Assembly (NCBI GenBank): GCA_951406725.2
Contig: OX597822.1
Location: 50,158,001-50,222,000, forward strand
Reading direction: 5' to 3'
DNA from: Octopus vulgaris
Taxonomy: Eukaryota
DNA: 64,000 nucleotides
The notes under the pieces were generated by a model, which saw nothing but the letters and a program-made list of their open reading frames with translations, ran no database searches and had not been told where the DNA came from. Position numbers and translations under genes: made by a program. Below, piece by piece: positions 1-64,000 of this stretch (position 1 is its first letter; each line of letters opens with the position of its first letter).

Positions 1-699
1 AGAACAGGAAGGTCTGTGGGATTATAGGTATCTTGAAGAATAGTGAGATGATATAGGAGAGGTAGTTCAGGAAGAGGGAGTGGTTTAATAATGAGGGTAT
101 TAAGGGAGATGGTAGTGGAGGTAGAAAGTGGGGAAATAAATGGGAGAGGTAGAATAGAAAATAATGGAAGGTTGCTAAGTTGCTGTTTAGAGTGTGTATA
201 GATTTCAAAGTTTAGGGATTGTGGCTATAAAATTATTGGAAGTTGAGACTGTGAGAAATGGAATGGTGATTCTTTTAGGAAGAGGAAGTGTCTACTCGAG
301 TGGCAAAGAAGGATTACTAAGGTAGGTAAAAAGGTACGGTAGAAGATAATGGGAGTGAGCTGGTAGTCAATGCAGCCGTGGTTAGTGCAATAATGAAGGA
401 GGGTTAGTAATAGTGAGGGAGTACTAGGGTATGCAGTGGTGCATGAAATTGAATACAAGAAGGTGAATAGAAAGGGATGGATAAGTCGATAGGTTAGTAC
501 CTAACTGAGTAGAGTAGTTTTAAATGATTTTGGTTGAAGATGTGAAATGAGAGAATAGGGAAGAATACCACTTGTGATGTAGTGGAGGCTGTTAGGGAGA
601 TAGGATATAGAGGATAAGAGAAATTTGCAAAGGTAACGTCAAGGCTAATTGTAAATGGGCCTGATTATATTTATGAGATTAAATATATTTTTTAAAATT

Positions 700-1060
700 A
701 GCAAATGATGAGTAGAATATGTGTTTACTAGCGAGTATTAAATCTGTGAATCTATTAGGTAATGAGAGGTTGTGGGAGCGAATGATCATAGTAATTCTCT
801 TAAACACAATTTACACATACGGATGTTTGCATTTTATGTTGGCGTATCAAATATGATGAATCAGGAAAGGGTATAGGAAACATTTTGGGGGTTGAAGCTG
901 TCTATATGAGTTGCTAAGAAGGTAGATAATTTAGAATTTTTATCGGAGAAAGAATGCATGTGTACTCAGTAGCGGCGCTCGAAATCAACTGTGCCGCCGA
1001 TATAGCGAACTGTGTTATCATAGATTGGGATATCTGTTACTGGATACATATGTGGAAATC
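700..1060 (-). mobile_element. Decayed Penelope-like element, GIY-YIG endonuclease C-terminal part (Cys-rich subtype, possibly Naiad-like)
   Basis: Manual minus-strand translation: VRYIGGTVDFERRY*VHMHSFSDKNSKLSTFLATHI...RMCKLCLRE...PNRFTDLILASKH. This matches the PLE EN pattern YIG..F..R...H..SF....ST.L..HI...CxLC..E...N.R.EL...C.H. Contains stops; followed by a pyrimidine-rich 3' region (1-690). Confidence 0.65.
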
Positions 1061-2681
1061 CGCAAATATCTGTAGAATATAAGCAAAATAAATAATACAG
1101 GAAGATAGATTGAACAGGATTAATTACATATACCTATTTCAACGCATCATTATTAGCTCTTAATTGCTGAATGCTACACGTATACTCAATATTGATTTCA
1201 TATGATTCAACAATAACAGTATATATGCGCATCCTCGCACGACTACAGTCTAAGCACTGATATGACATCTTTAGTTCGTTGACTATACAAATACTGAAAT
1301 ACTGTTTTAGTATGATTCTACAAAAGAGGGTCAGAGAGATACAAATGAGGAACAGAAATGACAAAAATGAATTAAGGGAGATAAAAATATAAGTTAAAGG
1401 AACAGCATAGACTTTCGATCTTTTAACCACATACTTATTAATTACTGGTAAGGAAACACTTTCGTTTTGGCAACCGTACTATGCTGCCAAGTATATTAAA
1501 GGTTTACAAGTCAATCCTATATCTTACTGTTGTGTTAGGACTGTGATATTCTCAATTTTAAGTATAACAATAGAATTTCTATAGATTTCAGAGGCTTCAC
1601 TGCAAGCTGCGATGTTTCTTATCCAAATCTGCATATCGAAACAAATTGTTCAAAGATCAAAAACATAGGTGTATACGTCTGGAATTTTAGGAAAGCAAAG
1701 AGATCATTTGAAGACAAGAATGTAATAAAAGGATAAACTTTAACACTTGCCTGTATCTTGTATGTGTTATCGTTCTACATCAAAGAAAATCAGTGACATA
1801 TACTCACTTGCTTAACTAAATAGAATACTAGTATCTGTAAATTTAGGACTGAATTTTAGATATATAGTATCACTACCCCAATCTTATTCTGATGCTTTTC
1901 AAGCCATTAAGTGAGACTATTAAACTTACAAATTTGCTTGCGTAATGCCTATTTAAACGTACATATTTATTCATTCGACACAAATGTACATATATGTGTA
2001 TATACACATATTTATTCAATTCTACGCTCACAATTTTCACTCTCATAAATATATACTCATTCATGCTTCTCTACTTATTAAAGTTACTATTTATATTCAT
2101 TCATTTGGAATTATAAGGTTCTACTGAACAAGTAATTTAATTCTATGGGATAAACTTATAAAGTTTAGCTCACACAGGCCTGCATAGTTCTGTATATCGT
2201 TATTATTAGCGTCTAATAATACTACTATACTACTATACTACTATAGAAATATAATGAATATTTATTCCCTACTTACACCTAATGATAAATAACCTATCGT
2301 TCGGTTAAAAGTGAACCAACTGTAGTTGGTTCACTTTTAACTAAACCACACTACAAACATACAAACTCTTACGAAATTACATTATATATAGAAACATTAG
2401 TTTAATCTTACCAATGAGATCACAAAAAACTCAAAACTTTATAAGTGAATAAATGATTGGTATAATCTTAAAAAATCAAAGGTTTACGCCGATTTCCAGA
2501 ATATCTTTGGTTACGCTTTGGACTAATTTCAGACTGCTTGGTAATGATGGCATCATTGAGTAATATGATTCAAACAGTCCCTTTCAAGCGTAGGTTACTC
2601 GATTCTCAGTATGTATTTTATGTGCATGCATTCTATATCCCTAAAAGTGTGTCAATAGCCAGCTGGAGGAGGTGACTTTCC

Positions 2682-2684
<3 letters not shown>

Positions 2685-2732
<48 letters not shown>
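2685..2732. repeat. (TA)n microsatellite
   Basis: Direct reading. Confidence 0.95.
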
Positions 2733-2734
<2 letters not shown>

Positions 2735-2763
2735 TGAAGTATATTTGCTACTGAATTGTGGCT

Positions 2764-3014
2764 AACCCTTTAGGGTAGATGCTACTGTAGCTTGTAGCCC
2801 GAGGAAGACACCTCCTCCAGTTGGCTATTGACATACTTTCTGTGCCCTATGAGTATTTGGAAAGAGAAGCCATCCTTCCCATCTTCAATCTGACATGATA
2901 CACACGAACTCGAGTGTGTCAATACTCATAGGGCCCAGAAAGTGTGTCAATAGCCAGCTGGAGGAGGTGTCCTCTTGGGGCTACACGCTACAGTAGCATC
3001 CACCCTTAAGGGTT
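2764..3014. repeat. Inverted repeat (arms 2764-2857 and 2921-3014) between TA tracts; extra partial direct copy at 2643-2684
   Basis: aaccctttagggtagatgctactgtag...ccctatgagtatt is reverse-complementary to aatactcataggg...ctacagtagcatccacccttaagggtt, with a few mismatches. Confidence 0.9.
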
Positions 3015-3046
3015 GTGCAGCTACTGTTTATACCTCGCTCAGAGGT

Positions 3047-3158
<112 letters not shown>

Positions 3159-5583
3159 AAAGTTTGTAATGGTTACATTACTCTTCTAGTGGTTTTCCGA
3201 TTGTCGATGTCAATCAGTTAATGTGTAAGATAGAACCTGAAACATTGTATCTATGCTGTAGTATTGATTTAAACTTTACAAAGGAACCTGCGGCCTTCTT
3301 TCTTCTATCGCTTTGATTTTTAACATAAGAACCATTAAAGTAGGGGAAATTTTAACTAAACGTTACATTCAGGAAATAAAGTGTTTCGCTACACAGCTGC
3401 TTGGAGCAAATTATCAAAGACATAGTTACGCATTTGAAATCCTAATAATTGTTGTCAATTGTACAACTGACAAATGTTTATTCTGCTGCTGGCTTAAAAC
3501 CATTTGGCAAGTAAGCGAGAATTAGCGTTCATGTAGCAGAAGAAATTATCGTTTGTTTTCATTTGTTTGATTCATACTACCCATGTTGAGGTCAATGAAT
3601 ATGTTATCGTGATTAGCATTGCCAGTATTGTTGACTGTAGAAGCTTGCAAATAATTCAACATATTACTTTGTAATCGATTAATTTATGTGTTATTTTTTA
3701 ACCCCATGTTGGCTGCGGGTGACTCAACAAAGGATGAAAATTGTTTCAACCGTAACAAACTTGCCATTTTATTTAAGGACAGTGTATATTACACGAATAT
3801 GTATAGTACTACCTTTTTAAGGTACAGTTTTATGGGACCTAGGTTGATAATTGTTGTAGCTCAAAGGACGACATAGAAAATACTCCCGTTATCTTTATTA
3901 AAATACAGAACATACTTGTATTGTTATGTGTGCGCACATGTGTGTGTGCGTGATGTAGTAATAACCTTGCTAGGGTTTTAGAAAGAAGGAAATCATTAGA
4001 ACAATATGATTTCAGCAGAGAGTATATGTAGTATTTTCAGAGAAATATTGTTTTGCAATCACTTTGGTTGATTAATAAGATGAGCGCTACATCGCTGTAA
4101 AAATTACTCCAAGTAAATAAAAGCATATCTGCATCATTTGATATTTCTCGGAGGTGGTATAATCACGTGAAGTTGTACAGACACACTTAGTAACTCTTTT
4201 AGACTATGATTTTCATTTTAATTAATTACAAATTATTATACGTACCAAATCGTCTATAGAAATCTGATGAAGGAATAAGTTTTTAATGCAGATTGCACCC
4301 TTGAAAAAGTATTTATTTCCATTTATTTCAGTGAATATTTTCCAAATACTAAATAATTCCTATTGGTCATTCTTTTACTTTGGCGGTGATTGAATGGGAT
4401 TTGTTTATTAAATAGTTCCAAGCAGATCGATAAAATATTTAATATTTAAAAATTTACCGTAGCTGTCAAAGACGAAAACTATTCTGGCTTCATATACGAA
4501 TCTAAGTTTTGCCAATAAAAAAGATCTTGGATTTGATTAACGGTAATGACTTTAACTCTCATTAGCGTTATACTTTGAATTAATTAAGAATAATTTATGA
4601 TTCACCATCATAATTACGATAATCTCTATTTAACGTTACGGTTTTCTTGTAGAAGACTCCACAGAGAAAGGTTCCAAGGACATCATATGAATTTGCCAAA
4701 ACAGGAATACGCTTTAGATAAAAAGGTACCTGTACACATTGTCAATACTTGCCAGCCATTGACAATCAACACATTACCAGTGGTTGAAACTATGACGATC
4801 AAATATCAGACATTTGTTATATAACAAAATATTTAATTTAATTTTTAATTGAAATTTCAGGATGCTTTTTTTCAATTTTCTTCTTCTGGGACTAATTTTT
4901 ATTAATGCTAATGGACATATCTCATTAGTTCTATAAATTTAATTACAAATTATTTTGAGTTCACTTACACGAGGATGGTAGCGAAAATAGGCACAACTGT
5001 TTTCACACGACGTACTTCAAATTATTCCACTAAACACGATAGTCCAATAAATACAGATTCTCAACGATCTCAACGACTTCCACGACATCTCAACGGCTCT
5101 TACCACTATTCTCACGTCTCAACTACAAGCGAAAGTTCCTACAAAGGACGGAAAGAGGATCAGAGAAACTACACCAAATCCCTTGTTTTATTATCTCCAT
5201 TTATCCTTTAGTATTTTCCCTCCTAAATCAGAATGGCTGAAGCTTTGATGATATTCATTTCTTGTCGATCACTACTAACACTAATGAGCTTTGTATATTC
5301 AAAACAATGGATGCACAATTTTAATATAAATTGACTGTTATGCACATTTAAACTTATCAGCATCGAAAACTCTGAACTTGATTTTCTAATTCACAATTCT
5401 AAATTCGTCTGTTATGAACATTTTAATTTCTCAACATTTAAACTTTTAAAGATGTCTTTCTAATTCATAATTTTATATTTTTACCATAGATAAACAAAAA
5501 ACATTGTTGAAATTAGTTTGCTATATATGTAAATAAATAAATTTTAAAACAATTACAAGTTTTTCAAATTTAGGTGCATTTTC

Positions 5584-5657
<74 letters not shown>

Positions 5658-5679
5658 GGGGGTTGTGCGTGTCTTAAAG

Positions 5680-5840
5680 CCAGTGTTGGAGTGTTTAAGG
5701 ACCCATGAGTTACCAGTTCGGTAAAAATAGAGTGAGGCCACGCTTAAAAAATGTACCGGGGTCACTTCATTCGACCTAAAAGTTTTCAAGACGGTGCCTA
5801 AACATAACCACAGTTTGATGACTGAAACTAATGAAACGTA
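5680..5840 (+). mobile_element. Old 3' fragment of the SINE family seen at 22941-23354
   Basis: ccggggtcacttcattcgacctaaaa...gacggtgcc...tgactgaaac resembles the 3' half of that SINE. Confidence 0.55.
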
Positions 5841-7815
5841 GAAGATGAAGGGTGAATCATGCCATGGTCAACTTTTGTATTCATCTCTCCAAGATCGTCA
5901 AACTAAAACAACAGTCAAATACCGAGACTGCTATGATAGAGTCTTTTTCTTTGCCCCATATATGAGATATTGAGTGTATGTAAGAGATCATTAGAATCAT
6001 TGTGGTATTATTGAGATTATAATTGCACGCATCTTTTGAAAACTGTAAATGTAGAATTTTTTCCAATTGAGAAAAGTGAATGAGTGTACGTGTGTGTCTG
6101 TGTGTGTGTGTATGTGTGTTTGTTTTGTAAAAGATAAATTATTTTCTAACGGTTGTACAAAATACATGAAGCCATAAATATCAGCGTGTGGAATATGCGG
6201 TTAAAACAAGGAAACGTCAGCTGTAGTAAAAGACATTGGCTTAATGGTTTCCAACATAGATTTTCGATTTTCTATACACTACGCGCAATTGTTTATAGCT
6301 TTGTCCACTTCAAGTTTCACTGTTAAAAAATCTATTTTATATATTTCTTAGTTGCTAATTTGTTATAATGAAAAAAAAAACCATTATAATCATGTATATT
6401 GCCTTGGTAAGAGAAGAGAGAGATTCTACGTCATCCGACGTATTCACACACACATTTATATATACGTATATACACACACACTCTTATATACACTATATAA
6501 ATATGATTTTGCAGTAACATAGTGATTAGACTACACATCAAGAAGTAATATAGCCAGTCAAACATTAGAATCTGCAATAATTTTACACGTTTTCTCATTA
6601 TATAGGAGCAGACAGAAGATTCATTTGTCAAACTTATACCCTTTACAAATAGTAAAATGGCCGTATGTAGAAAGTGCTATAAATGCGAGAATATATAGCA
6701 ACATGTAAAAGTTTTCGGGGAAATACAGTAAAATAAAGAAATAAAAATAGAGTAACAGAAATTAATAAAGATTTTGATCGAATATATAGGTCTGAAAGAG
6801 ATAAAAGCGTGCCATACAAATAGAATTAAAATAACAGCGACAAAAATACAGATGGAATGAATGAGAGATAAACGTAAAGCATGGAGGCTTTGTCTGTAAA
6901 CAAGAGAGTATTTGCTAGAGTACAGATATCTGCCAAAGCGGCATATTGCGATGTTGATTTAGAGAGAGTGAGAGAGAGAGAGAAGGGGGGATGATGATGT
7001 CCATTGATGACAGCTCAAACACAGACATACAACTCATTTAAATATTCATAAATACGGTCATGCACAGATACATACACATACACACACACGTACACAGACA
7101 TACAAACATATATATGATGGAATGAAACAATTTGGATAAAACAAAACAGAATCGCTTTTATGTTTCCGTTCAAGAGTAAGTGACAAAGATATAGAATAAT
7201 ATAAAATAATATTATATAATATTTAAAATGATCGAATATTATTTGGAGGCGACTTGGCTATTATTTCTGCAAGGAGGAAGGACTGAAGTGAATAATTCCA
7301 TTTTTGTTTTGATATGCAAGCCATTGACCGAATATGATTAAAATCACACAATAACAAAACTAAGGTTCCTTACGCGTCGTGATATATTGTCACTCTTCTT
7401 ATAATTATCATCTTTTAGAACTTACTTTCTTGCAATTGGCTGAAATTGAACATGCAGCGTCTCCTCCTCATTTACCAACATAAATTCAAGATTGAATACA
7501 ATTGCACAATTAGCTTCGCTTATTATTTTTTTTTAGTTACAGTTTTATAATGTCTGCAATTGTGATTTTTTTTCTTCATTCTAATTAATTATTCAACATG
7601 AAACAAACCGACGAAATATCCTGATTAATTTGAAATTCAGGTCAGACGTTTAGAGACTCAGATGCTCGAAATCGAATGTCCATATACATACTCACACTGA
7701 AACATACATAATAATAACATGAGCACAGAGATTCACACATATACACAAACAATATAACTTACGCACATATAAAATTTAACTTTTTCAGTTTCAGTTATTT
7801 CAAGTGAAAATAACT

Positions 7816-7846
7816 TCTCCTCCTCCTCCACCTCCTCCTCCTTCTT

Positions 7847-7937
<91 letters not shown>

Positions 7938-8014
7938 TCCTCCTCCTCCTCCTCCTTCTTCTTCTTCTTCTTCTTCTTCTTCTTCTTCTCCTTCTCCTAC
8001 TTCTTCTTCATCAT
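7816..8014. repeat. Compound trinucleotide microsatellite (CCT)(TCT)(TAT)(CCT)(TCT)
   Basis: Direct reading; produces the poly-P/S/Y ORF artefact. Confidence 0.95.
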
Positions 8015-8809
8015 AGTCAATGTTGTAGTCGTTCTTATTTAGTACATTTTTTAATTGCAGTGTTTGTTGTATATTTTTGTAATTTTCGATGTCTATTGTG
8101 TTGAGATATTTTTAATTTCTTTTATTTCAGGTATGAACGAATAAGGAGCAATGAATTTTGTCACATTTTTTTAATAAATGTTAGAAGAAAATTAATTAAT
8201 AAACGAAACAAATATACCACAAAATGTAATAAAATATTAAAAGTACGTACACTAAATGATTTAACAACATCTAAAAAGAAAACTGTTGCCAACTCCATCC
8301 CACACATATTTTCCACTCTAAGAGCTATAAAGCAGAGAAAAGCAAATAATATCATATCGAAATAGCGTAAATGATTTTCATTATCATCTTTTGTTTATAG
8401 TTTAAATATTTTAAGATGAAATCAGATTTTTTTATTACCGGTACACTCTATGTTTAACTGTCGACAATTATTGATTCCTAAATTAGGAAGACTGCCGCTC
8501 AGTTTGGCTATGTGTGTAATCGAACTAATCGAATGCGCTATACTTGACTTAGTTGTTGTACATTCCAAGCGGGAAGATAAAATGAAACGATCAGCTTAGA
8601 ATTTGGACAGAGGACGTTAGTTTAAGCAATGCAAATTTGATTGCACTGAAATGTTTTTCTCACTTGTGACTGACAAAACTCCTTGGCCAAAATGCAAAAA
8701 TTAGGTCTTTATAAGAATGCTAAGAATGTAGATATCATTCCAGAAATTCTCAATCTTTTATACGAACGGTTGTTATAACTGCACTAGATTATTGTAATTT
8801 TGACATATC

Positions 8810-9385
8810 GCTACACGTCCAATAAGCGAACCTAGCATTGTTTTTTTTTTAAATTTCCGAATGCAGAAGCTGACGGATGTAATAGTTCTTTGACCACACC
8901 GTACTAAACACTGCTTGTCACAGCTGACTAGTTTGTAGAATGTAGACGATGTGTGGTGTGGGAGAGAGAGGGACGTCAGAGCATAAAAGCTGGATGAGAA
9001 ACTTCGTAATTTTTCTGAATGAAGGCCGGCGTGTGTCTATAAAGACACTAAGCGTACAGTTTGAAGTTGGTTTGGTAAATGTACACAGAATTATTTATGA
9101 AGAGGTGAGCAAGCGAGGAATTTGCGCAAAGCTTGTTACCAAGTTGCTAAGTAATGAGCATCTTCGTAACCAGATATTTGATGGAGATAGGCATTAAAAG
9201 TGTCCCAATATCAACCTGCAACCCAAATCAAATCTTCCTTCTTGCAACCTGGTTGCCCTCCAAACTGAAGAAGAACCTCGGAAGTAGTTGTTTTGAAGAC
9301 GAGAGTCTGGAATATATCCTCAATTCGGAGGTCTTCCATGGGCCCTTCACGGAGTGAGTGGAGCGTTACAAGAGCAATGGAATAT
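8810..9385 (+). mobile_element. Internally deleted mariner transposase remnant
   Basis: EGRRVSIKTLSVQFEVGLVNVHRIIYEEVSKRGICAKLVTKLLSNEH matches the mariner HTH/WVP-motif region (DRR.TI..IA..G....VH.I...L..RK..A.WVPK.L). The downstream WLPSKLKKNL..F resembles the region after YSPDLAP. Confidence 0.7.
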
Positions 9386-12300
9386 ACATGAATACATATA
9401 TCAGTGGCGTAGTCAAGTCAAAAGTGGCGGTTTGGTCATATTGACTACTTAGCTTGTTAGTACCCTTAATTCTCAATTGATAATTTTTTTTTTTACCGTG
9501 ATGCGTTTTTTATGCTAAGTAACTAATACCATTATAAATTTTTTATATCGTGCCACAGAGCGGAGGTTAAATCAATGTTCACACGACGTAGCTCGTGAGA
9601 CTACCAAATAACTCTCTTTTCCTTTTATTTAGGCACATGGCTTTTATAGAGAGGGGATACCACAAGGACAGACAAAACAATACATGGGGTACATAAAAAC
9701 ATATAATGAATGAATTATGAATGTAAATGAAATTAGAATGCAATGGCTTTCCTACCCACTGTATTTTAAATAAAGCTTGTACTTATCAGTTTTATTTCTT
9801 GTTAGCTTTCCTTTTGTCTAAACATCCACACAATGTCACACCAAAAATTCCATCAAATGTTCAAATGTTATCACTGATGGCAAATCATCGTAACGAAATA
9901 GCATTTCTGTCGTCTCTATCCTGTCGCCAAAGACTTCCTGCAACCTTACTTTTTCTATAAATAAACATGGATACAAATAGACCATTGGAAAGGAAATAAA
10001 TAACAAGAAATAAGGACAGACGTTATTGAAAAGCCTAAACGGAAAAGAGAGAAGAAAGTAAATTCCTAAAGACGAGTATATGACATTTCGAAACTCTAAC
10101 GATGTTGAAGCCTATTGATGCTTGCTAATTAAGGCACTTTTGCACGAAATATTCGGAGTGGAAACCATACAAGTTGACAACAACTGGTGCGTGATAATAG
10201 CTAATGAATACAATTTTGCACATACTGCGCATAGGCTAAGTACTGTAAATTCAATGGCACATCACAAGAAAATATGCATGTTTCAGGGGAATGTATATTT
10301 CCTGGAGAAGTAGTGATGTCATCTTATCATCATTTCCCATATATTCATAACGATAAGAACGGCGTAAAATGAATCTGAAAGATCTACTTATGACGATTTC
10401 TAGCAAGTCGACACTATCAATTCTGTGTTCCAAATGCCTTTTGTTCTCCATGTCCAGTATACCTATATAGAAAGGAAATGAATATACAGATATAGAAGAA
10501 AAAAATGGAATTTCGACTTGGTTTTACAAAGGACAAAATATGGGAATCACTGCTTCAATCAATTTAGTTCATACATGCCTTAATTTCATTAGCCATTCGG
10601 AGTCACAACAGAAAATCAAATGAGGCAAATTATGACCGAGGTTTATATTTAAACATAGATACTAGATTCTTCAAGCGTCTGTGTATCACCTGACATCGTC
10701 TGTCTCACATTGACAGAAATTGGTACACAACATACGCCTTCAAACCTTTGCTGAAATGGACGTTCAAACCTTCCCGTTGTATGAATATTACACACTTACG
10801 TAATATATCACATAAGAATCAACACACGCTGGTACATCTACAGAGTTTGGTGTATGGGCTTCTCATATTTAACTTAGCAACTGCAACACATATAATTTCA
10901 GAGTTATAATTGCTTGTTTTCTAGAAAAATCGTGACTTCCCTGGGGTTCATGAAGTGATAGCCATTCTATTTGAATAGGAAGAATTAGTATTGAGTTTCT
11001 TAAAAATGTCTCACGTAAGCCTGCTCGAGAGTTTGCTGTAATAATGTTCTGTTGTTCTTATGAGAGACATAATGCTTGTGGGTGAGAATAATAGAAACAA
11101 CATGATATGTTCTACATACAGATCATGCATAGAGCAAAAGATTTTGAAATGTTTTCCTGGGAAGCGTTGTACAATGTCGACACGATTTTCATAAAGTCGA
11201 ACTAATGGGAGATTTTTGGATGAATAAAAAACATCCAAGTGTCAATAACTATAAATGTTTATTGGAAAAAAATGCAAAGTTAAACCTGTATGTCCTGTTT
11301 ATTTCAGGCTACTTATGACAGCTTCTTAATAGTATCTAGGTTAAAGGGATATATGTTAAAGGAAAATAGATGCTACTTGTGATTCCGTTAACGACAAAAT
11401 GTAATGACATTTTTTGAAATAGCATAGATTTCTGTGGCAATGAAAATAATCTTTATAATTACCATAAGGAATTTCTAAACATTTGTAACTTACATTCTTT
11501 TTTCTTGAAAACAGCAGCTGTTGTGATGTTATTGCATTATTCAAAAACGGTAAATCGAACAGTAATCTAAGAACCATTTTCGTGGGGGATTGCCACTTTT
11601 ACCAGTAATTAATTTTAGATATTTTGAACGCACAGTGTCATTCAGTCGTACACAAATACATTTTTTAGTACGAGTAGCGTTTAAATTCGCACCGTCTAAG
11701 TATCGATCATTACTTAAGGTTCTATTGCTCATGAATAGTTGAATTTACTGTTCAGAAAAGTTAAACTGTGTGTTGTTGTAGGTATAGCAACAACATCAAT
11801 AAAGATACCACCCTTGCCTTCTAATAATTAGCTGCATTTTTAAAAACTTAAATATTATCCAAATACTTAGACCAGGCAAAATTTCTATATACAACATATA
11901 CCCCCAGTAAGCTTTGATTTTACAGTATTTTTAATTTGTAACATCAGCAAGAACGATAGCCACTGCTGCCAAGCAATATGAGTGCGGACACGGCATTAAA
12001 ATTATTAAATAATTATTCATACATATTCTATTAATAAAATACGATAAATTAACAGTCTGTGACTATGAGAATTCTATGTTTTATAGTTCAAATTTGATAC
12101 AAACTGTCCTATTCATTAAACTGGATTGATTATACAATTAAAAATGTAATCGATTTCGTATGCAATAATCTCGATTTTCATATGCAAATTGTATTTGCTG
12201 AAGCAAGATTAAATAGATTAATTTATATATTTAATTATATTACATAATATGCTTTTTTTCTGGAATCAACCAAATAAATACAGGTAAATACTAATATTAA

Positions 12301-14140
12301 TATAACAAATGCCTCACATTGCTGTGAAATGATGCAATATAAATATACACTATAAATAAAGTGACGTAAATCCTAAAGTTAATTTGCGTTATTGATTTTC
12401 TCATGTATGAAATGAAATATGATATCACCCCTCGATGAAAATTGCAGAGCATTTTACGTTTTCATTTTTTTAGTTGTTGTGCTAACACAAAATAAATTTT
12501 GTTCAAGTAAACTTGTGATGAAAGCCGCTACGACAGTGACACGAACGTCTTTTTCTTTTCTTGGAAGGATTACCATGGACTACATCTTATAATATTATTT
12601 TCTCTATTTATGATGGTGGAGATATGCTATTCCATGTGATTTGACTGACATTTCAACTAGAATACCCAGTCATTGAAGTAAGTCTGTCAATTGCTCACAT
12701 TTTCAGCTGTTTTTTTTTCCGTTTTTCATGCAATGAGTAATTTTATTTTCATATCTGTGCACTGTCTCACTGTCTATTGTGATACTAATAGCTCGTGTGA
12801 AATAGTTTGCACCAAATCTTTTATTAAATGTCGATTTTTAGTGAATGAATTGAGTAGATATTAGGCGTAAAATAGAGAAGGAAATGTGTCGGAATTTGTG
12901 ATATGTGTTAATGATACATTTGAATCAGTGGCAATGAGAACAGAAACAGTATCGTAGTCTTAGATTTCTATATACCTTTATCTCAGTAATTTTCTACCAC
13001 TTTGAATACGTGAATACATAATATTTGTTTCATATGATTATGCTCAAGCGATCTATGTCGAAATAACCGGTCTTGTTATGATATAATAATTAACATTAAT
13101 CAGCAGTCATCGTACGGCAAGTAAACCACTTGCTTCTAACTGGAGAGGCCTAGCAAATCCTAAGAGTCCATTCCTTTATATTCTGTGCAGTACGTAGATC
13201 AAACGTTGTAGTCGAATGTTACGATTATGTTTATAACCATGTTCTTACCGTCTATTTTTACTTTCATCCGAATCAGTGGCTATAATTTTCAACGAGTATT
13301 GACTAAAAGATATCCTAAATTGTGAGGTTTATGCTCCTCTGTGAAACTGAATCAAGAGTTTCCAATAAATTATTAATATAAATTATCCCATGAATTCTTT
13401 TCGTTCTTTAAAAGAGAGAAAACAACTATAAAATATGTAATTAAAGCGCATAATATAACTATAAAGGACATGATTATGCAATTTTATTATTCGTCAATTG
13501 AAAACATGAAGGACAAAAAATATTAAATATGTACTAAAAGTATTAGCTACATAGAAGATTGCGGGAAATATGAAATACAAAGAGAGTAAAATGAATTATG
13601 AAAGGGAACTGAAAATAATATTCATTCAAACTGGAGGGAATAATTTCGCCCACTGGTCAATACGCAGCAAGGATAAATGAAGCAAGAATATGCATAAAGA
13701 TAACGATGGTTGAAAAGCTTCAGACTAAAGATGGAAAAGCGAGGCGTGTTTTCACACAACACGATTGCTTTGCTAGTGAAAATCGATTAAGAATATGAAT
13801 GGCTGAGTGTGCAGAGAATTTAAAGAGAGAAATAGATGTCTCGTATTTTTAGCTGTCCAGTCCTCACAAAACTGGAATTCATTGATAACTATAACCAAGT
13901 AGTTATACTGGCGCTATGCCCAGAGCAGAAAATCAGAAAACGTGCAATAATTATACGGGAAAGGTTTATCTAACATTTCAAATATGATACACAGTCTATT
14001 AACAAAAAAAAGAAAAATATCGAGGATTCCCTTATGCACTTAACTATGAAACGATATGTGTTCTCTTGAAAACAAACATACTATTTATAATTGAAAATAA
14101 ATATACCGATCATTGAAGCATAGGACCAGCAATTTATTCA

Positions 14141-14315
14141 GGGGAGGAAGAAGTCGACTGCATCGATACTAGTACTTGACTGGTACTTATTTCATCGGTT
14201 CCGAAAGAATGAAATGCAGAGTCGACCTCGACAGAATTTGAATTCGGTATATGAAGACGGACTAAATGTCACTAAGCAGTTTACGCCGCGCGCAAACGTT
14301 TCTCCCAGCGTACCA
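14141..14315 (-). mobile_element. Diverged tRNA-derived SINE (same family as 29822-30056)
   Basis: Contains gtcgacctcgacagaatttgaa and tggtacttatttcatcg, the reverse complement of the family core. Confidence 0.75.
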
Positions 14316-16139
14316 CGTATATTTGCCTGAAATAGTAAATGATGGAAATATAGAGAGAATGACGTAATAAAAGAAAAGGACAATAAACAATAATGACCGA
14401 AGAGAATTAGTGTCTGATTGAAAAATATCGTTTCTGTCGGGGAAGAAAACTGGGGTAAACTACATGAAATATCTCTGGATGTGGCTATTACAACAAATAC
14501 TATTGAAAAAAAAAACTATGAAGCTATTAACTGACCTATGAAACAAGGGCTAGAACCATTATTTGTTTCTAGCACCTACAAAATAATCAGATTTAGTAAG
14601 CTCTGTTACAAAAAATACCAGAAGAACGAGCAGTGATTATATTTCTCCATTATTAGATTGCTTCGAGTTTCATCACGTTATTCTATTTTTCTTTCAGATT
14701 TAGGAACTACCACTATTGAAATACATTAAGTATTTGTTTTCTTACCATTCCTTTGCCCAAGTCAATAAAGCTGGGGTCAAATAAAAAGATATCTGTGACA
14801 GGGAAGGATACCCTTATGGGTGTTACGGACGTACATGTCTTTCATTACTCATACTGTTATGACACAGCTGAAATGTAATTACGTTTTAAGGTTACACTTA
14901 AAATATACTTAAAACTGCTAGTAATATGAGGATCAGGCTTTCCTTTACGCCCAAAATACTGCGAAAGGACAATGATATTCCAAAGAAGGTTCATGGCCTT
15001 GTAAAGCCTTATTATAGAGATATGACTGAGACAAACCTAACCCAAAGATATTGCCAGATGTGGTATATCAAAATAACACATCTTGTGAAACTAAATTGAG
15101 CAACATTCAAAATACGGGGCAAGATCAATTTTCCATCATCTAATTGCGTTATGGAGTTACAAATTGGAGGCCATGTTCATTATCTCAAAACTGGTCAATC
15201 TCATAAAAGTTGTCGAGACTTTCTAACAGAAGGAAGGTAAATTTAACTTGTTATAGAAAAATACAATAAATATCCTTCTACGTCTTTGAGGTATTGGTTC
15301 ACGACTTTTCAGCCAGGCAGCTCAATACGCTTAAAATTCTGGTAAAACGCTTGAGAGATTCACACATATATGAGAAATGTCTACAGCATTTCTGTTTTTT
15401 ACTTAATACATACATTTTTCGCTGATATTATTGATTATTCACTACTATAAAAGACAATAAGGCAAAACATAATAGCGATCGTACAGGAATGTATGTTTGT
15501 TGTTAAAATCTTACATATCTCGAATGGTGAAACTGATACAAGGGGAAAAGAAACAGCTGTAACTCACGTGTGTAGACTGTTCATTATGGAGTGGGACGTC
15601 AAGGCAGCAGTGAGCATGAAACCATTCTTCGATGAATGAGCAGGGTTGCATACATTTGCGAGACATCGTTGTAAGGGATCGGCATATGTGGCTGAAGTTT
15701 CGAATGTGGCAGAAGAAAATATCATCCAAATCTATGGGCAATTTCTATGCAAACAAAATCAAAGAAGAACAATGTTTTTATTTTAAGACAAGTGCCATGT
15801 GTTGCACAGCATTGGTCGTTCTCTCCCCAGAAAAATATTACAAGGTCTATTATTTAATAGAATAAATACGTGAATTGTTAATTTCTGGAGATTATCTTCT
15901 CTTTGCATGCCGAATCGTTCACAGTTGCCGCTAGTATTTTATTAATCTCTTCAAGGAAATATAATTTCAATAAATCAAGAGTTTATGATGTATTGTATTT
16001 GATATAACTTTCATAGTTTTATTTGTTCATATCTATGTACAAAACGTTTCATCATTTGGCAAGTGTAAACACAGCTATTAAGCAGCGTTTCTAGTGTTGC
16101 CAAATGAGCTATGAAAGATATACCTTTGTGCGCCGCGTC

Positions 16140-17011
16140 AGGCTATATGCACTGGGTGGCGTGGGGAATCAATGAAGAGAGAAGGTGAGTAGGATTGAAG
16201 AGAAGTAGGTGTCAGAAGAAGAAAAGAGAGGGGGCAGGAATGAAGAGAGTAAGTAGGTATCATATAAAGAGAGGAGTCAAATGAAGAGAGAAGGGGAGTT
16301 GAGCCCAAGCGGAGAAACGGAGCGAAGAGAGAAGATTCATTTCTGTTCGCGTCGAAGGCGGGAGTCCGGATGGCCACTGTGAAAAAACAAACCGTAAAAA
16401 CAGCAAATGAGCGTTAGAGCGGAAATGGCGCAAGACGGGGGTGTAATTGGCGAGTCTAATGTTTCAGAGTTTCCCTACGAACCGCTCAGTTTAACGGCGT
16501 CCCCTTTGCCCGATTTAAAGAGAAGAGGAGAAAGAGCAGGAGATGAAGTAAGCGACATTGATAAAAGTGCAGCTGAAGGAGATGGTGATATGATAGGGAG
16601 GATGATGGGTGCCTGTGAGGATGGTGGTTTAGGGGCATGTGCAGCAGCTTGGACGGGAGTAGGAGAATGAACCAGGTTGGGAGTTGGGGTTTGGGAAGAA
16701 ACTAGACAAGGAGGTACCGCAGGTTGTAGACTCATTTGAAGGAGAGAACTGGTTCGTTGGGAAGATTGTGCGAGGCAGAGGGGCTGGACTGGAGTCGCTA
16801 AAAGGCTCGGAGAATGGGGTAGAATGTAGGGTTGGTAGGTGAGAGGAAAAGGGAGACGGGCAACACCGGGCCAGGGGCGGGGTGAGAGGGCATAAGCACG
16901 GTCCATGGAACGTTCTCTGGTATGGGCTGTGTGGATAGTAGTGAGGGGATATCCACGAAGGGTGAAGTAGCGAGCCATGAATTGAGATTGAGTATCAAAG
17001 TCACGGTTGTC

Positions 17012-17015
<4 letters not shown>
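16140..17015 (-). mobile_element. Penelope-like element 3' fragment (RT thumb, Cys linker, GIY-YIG), frameshifted
   Basis: DFDTQSQFMARYFTLRGYPLTTIH...LPFPLTY...ILRAF; homologous throughout to the plus-strand copy at 17621-18300. Confidence 0.75.
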
Positions 17016-17058
<43 letters not shown>

Positions 17059-17062
<4 letters not shown>

Positions 17063-17307
17063 TTATAAATGTGGGTCAAAAGTTGGTATTAATTTTATAA
17101 TACCATTAATTTAACACCAAGTGGCTTAGCACGTAAAACTAGGGAGATAATACAAATGTATACATACATTATTAGAGAGTTACCACTATGTGGATAGCTC
17201 TAGTGCTAAAAATAGCTCCGTTAGTATAGCCACAGAAAAGATGTTTCCAATTAGAAATAACATTACATTTAACGGAAGGAAAGTGAAACATAACGAAGAA
17301 ATAGATA

Positions 17308-17308
<1 letters not shown>
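17059..17308. repeat. Short non-coding module between two (TA)n tracts
   Basis: Starts tataaatgtggg...ccaagtggc, a terminus shared with the modules at 19341, 34425, 35079 and 36575. Confidence 0.55.
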
Positions 17309-17378
<70 letters not shown>

Positions 17379-17620
17379 ATGTTGTATTCCGTTATTCCGT
17401 TAAGAACGTGTTAGAGCACATCATAGAACTGGGTCAATTTCAGAATAACCCAGTAGTATTGGTAGGATTTTTATATACTTCGAACCTTAACATCGGGCAT
17501 TAACATTTGGGTATGTATATGAGTGTGTGTGCAGGAATATATGTGTAAGTATATATAAGTGCGTATATGTGTGTGCAGGGTGCACATAAAATAGGTTTGT
17601 GTGTGAGAATATATCATTGG

Positions 17621-18300
17621 TGTATATCCCCTCACCACTATCCACATAACCCAGGGCAGAGCACGTTCAGTAGACCGCGCTCAACGCGTCGTTGCCTTCT
17701 CCTGTTTCCCTTCACTTACCCCACTTCCACCCTGCCCCTCCAATGCAACATTCTCCGAGCCTTCTGGCGACTCCGGTCCAGCCACTTCCTCTCGCACATC
17801 TTCCCCGACCTAACCCTTCCCTCCTGGTCTACAGTTGCTTCCCTAACCCCATCAACCAACCGGCTCGTTCCTCTGCTCTCGGCCACGCTGCGTATTTGCC
17901 CCTACCTCTCCAAAACCACCATCCTCACAAGCACCCTCATCGTCTCTATCATATCATCGACTCCTTTAAAAGTCCTGCTGTCAACGCAATTTACTGCATC
18001 TCCTGCGCGTTCTGCCCTTCTCTTTACATCGGTCAAACGGGACGCCGCTTGGCTGAGTGGTTTGCAGAGCACCTCCGAAACATTCAGAGTCGCCAAAGAC
18101 ACCTCGGTCACCGGTCATTTACTAAAAATACCCGTCTGTGTTAGAATTGTCCTTCCACAGGGAACATTGGGACTCCCGCCTTCGCCGAGAAAAGGATTTA
18201 ATTTTCACACTTCATTCCTTGTGTCACAGGGGCTGTAATTCCCTCCTCTCCTCTCTTCTTCTGACACCTACTTCCTCTCATCACTTCTAACAACTAACTT
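17621..18300 (+). mobile_element. Penelope-like element 3' fragment with GIY-YIG endonuclease (Neptune-like Cys linker)
   Basis: ORF 17692-18144: NAIYCISCAFCPSLYIGQTGRRLAEWFAEHLRNI is a canonical PLE GIY-YIG (Y.I.C..C...YIG.T.R.L..R..EH). Upstream YPLTTIH and FPFTY...ILRAFWRL are PLE thumb/linker motifs. Confidence 0.85.
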
Positions 18301-18785
18301 ACTTCATAGATACCATCTGCAACCAAACTCAACCCTACACACTCACATCCACCTCACACACATCCCCACATCCATGCACCACCACACTCCCACAACACAT
18401 CACACTATCCCACACCTCTCCCCGCACACTAGAAATAAAAACTTCCCATCAAACATAACACACACCATCATCTGCACACCCATAAACACTCATCCGCACA
18501 CCCTCACACGCTCATCTGCACACCATCATCCTCACATCCACATCTTACAGACACCAGACATACGTACATATCAGTACGTCAAAGCCACTAGCCCCTATCC
18601 ACTCACATATTCCCACATACACACAAGCACACGTACCTTCGTTTCATTATATCCCCTTCTGTCTACCTCTCCTATCAATCCTTTTTTCTCAACCAGTCGT
18701 CATGCTTCATCGCTAAATCCACTAATACACCTGCCTGTTGTTCATACATATGTCTTCGGATTTTTAATGTAAATTTCAATTTCAA

Positions 18786-18786
18786 C

Positions 18787-18855
<69 letters not shown>

Positions 18856-19186
18856 ATATATATGTATATATGTATATATATGTATATATGTATATATATA
18901 TATGTATATATATATATACATATGTATATATGTATATATATATATGTATATATGTATATATATATGTATATATGTATATATATATATATGCATATATATA
19001 TATATGTATATATATATATATGCATATATATATATATGTATATATATATGCATATATGTATATATATATGCATGTATATATGTATATATATATATATATG
19101 TATATATATATCTGTATATATGTATATATGTATGTATATACGTATGCATGTATATATGTATGTATGTATATATGTATGTATGTATG

Positions 19187-19220
<34 letters not shown>

Positions 19221-19294
19221 TGTATGTATGCATGTATATATACATGCATGTATGTATGTATGCATGCATAAATGCATACGCGCATAAATGCATA

Positions 19295-19340
<46 letters not shown>
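18786..19340. repeat. (CT)n followed by a long degenerate (TA)/(TATG) microsatellite
   Basis: Direct reading; source of six overlapping artefact ORFs. Confidence 0.95.
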
Positions 19341-19342
<2 letters not shown>

Positions 19343-19440
19343 TAATAATAAAAGGGTGAAATTAATTAATTAGGGATAATTATCAATTACACCAAGTAGA
19401 TTTCGGTATGTAAAAGCCCCATTCGAGGAAAATTTAAGTA

Positions 19441-19661
19441 ATACTAAGTAATTAAGGGTTTAGCAACGAATTGCCTCACCAACACACCGAATTTAGAAAT
19501 AGCAGTCAAAGAGATATAGCTATTCCTTCTACTAAAAGGGGGATCTCAGTTACTGAGATCCCCCTTTTAGTAGAAGGAATAGCCAAATCTCTTTGACTGC
19601 TATTTCTAAATTCGGTGTGTTGGTGAGGCAATTCGTTGCTAAACCCTTAATTACTTAGTAT
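19441..19661. repeat. Near-perfect 221-bp palindrome (110-bp arms, centre 19551)
   Basis: atactaagtaattaagggtttagc...ggatctcagt-t-actgagatcc...gctaaacccttaattacttagtat; 2 mismatches seen. Confidence 0.95.
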
Positions 19662-20722
19662 ATATATATATATATATATAAAATCCAAGTAAAGGTTATA
19701 TTAGCCTCATAGATAGATGGTATCATAGAAGAAGATACTGGTTCTATTCCGAATTGTAGGGGTGAGGTTAATATCCATAAAATAATAGGTCTCTGGATAA
19801 AATATGGTTTATAACCCTGCAAATGAAAAATTATTAAATGGAGGTATTGGATTTAATATGAATAACATTCTACCGACATTTGAGCGACCATACATTATAG
19901 CTAAAGTTGGTAACTGTTTGACTATCATTCTAAATTTTGAAAGCACATATTTGGTAATATTCAGATCTGTTTGACTATTATTTATACAACTACTTTTTCA
20001 TTAATAACTAAATTAACACATTATTAACAACAATATAACAACAAAATATGCACACATATTTTTAAATTTATATTTTAATATTTTATATCTTCTTTTTTAT
20101 ACATTTGTTCATGATGATTATTTAATTTAAACATCATTTATATTATTATATTACACATCCATTACATCTATATTTAGTATCTTTTTTATACCAATCACCC
20201 ATTGTTAGTAACACATGCTTTAACTATTTAATTTATTCTATGTTCTGAATATAGACAATTGGCAACACATACATGAGTTTGACTATTATTCAGAAAACTA
20301 CCCTTAAATAATAATCATATTACCGCTTTTTAAGAAAACAAAACCAAAAAACGCCTGATATGTATTCACATATCTATATTTATATAATTTATATATTTTA
20401 TACTTTTAATATTTATTTTAATATACATGAATGTATGTGTGTATATGAATGCATAATCATGCGACTCTGTGTGTGTATGTGTGTGTGGATTGCCAGTGCG
20501 AGTGTATGGGCACAAGGAAAGTTATGTAATCATATATGTATATGTATGTACTGATTTCTGCGAAATACTATTTATATACACGTGTCTATGGCTGTATAGG
20601 TTGCTAACACAGACACGTACGTGCACATATGTGTACTATTGTAAGTACATGTTATTATATGTGAATATGTATGCAAGAATATATGTACAGATCTATGTGC
20701 AGATGTATTTATATGAGTGAAT

Positions 20723-20863
<141 letters not shown>

Positions 20864-21015
20864 TGTATATGTGCATGGTTGTGTGTATGTATATCTGTAT
20901 ATGTATATGCATGTATATATGTATGCATATATATGTGTGTGTGTTTGTGTATAAGTGTATATGTATGCATATAGATATATATATGTGTGTATATTCATGT
21001 ATGTGTGTATGTATG

Positions 21016-21056
<41 letters not shown>

Positions 21057-21099
21057 ATATTCATGTATGTATGTATGTATATATACACATGATTGTCTA

Positions 21100-21650
21100 T
21101 TCACACTATACCAAACCTATGGCCTCCAAATACTTGGTCCACCGGAACTCAGCTATCGTGGACAATGCCAAATTCAATTATTTATTGATGGCAGACCTCG
21201 TCATAGTAATGAGAAATGTGTCCTGCATGCATTTACCAGTATACAGCCATAGAAAGAGGATCAGAGTATACAAAGGAGTCACGAGGAAATTTGAAATTAT
21301 CGTACGTAACGATAGGAATGGGATTTCCCTATTCTGTAGGTTGAAGCCATGGAACACCATTCAATGGACTAAGAAGGAACTAGAGAAGGCCAACTCCTGG
21401 TACAAATACCAGAACGTCATGTTCGGACACCACCCCTACATGTGAACGACGTACCGCTTTAGAAGGACCCTAGAAACCTTAAGCTAAGAATTACGGTTGT
21501 AGCAAGGCCAGGTAACACTAACAAATCCCTAATAGGTAGAACCTTTCCTTTTAGCAGGAAGTGTACTGTATGTAAATTTAGCCCACAAATAAACTGTAAA
21601 GCCAGGAGTGTAGTCTATAGTATAAAATGTACAGAGGGACTGTGCAGTAA
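21100..21650 (+). mobile_element. Penelope-like element fragment (RT thumb to start of GIY-YIG)
   Basis: HYTKPMASKYLVHRNSA...MRNVS (PLE thumb); later NSWYKYQNVMF and NCKARSVVYSIKC (start of GIY-YIG); frameshifted. Confidence 0.65.
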
Positions 21651-22812
21651 CAAGACAATGATCACTTCATTTATCATGTTGTCTGGTAACGCACCATACA
21701 GTTATCCCCGATAAAGCCTCAACATGTAAGTACAAACTCTATAATACTGTAACATAGATTAGCACAAGAGATCGATTATGACACTTAGACTGTATACAAA
21801 TAATACGCCTATGAAAATGGTGAGATGTTAGAAAAGCAAGAGAGCTGTACATAGATTGTGTCCTCTGCATTGTCTATAATTTTATGGTACTAAAAATTAA
21901 AAGTTGATCCTTAGTAGTGGCCACATATTTTTGTTCTGTTTTTGTAAGATGTATCCTCGGAATATCTACATAAGTTCTTGATGGAAATACACTTAAGAAC
22001 ATTCTGTTCATATAGGTTTTATAAAGCGAAGCAGCAAGACATTTTTGTGAGTTCCCAACGGCATGTTCTATACATCTTAAAGAAATCTTCATTATGCCGA
22101 TAATTTTAGAGTAAAAACAATGAACTGTATTTCCTTCTCTAAAACATATATTAAGATGTTTTTAATATATGACAAACTATGTATTAGTTGTACATCTTTG
22201 GCAAAAGCGATTAGTAACGCCAATCAACAATATTATACAATTAATAACCATTATTGCGTCATTATGAGCTCGATGCTATGAAAGAAATAACGCTTCACAA
22301 ATTCAGAGATAGGTATTCTATATCGATCATAACACCGCATAATCACAACAGTTGAGTGCATTACATTCATTACAGATAATATGTGATGGTGTGTGCCAGG
22401 CCCGTGAAGGCAACAGTAATAATCAATTTAACACGATAATAGCTAAAGCTGAGGCAATATTAATTTGCACTGCATAAATACAAGATACCTGGAGTATTCT
22501 GAAAACGAATATTAAAAAAAAATAGATAATGAAGATAGGTTGAATTCTCTTGGCATCACGAACTTCATTAATAATAACTGTTCTTTAACTCGAAAAATAT
22601 TATCGATGTATTAAAAAGAAAGAAAACCATATTGCTTCATGTTTTCAAACAATAGAACGAAAAATTGACATATATCCTTTAGTTGTGCGTGAATTGCAAA
22701 TACTATTAGAAAATATATCAGCAAGTCAAATAACACTGATAGGCAGAAATATATGTATATAAAAGTAGTGCTTACTGCATATGTCTGTTTGTGCGCGCGC
22801 GCGAGTGCATGT

Positions 22813-22848
<36 letters not shown>

Positions 22849-22903
22849 TCTCTCTCCCACTCTCTCTCTCTTTCCCTCTCTGTCTGTCATTCTCTCTCTC
22901 TTT

Positions 22904-22939
<36 letters not shown>

Positions 22940-22940
22940 T

Positions 22941-23156
22941 TACTCTCTTTTACTCTTTTACTTGTTTCAGTCATTTGACTGCGGCCATGCTGGAGCACCG
23001 CCTTTAGTCGAGCAACTCGACCCCGGGACTTATTCTTTTTGTAAGCCCAGTACTTATTCTATCGGTCTCTTTTTGCCGAACCGCTAAGTGACGGGGACGT
23101 AAACACACCAGCATCGGTTGTCAAGCAATGCTAGGGGAAGAAACACAGACACACAA

Positions 23157-23187
<31 letters not shown>

Positions 23188-23354
23188 CATATATACGACA
23201 GGCTTCTTTCAGTTTCCATCTACCAAATCCACTCACAACACATTGGTCGGCCCGGGGCTATAGCAGAATACACTTGCCCAAGATGCCACGCAGTGGGACT
23301 GAACCCGGAACCATGTGGTTGGTTAGCAAGCTACTTACCACGCAGCCACTTCTG
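22941..23354 (-). mobile_element. Full-length tRNA-derived SINE with internal (CA/TA) tract and (GTAAAAGA)-type tail
   Basis: Head gtggctgcgtggtaagtagcttgc...ccgggttcagtccc has A/B-box-like motifs; a second copy lies at 37767-38162. Confidence 0.9.
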
Positions 23355-23375
23355 TTTTATATATATATATATATA

Positions 23376-23815
23376 AAACAAAATAAAGCATGGAGCAATA
23401 ATGTAACAGGCGACAACAATACATCTGGACAGTTAGAGGATGCAAAAAAGGACAGGAAAAAACAAGGTCGGGTCATTCTGAGCTTTCTGTCGCCAGTCAA
23501 GTTCCAGATCGTTATTGCAGTTTCAACCAGTTGCACTCTAGACAGCGCTAATCTGACTGGCCCCCAAAAAATCTAAGCTAAGAACACTAAATTTTTTGGA
23601 AGAAAGTAACCGAATGTATACGAAAGCAAAGGGACAGGATGAGGTAAGGGAGTAGGGAACGTGATGGGAATAAGGGGAAGGCCAAGTAATATGTGAGAGG
23701 GGGAGCGAGCGAAAAGCGGAAAGAACGAAGAAGGCGTGAAGGTGGCTAAATGAAGGAGTAAGAGAGTCGTACAGAATTTATATATATATACACAGTACAC
23801 CCACCCACAAACACA

Positions 23816-23854
<39 letters not shown>

Positions 23855-23878
23855 GAGACCAAATGTGTACGTACGCCG

Positions 23879-23930
<52 letters not shown>

Positions 23931-24235
23931 AGACAAAACCCAAAAATGGAAGAATAACGTAACCAGCGAATACAAAACATCCGATACAAAAAATGGACTG
24001 GAAAAACAAAGACGGATCATTCGGGTGTTTTGTATCGTCAGTCGAGTTCCAGATCGTCGTAGAAGTTTCGGCCGGTTATATTCGAGAGTGCTCCGACCTG
24101 GCTGCCCCCAAGAAAATCTAAGCTAAGTGTACTAGATTCATTGGAAGAAAGCAAGCGAATGTATACGAAAACAAGGATGAAAATGCAAAGAAATGGTACA
24201 CAATTACAAATACAATGTAATTGTGTACCATTTCT
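23376..24235 (-). repeat. Two diverged tandem copies of a ~250-bp module (about 23440-23640 and 23990-24180), each bounded by TA tracts
   Basis: Shared blocks agttccagatcgt, aaaatctaagctaag, ttggaagaaag and cgaatgtatacgaaa. Confidence 0.8.
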
Positions 24236-24860
24236 CCGGGTTTATTAAACGTGGTACCTTTTTGAATAATTACCTACAGAGACGCATCTGCGTCGAAGGA
24301 TGCATAATAAGCAGTTCTATAGTATTTCACCTGCGACGGATCGTTGTAAGATGAGTCGAACTGATCACTGTGATTAATAAAGAATCTCGTTTCCGTTTGT
24401 GTCATTTATTTCATACGCATGCGTGTGTTTGTATTTGTGATTATAGATATATATATATATATATATGCATACAGACAGACATACCTACATAAATACATAC
24501 ATACGTATATATATATATATATTAATATATATATATATAAATATATATATATGTATGTATGTATTAGTCAATTGCTTAACTATTCGATCGTTTCTTTAAC
24601 TGTCAACCGTTTGTTTTTTGTCCATTTATCGTTTCTTTTCGTTCGCCAAATCCTTTCGTTGCCATAACAACGTTTCCAGTGACTTCTGTGTGGATGCGAG
24701 TCTGGGTGTGGGTGAGTGTTTGTGTTTATGGGTCTCTGTTTTTTATTGTGTATATGCTGGTGATTGTTTTTGAACCAATGCACGAGTTGTTAATATCTGT
24801 ATAATGACTCTCAGTAGACGCAAGAAATATGTATTTGTGTATGTACACATTTATATACAT

Positions 24861-25231
<371 letters not shown>

Positions 25232-25318
25232 ATATTTTACTATAAAATTGGATTTAATCCTAAATCTGATTTTTTTTCCCTGTAAATTTGGATTTATTCC
25301 CTAATATTTATTATATAA

Positions 25319-25349
<31 letters not shown>

Positions 25350-25392
25350 TATATACAAGATTTAAGGAATGGAGTAGATAAGATCAAGCTTG

Positions 25393-25532
25393 CATATGTT
25401 TCATAGCAAGCGAAACCTCGAAAGTGCTAAATATCCAAACGAGGTGTATACTGCAGGCTACACCACGGGCCCAAGAGTAGCCTCGCTTGGATATTTACCA
25501 CATCCGAGGTTCTGCCTGCTATGAAACATATG
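25393..25532. repeat. Imperfect inverted repeat (52-bp arms)
   Basis: catatgtttcatagc...aaatatccaaacgagg / cctcgcttggatattt...gctatgaaacatatg. Confidence 0.85.
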
Positions 25533-25741
25533 TATTCTTATTTGTATATCCAGCAACCCTGGTTGCCTACTGTGAAATGTAAAAAGTACTTCTTTTCATT
25601 TTATCGAACATCGATAAGAAAAAAATCCACAACCTTCCGCATCAGTAAAACACTATTATCTCTGAAAGTTGATTTTTATATGTATTCCGGATTGCTTGAA
25701 GCTAATTTCCTCCTAAACCTCGATCATTAGATCTCATATTT

Positions 25742-25811
<70 letters not shown>

Positions 25812-26050
25812 CGATAGAGTAATATGCATCCATGTATATGCGCATGCATGTATGTATATGTGCGTGTATGTGACGTTTAATCTATCTGTTAAATGCAATT
25901 TTAAATGCGGCATAAGTTTGAGCAATTAACTTATTTAAATTTTTGAAATTCTCTGTAAAAACGTTGACAGAATATGACAAATTCTATCAGAATTATTTGT
26001 ATTTCGTATATTTGTCTCTAATAGATATTATAAACTTAAATGTCATCATT

Positions 26051-26051
26051 A

Positions 26052-26122
<71 letters not shown>

Positions 26123-26214
26123 TTAGTAGTATTAGTAGTAGTAGTAGTAGTAGTAGTAGCAGCAGTAGTATTAGAAGCAGCAGCGGCGGCAAGAGTATAA
26201 GCAGTAGTAGTAGC

Positions 26215-26250
<36 letters not shown>

Positions 26251-26386
26251 GTAGTAGAAGCAGCAATGGGGGCAGCAGTAACCGTAGCAGTAGTAGCGTA
26301 GTAGTAGTAGTAGTAGTAGTAGTAGCAGCAGCAGCAGTAGTATTAGAAGCAGCAGCGGCGGCAACAGTAACAGCAGTAGCAGTAGC

Positions 26387-26442
<56 letters not shown>
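26051..26442. repeat. (TAG)n/(CAG)n microsatellite with higher-order repeated variants
   Basis: Direct reading; tattagaagcagcagcggcggcaa occurs twice. Confidence 0.95.
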
Positions 26443-27654
26443 CCAGTTGAATATATTCAGATTTTCCTAAGAATATTTCAATATGATTAATGCAATTTCC
26501 CTAAACGTTGTTGCTTAGTCCATATAATCTTGAGTTAGCACATGCTCGAGTCATAATACCCTTCATTCATTCCTAACCTACCCCAATCATAGATAATCCA
26601 CTCACGACTTATACAACAGCCTCCAACCGACACCAGAACTTGAAAGATTTTTCAATGCGTCTAATGCCCAAATATTCTATTTCAACAACAAGAAATCATA
26701 ACTGATAATCCATAGTGAAATATCAAAATCCAGCATAATTTAATCAGAAATAAAACACAACTAGAGGGCACAATGTGACTCCAAATATTGAGTCACATTA
26801 TAACCGAGGATGTTTCCTGATAAAGTGTGTCCATAGCATAGCTAGATCTTTTCAAGTTCCTGTCCCTCTTTTCAAATCTGAAATTAGTCGGTAAAAAACA
26901 AATCTAAAGCAATGAAATGAGCTTCTGCCTGTTAATAATAAGGAGAGAAATGACGAGTCGCCATGAAGATTCCTACATTTGTATAATTGATATAAGTGGA
27001 TGTAGCATCAATATAAAATTGAAGATTTCCAAACTTGCTCTTAGGCTTCTGTAACTCATTGTGTCAGAATTAATTTTGATCTACTCAACTATTCTTAAAT
27101 ATTAATGGTGCACAACGGAAATAAGCCCGAAGGATGAAGTTACACACAATCCGGTGATGGAAGAGTAGCTAAATTTTCACCCAATCTGGATGGTTCTCAG
27201 AGCAAATTAAATATTCAGAGAGATCAGCAAAGTAATTCGTTGTATGTTGAATCAACATATCCTGCTAGCACTGGGAGCAAAATTTAAATTTCAATATTAG
27301 AGAAACAGTTTATTTCAGATCTACACTATGTAGAATGACATCAGTCATTGTCATGATCTATAAAATTCTTTTTAAATACAACGCGATAATTATATGTATC
27401 ATACGGATGCCTATATCTTTATTAAAAACTGAATGGCCAATTTAATGTGCGTCTCATTGACATAATTTAAATGTATTACCTATTATAACGCTAGCCCATT
27501 ATGTACATTTGAAAGGAAATTATAAAGTCACGTAAGTAGCACTCAAGAAGCGCAAATTGCTTCAAAATTTTTATCATGTGCGTATTTAAGTGATTGGTGT
27601 ACTCCTTAGGCAAAACAAAACTTTTCTTGTGCATTTATGAGAGTATAGTACTAA

Positions 27655-28150
27655 CAGGTTTCCCTACACGAGGAAGAAATGATCAGGAAGAGGATTTTTA
27701 GTGTTCGAAAGTGTAACACTCCGTAAAAATGGAAACATTTGCCGAGTATAAGTTAATAGAAGTAGAAGTTAGGTATCTTTGATCGACTGAAGATAAGAAC
27801 ATTGATAAAGAATGGGCTATTTATGAGTTAAGTTGAATATGTTGAGAATAATGCCTGAGAAGCATTCAAGAACATAAGTTATGAAAAGCTATTCGGACAA
27901 AAATAAATCCCCAAACAACAAAGATCTGATGAAAGTTACTTTTTTCCGTTTCGAATGCAAGTTTTATATTGCATTTCCTCCACAATCATTTAGACTACTT
28001 TCTTGTAAATTAATGGCTGTTGCGCCAAACAAGGAGAACGTTTCCATTCAGATAGAAAAAAAAACTTGCGGGAAAACATACGAGGAAAGCTAAGAAGCGG
28101 ATGCATATCGGGCTATTGTTAATATATGATATGAGAATAAATCGGAAGTG
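27655..28150 (+). mobile_element. Decayed DNA transposase C-terminus, Chapaev3-like (CMC) type
   Basis: Across frameshifts: ENNA*EAFKN...FG.NKSPN...HFLHNHLDYF...AV...QGERFHSD...GYC. This matches the recalled motif series AW..FK....FLGN.K / HFLHSHLDFFP.NLGAVS.EQGERFHQD / DYCW; family name is from memory. Confidence 0.6.
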
Positions 28151-29821
28151 ATCGTGTTTGAAGTTCAAGAAAAGAAACCGGTTTCATAAATAATGCACAT
28201 ATCAAATCAAGCTTGTTTATAACTTTTCTGCTTCTTCAGAGGTTTAAGTAACATGAAATTCACGGCTGTGTAACGTATTTCGTTCTTCAATATTATCCTA
28301 TTTACTATTATGTCATTTCAGATGTATTTGAAACCTTGTACCACGGATGAATTTTTGCAACTTCATAAGACAAGAACGACTATATTTGATAAATTAAATG
28401 AGCAAACTTATATTTTATAAAATATATCTAATTTTCAGAAATATTAATTTCATGACGTATTTCGCTGTAGGCAAAATGGGTCAGATCATCCATAAAACAG
28501 TTTAAATTATTTTATTAGCTATTATAATCATACTATTGCTAACTTTTTCATTATCATATGAAGATGACATATGTGCTACATTGCAAATACTTAGAAATGC
28601 GTTTCGGAAACGATTATGTCGTGATACTCTAATTGGAATTGGAAAAGCGGACTTGAAGTCAGTACGTAAAACATTATCATAATTAATAGTTTCCTGGGAA
28701 AAGGCAAACAATAAGTTTACCAAATAGTGCAAGTGTATTCCTAGAAATTAAACGTCATTGAAAATAATTTATCAAAAATAAAGTGTTTCTTTCGTTTAAA
28801 TTTTTAATCACATGTCCAATATTTACACAAGAATTCTACATGGATTATATAACATGCATGCGATAAAATAATTCTTTGCTAGTTTCTGATGTTTTTCCAT
28901 ACACGAGGGTCATTAACTTTTATTCTTATCCCATTTTAATTTGTCTCGTTTGTAAACATTTAATATCGTCCCAGCTAATGTATGCATGAAATAAAAAGCC
29001 TATCAGCTCTAAATTTCACAAAAGGAATTCTCTTCTTTTGACGTTCAGTGTATCATACAAGACTTTACCGCAGAGAAGGCAGTTTTTTGGCCATTAACCC
29101 TTGTATTCAATTATCAGGAGCTTGTACGTTCCATAAAAATGCTGCTCGGCTTAATCGTGGCTTAGTTAAAGAGAACCGGTTTAATCACTCACATTAACGC
29201 TAATATTGAAATCATGTTACCCTACGTTTTAACATAGAAGCATATGGTATGTTCTATCAGCAGAACAGTGAAGTTAAGTGAGATTCATGTTGCCTTTTGT
29301 GTCACACATAGTGAACAATCTAACACTTATTTCGTTTTTACGAGAAACGAGATCATGAGCAACGGTATTTATTTTACAGTATTTTTATATATTCTTAACA
29401 GATAAGCATGTGCCTGCCTATACTAAATGATTCAAATAGATAAATAAAAGCTATTCAACCAAAGGAATCCATATAAATGCTCATACATTTACATACACAC
29501 ATTTAAACAGTCATCCGAAACACGCCCACACACACACACACAACAACACTCACATAAATACAAAGACACACAACGGATATATTCACAAGTAAGGTTATAC
29601 AAATTAGTGCAGTTCGAGATATGTGGGTTTGCTTTTAAGATATAGTGACGCCATTTTGTTCGGTGGACGTGATAGCCACAGCAGTTTCATCAAATGGTGT
29701 TTTGATGGCCGTAGAAGTCATAGTCTGAGTGGTTATGGATGGCTACATGTAGATTGGTAGCAGTGTTGCTGAAGATAACTATCTACATTAGTACTGGTTG
29801 TGATTGTGGTATATGCTGTAG

Positions 29822-30056
29822 GTTTAAGGCGGCGAGCTGGAAGAAACGTTAGCACGCCGGGCGAAATGCTTTGCAGTATTTCGTCTGTCGCTGCGTTCTG
29901 AGTTCAAATTCCGCTGAGGTCGACTTTGCCTTTCATCCTTTCGGGGTCGATTAAATAAGTACCAGTTACGCACTGGGGTCGATGTAATCGACTTAATCCG
30001 TTTGTCTGTCCTTGTTTGTACTCTGTGTTTAGCCCCTTGTGAGTAGTAAAGAAATA
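29822..30056 (+). mobile_element. Young tRNA-derived SINE with 14-bp target-site duplication
   Basis: ggcggcgagctgg...gagttcaaattcc (B-box-like)...gaaata; TSD ggtatatgctgtag at 29808-29821 and 30057-30070. Confidence 0.92.
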
Positions 30057-30419
30057 GGTATATGCTGTAGTTGGTGTCGGTGATAAGGTGGTGGCAGGCT
30101 TTGGCAACAATCATCATTGTGCAGTAGTGACCTTTTCCGTCGCGACGATGGAAAACATGCTGCTGGTACCAAACAATACGAGGCATCCTCATAGCGGTGA
30201 TACTTTTGATCGTTGCAAAGAATACATAGTGGATGGTCTCGGGATTGTACTACTGTACTCGGGACCGTCCCTTTGTTGACGCCTATCAAGGTAGAGAACC
30301 AACAAGGAAGAATAGCTCTGCATATCCGCAACTCAACTACCAGGTATGGTGTTTCAAATACAGCAACAACCACATCGTTATCAAGATCTGACTGTTTCAC
30401 ATCCGATTGAAGAAACACC

Positions 30420-30670
30420 TAACAACACATGCGTCTTATGTGTGTAGCTTTTGTAATCTATCTAAGCGTTGCGTTTGTTCTATGTGTGGGCAATATTTTA
30501 GCTTCTGCTCGGCGTGCTGGTACAGAACCGATGAGATCTTCCCTTCCTTAAGTTCCCTCCAATGCACATTTACCCGCTCTCCTATGCTCCGTGCTGTTTC
30601 CTCTACGTATGTTTGCTAAACCAAGCCAGATATATTCCTTCGTACAGGACTCTATAGTTGCTTGCTATCA
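30420..30670 (-). mobile_element. Penelope-like GIY-YIG endonuclease fragment
   Basis: RVLYEGIYLAW.. / TYVEETARSIGERVNVHWRELKEGKISSVLYQH / AKIL...ATLR*ITKATHI; not in the ORF track. Confidence 0.6.
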
Positions 30671-30761
30671 AGTGCTTTCAGTTTCGGACTTAGCAAAGAT
30701 ACTTCAGTTACTTCCTTAGTTGAAACAATTTAAAAGCTTACATAGGCCTGGGAAACAATTC

Positions 30762-31123
30762 TGGAGTATGTCCCTTGATGACTGACAATATTCGCATCTC
30801 TTATAACAAGGAGAAGTAGTGGGGGTGCATCACAGCTGCGTGTTGTGAGGAGTGTTTTGGGGTTTCAATAATTCACCTCTGTAAACATGGGTGTTTCATT
30901 CAAGATACTTAAACAACCCTTATTCTGGGACCTTTTGAGCGGGATGGGCTACTCGACCTCAAGGTGATGCGTTGTTTATCTTGATATGAAATCACCATGT
31001 ACCGCATATATGGTTCTGATGCATGTACCTGGTGCACCCATCTCAGACGGGTAGACATGATGTGTATATTGCGGCTCGTTTATTTGTAGTGTCACTTTGA
31101 TGGCATGTGATCCTCTTTCACGC

Positions 31124-31125
<2 letters not shown>
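30762..31125 (+). mobile_element. 3' part of a non-coding retroposon or LINE 3'UTR ending in an (AAT)n tail
   Basis: Homologous (reverse) to 46400-46945: agaagtagtggggg, gggaccttttgagcggga, gtgtcactttgatggcatg, then aataat... Confidence 0.8.
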
Positions 31126-31162
<37 letters not shown>

Positions 31163-31193
31163 CATAATCATAATCAAAGTCATAATCATAATC

Positions 31194-31228
<35 letters not shown>

Positions 31229-31322
31229 CATAATCATAATCATAATAATAATCATAATCATAATAATAATAATAATAATAACAATCAAAATAAAAACAAT
31301 CATAATAATAATAATAATAGTA

Positions 31323-31359
<37 letters not shown>

Positions 31360-31499
31360 TAATAATAATATTAATAACAATAATGCTATTAATATTAATA
31401 ATAATAATAATAATAATATTAATAGCAATAATAATATTAATAACAATAATAATAATAATGATAATAATGATGATGACAACGATGATGATGGTGATACAA

Positions 31500-31531
<32 letters not shown>

Positions 31532-31532
31532 A

Positions 31533-31565
<33 letters not shown>

Positions 31566-31650
31566 ATAATAATAATAATAATAGTAATAGTAATAATAAT
31601 AATAATAATAATAATAGTAATAATAATAATAACAATAAAAATAATAAAAT
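31123..31650. repeat. ~530-bp (AAT)n array with CAT/GAT/ACT/GCT variants
   Basis: Direct reading. Confidence 0.95.
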
Positions 31651-32221
31651 AGAACAAGAACTAAAAAACAAAAGAATATTTAACAATGTAACATATGTAA
31701 GCTCGCACTCACACACGCATATTACACATGTCGCATGTGTGTATAATTTTTTGTGCTTTTGCATGGATTTGTTTCTGTATGATTGTGTTGTTCTTGTATT
31801 CTATTCAATGTGTGTATGTGTTCTTGCGTATGACCATAGAAAGTCCAATGTATGCCAAAATACTTTTTATTAATAGCAACATGAAAATATTGAAAACAAC
31901 TACAATGAAATGAAATACAGAAAAGTACACTAAAGCGTATGAAAGGAAACAGCAAAATATTGAGATCATAAAACAAAACAAAAAAAAAGAATAGCGGCAA
32001 ACAAAGATAAATAATTATGCAAGAAGAAATGAAATAAAAATAAAAACGTAACTTAAACATATATGTAATACAATCCAAGCAACAGAACTGTGAAATATTT
32101 GCGGAAATTTCTGGTTTGCAAACATGCAAACCAATTTTGTGTGCAATGATATTATTTTAGCTTCCAGTTAAATGTCAAATGTTTCAGCTTCACTATTCCG
32201 AACGCAATATTAATTTTGAAT

Positions 32222-32390
32222 TTAAGGCGGTGAGCTGGCAGAAACGTTAGCACACCGGACGAAATGCTTAGCAGTATTTCGTCTGCCTTTACGTTCTGAG
32301 TTCAAATACCGCCGAGGTCGACTTTGCCTTTCACCTTTCGGGCTGAGATCGATCTAAAAAGTGTGGGCTTTGTGCCTAGTGTAGAAAAGG
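32222..32390 (+). mobile_element. tRNA-derived SINE, internally deleted (family of 29822-30056)
   Basis: ggcggtgagctggcagaaacgttagcac...gagttcaaataccgccgaggtcgactttgcctttca. Confidence 0.88.
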
Positions 32391-32479
32391 AAAGAGAATT
32401 TGTCAGAGAAATGATGTAATATTTGCAAACTATAGTTCTTTGTGTGAACGTATTCATGCCCATACGCATGTACGTAAGA

Positions 32480-32543
<64 letters not shown>

Positions 32544-32562
32544 TTGTGTGTGTGTGCGTGTG

Positions 32563-32612
<50 letters not shown>

Positions 32613-32642
32613 TGTGTTTGTGTGTGTGTGCGTGTGTGTGTG

Positions 32643-34024
32643 TCTATATAAAATTCTTTGTTTGCGTGTCTATCCCTCTGTCTGTTCCCTGTGCTTTCTC
32701 AAATGGTACCACTATATCCACCAAACCGCTCCATCAAAATATTACATGAAATTAGTGTCAACATGTAATTTTTATTTTCCTTTCGATTAAAACAATATAT
32801 TTTATCGCAAATGACATTTTATACCATGTCGAGGACGACGTCACATTTTGTACATGAGTGTGAATGTATCTTCGAGTTTGTGTGTTTGCGCATGCGTTAC
32901 GTACGACATAGTAAATGTCATTTTATACCACGTCCACGACCACGACCACGACACATTTTGTATATGAGTGCGTATGTGTTTGTTAGTATGTGTGTATTTT
33001 CACGTTCGTAACGTGAACGTACATTTGTGTGTGTTTGTCCTAGTATATGTATGTGAGTGCATGTGATAGTGTACTTGTGTATCCGTACGTGAAAATGTAT
33101 GTATACGTTTGTCAATGTTTGTGTGTTTGCGCCTTCCTTACGTACGAGATAATAAAGGGCATTTTATACCACAACGACGACACATTTTGTGTAAGAGTGT
33201 TTATTTGTTTGTCAGTGAGTCTGTGTCTGCGCCTTCCTCATGTATAAGAGAGCAAAGCACATTATATACTGACTCCAACTTATGAAATGCATGATACAGT
33301 CAATCATGAACTTCTTCAAAACAACAGATACACCAGAAATTAATTTTCCACCAATTCACGCAACAGTCGATCAGAATTAGGCTGTCCAATACCCTGTCGA
33401 ATTTGTTAACACACTTAAACCTAATGGGATACCACCGCATACCTTGACATTAAAGTTGGATGACCCTATTATATTGCATAGGAATCTTGACCTACCTCAA
33501 CTGTGTACTGGAACTCGCTTAATTGTTGCATCCTTGAAACCCCATGTCCTACAAGCAACAATTATAACAGGTAGCCAGAGAGAGGAAAATTTCTGTATTC
33601 CAAAATTTCCTCTCATACCTCATATTTGAATTTACGAGGCTTGAATATCCAGTCAAGCTAAGTTTAGGTGTTTCAGTTAACAAATCCCAGGGTCAATCTC
33701 TGAAGGTAGTTGGGTTTCATCTACTACATACTTCTTTCACGTCCAACTCTATGCTGGTTGCTCACGAGTTGGAAGTAGTAGTAATTTATTCATTTGGACA
33801 CAGACAAAAATTACACAATGGATATTGTTTACACTGAGGTGCTTCAAATTTCACACATTTTTCAGTTCCAAATTCTATTATCATTAAAATTTGGATATTT
33901 ATTATTAAACTACAGATATTTTGGAATAATTATCAGAAAAAAGGAAACCATAACTTTATATTTATTGTTAACTAATCTGGAAAAGAATAGCAGTAACCCG
34001 GGAAACGCCAAGTAATTCAGCTGG
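32643..34024 (+). mobile_element. Non-autonomous Helitron: 5' TC end, internal minisatellite, Pif1 helicase C-terminal remnant, 3' hairpin + CTGG
   Basis: 33380-33845 reads YPVEFVNTLKPNGIPPHTLTLK..PIILHRNL...LCTGTRL...IPKFPL / RLEYPVKL..VSVNKSQGQSL / QLYAGCSRV / IVYTEVL (RepHel Pif1 motifs). The end acccgggaaacgccaagtaattcagCTGG-t is a degenerate hairpin + CTRR. The start TCtatataaaattc...atgaaatt resembles Helitron 5' ends. Confidence 0.8.
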
Positions 34025-34424
34025 TATATTCATATGTATTTATCAGATTGTATAAATACACAGAAAGTAGACCATCGATAGAAGGGGCAGTCACAACCCA
34101 AACCACGAAAACAACTTTCAAGGCACATCGCATGTGGGCACTAGAATGAATAAAAATTCAGTAAGCCCTATACTCATGAGTTTCACCTTTAATGACTTAG
34201 TAAATCAATTAATCAATTGATCGATCCGCCATATGTAGCTCGTCAGTAAGGTCGCTGGGAAAAATTCATAATTATGAAACTTGAATACGTACCTTAAATA
34301 TAAATTAGAGAGGCTCGCCCTCAGTTCATGAATTCCACTACAGTGTCCCAACGGGCTACGTCAGGACAGTACAGCAGTGAATAGATTCAATAGTCTACTA
34401 AATGGCCTGATAACTAAAAACTTC

Positions 34425-34648
34425 AACTATAAATATAAGGGTAAAAATTACTAATATCTTATTCATTTTAGTACCGACATGCAACGCACCTTTCGAATTT
34501 GTTTCTAGCATGTAAGAAGTGCTATCGATTGTCTTTTCTCCGTGTATTTATACACTCTGATAAACAAATATTTTACGCCTAATGCTTTTAGTATACATGC
34601 CGACCACTGGTAATAAATTATTTAATAACTTTTACGCTTGTATTTATA

Positions 34649-34651
<3 letters not shown>
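34425..34651. repeat. Module with imperfect ~30-bp terminal inverted repeats, next to a TA tract
   Basis: aactataaatataagggtaaaaatta / taacttttacgcttgtatttatagtt. Confidence 0.65.
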
Positions 34652-34684
<33 letters not shown>

Positions 34685-34689
<5 letters not shown>

Positions 34690-34910
34690 GATATCTAAAA
34701 ACGTATGGGGAACGAGAACATAAAAAACAAAAATATAGAAAACGAATATTTTTTGAACAACGAAAAAACAAACAGAGAAACGAGACATGCAACATAAAGA
34801 ACATTCCCTTCATCAGTTGTCCTCTGTTTTGCGGAGTAAGAAAAAAGTTCGTTTTCTATGTTTTTTATGTTCGCATTTCTCATTCTGTCTACGGTTTTTT
34901 ATGTCCTGTA
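34685..34910. repeat. Imperfect fold-back module between TA tracts, with minus-strand CTGATGA in the loop
   Basis: tacagga...aacataaaaaac...tagaaaacgaa / ttcgttttcta...gttttttatgtt...tcctgta. Confidence 0.7.
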
Positions 34911-34921
34911 CACGTATATGC

Positions 34922-34967
<46 letters not shown>

Positions 34968-35018
34968 AGGTATGTACATATATGTATGTACATATGCAAA
35001 TATACATACATACATACA

Positions 35019-35079
<61 letters not shown>

Positions 35080-35080
35080 T

Positions 35081-35137
35081 TTGGCTGATGAGAAATCAGG
35101 CACCTATCTGGCGCTAAATTTCGAAACCGGTACCAGG
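35081..35137 (+). ncRNA. Minimal type I hammerhead ribozyme motif (PLE/retrozyme type), core intact
   Basis: ttgg-CTGATGA-gaaat...atttc-GAAA-ccgg-TA-ccagg: stem I tgg/cca (plus GU pairs), stem II gaaat/atttc, palindromic stem III CCGG, cleavage triplet GUA. Confidence 0.8.
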
Positions 35138-35434
35138 TTGACCAGCATTTACTTGTTCTGACCCCTTTGAGGTAAGATATTATTATTGTTCACTGATATC
35201 TTTTCCTATCTTGTCTGTAATGTATTTGGAACTATTCCATGGTACAGAAGTATTTTTTTGACTTCTATCATTAGCGATATAGGTACTCATGCAGTACTCT
35301 TGTGTATATATGTGCATAACTAATATTGTATGTATGTATTTTATTAATTTGTCTGTACGGATGATAATTCTCTTGCCACTTGTGATGGCATTTTAATAAT
35401 ACCAACCCTATATTTATATATGTATATATATATA

Positions 35435-35800
35435 GTTACGGTATATTTCGTTAAGAACATAGTAGAGTACAGTATAAAGCACGTTCACCTTCAGATTTAT
35501 CCTATACCATCCAGTAGTACTATTATACGTTCTTCCAGTTTTGCGTTTGGGCATCTATAATGTGTGATTATATAATTGATAAAATTGGGGTCAACAAGAA
35601 GCGGTACGATTGAACATTTATTTTTTAATCACTACAATTGGTTCCTCGCAACGTAGTTCTCTAGAGTACAGCTACTTAATCATGCATTATGAGATCTAGT
35701 TATTTCACCTCAGGCAATATGTAAATATTATCTCCATCAGTTTGAATTATTCGGATCAAGAACATCCCGTCTGTCAGTCGTGGTCTGATTTTTCCAATTA
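35435..35800 (-). mobile_element. Non-coding repeat with degenerate long-stem-II hammerhead (35628-35718)
   Basis: Minus strand: ttgc-CTGAGGT-gaaataactag...ctacgttgcga-GGAA-ccaattg-TA-gtga; related to 49838-50330 and 17380-17510. Confidence 0.55.
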
Positions 35801-36516
35801 CACACATACACACACACACACAAACTGTGTAAACTGTGGGTACAGCCGAATATTCAGTGGGCTATGTAGATAGATATATGCATGTGTGTCTGTGGGGTGT
35901 ATGTATATATGTGTATATGCACACGTATGTAAGCATATGGATATGAAAATAAACAAATCAACTTAGAGACGGATGGGTACATATGAACAGACAAGCACAT
36001 ATACGCAAATGGAGACTGAGACACATGACCATATATATACACACTTTACTCCACACAAAGATGCACATGGAGACACAGATCCACACATATATAAATATGC
36101 ACATCCATACTTACAAACATGGTACATAGTTGCAAAACACACACATACACACACAAGGAGATAGAGGTGGATACATATAAAAACACACGCACACACATAC
36201 ATATATACATTTGCATACACAAACATATATGCATACGCAGAAATATATACATACACATACATGCATACATACATTCATAGACGCATTCATGCGTGCAACA
36301 GGCACATACACGTGCACACACACACACTGACACATACACTCACACACAAACAAACAAAAAGGAACGCAGTGTAAATAACGGACAGTCCAGACTATTGAAA
36401 AGTTTGCAAGACGCAACGAAAATTTTTGGAAAATAAAAATAAAAATAAGTGGAAATTTTACCGGTGAGTGTCAATTATAAGGCACACAAAGAAAATGACT
36501 CTCCACAGACTCAACG

Positions 36517-36574
<58 letters not shown>

Positions 36575-36580
<6 letters not shown>

Positions 36581-37234
36581 ATTTATAAATGAGGATAATA
36601 TCGATATTTAAATATCGATATTATCAAGTGGCCAGCATGGGAAAAAATAGCGTACAAAGGTAATAATTTTTTACGATATGAATATTTAACGTGGTTTTTA
36701 TAGTCAGAGTTTCGACTGCTATTTCGGCATGGTGGTGTCTCTCAGACACCACCATTTTTAATTGTAAAAAATTATTACCTTTGTACGGTATTTTTTCCCA
36801 TGCTGGCCACTTGATAATATCGATATTTAAATATCGATATTATCCTCATTTATAAATTTATATAATTCGTCATTATATTCACTGCGGTGTTTATTTTAAG
36901 CATATCGTGCGTATGGGGTGTTTTGGCGGGCAATTTAACTGGCCGTGTGCATACGTACATATCTATGTATGGACGTTCGTATATGTAAGTATATCATTTG
37001 TTCTGCATATATATATATCTGTATTTATGTACTCTTGATATATTCAACCGATGACGGTAAAGCTTATTTAAAGCAAAACCAGAAATCCTGGATCTTGAAT
37101 TATTCAATAACTTTTGCTTGTCTATTTTGTCCCTCTGTCTTATCTCATGGTACGATATGAACATTTAACGTGGTTTTTATAGTCAGAGTTTCGACTGCTA
37201 TTTTGGCATGGTGGTGTCTCTCAGACACCCCCAT

Positions 37235-37242
<8 letters not shown>
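36575..37242 (+). mobile_element. Retrozyme/PLE-like mini-element: 479-bp monomer + 92-bp terminal redundancy + ~100-bp inverted arm, within (TA)n
   Basis: Direct repeats 36672-36763 and 37151-37242; inverted arms 36575-36674 and 36764-36863; hammerhead-like motif at 37043-37099. Confidence 0.8.
37043..37099 (+). ncRNA. Minimal hammerhead motif with a U4-to-C core substitution
   Basis: ttcaa-CCGATGA-cggt..gct..agc..acca-GAAA-tcctgga-TC-ttgaa; stem I ttcaa/ttgaa is perfect. Confidence 0.65.
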
Positions 37243-37280
<38 letters not shown>

Positions 37281-37282
<2 letters not shown>

Positions 37283-37483
37283 CGGGTAGGTTTACGAAAA
37301 TAAACAAAAGACGAAGGCAGGTGGAGTACAAACAAATAATGTATTAGTATGGCGCTCAGGAATAGAAATAAAACAAGTCTTTTACATTTCAAGGCTACGC
37401 TCTTCGACAGAAAGATACACAGAAAAGAAACAAGGAGAGAAAAAAATTGCGTGTAGGGGCTAACGGTCCAACATGGTGTTCTA
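37281..37483 (-). mobile_element. ~200-bp hammerhead-bearing mini-element between TA tracts (motif at 37378-37415)
   Basis: Minus strand: tcttt-CTGTCGA-a-gagcgtagcctt-GAAA-tg-TA-aaaga, followed by ttcctgagcg; homologous to 53650-53846. Confidence 0.65.
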
Positions 37484-37582
37484 ATATATATATATATTAG
37501 TAACTTAAAATTTATGCCCATTCATAGAATTACCACTGGTTTCGCACCAATAAAAACAGCAACATCAGTACGGCCACATATA

Positions 37583-37757
37583 TACGAGGCGGCGGGGGGG
37601 GGGATTCCTGGCATTAAGTATGTTTTCAAAGGCCTGTAGAAACTCTGCAATAAATTTGTGAATCTGAGACGGGAATACGTTGAATAAAATCATACTTAAC
37701 TTATCCTCCTGTATTTACTTTTACCCAAAGCCATGAACTTTACTGCATACCCTCGTA
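37583..37757 (+). mobile_element. Mariner-derived MITE
   Basis: Ends TA-cgagg...ttcctggc and gccatgaa...cctcg-TA; the interior encodes KFVNLRREYVE*, the mariner C-terminal G.YVE* motif. Confidence 0.7.
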
Positions 37758-37766
37758 TATGTATAT

Positions 37767-38162
37767 TCTTTTACTCTTTTACTCTTTTACTTGTTTCAGT
37801 CATTTGACTGTGGCCATGCTGGAGCGCCGCCTTTAATCGAGCAATTCGACCTCGGGACTTATTCTTTGTAAGCCCCGTACTTATTCTATCGGTCTTTTTT
37901 GCCGAACCGCTAAGTGACGGGGTCATAAAGACACCCGCATCGATTGTCAAGCGATGCTAGGGGGACAAACGCAGACACACGAACATATATGCACACATAC
38001 ATATATATACATATATACGACAGGCGTCTTTCAGTTTCCGTCTACCAAATCCCCTCACAAGGCTTTGGTCGGCCCGAGGCTATAGTAGAAGACACTTGCT
38101 CAAGGTGCCACGCAGTGGGACTGAACCCGGAACCACACTTACCACACAGCCACTCTTGCGCC
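37767..38162 (-). mobile_element. tRNA-derived SINE (family of 22941-23354) with a small deletion in the head
   Basis: High similarity to 22941-23354 along its whole length. Confidence 0.9.
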
Positions 38163-38239
38163 TGTATGTATATATATACAAATATTTATTGATACATGTA
38201 ATATGCACTTAAGTGTATAAAACCGTATATACTAACCAT

Positions 38240-38288
<49 letters not shown>

Positions 38289-38294
38289 CACACT

Positions 38295-38338
<44 letters not shown>

Positions 38339-38891
38339 AACATGCATATATATATACACACACATATAGATACATATATACATGCATATCGGCATAATGC
38401 CCAGACATAAACTCATATTAACACCTATAAAGAAAGAGAGCTATTTACCAATAAACGAAAGTAGTTTGGGAAGGAAGGAAAATGTATAGATAAATGAATA
38501 AGGTAAATTAGCCTTACATTAAGTTATATTATTCAGTGGGGTATAGCCGTTGGAACATTATTTAAACATATTTTATAAAGTAAGCTGTACAAAGGGATAA
38601 GATAAAATAAAGATGAAAATAAACATATAAAGAGAATATGCAAGGCATTCAGGAATACACCAATAATAAATTTTTGTCTGGACAAAATTATAAAATAAAA
38701 ATCAGTAGTCAAAGGCCATGGAAAAGAAAATTCGGTATAGCTTGACTGAAAATAGTTTAAAATTGTCGAAGAGAGAGAGAGACAGAGACAGAGAGAAAGA
38801 GAGAGATTGCAAAAAAGTAGGGGAACGTAAGGTCAAAATTTCCTATCCTTATGGAATTGTTTTGCAGTTCATAAGGTACATGGAAACGTAG

Positions 38892-38976
<85 letters not shown>

Positions 38977-39639
38977 TGATCAGTAGTTCATACATCCGAA
39001 GATGAATCAGCCTGTAAGATATAAAAGTAGTAATATATTTTTCGCTCAGCTATGTGGTATTGGAATAATTTAAGTTGATATAAGTTTTCACTGCGAGAAA
39101 AAAACTTACTGGAGTAGCTATAATATTTATACTTAATAATCTCTCATCAAACATAATCAACTGCTGGGGTAGCAGAGAGTTTGATAAAAATTAAATTGCA
39201 AGACTTTGTTGTTTGTAGACAAAAATTTGAGAATAAAGTACGTTATGGAAGTTTCCAAACATGCCCGCGCGCGTGTGCACACACAGACAAATGTTGGGCG
39301 TACTCCCCAACATAAACCTACATAGGCACACAAACAAAGTAAATTCTGATGGCGTCTAATGATAATGAGATGAAGAAAAGAATATTCTTATTCTAACCAT
39401 TTTGTTTTTTCTTCTGTGTTTACTTATTTATTTCATTGGATTTAGCAACTGTTTAACAATAAAAATATATAAATAGAAGAAAAAAGTTTTAAGATATATC
39501 ATTTGATTCAATGAAATTTCCAGTAAACAGGAGCAACGAATTCGAGAAGATGAAAAGCAGCACAACTACCGAAATATTGAGAACCACTCGACGTGAAAAG
39601 CATGCTATAATTCAACATACAACGGCGCAAATGCTGAAC

Positions 39640-40420
39640 AACATTATTGTGGCGATACAATTTTACTGTGTCAGTTTTGCATGATCAAACGGTTTCTATA
39701 TGAACGACCTTCTGATGGCTACTTCAATAACTGCTACCATAAAGGAAAACTGCATCGTTGTCTTAGAAGAGAATTTCGGCAATACTTGAAATCCTAAGGG
39801 TCAGATCTTCAAATCTTCATTATAGCATTTTAAGAGAAAATATCGGGTCATAAAACATTGCATTTCCTTTGTATCGATGGGTTCACACTTGGCAGAACTT
39901 CCTGGAAGGTGTCCATTTCGCTTTGGAGTTCAATGATAAGTGTACCACAGAACATCACATATGCATCCAACTGATGATTAGCAAAGAAAGTTTGCTCATC
40001 TATGACATTGATGCTACAGAATCTCATAATGCATGAACATGGAATAATTCAAATAAAATAATAGCAACGTTGGACACAATTATACGTAAAATCAACGCCT
40101 ATGCAGTAGCCTTTAAAACTACCAAGGAAGTTGAAACTGAGGAAGAAGAACGTTAACGCCGAGATGGAAAGCTTATGCCGATAGTAAATATTGCTTTTAA
40201 CAGAGAGTGTAGGGCAGATAGGTGTAGATATAATTTACCAAATGGAGATAAAATCTCATTGTTTTATAGAAATTCTGATGGAGATTTTCGAGTTTATACA
40301 AAAAAAAAAAGCCATGTGCCACTGATTGATTTTAACAATTTGAGCCCGAATTTGGACTCGATGACATATGATATATTTCTTTACCTCTTGGTGAACCGGG
40401 GTAGCAACCACAAATGGCGG
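39640..40420 (+). mobile_element. Helitron RepHel N-terminal remnant
   Basis: CQFC..KRF.YERP....FNNCYHKGK; FRENI.S*NIAFPFVSMG..LPGR.PF; LDTIIRKINAYA; DRCRYNLP; SPNLDSMTY. These match the Helitron N-terminal zinc finger, NIRSYN.AFAS.G, D.RRYN.P and DPM.YP motifs. Confidence 0.75.
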
Positions 40421-40739
40421 GGAACTGTTCCAGCATTGGGCAAAAGTGACATACTTACAAGTGGACGCAAAGAACCTGAATTTTATCTGAAACCAGTAAC
40501 ATAAGATTAAAGGGGGAACTATACAGGGGAATTTTTGTCCATCCGCCTTTACCTCTTACACCTCACCAATAAGTACCTGTGATTCATTATAGATCTGGAT
40601 CTGAAGTGAGCTCGATGGTTTCGAAACTCTGACCGATAAATCTGGAAACTGTATCTTCCCACTCTCAGTCACTTTTGTTTCTCATGTTTTCATTTAGCTT
40701 TCCGAATGAGATTTGCTACCGCATCTGCGACGACTAGGC

Positions 40740-41010
40740 TATTTCCTTGCGTAGCTCTGCAGATACCAAACGATTTAATGTCTATAAATCCTGCTAAACG
40801 TGCAGTGGTCGTCTACCTTCTTGATTACACTGCAATACCAATGTGACAGATACCTGTTATTATAATACCCATTTTTTCACCAATACTGGGGTAAGTATTC
40901 TAGAGCATGCATTGAGCTAAGAATTTCAAGATGTCATATTCCTGTGTCTTCTGTTCTCTATGGCAAGCAACTCTCGAAGTTTAACCGCCTTGTCAATATT
41001 GAAATTCATA
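40740..41010 (-). mobile_element. Possible PLE reverse-transcriptase core remnant
   Basis: NFNIDKAV..L / ILKFLAQCML*NTY..IG...YY..G...IG resembles PLE RT motifs; heavily decayed. Confidence 0.3.
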
Positions 41011-41554
41011 CGGGCAACTAAGGTCTCTCACTAATTTTGATATGAATAACTATGGCATTGCTGTATGCCAATTCTTCGAGCAATTTATATGAGATACAAT
41101 AACACTTCACGTAGTTATGCCAGACTATTTGCTTTTGCGTAATGTCCAGTTTTACTGTTGAAGTAGCAAAGCAGAGATAAGCTGTCTTGTCATTAATATT
41201 TTTGTTTATAATTTTGCTTCGCGTTGTAAATGTCTGTGGGCGTGTACGACGTCGTCTTTTTGTTGTTACCATTAATAATATAATTCGAATGTGCTTCAGT
41301 GTTAATAATTGCTATAGCAAAATAATTATCTTTCATTTATTACGTTGCCCGTGGTTGGGAATGTAGAACCATTATTTATTATTTATTTATTTTTGTTGCT
41401 TGTAAATTGTATTTATATTATCATTATATTTGTGGGCGTTCTTGTTGTCATAGTAAATACCATTCGGCTATGGGTGTGTCAAACTGAAAAGTAACAACAA
41501 AACTATATTTATTCTTTCACTTCTACGCTTCTTTTGCCCTTTACTCATCATCTT

Positions 41555-41682
41555 AAAAAGAGACCGATAGAATAAGTGTCCGGCTTAAAACATATAAACA
41601 CTGGGGTCGATTTCTTTGACTAAACCCTTCAAGGCGTTGCCCCATTTTAGCTACAATCTGATGAGTGAAACAAATAAAAGAA
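41555..41682 (+). mobile_element. 3' fragment of the SINE family at 22941-23354
   Basis: aaaagagaccgatagaataagt...ctggggtcgatt...gactaaa...aaggcg...tgaaacaa. Confidence 0.75.
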
Positions 41683-44600
41683 ATACAGAGATAATACAAA
41701 AGATCTTATAACATCGTCATACCAGGTGCGAGTGTCTATTCATGTTAGTAATATCACTAATCCTCTTTGTCGGCTAATGCACATTTCCGAAAAGACATAC
41801 AAATATGCTATTTGCTCCATCTATCTCACTCATACATGGATTCAGATATATAAAAGTAGTATGTTGATAGCCCAAAACTAAATTTTCAGCTATGATAAAA
41901 GGAATAATTTTATTTTCGTCGGATGAGGTAGTCAATAAAAGAACGTGAAATATCGAACAATACGTACGGTGAAGTAGAGTGTGTTAGCTTTGTTCGTTGG
42001 AAGTAAACTGTTCCAAAGGAACACAAAAACCTGAAAATAATTTAACAATTAATTTTCTATTCTCTTTTAGACAGCGGTAGTTCCTAATCTGACTTGCAAA
42101 AATTCCTTAGAAAAACTTGAAATTCTAGCTACGCGTTTGATTAATTACTTCAAGAACGACACCTCTCCACGACACGTGAACAAAATGAATTAATTTATGA
42201 TTAATATATCATATTTCTTTTAGCACCACGTTCCCCGAGAGACAAAAATGAATACAAACACACACACAAAAACCCACAAACACCCCCACACACACACACA
42301 CACATATATATATGTTCAAATTCAAATGGTATATTTCATTTATATTTTTGTCCTGTCATTATAGTAATATTTCAGGGCTATTAAAAATATATCGAAGATG
42401 CTGATGTTAATTCTATGAATGGTCTGTCCGATGATTAATTCCTATGTGCGTCATTGGAACTAAAGTTATTAGTTTGCATTTCATACTTGATATAATTACA
42501 GTGATACTTTATATGGAATTCCAAATATAAACGAAACTAGACCTGTGAAGCAGTAAATCATAACTCTTCTTACGGGATATAAATATGGAGACAATTTCTT
42601 GGACATTGCTTCTGAATTTAATCTTAAATATTTGATCAAATAAACAGGTTTCTCTGATGTTTCCCAGCCGAAACTTTCGATTCCGGGTTTAATGTTGATT
42701 ACAGTTCTCAGTTCAGTGTATTTTATTGTCGCCAATCCCAAGAGACGCGTAAGTGTGATTAAAGCTCATTTACATTTGGTACGGAAATGTTAATGTTCGT
42801 TTATAATAACAAATACAATACATTGGATGAATTATATATATTATTGAAGTTATGATAATAAGTGTGTTTGAATTATTAAATATTTATGTAAATCTTACGT
42901 AGGTTTCATTATTAGAAAGTTTTTATTTATATGATGTAAATTAGATAACCACGATTTAGAGTAAAATCATCTTAGACGTCGCTAAACTTTGTTACGTAAC
43001 ATAACTGATGTTACAAGACATATATATATATACATGTCTTTTTTCTCCCCTCATTCTTTGATGTCCCCTGCCTATCTTTCTTTCCTTCTCCCTTCTCCTC
43101 TCCCGTGTCCCCCTTTCCATCTGCTTGTCGATCACACGTGACTACAGGCCATTTCCCTCTGTCTTTTTTGGACGGCTCGTCTAGCCAGTTGGACGTTAAT
43201 TTCTCTCGCCTCTCTATGTCTTTTCTCTTCTAATTTTCCTCTTCTATTTATTCTATATCCTTTCAAAGTTCTCACATGTGTTACCCATTACAATTCATAT
43301 TGGCCTAACAGCCCTTAATGTCTGTCCTCGTCGATTGTTTACTCCGTACGTCCACTCTGGTGTTGTTTGTTCGTTCGAAGACCTAACTCTCCATAAATTT
43401 TATATTTTTAAAATTGCTGGACGCTGTTGTCGTATGAAGTTCTCCTGTCATGTCGTTGAAAGCTCGAAACAGGTAGTAATAAATAGTCGACAACTGAGGA
43501 GGAGTTAGACTTCCTTCATTTTCTGTCATGTACTTATTTCTGTGTATTTACATATTTCACTCGTAGTTAACATCCTGTACTTAATACGTATTTTTTTACT
43601 GTATTCTTCACTCGTTTGTGGTCCTGTTCTTAATGTGTATTTTTAATTATATATATGCAATATATATGTGTATATATATATGTGTGTGTGTGTGTGTATA
43701 CATACACTCGAGCACACACAAACACACACACACATACATGCACTGGAAAATATCTGTCAATGATCATGTCTCTAGATATGTAAGGGTTTTATTTTAATAT
43801 ATTACCAGCACAAAGCCTAAAGATGACTGTAAAGATTTGCATATTACAAGTTTAGCTTCATCTATCATAATATTATATTGGTAATTGATATAGGTTAAGT
43901 AGTATACATACAATTCAAACTGTTCAGATTCTAAATATTAATAGTTTTATAAACAACTTACGAAAATTTAATAAAGTAAAATATTCCGAAGCATGTACAT
44001 GCTCGCACATATACATACAATCATCAACACATTTACAAACACACAGCTATGGTCATGTACATTGTAGAAATGATTGCACTTCAATATTTAAGATAATATA
44101 TCTTTCATTTTCTTTATACCAAACATAACTTTTTATGATGTACAAAGGAAAATTTTGTGTTAAGAGGAAGGAAACGAAAACATATTTTTTTATAAGCTTT
44201 ATCATAGCAGTCTTTGCACTGTTCATAATCGAAGCCAACATATTTCCGATTATCAGGTACAAACGTTGTTCTATTCATACAACGTCTCAGATATTTGATA
44301 TCGGTGATAGTTATTTATCGTATTATACATGTGTTATTGCACTCTACCCATTTCCTTACATTATAATGAAAGGCAAAGAAAAACTATCGAATCTGAATAT
44401 TAATATAAAAGACAGCTTATAACACTGTGTAATATTTTCATATAAGTTAAAGAGAGTAGGAAGTTTTATAAATTTTAAGTACTTTTGAAGCATGAATAAA
44501 CAGATAATTATATAAGACACAGGGTATATTAACGGATAACGTTAAGGACCATGTGGAGAATATTATAAATTATGAAATACTTGTATTGAATCTAGTGTGT

Positions 44601-45012
44601 GCATCTGTCGCTATATCTGCATGGATCAAAAGTGAACATCATAAAGAAGTTCCTTGATTTACTCTTTGGAAGATGCCGCACTCAAAATATATATGAATTG
44701 ATAATAAAAATAATGATACGTTAACAAAGTTATTAACCTTCCCTAATACTTTTAAATGTATACCACTCGGCATACCGATATTCATCACGTTATTAGCATG
44801 AATGTATACATGAATTATTCCTAAACATATGCAGAAACGCCTGCATGCAAAAACAGGCGCGCACACACACATTCACTCACAAACACACATGCACACCAGA
44901 AGCAATAAACGCGCCTGTAACGGTGTTCAAAAATTGACTTTTCATTTGTTAAAGAACATTTTGCGAATACAGGATATACATGTTTAAATATATATATATA
45001 TATATATATATA

Positions 45013-45261
45013 TCACCGTGACCGACCAGGCTATCAGATGTTGCTACACATCGCTGGCCACAATGCGCTTTGCACTGTTTTAGCCTTCAAATGACGCCAC
45101 CCCGCTGGCTAAGCGAGCAGGCCAACAGAATAAAGAGTGAGAGAAAATTGCGGCGAAAGGTGTTTTCGCTCAATAAACACCCAGAACGCCCGGTCTGGGA
45201 ATCGAAACCGCGATCCTACAACCGCGACTCCACTGCCCTAACCACCGGACCACTGCGCCTC
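45013..45261 (-). mobile_element. Third tRNA-derived SINE family
   Basis: Head ggcgcagtggtccggtggttagggcag...ggtttcgattccc (A and B boxes) followed by a non-tRNA body; flanked by TA and CA tracts. Confidence 0.85.
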
Positions 45262-45300
<39 letters not shown>

Positions 45301-45325
45301 GTTGATGCGTATGCGCAAATGTCCA

Positions 45326-46116
45326 TACCTACACATGGGTGCCCGCTCATCAACGTGCACGCGCCTATAAGTATACACTTACCCACCCTCACTCGAAACA
45401 TACACATTCTCACCCACACGATTCGCAAACTATAAATATATATATATATATGTATAAAATCCCACACACATACACGCGCACCAAAAATGTTCATACACGT
45501 GTCTATATACACACAAGCACAAGAAAAAACAGGGCTGAGAGCAACAATGCAGAAAAGGTGGAAAGAAGTATTAAAAAAGGCAATAATAGTAAAACAACTG
45601 GTATATACACACATACACATATGCACGCACGCACACACACACGTCTATATACGCGCATACTCGCATAATTCTATATGCGAGCACACACACGCAGAAAAAA
45701 GTTCCTACACACGTCTATATACGCACACGCGTAAGAAGAAACATGGCTAAAGGCAAAAATACAGGAAAATGTGTAAAAAAAAAACGATTAAACATCATTT
45801 TATTTTGAATGTTTGTTTCTTCCCCAAGCGATAAATAGAAAACAGGTTTGCCGTGTTGCATATCACAATGTATCTCACTTGTATATTATCTCATCCCTCA
45901 TAAGGTTGAACATTCTTAGAATGCGCGAATACAGACGTGCTTGTGTGTATATATACGGGTGTATGAACGTATTTGGTGCGCGTGTATGTGTGTGGGAGTG
46001 TATATATATAGATATATATTGGTGAATTGTGTGAGTGAGAAAGTGTATGTTTCAAGTGGTTGAGTGTGTACTTATAGGCGCATGCACGCGGGTGAGTGGG
46101 TGCGCATGTGTAGGTA
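45326..46116. repeat. Fold-back structure with ~190-bp diverged inverted arms (45326-45520 and 45937-46116)
   Basis: tacctacacatg...cgcctataagta...cccacacacatacacgcgcaccaaa...acacacaagcac is mirrored on the right. Confidence 0.85.
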
Positions 46117-46229
46117 ATGACACGCACGCTGCCTATAGCAACTTTATAAACATGTATGTATCTATCTGTCTGTCCGTCTGTCTTCCTGCTTTTCTTTCCC
46201 TGTATGTCTCTCACTCATTCTTTCTGTTT

Positions 46230-46326
<97 letters not shown>

Positions 46327-46399
46327 CACAAAATTCGACAGAGAATTGCATTACATCTTACTATCAAACAGCCATCGCTTTATAACCACAAATTACTCA

Positions 46400-46945
46400 C
46401 TTTATTATTGAATGAGAGCGCAGTGCATGCTATCAAAGTGACACTGGGTAAAATATACAAAGCCCAATATAGCTATCATGACAATCAGTCTGATAAAGGT
46501 ACACTACAAACATGCATCACAACCATATGTGCGCGACATGGTGATCTCATTTCAAAGTAAACTGCACATGACCTTGCAGGTGGGGCTCAGTTAAAATTTT
46601 CTTCTGGGCGAGTAACTCGTCCCGCTCAAAAGGTCCCTGAATAAGGCTTGTTTAAGGATGTTGACGAAACATCCATGTTTCCATAGGTGAATTACACAAC
46701 CCCACAAAAATCTCTCTCAAAACATGGCTATGATGTTTCCTCACTAATTCTGCTTGTGATCAGAGATACACATATCGTCAGCCACTGAGTGACGTAGTCA
46801 ACTGGTGAAGGTCAAACAACTGACAATCAAATATGTGGTATTGAGCAGAACATTTTCTGTAGGCCATCTCTTATACCAAACAAAATAACGTACATGATAA
46901 CACTTCCAATCAGTTAAGATCAGAAGGCACGAGAGCCACTTACTC
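46400..46945 (-). mobile_element. ~550-bp non-coding retroposon with short (AAT) tail (family of 30762-31125)
   Basis: Reverse-complement homology to 30762-31125; no ORF. Confidence 0.8.
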
Positions 46946-46949
46946 ACTT

Positions 46950-46954
46950 TATTA

Positions 46955-47028
<74 letters not shown>

Positions 47029-48295
47029 TAGTTTTATTTTTATAGCGTGCTTTCACTTCACTACACCGAGCGCAGCTCTGTGTGCCTTTGGTATGTGCTG
47101 TGATTTGTTGTGATGCTCTGATGGTTATTGTATGGAAAGTGTTCTGCGTAGGATGTGTGCAGTGCCTAGTAGTGCAATTTTCTGTATGATATATGTGTTT
47201 GTAAGTCCTGGTGTTTTTGTTATGTATTTGTCTGAATATTATTTTATCATGCCTAATGCACTTATTATGATAGGAATTGTTTTCCCTTTTTTAGATTCCA
47301 CATTCTGGTTACCTCTATTTCCAGGTCTTTGTATTTTGAAAGTTTCTCCATTTCTTTTAGAGACACGTTGTTATCTCCACATATTCTGCAGTTACTTGTT
47401 ATATTTCTTTTCATTACATGTTTTCGGTAATTTCTGGTGAGGAGGCTTTGGTCTTGTGCTGCAATTAAACATCCTTCTGTCTCTGCTTTGAGTCCTGAGC
47501 CTCTCAATTATTGCTGGGATTTTTCTTTGTCTATTTCTTTTGCATTTAGTTTAGTCCAGTATTTGCTATGAAGGGGCTTTTCTTGCCTCGTTTTATCATG
47601 GTTCGTTGCTGTTCTATTTTTAGTTTGGATTTCATTTGTTTTATAGCTTTTATTGTTTCTTCATCTTCTTCTTCTTATTATTTGTTATGTGGTATGATTT
47701 CTTGTTTGTATTTGTCAGCTTCTTTAAATACTGAGAACAGTTTTTTGTTTTGCTCGGGTTTTGCCGCTATTTGTATCAGTTTTCCTTCCTTCTGCAGTAG
47801 ATATTTTTGCAGTCCTATGGTGGTTATTTTATGGTAGTTTTCCAGCTGTATAAGGCCTCTACCACCTTCTATACGTTGTATATATATAGCCTTTCTATGT
47901 CAGGTTTTGGGTGATGCATCCTAGTTCCTGTCATTATTTTTCTTGTTTTCCTATCTATTTTGGTCATGTCATTTCGTGTCCAGTTAAGGACATTGTAGCT
48001 GTAACTTATAACTGGGACAGCTAAAGTGTTGATACCTAATATCTTGTTTTTAGCATTGAGCTCTGTGTTTAGTATTGATCTAACTCGTCTATAATATTCT
48101 TTTTTTATTTTCTTTTTCATTTGTGTGTGTTGTGTCTTATCTAGTTCATGGATTCCTAGGTATTTGTAAGTTTGGCTTTGGTCTAATTCTTTTATTTCAT
48201 TGGTTTTATCTAGTGTGATGTTGCTACTCTTAACTAGTTTTCCTCTTTTCAGGGTTACTTTGGCGCATTTTTCTAATCCAAATTTCATATCTATT
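46950..48295 (-). mobile_element. 5'-truncated R4/Dong-clade non-LTR retrotransposon (RT C-terminus, zinc knuckle/RLE with internal deletion) with (TAA)n tail
   Basis: ORF 47869-48288 MKFGLEKC...YKYLG...INTLAVPVISYS...W...IDRKTRK...HPK.DIERLY; then GGRGL; GLKAETEG.LIAAQDQ...CRICG; KEMEKLSKYKDL; QKIALLGTAHILR; (TAA)n at 46950-47025. Confidence 0.9.
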
Positions 48296-49205
48296 TCATA
48301 TTCGCCGCTCTGCGTTGTTCTCGAATTATTTCGAATGTAATCTTAGTGATATTCCAAGCATGGAACTTTCCATGACACTTTACGTCTTAGCCTATCGATG
48401 TTCTATTCTCTTCAAGGTAGATTACGTCTCACTTCCATATGGGAGAGCAAGAAGCATGGTTCTGTCGAAGAGTCTGGCATGTATGACATTGTCTAGCTTT
48501 GTTTGAAGCAGATTCCTTATTGAGTTAAATGGCTTCCATCCTGCCCTTATCGTCTTTTAGATTTCCGCATCCACATGTCGTTGGATATTTATTGTGTACT
48601 TGCATATAAACGCAAATAAATGCGCGTCTGCATGTAAGTTTCTGTTGTGTGTATCAATATATTCCGTTACACATTTTACACTGAATGTTTTCATATGTAT
48701 TCACATTCGTAGACATTCAGTAAATGTAATCCCTTTCCTTCTCTGTTTCAACACTTCTCACCTCTACTCTGTCTTGTGATACATCTTCCAACAGCATATA
48801 TTTTGTATTTATGGAGTTCATTTAAATACTTACTGCTAGTATCTGGGTCTTCAGCTCTATCAACATGGTCTGCGATTAGTTTGTAGTTTCCGCGAATAGT
48901 ACGTCATCTGCGAACCAAAGATGTGTTAGCTACTCGCTAATGATGTTCACGTCAACAGTCCGGTCCTTGATGACAATTTCTAGAAATGTTGTAAAGAGCT
49001 TTGGAGAGATGGTATCACCTTGCATGATACCCTTCTCAATTGGGACCCTTACTAGTGGTGATAGTAGAGCTATATCTGTTGTTCTCGCAGAGTTCGCATC
49101 TCTGAGTAGATTGATGTAATGCGCCTCAACATATTGCATTTCAAGAAGTATCAACACTGCGTTTATCTCGACGATATCGAAGGCCTTTTCGTAATGAATA
49201 AATAT
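48296..49205 (-). mobile_element. RTE-clade LINE reverse-transcriptase remnant, interrupted at about 48595-48715
   Basis: YEKAFD, KGIMQGDTISPKLF, HLWFADDVL, MNSINTKYM, then AEI..IRAGW.PF...YGSET...MESSMLG. Confidence 0.85.
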
Positions 49206-49794
49206 ATATGTTCATTATTTTCGTAACGAACAAATAAATATGCATATAAGAACAAATAAATGTATGCATGCATGTTTATGTGTGCGAATCAGCATATTCC
49301 GTTATACATTTTATACTGAATAGTGTGTTGATAAACAAGTCTGTACTCATACATACATATTTCACTCGCAGCCACAGACTTAATAATAAAATTTGTGTAT
49401 TCAATTGTTATACAGAGGGGTATGTTTTTGTACAGTTTTTGACAGAACTAGCTTTCTGAACGAGAATACATATAAAATTATTGACGGTGCTTGAACATAT
49501 TGTTGTAATTGAAGTAGTCTTCGAAACGCATGTTTGTATTTAATATATTTTATATCGAATGTATATGATATGTGTTTCCATTATTGATTTGTCAGACTGT
49601 AGCAACAAAAATACATATTTAATTCAATGGACCATTTGTTTGATATGTCTTTAGATTTCAAACTGCATAGCAAGCGTAATATTAGCGAACGGTTATATTC
49701 ATTTCTCTACGAGTTTGTATGCTTTTGCATTTTTGTGTAAAACTACATTAAAACATAGATACATGCGTACACGTACACACACACAGACAGACAG

Positions 49795-49828
<34 letters not shown>

Positions 49829-49837
49829 GTGCATATA

Positions 49838-50330
49838 GTTGAAGTGTATTCACTTAAGAATGTATTAGAATACAAAATAGAGATCGTTCCCCCTTAGAAT
49901 TACCAGATGGCCGGTGGTATTATGGTATACTACCAATTCTAGGCTTAGGCATTCCTCGTGTGTGAAAAATAAAAGCGAAAGAATAAATAGAGTCAAAAGA
50001 AAGAGGGAGTACGATTCGACAGTTGTTTAATGACAATTACACATGTCCCGATACAACATAGATCCACATATATACAGGATTTACATTTAAATTAAGTTAC
50101 AGCTTACCTGTGTAATAGGACCTAGTTGTATCTCCTCAGGTGATATATAATCACTATCTTCGTAAGTAAATGTTTGATTTCTATAAAATTAAAAGAGTGC
50201 ATACTTCTTCCATGCTAATTGCGCAGGAAAAAAGAGTAAAGAGTCATCCGATGGACGACTTTCTAGCTGCTTAGCCCTTAAATAGAGAACATGCACCTGA
50301 TTTCCTTCGCAAACTGGAAACATAAACTAT
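49838..50330 (-). mobile_element. Non-coding repeat with long-stem-II hammerhead-like motif (50035-50145)
   Basis: Minus strand: atcac-CTGAGGA-gatacaactaggtcc...ggatctatgttgtatc-GGGA-catgtg-TA; extended stem II pairing. Confidence 0.55.
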
Positions 50331-52089
50331 TAACACATTCGAAAATTAAGTGATAACCGTGAATGATAGCTTTGTTAGGGCATTTGTGTCTTAGGCGTTC
50401 GTCAGTAATTAAACAACTGGGTTTTTTTTTCAGCTTAATGCAGCATGAATCAGCTACACTGAATTAAATTTAAATAATATACTACATTTAACCGTTAGAA
50501 AAGTGAAGTGAATCAAATAGATAGTTGGTATATCCTCCCTGGAAAGATGGCTAAGGGTCCTTTTCATCATCTATTAACCTTTTTTCATGGGAGATGTACG
50601 TGATTTCCTTTCGCACACCGTCTGCGTTGTGAAATTACTGATGCAACATCTAAAACACGAATGTGCAAATTAAGATACGAGCTACTATCGTAGTTTTATT
50701 TCTGATCACACGCGAGTTCAAATTTTACTATTGTTAGAACGCGTCATTGTTAGGTTAGGCGTTATCTATGTCTACTAAGTCTATTTCTGTCAGCTACAAT
50801 TAAGAAATAAATGGAATAAAAAGTAACGATGCATTATATTATTGGGCAAATTTTAATTATCTGTATAATAAACAGAAATTGAGGCGCTATGTAAGCATAG
50901 TTTTATACTTGAAATAGTTTCAATAAGACGGATATAGTTAATCTATTGACAGTTTTACAGCTGTAATTATTTTCCCTATATGAGCTCTTTACATCACAAT
51001 ATGTTTACAAATCTTTACATAAAAATCAGAGCAAGCAACAGTGTTTATATTTTTAGATTTTATTTTCAATGAGAGTATTATTTTTTTTTTAAATTTCACT
51101 TTCATAATTGAACAAACTTCAACAAAATTTTAGCATTACGTCTGAATTTTCGAATTTTCGCAAGTGTTTTCATATGAATACTGTTGCTATGCTTATTTCT
51201 CTATGTTCCGCAGTAGACGGCAATTGATTACAATTTATCCAAGCAGATTTTACTACAGATGTATCAAACATACAAGATAACTACTTCACAACAATGAATT
51301 TATTCGTTCCATTAAGTTATATATATTGATGTGATGATTAAGGTAATGACAGCACGGTAATACGGAAAGAATTAAGATATCTTACTTGAATGATGTTACT
51401 ATGTCTCCATGAAAATGGTATTATTTATTGAAACCATGCTATTTATATATAGAATATCCGTCCAGGAGCCATCAAATATATAATGCTGGTGGTGATAATC
51501 ATTAAATATATCAAACTATTCCGAAAAGTTTGTAAATTTTGATGATGTTCTGACAAACGTTTGATATATTTCTTCGAAGCTGTAGTCACATGTAGGTCAC
51601 TGTCACATTTATAAACGTCTACAATACATCACAACACATTTTGCTGTTCTTAGTTTTGAGCATGGGTGTCACACTGAATTTTCTTGAAACCAGTCTATTT
51701 GCATATGGAATGTGTGGACAGCCTACAAAGATATGTAGCTTTGATATTTAGATATCAAAAGAAATTTTAGTTCACTTTCATTAGATTCAATTATTTGCTG
51801 TTAACTTTATCCAATATGTGAGTTAATGTTCTCACCAGACATAACAGCAAAATAAAATGGGAACTGGCCTCGATAAGGTGTTGTCAAATATAAAAGTAAT
51901 GCCAGACAAGGACCTTGATACTTTCGATTCTCCTATTTCAGACAGTGGTATTTATACTGTATGTATGCACGTATTTATGTGTGTATGTACGTATGTATGT
52001 ATGTCATTGATCATTTTTTTTCAAGATTTCATGCCAATAGAGAAAGAGCCGGTTTCTAACCTAAATTCAAGGTTCATGCATTGTTATTT

Positions 52090-53230
52090 AGATGTGTTAC
52101 TTATCCCAGGGTCACAATAATTTAAAGTATAAACTTGAACTTGTAATCTGAATAGAGTAACTGTAGATTTCTCTATAGTTCAGCGTACGTTTTCTCTTTT
52201 GCACTGATCTTCAGCTTTATATTAACATCCGCTGGGCAGCTAATTTCCACAACTGTACACAGGTGTGTTGTGCTTACATTTTACTGAGGACTTCACTGGG
52301 ACATTCCACCAGTACTCCTTTCTATTATGACTGGCTATGGTTTCTACCATACTGTGCGTTGTTAATTCTTTGTCGTCGAGGTTATCCTTCCGACAGATTT
52401 CATTATAGAGTGTCCAAGATACAACATCATGTTTCATAGGCAGATAATACCTGATGACATTTTCAGACTACTGTTTATGATGTGAGTGATATCTTCGAGG
52501 TTCACTCCACAAAGTCTGCATTGATTGTCACATTTTACTAGTTTTCCTACATAACTATGCCTTTCGTGCATCAGGTATTTGGTTGATATTTCCTGTTCCT
52601 GGATTGCAAACGCATACACTTCAATAGACTGCTTTGATGATCAATGTTACTATCATCTCGTAGCTTTCTACTAACATATCCACTCATATATTCTGCTCAT
52701 ATTCATTCATATTTTCTGCTCATATAGGATCATCCTTTCATCTAATGATACTTTGCGGTACAGTCGTGCAAATTTTTGGGCATGTATTCTATGTTATCAG
52801 GCAAAGAAAGCACTGCCTTCCAAATTTTATGATGTCATCAGCCTTATGTATGCAATCTTGGTCAAGAGAAGCACTTCAACACCTGTTGGTTAAAAGACGT
52901 TGCCGAAGGAATATGATGCGACATTCAAAGGCATTTCGGATCGATCTTAAGCTTCTGCCGACTTGTTTTCATTTTAGGTAGAGGCATTCTACGTCATTGT
53001 TTATGTGGAAATTGTGTATGCTTGCTAGAATTTTTCAGGTTTTCACATCAATGGCTCGCGTCTCTTCATGCGTCTAATCAAGCAGCCGAAATGTTGGTAT
53101 GAGTACTGGTACTGCCAAAATATTGTGGGCCACTGTTTTATTGAATGCAGAGAGTTCTGAGGCCTAAATTTTCTTTATTCAGCTGTTATGTTAATTTGTT
53201 AAAGGTGACGTTGTAAGATATGTTTTTATC
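52090..53230 (-). mobile_element. Older R4/Dong-like LINE remnant with CCHC knuckle and RLE domain
   Basis: SELSAFNKTVAHNILAVPVL...IDVKT*KIL...FHINND; FAIQEQEISTKYL...CRLCG..LEDITHI; HDVV; VEISCPADVNI. Confidence 0.75.
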
Positions 53231-53414
53231 CACTCCTAGATACCTGTAACATTCCTCGTCAGATATGCAGAAATGTTGCTGATCTGGTTTATAGTTTTCC
53301 CCTTTTCACAACAATTCAACGGCATATATCCGGAGCAAACACCAACACTATATCCTTTGAGAATGGTCGAGGATATTTTCCATATCATGCATATGCTTTC
53401 CATAAAGTTATATA

Positions 53415-53565
53415 TGTGTATGTATGTATGTATGTATGTATGTATGTATGTATGTATGCATGTATGCATGTATGTATGTATGTATGTATGTATGTATGTA
53501 TGTATGTATGTATGTATGTATGTATGTATGCATGTATCTATCTATCTATCTATCTATCTATCTAG

Positions 53566-53606
<41 letters not shown>

Positions 53607-53635
53607 CATCTATCTATCTATCTATATATATATAT
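53415..53635. repeat. (TATG)n(TATC)n microsatellite
   Basis: Direct reading. Confidence 0.95.
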
Positions 53636-53649
53636 ATTTTTTTTTCTTC

Positions 53650-53842
53650 AAAATGTGACCTCGTGTGTACCGTTGACGATTTTTTTCCCTCTGTCTTCCC
53701 TTCTCTGGATCTTTCCTTCTCCTATGTTTCCGACGATGAGCTCCGCTCGAAACGTTTCTTTATTTCCTGAGCGTCCAATAATACTATATTTGTTCCACGT
53801 CCTCGCGTTGTTGTGTTTTTTTGTGCTTTCTTGTTTGGATTA

Positions 53843-53846
<4 letters not shown>
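53650..53846 (+). mobile_element. ~200-bp hammerhead-bearing mini-element between TA tracts (motif at 53726-53756)
   Basis: gttt-CCGACGA-t-gagc-tcc-gctc-GAAA-cg-TT, then tttcctgagcg; the 3' arm of stem I appears deleted. Confidence 0.6.
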
Positions 53847-53904
<58 letters not shown>

Positions 53905-54689
53905 TCTATTTACACACTAACAGAGGCGCACGCGCAGACTTATACGCACCCACACACACACATATACGCACACACCCACACATATCGCTTTATGTTTCTC
54001 ACCTTTTAGAAATGGTAAAATGTCATGAATTACTTGAACTAGTAAAACTTCACCCACATCAGGGGCATGCCATGTTAAATAATCGTTTGGCATGCGGGGG
54101 AATCTACATAAACGTAGATCTCCCAGCACCAGCATCGTATGGGTGCATCGTTCACCTTATCTTTGTCACCAGTGGTCATCTTATGAAGACATTAATAGAT
54201 ATTAACTAAATTTCCATTGAGGTCCAATAGGTATTTGCGAACAACTCGCCTAATAATAGACTTGGATGAATCAAATCAGCGTATGACATTTCACAATGTC
54301 TATCTTTTCACTGGAAGGTAAAGTATTATCGTCTGACGGGTTCATTTCCCATAACAGAGATTACTAATGTTGAAAGAAAATCAAGGAAACACTAGAATAT
54401 GCCAGTTGCTTTTAGGCAATGTCAATCATGTGTTTGCAAGTGTACAAAATGAAAAGGCATCTTGTATGTTTGATACTGGAGTGTGAGCCGACTGTTTGGT
54501 GCAACACTCCTCAGTTCTCTTTCGGATTTTCAAAATGGTCAACTGTTTTTTTTTCCAAATTCGTGTGGCTTTCTCTGTCTCTATCTCTCCGCGTGGTCTA
54601 ATATGTGTATCATATATTAAAGTACAGACATGTTGCAGAAAACGATAAGAGACGATTACCATGCATCACAATGTTATGAGAGGTGGCCT

Positions 54690-54880
54690 ATGCACTGAAA
54701 TAATATTGGCTGCAGCATAGTGAACATCACTAGATTGATATAAAAATTTGATAATTGCCCAGAGGAGATGACCTGTTTTATAAATGTATCTCGTCGCTTA
54801 TTGGTATGAGATGATGCAGTCATTTCACAACAGAAACATTTTAGAGTTTCCGATCCATCCAACGAATATTACGACAAGGG
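54690..54880 (-). mobile_element. Possible TTF-type zinc finger of a hAT transposase, decayed
   Basis: YSLDGSETLKCFCC...FI / KTG...WAIIKF.YQSSDVHYAA across a frameshift resembles YS....FC..C...F..G..W....F..H..S..H. Confidence 0.3.
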
Positions 54881-57124
54881 GCGGAAACAGCAAGCGGCAG
54901 ATTAAAGGTCGCTGTTTCTCGATTAGAGCGCCTTCAGACAGTTTTAATTGAAACTACTTATGTTGCCGTAAAATAAATGAGTTCCTTCACTTCGTGGCAA
55001 TGGAAATTTCAACAATAGTTGAACCGGCTTCTATCTATAGGAAGATACGACGAATTAAACTGTAAACCCTACATGTGAATGATTTGCATTTCCATACTGT
55101 TGGTATTGATAGCCGCCTACTTTAATTTGTATTTGTAACATATATGTGAATCTCTCAAGTTCATATAAAGCATATGAAATGATTCCACAAAGAAAATTAC
55201 TTCCTGTGTACTCTCTGCTATTGTAGATGTTTTGTTTATTTATATTTTATTTGGAATGTAAATGCAATCTAGAAAACACACCACTTATGCGTGTGTGTGT
55301 GTGAGTGTGTTTGCATTTGCATGTGTGTTAGGAAATCATCGAAAATAACAATCACGGTGAGTAGCAGTAGTTGATGAGTTTTACAAGCTAAAGCACCACA
55401 GCGCTATGCGAAACTTTCGAATTGAAAGAATTACAGACATTATGACATTTCATTCTTTCGTGAGAATTTAAATCAAATTCAAGCAAGATTTAATCTCCAT
55501 TTCTAATAGACCAAGCAAAAGCATTGAACACCTTTCTAGAAGTGTATCTCTATAAGGTAAAAGTGACGTGGGAATTAAAGTGAATGAAAATATTTCAGGT
55601 CATTTGAATTAAGAAAATATTATCTACTACGACAATCGATGTGTATCGACGAAAATATATTTTCAGTTAAGCTGAAAGTTATCTGAAATCTAAAGCTTGT
55701 AGAAAGAATGTATTTAAAAAAAAAAAAATGTTTCGTTTGATGATAACTAATGCGACAAATCTTCAGACCCAAGAGAAGAGAATGTATTATGATTTTAAAT
55801 AATGGACTTATGGTAATGGCTACGAGCACTTATTCAAATATATGTAAACACATTTTAAACAATATTTTTAAAAAATCAAGCCCCACCTTCATACAACCGG
55901 CTTTAGAATATATTGGCTCCCCTCTTTTATCTATATTATTTCGAATATTTGCATATCTTTAGATCATTGCATAAAATTTACAAATATTATCCCAAAACGA
56001 TGTAAACGACTTTATATTCCTGGACATTGTTTTCATGAAAATACATATTATATTTTCAAAATAACAGTTTACAGCGTATACTTCTGAACTAAGTATTAAC
56101 TAAATTGATTGCTTTCGGAAACAAAAACAACAATTTGAAAGTCTCACGCGAAACAAATATATTGTTTAGCAATATTTTTTCTTTATACTTTCAAATACTT
56201 TAGAACTACTAAATAAAACGGGAATGATCATACAAACTATATAATTTGGAATACTTGTATCTTTCGAGTTTCATTTATTAACCACCAGAGAATTAATTTA
56301 CATATATAAAACATTCAATTTCTTAATAACATACGACATTCGCGCGAATATTGACTTCCTTACTGTGTTATAATAGCTATATGATATGGTAGTTAAAGAT
56401 ATACGGCGCTACTCCTCTTAGCGCTTGTATGTAAATGTTCATTCATTAATTAATGTCCCTTATATTATCTATATAAGTTAAATATGATAAATATCTAGCT
56501 GTATTAATATTGACAAACATACACATACATACAAACTCATAAACACAGACATAGACACACATACACACAAGAATTAGTTTATGTAAAAAAGATATCTCGA
56601 ATTTATATATACATGTATGTATGTATGAATGTATGTGTGTGTGTGTCTATCCAAATTAAAAGATCGGGGACGGAGAAGAGAGTAAGTTAATGAAGTGTTG
56701 TAGAAAGTAAGGAAACAACATAAAAGAATGATGATAATAACTGTGTTGTTAAGCAACACGTGGGGAATTAGCATCAACAGTTCTCTGCAAGCCCAAAACG
56801 AGTTCAATTCTGTGGATGCTAACTTTGCGTTTCGTCACTCTTGGGGATGATAAATAACGAACCAACCAAGTAATGAGACAATAATTATTCTCTCTCTCAC
56901 AATTTTTATATGGTTTGCAGAAATCAGCTGTTACAAAATTAGAGAGAGATGAGTTCCCCCAGAAAACAAAAAAAAAATCATCTTTCTCAGTAAACTAACA
57001 GGCAAAATAATATTTAAGTGAATTCCAAATACAACAAATCTCAGAAGTAGACGTACTGGAAACATGCACAGAAAAGTTAATCGTATGAAAGCCCATGCTA
57101 AAACTGCTGCCTTAGATATTCTAA

Positions 57125-57397
57125 CTGATAAATGGCAAGAAAATTCTCTGAATGGTTAATACCAAAGAGATCTAACAAAGCCGCTGTTGACAAAGCACTT
57201 ACCCGTCAATGTGTCTTCTGGATTAAAATCAGAATCAGACGGGTTTATCATGGCAGTCCAATATCAATACCTACCTACAGTGAACTTCCAGGTCAACATA
57301 TTATACAGGGGCAGTAGCCCAACATGTCACGTAGGTAAACAACAAAAGGAAACCATTGATCATGTTGTCTCCATGTGCAATCTTTTTGCACCTACAG
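57125..57397 (+). mobile_element. R4/Dong-like LINE fragment (pre-RLE zinc-knuckle region)
   Basis: KWQE..LNG / VDKALT / SGLKSESDGFIMAVQYQ.L.T....CHVG..QKETIDHVVSMC. Confidence 0.75.
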
Positions 57398-57429
57398 TTT
57401 CTGTTGCTTTCCTAAACTGGACTAAAGAA

Positions 57430-58005
57430 TAACTAATAGGAAAAACCACGCACAAGATGTCCATGTACGGGTTGCTACATTCCAGAGAAGGTTTGCTTAT
57501 CATTATAGGGTGTAGTAACCTGCACCGTCACCTCACTACCTTTATTATCTAAACTAAACTAGACACTTACTTTATACCCAAGTTACTACTCCTAAAAGTT
57601 TGACAATATTTATGAACATACCAAGCAATGGGCTATCAATTCACACTTGCCCTCTATTTTAAACAGACAGTCATCTAGTCTTAGATTTAGTAGTTGATAA
57701 AAAGACAAATAAAGTGGAAATGAACCACAATCCTTTATAAGCTATGACCCAAACACGATTCATGCATTTCCTGGAAGTGTAGTATATTCTTAGCTACAAT
57801 AGCGACAACATGGAATTATTTCATCTTCTTGCACTTTTAGAGTATTTGAGTAAAATTATATTAAAATTATATTAAAATTACAATTCTATTTATTTATTTA
57901 TTTATTTATTTATTTATTTGCGCAGCGGATTATAGCCCTGCTTTTAAACTGATGTCAGGATTGCATTGTTCAATTAAATAGAGCCGCTTGAAACGGTCGT
58001 GCTGC
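57430..58005 (+). mobile_element. PLE GIY-YIG remnant followed by a degenerate hammerhead (57949-57998)
   Basis: IGKTTHKMS...LLH...SNLH.HL; GLSI...ILNRQ; then CTGATGT...GAAA-cgg-TC. Confidence 0.4.
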
Positions 58006-58139
58006 ATCATTTCTTTATATCCTGTTGCTTATTTAGATTTTATTCAGCTTACTTCGAGTTTTTCGGATAATACCGGACTGACTTAAGAACCTAATTAAAA
58101 TGAATCTCAATTATTTGTATATACAAATATGCATACATG

Positions 58140-58280
<141 letters not shown>

Positions 58281-59369
58281 ATTCATCTACACATATACAT
58301 ACATGTAAATATATGTAAATCACACACAAATATATGATAATAATGTCGTTCTGATCATATCCCCTCAATAGGAAAAAAGATGGAAAGAAAATTACTCCCC
58401 CAAGCACACACACGTACAAACACACATACACATATAAAACAAAACAAATGGTAAATGATTGCACACTAATTCTCTGAATGACTATCTTCAAAAGAAACAT
58501 TTAACAATTTTATCTCAATAGAGAAAGAAAAAAAGAATTCTTTTTTACAAGATTGACACATATGGAAAAAATATTTTTCTTTGTTTGGATATTTCGTTTT
58601 CCTTTGTTCCTGGGCACCAATATATTTTCCCTATCTATTCCATTGGTAATTAGTCCTAGTGGGAATGCTCTTCGGATGAGTATGTTTTAAGTTCTTCCCC
58701 TCTTTGTCCACACTTAGATGGGTCTAACATAATTGTACAAATTCGTTTTGCCAGGTTAAACGGAATATTCAGTTTGGTGAATATACAACTGGTAAATAAT
58801 TCCACCCTAATTCTCTAAATAACCTTAAAAACATTTAACCATTTTCTGCCAATAGAAAAAGGAAAAAAGAAAAATGATTTAACAATAGATTCCAAACACA
58901 CACACACAGAACTGGTTAAACCAGGAATAAGAGGTTTCCCATTCAGTTCAAAAGACTTCTTGAAACTTGAACTCTTGAAACTGCATAGGCAAAACATTTA
59001 TAAGAGACTGACTAAAGAAAAGTTTCATTCAGAACTTAAATTTAGGTACAAAATGTTAAACTCCACCCACAATTTTTTGTTATCATTAACTCCCCACAAA
59101 ATTCTTTCTAATATTTCTAACATTTAACAAGATGGATACATCAAAACCGGTAATAGTTTATTAAACACCCACTGAAATATACTTCGGTCTTTTTTCCAAG
59201 GATCTTTCTTTTATATATAGCTATTTTTATACAGTTGTCAATTGTGGAACATGACTGTCATTACATAAACCCGATGCCCGCGTAACGTATGGACGTAAAT
59301 GTATATTTCAATATTGTAAAATTGTAATATTGTAAAGAGGCAAATAATAAAACTATTGGAATTTCATTG

Positions 59370-59400
<31 letters not shown>

Positions 59401-60949
59401 CACACACACACACACACACACACATACACACACATATATATATATATGCAAGCGCGTGTTTGTGCATGTGTGTGTGTATATGTGTGTGTGCAAGTGTATG
59501 CGTGGATGTTTGTTTCTGTGTGTGTGTGTGTACAAAGATAAGCGTGGACGGGTATAAAGAATGTTTACATCCTCTGAAAAGCATGTTGTGATTCTGCTGC
59601 TGAAACGATCAGGATCTATGCTAGTTTATACTTTGCTTTACATTTACGTTTACATGAGATATTTCCTTAGTATTGCATCTGCTTGCATAAATGCGTTGTT
59701 TTAACAACTAATCATAAACCATTCGAAAAAAAAAACTCTTGAGATAAGACTTGATGACATGAAAAGCTGCATATACAGCTTTTCACATGAATACATTCCG
59801 TACATCTGTTATCATTTGTGCGTTTCAACTTTCATAATGCACAATATCGATCTTCTAAACGAACTTTCCGTTTCCAGAATATCTCACCCTGATGGAGTTA
59901 GAATTCAAGATTCAGACCGCGCTGAGCATGATTATATATACCATGTTTAAACTAGATTTTTATTCCCATTTTCATATTCATGTGAGTACACACTGCACGT
60001 AAATTCCGATGCTCTTTCTTTCTTTTCCTTTCCTTTTTGTCAATCTTCCCTCTGACCACCTTACTTCTATTGTTTGTTTTTTTTCTGTTTATCCCTCTCA
60101 CTTTATCATTCTCCATCTTTTTCCAGTGCACTATTCATTTATTACCTTTCTTTCTCTCCGCAATCCATATCTCTACCAAGCGTCACTTTCTGTCTGCCAA
60201 TTTTCTCTTTCTATCTAGTTTCCATTTCTTCCTCCGTCCACTTCTGTCAACTATTTTCCACTCCCCGTCTCTCGCTCTCCCTTCACTCTTTTCTTCCTAT
60301 GTATTCTTCCATTCCCCGCTTCCTTCTCAACGTCGTCTTTGAAGGAGACTTACCTCTTCTCCACCCTATGCCTTTCTCACTACTCATTAATAATATCTTT
60401 CTCCTCCTACCTTTTCTGTACCACATAACCACCCTTACCCCCCCCCCCCCCCGTTCATTCATTCTTTTCCTGCTTGACCGCTGACCTTCCTTCCTCCCAT
60501 CCTTCTATCTCTTTAATTTTCTTTTGAAGTCGTATGAGACATTTTCCCATTAGCCTTACTTCTGCACATATCCTGTCTTAATGCCGTCTGATAGACGTAA
60601 GACGCTTATATATACGCATATATTTATAATGTCGCTTTCATTTTGTCTTGTCCTCATTCTGTCGTTGTTTATAATCTCATGTTTTCGACACTGTTCCGTG
60701 TGTCCACTCATTAATTTCAGCAGGTTTTTTTGAAATTGTGTTGATTTTTCCCCGATAATATATGTGGACTGAGTATGTCTTTGTCATATGTGCATGTTTT
60801 CGTCTGTTCCTCTGTCATCCGCCTGACCATATTTTTATTCTTATATATATATATATATATATGATTACACACAAACACGCGCGCGCGCACACACACAGAC
60901 GCATATATATAAGGATTGTATAGGTAAAATAGTCTTATAGTCACCCGCA

Positions 60950-62370
60950 ATATGAACGATGTCCTTAGAGAGAATCTTATTGTATTCTGTCAAAGAGTGA
61001 GCTTCAAAATTTTGAATACGTACAACCTTAGTAATGTTAATTTTTTAGAGCTTGATCTTGACTAAGAATCAAATAATTTTAACCCCTTTCGAAGCTTAAT
61101 GAAAGGCTCTACTACATTGACAAAGGATCCTATCACCTACCTGACATTCTTAGGAATATAGTTAGAAACATAGGAAAGCGTATTTCGAACGGAACAGCTT
61201 TTCAAAATGCCACCCCGCACGTAGTCATGCTCTGAATAGCAGTGGATTCTCAGAGAAAATCCAATATATTACTAACGAATGTAACCACAGTAGACCGCTT
61301 AGGACTAGCACTAATAGGGTTTCGGGGGTTCAATCTATCCTTCACCGTTAGAAGTAATATAGGCAAAGAATATTTAAATTTAGCTTCTAGGCACTTTCAA
61401 GCCAAACATAAATGCCATAGAATCTTCCATAAACTATTGTTGTCCCGAAAATTTTACCTCTCAAGCCTTTCTAATAAACCGGTACAGCGCAAAGATCGTA
61501 AACAAAACTGACGGTGCTAGAGAAAGAGATAACCCATAGTTGCTGTCATTTAGGAGGTAATTGCCTAATCAAAGGCATAGCCTGTAGAGCCGAAGTCAGG
61601 ATGGATAAAATGGGTGCATACGAGACAAATACTGGCTCTATAGAAAATTCTTTGAAAACGATGCTATATCAACATAGAAATTATTTTACGCACTCGGAAA
61701 ATAGAACTACAACGCGCCTGGGAAAACATATATGGTATTTAATGAAGCGGGTTCTTCGCCGTTTAAAATCTACTGGTCTGTTTTAGAAAAGGCTGCCCCA
61801 TAAAAACACCTAATGAGAACCTCAATTTATGCCTGAGCGAACACTTCTATATTCTATTGCTGGTAGACATACTCTATACCTATTTCTTTATTACCCACAA
61901 GGGGCTAAACATAGAAGGGACAAACATGGACAGACATAGGTATTAAGTCGATTATATCGACCCCAGTGCTTAACTGGTACTTAATTTACCGACCCCGAAA
62001 GGATGAAAGGCAAAGTCGACCTCGGCGGAATTTGAACTCACAACGTAACGGCAGCCGAAATACCTATTTCTTTACTACCCACAAGGGGCTAAACACAGAG
62101 AAGACAAAGGACAGACAAACGGATTAAGTCGATTATATCGACCCCAGTGCGTAACTGGTACTTATTTAATCGACCCCGAAAGGATGAAAGGCAAAGTCGA
62201 CCTCGGCGGAATTTGAACTCACAACGTAACGGCAGCCGAAATACCGCTAAGCATTTCACCCGACGTGCTAACGATTCTGCTAGCTCGCCGACATACTCTA
62301 TACCGGGAGAAAGAGCACCTGAACCATTGTATAGCCACACTACCAAATATCTTATGAAATGCCAAACAAT
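60950..62370 (+). mobile_element. Penelope-like element (RT thumb + Cys-rich GIY-YIG, possibly Naiad-like), interrupted by a SINE dimer
   Basis: VNFLELDL..FNPFR..YYIDKGSYH.PDILRNI; FNLSFTVRSNIGKEYLNL..RHF; CHLGGNCLIKGIACRAEV...HRNYF...TTRLGKHIW / WSVLEKA / NLCLSE. Confidence 0.8.
61881..62289 (-). mobile_element. Head-to-tail SINE dimer (full copy 62065-62289 + 3' partial copy 61881-62064) with 15-bp TSD
   Basis: TSD gacatactctatacc at 61866-61880 and 62290-62304; the two internal copies join at ATACC. Confidence 0.92.
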
Positions 62371-64000
62371 TCCATCCGGATAGAAAATATTTGGTCTCGA
62401 CATTCTCTGTCTTTACCGAATATAAACCAGCCTAATTTAATTTTTATTCTTATTCAAAATACACGGTAAAACGACCTTCAACTATTTCAAAAGCTATTTC
62501 AACAATTTCGAACGGCCCCATCTGTTTTTTTCCTACCGAACTCTACAAAACTTTATCATTAACTTTTGCTAACCGACTTCAATTTTTAATTGTAACTTTC
62601 TAAATTATAATTTATAATTTTAAACGCATGTCCACAGAGAAATTCATTATCATAATTCGTGTACATCTGAAGTCTTTGCAAGCTCTACTTATTATCCAAT
62701 TTACGTCTTATAATTTCTATTCTTATAACACTGATCATTTTGTTCGGCTTACCTTATATTTGCTAATTTGTACTTTATAAAATATGTGTATAAACACTTG
62801 CTGTTTTGTACTTTATTAAATGTGTGTATAAATATTTGCCGTTTTGCATTTTATAAAATGTGTAAGGTACATCCAAATGAATGATATCACCTAACAAAAT
62901 GTATTTTAGCTTTATTTACGATTTAATATTTCGTTTAAATTTATTTTATTTTTTTATCACTTCCGTTTATGGATGCGCTAACTTAATTTTTCCAGTCGTT
63001 CTCTTACTTTCATATATTTAACACATTGGTCTCTTACCTACGAATGAATAAAGCAAGTGTGTTGTGTGTATATGTATGTATTTTACAGGCATTTATAAGA
63101 ATCTATAAATATTCGGTGTGCGGCTTTGGGAGTGTATGTGTCTTTGTGTGTGCATAAGTATATTTGTTTCTATGTATGTGCATATATATGTATGTGTATG
63201 CACGTATATATATATACTTATTTAATACTTATTGCCATGTATAGATGTCCTTATATTCCTTCTATACATTTATTATACGATGCTTTACTACCGCTCTATA
63301 ATCTCTCACTAGTCTGCTTCTTCGGTATTGATTCGCTACAACTATATTCACAAGAAGATCATCCAACTTACCCACCGTTCCCGGTTTTATAAACCATACC
63401 AGTTGCTTCTCTCTTTCTCTCTCCTCTTTCCCCGCAATTCTTGGTTCCTCTTCCTTTATTTTCTATTTCCTCTCCCTACAGCCACAGTCTAATAACGCTT
63501 TCGTTATTTCTTCCCTTTTCTTTACCTTTTTTCTTTCTTGCAATTGCGAATTTATATTCATGTATGTACACCGTAGATGTATGTACACGCGTATGCATAC
63601 GCAAATATATTTGCACTCATCTGTATATGTACACACATATATGTGCATTTTATGTGCTTGTAATATCAATGGATGTGTCTATGTGTTATGTGTGTGTGTG
63701 TGTATGTGTATGAGCACATTATTATGTTTCTGTGTACTCATATATACGTATCTATATCTATATATAAGTATATATGTCCATATATGTTTTTAAGTATATA
63801 TTTATATTTGTACACTGTAAGATCGTTATTGACCTTATTTATTTTTAATCTCATGTTCTTCCAATCTCATTACGAAATATTAATTATTAATTATTTATTT
63901 TCTGCATATTCCCCATATTTCACGCAAGGTTATTTTTTCGATCTCATATTTATTTTTATACTTTACTGCATATTTTCACATACCCTTACATGTAACGAAA

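Follow-up and report, generated by a model that had tools for sequence, protein, structure and literature searches.

The insertion at 36575-37242 of the window (the whole stretch of 64,000 nucleotides of Octopus vulgaris DNA analyzed here) represents a non-autonomous Penelope-type repeat that sits in a TA-repeat target and is laid out like a Penelope-like element (PLE). Its two outer ends correspond to fixed family ends located about 100 nt apart, its inverted arm corresponds to the tail between them, and its direct copies share a template. Mobilization in trans by a PLE enzyme is highly probable. In kind the element is ordinary, a dead copy of a repeat of this type.

Layout of the insertion

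The window consists of low-GC, microsatellite-rich, eukaryote-like DNA lacking long ORFs. The direct part of the insertion (36672-37242) begins and ends with the same 92 bp, repeated at a 479-bp spacing (BLAST within the window, E 1e-39) and differing at three positions: 36683/37162, 36725/37204 and 36751/37230 (Table 1). The inverted arms, 36575-36677 and 36761-36863, are arranged head-to-head and are 98% complementary over 103 nt. One of their differences is internal and the other falls within the junction microhomology TAC-G/A-AT, where five of the six letters match, as happened in 0.9% of 200,000 random junction pairs drawn from the unit. The first-pass annotation had reported the direct repeats, an inverted copy of about 100 bp, the microhomology and TA tracts on both sides, all of which hold, the tracts comprising 27 and 20 units. 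The hairpins that it listed are also present, the 32-bp palindrome a second time at 36594-36625, but the perfection of the 12-bp hairpin is peculiar to the window copy, since the family carries C, T and C/T at 36751-36753. A target-site duplication is unreadable because the site lies inside the TA tract.

Table 1. Features of the insertion and its flanks, in window coordinates
Feature	Position	Strand	Basis
(TA)27 tract, left half of the microsatellite target	36520-36573		
Inverted arm, copy of the 36764-36863 tail; outer end = fixed end 2	36575-36674	-	
Head-to-head junction, 3+2-nt microhomology	36672-36677		
Upstream 92-bp direct copy (pseudo-LTR; 5'-truncated unit), terminating at end 1 of the unit	36672-36763	+	
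AC-rich 12-bp hairpin just 5' of end 1; candidate RT start signal	36729-36755	+	
Tail, bounded by fixed ends 1 and 2, containing the 32-bp palindrome 36813-36844	36764-36863	+	
Subfamily-variable segment; putative deletion point of a longer parent	36896-36960	+	
Type I hammerhead-like motif, predicted cut after 37094	37042-37100	+	pattern match
Downstream 92-bp direct copy, reaching fixed end 1 at 148 nt 3' of the predicted cut	37151-37242	+	
(TA)~20 tract (37242-37281), right half of the target	37243-37281		

The longest stop-free stretch at the locus, in six frames, is 73 aa, so that the element is non-autonomous rather than an autonomous PLE. The ORF with reverse transcriptase (RT) and GIY-YIG endonuclease that marks autonomous PLEs is absent from the locus, and neither domain gave a match in the window (Pfam on 26 of the 34 ORFs of at least 120 aa, with two hits below the cut-off). 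The locus does show a partial tandem pseudo-LTR, an adjacent head-to-head inverted 5'-truncated copy and a (TA)n target. PLE insertions have been described with a partial tandem, an adjacent inverted 5'-truncated copy and a tail of 30-40 bp, often in (TA)n (PMC8557442); the tail between the two ends measures 100 bp here and 103 and 91 bp in two neighboring elements. Palindromes, microhomology junctions and self-priming as the origin of inverted junctions have also been described in PLEs (PMC3846280), and Octopus vulgaris is reported to hold recently active Penelope-like families (PMC13282606). Layout and (TA)n on both sides support the earlier proposal of a PLE- or retrozyme-type insertion into a TA target. 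Like a retrozyme, the element has a short, low-GC, non-coding head-to-tail unit (479 bp, GC 0.33, with wrap-around), but two or more consecutive units each with a complete hammerhead are not found at this locus. The element works like a non-autonomous PLE or a retrozyme, and falls short here of the two hammerheads of an active retrozyme.

The 479-bp family and its fixed ends

Among 24 listed public sequencing runs (four organism labels, nine studies), parts of the 479-bp unit were present in 20, the best run holding 58% of the sampled words. Four of the runs, X1, X2, X4 and X10, were aligned to 36672-37150 at 85% likeness and gave 1875, 1591, 1158 and 197 matching contigs, respectively. None of the listed runs containing the unit was designated as RNA; X10 is possibly an RNA run, but contigs reveal neither starts nor strand nor circles, and it was not taken as evidence of expression. 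The unit is an abundant, high-copy, protein-less repeat family. No published description of it was found, although Repbase, Dfam or supplementary files may hold one.

Among the 24 loose ends listed of 407, those running into (TA)n recur at two places. Behind 36864 they comprise 31, 21, 22 and 3 contigs in the four runs, and at 36763 (13 letters past 36750) they comprise 20 contigs in X1 and 10 in X4, two of the four runs. These are the fixed family ends referred to here as end 1 (36763, which plus 479 gives 37242) and end 2 (36863/4). The outer ends of the window copy coincide with them, and the inverted arm corresponds precisely to the ~100 bp from end 1 to end 2. With outer ends that keep to two fixed sites, the family contradicts the circularly permuted start points proposed in the first-pass annotation. 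That annotation had set against permuted starts the case of all copies sharing fixed ends, and what was found is in part that case: two recurring fixed outer ends.

The closed unit of ~479 bp fared better. Contig pieces tile the whole unit with overlaps, and end 1 is bridged by several of them, with more than 31 letters on each side, and end 2 by one (among the 32 pieces listed of 4880). Of the ten wrap-around joints listed, nine have a period of 479 and one of 480. The contigs are short and none of the listed pieces covers a whole copy, so that the linkage inside other copies is unseen.

Depth forms a trough at ~36900-36960 in all four runs, with a more than 10-fold drop at 36912-36959 in X1, and loose ends with other sequence occur on both sides, in 3 contigs behind 36899 and in 13 and 2 contigs before 36959. 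The window's linker (~36900-36960) is that of a minority subfamily, and this is where a longer parent element may differ. The drop and the loose ends, which indicate that most relatives differ in this segment, would fit a 479-bp unit that does not move by itself, the window copy having arisen once, through internal deletion or truncation of a longer autonomous PLE, or else from a linear transcript that read through a tandem source locus. The report that unprocessed RNA is the main substrate of a PLE protein (PMC11167929) points the same way. We consider this origin improbable, because contigs near the window version cross 36900-36960 in all four runs (pieces 6, 12, 13, 23 and 31; depths 34-1125), contigs that continue unlike the unit make up 0-4% of those aligned, and a linear lineage alone would not place a near-private letter in both direct copies, as is the case here (see below).

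Seven opposite-strand joints were obtained, at differing places. Four are unambiguous, one of which (36769/37023) has a side near end 1. The other three (36826, 36830 and 36831) fall at the palindrome center, where the strand is ambiguous, and were not counted as inversions. Joints at 85% likeness may stem from other repeats, and their direction is not given. The window's own head-to-head junction is absent among the 13 joints listed from the public-run contigs, and this, together with the richness of the region in palindromes and TA, is what could be said for an inversion or duplication after insertion, through DNA-level template switching at hairpins, or for an assembly or library chimera. 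Such origins are very improbable, given that both outer ends are family-wide fixed ends, that the arms and the direct copies have diverged at one and three places, respectively, and that the same geometry occurs at independent loci in the window.

The hammerhead-like motif and the template

The first-pass annotation had placed one hammerhead motif in each unit. The locus, with its 1.19 units, contains a single hammerhead-like motif, which matches the type I pattern but has one core mismatch and no Rfam match. It shows a 6-bp stem I, a CCGAUGA core (U4C), a near-palindromic stem III and an imperfect stem II of 3 bp plus a 4-bp extension, with an extra base on either side, one of them before the GAAA box. 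Its hammerhead fold (-8.3 kcal/mol) lies 7.5 kcal/mol above the free fold (-15.8 kcal/mol), in which the core pairs with stem II, and the motif is predicted to misfold. A relaxed hammerhead scan gave three motifs in the window versus two in ten shuffles combined. Rfam returned no gathering hits over the window, and of 37 matches obtained near the locus at E<=10 none was a hammerhead; they were of miRNA type, driven by hairpins and TA, and far below gathering scores. By eye and by scans, no minus-strand hammerhead was found in the 92-bp repeat. A metagenome scan with a 21-nt pattern from the hammerhead side gave no matches; an 18-nt pattern gave ten, none of which extended past 18-20 nt, and these were discarded as chance.

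Two further hammerhead-like motifs occur in the window. The one at 35079-35140 (+) has a canonical type I core and a palindromic stem III, starts no more than 6 nt from where a (TA)28 tract ends and probably represents another PLE-type family. The one at 34165-34252 (-) has an intact core and a long stem II region, with three of four stem II pairs.

Variation across the family bears on the core as well. T for C accounts for 84, 53, 86 and 55% of depth at 37048 and for 84, 57, 87 and 68% at 37049 (X1, X2, X4 and X10, in that order). By arithmetic, U at core position 3, opposite G8, accounts for at least 68% of depth in X1 and at least 74% in X4, and the canonical core is a minority of depth, which is not copy number, in both runs; a compensating change at G8 may exist (40 variants listed of 58). 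The U4C form appears too in a contig of X10 (piece 14, with one other letter over 36964-37110) and is thus a subfamily trait. Canonical, U4C and C3U cores are all carried by subfamilies of the family, and the core is non-canonical in the window copy and in most of the family contig depth. U4C has been described as lowering activity in vitro, yet supporting viroid infectivity, and U3 as occurring with A8 (PMC3088659). Minimal hammerheads of PLEs are reported to cleave weakly, probably as dimers (PMC4209133), and eight of nine Xenopus retrozyme dimers are given as showing no cleavage in the consulted part of bioRxiv 10.64898/2026.07.22.740005. Ribozyme activity is thus doubtful, though conceivable. 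With a single hammerhead, moreover, the window copy would not itself release a monomer.

The direct copies carry a mark of their template. Both have C at 36752/37231, a position occupied by T in 98-100% of family depth in all four runs; they also have in common the A at 36761, where G makes up 63-87% of family depth. A near-private letter in both copies indicates one molecule or one source locus and not two family members, which supports the earlier claim of a more-than-unit cDNA from one template lineage. With the sequence observations, the PLE-type insertion and the closed unit, this is the portion of that account that stands, the permuted starts being the portion that does not. The shared letter fits a circle or a template jump and proves neither. 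Because a linear lineage would not homogenize the upstream and downstream copies, a circle or a jump probably acted recently in the lineage of the window copy. Neither need have acted in this insertion, since an uncleaved transcript of a homogeneous tandem source gives the same product. For the template itself, we lean slightly to a circle, or to cleaved monomers that a template jump connected, with an uncleaved multimeric transcript nearly as probable. More-than-unit retrotranscription of a hammerhead circle was proposed for PLEs in 2014 (PMC4209133), and circle-templated retrotranscription of this kind also in PMC7229834; the idea is already in print and not new, and the RNA circle is putative here.

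Origin of the inverted arm and comparison with known systems

The geometry of the insertion is not confined to it. Of 21 TA-to-TA intervals of 120-900 bp in the window, four, this one included, carry an inverted arm that scores at least 100 and starts no more than 3 nt from a tract. The element at 19341-19658, in (TA)n, has 107-nt arms separated by a 1-nt gap, one arm being 103 nt longer (the tail). In the element at 24992-~25331, also in (TA)n, one arm is longer by about 91-100 nt (the tail) and the center is A-rich and uneven. Both elements (19341-19658 and 24992-25322) look unrelated to the 479-bp unit and yet share the geometry of the insertion. The structure is routine in this genome. We considered whether the uneven spacer of 24992-25322 might prove fold-back wrong, but slippage in A-rich sequence accounts for it just as well, and the argument was abandoned. 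All three tails have a 13-16-bp hairpin near end 2. An 11-nt motif 5' of end 1 is common to the insertion and 19341-19658; its four matches in the window all lie in these two elements, versus 1.5 expected, and four were reached in 5 of 100 shuffles.

The fragment at 17060-17270 (-), from a related family that lacks an inverted arm, has a TA-joined end matching end 2 of the insertion over ~14 nt, and 34545-34652 (+) is weakly similar to the hammerhead flanks, its TA-joined end resembling the loose-end sequence at end 1 of the family. Older-looking inverted-arm structures between TA tracts lie at 2733-3047, 34687-34924 and 45438-46019, with arms of 94, ~67 and 83 nt. A decayed coding-like stretch at 33300-33850 presumably resembles a Helitron/PIF1 helicase fragment. 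Two copies of one SINE-like repeat are found at 37760-38160 and 22940-23360, which we take to be similar to octopus repeats.

The explanation that we prefer, with confidence no better than evenly balanced, is that a PLE-type repeat copy was inserted into (TA)n in trans by a Penelope RT/endonuclease that primed twice, once on each target strand. The first cDNA would start at end 1 (37242) and run 571 nt, or 1.19 units, through the hammerhead site; the second would start at end 2, run ~100 nt and stop at end 1, where the first began; and the 3' ends of both cDNAs would then be joined head-to-head via the short microhomology. Under twin priming, both ends would act as starts, as such sites do in vitro, where RT by a purified PLE protein starts internally at two tail-bounding sites near an AC-rich stem-loop, 3' of the hammerhead (PMC11167929). 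The same source describes this protein as cleaving and extending both target strands, preferring AT-rich DNA, being a predicted dimer and, in the part consulted, as not needing hammerhead cleavage. Collision with the first cDNA would account for the short one ending where it does, at end 1. The arm's inner end does lie within the 6-nt microhomology that covers end 1, a position with a chance of ~1.5% on a 479-bp unit, noticed post hoc.

Two priming events are favored as the source of the inverted arm, at about an even chance, over fold-back, which we regard as a distinctly weaker candidate. In the latter, a single RT event would start at end 1, go 1.19 times round a circular (or multimeric) RNA, fold back onto its own cDNA through the microhomology and copy ~100 nt; resolution at end 2 would follow, either by endonuclease action or through pairing of the AT-rich end with the TA tract. 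Such a course agrees with an inverted arm that is contained in the direct part, with the microhomology of five of six letters and with the near-private letter common to both direct copies; self-priming (PMC3846280), endonuclease-mediated tail resolution (PMC8557442) and circular templates (PMC4209133) have all been proposed in print. It is also what the near-symmetric junction of 19341-19658 suggests: these arms with a 1-nt gap count against twin priming, because snap-back explains them simply and such palindromes have been read as self-priming (PMC3846280). Fold-back, however, would require that both fixed sites act as starts or as stops depending on the copy, with start at end 1 and stop at end 2 here and the reverse in 19341-19658, and it leaves to chance that the fold-back point matches end 1. 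The U at core position 3 in most of the depth of X1 and X4, together with the misfolding predicted for the window motif, further argues against this model. Twin priming is in turn weakened by having one of seven opposite-strand joints near end 1, by the ~100-nt tail and by an autonomous partner not found in the 26 of 34 ORFs searched. A literature search for Penelope and twin priming found no paper on PLE mechanism, judged by title, and the formation of tandem and inverted pseudo-LTRs in PLEs and the relevance of the hammerhead are stated to be open in PMC8557442 and PMC11167929.

A more detailed scheme, which we put forward tentatively, has a dimeric enzyme priming on both strands of the target, with a single circular or multimeric RNA as template and its two hairpin-marked sites, 100 nt apart, as start points; synthesis of the second cDNA would stall where that of the first began, and subfamilies with a crippled hammerhead core would still spread. 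If so, thousands of short copies would be a record of how the tandem-plus-inverted ends of PLEs are formed, and start sites, stop sites and ribozyme dependence could be read from one genome. The family is a suitable test bed, being short and high-copy, with two fixed ends and varied hammerhead cores, and junction counts in one assembly could test twin priming against fold-back and a circle against a multimer.

In L1 elements, twin priming produces 5' inversions in which an inverted 5' segment is joined head-to-head to a direct segment by microhomology. The insertion studied here differs in that its outer ends are both fixed, family-wide internal sites, and in that, by unit order, its inverted piece comes after the first start. 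With the EN+ PLEs (Penelope/Poseidon, Neptune and Naiad), as described in PMC8557442, PMC3846280 and PMC11167929, it shares the pseudo-LTR tandem, the inverted 5'-truncated copy, the tail at one end, the AT-rich or (TA)n target, palindromes in the pLTR and, as a pattern match with one core mismatch, a type I hammerhead-like motif 5' of the putative RT start; unlike them, it has no ORF, its tail is of ~100 nt instead of 30-40, and its inverted arm is the tail alone. Metazoan non-LTR retrozymes, which have been proposed to be non-autonomous PLE derivatives (bioRxiv 10.64898/2026.07.22.740005), resemble it in being non-coding, with a head-to-tail unit and a type I hammerhead, in its case a hammerhead-like motif (PMC7229834; bioRxiv 10.64898/2026.07.22.740005), and 479 bp falls within their range of 51-972 bp (bioRxiv 10.64898/2026.07.22.740005). 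In contrast to retrozymes, the insertion has 1.19 units and one non-canonical hammerhead, its circular RNA is putative, and it possesses an inverted arm, a feature unmentioned in PMC7229834.
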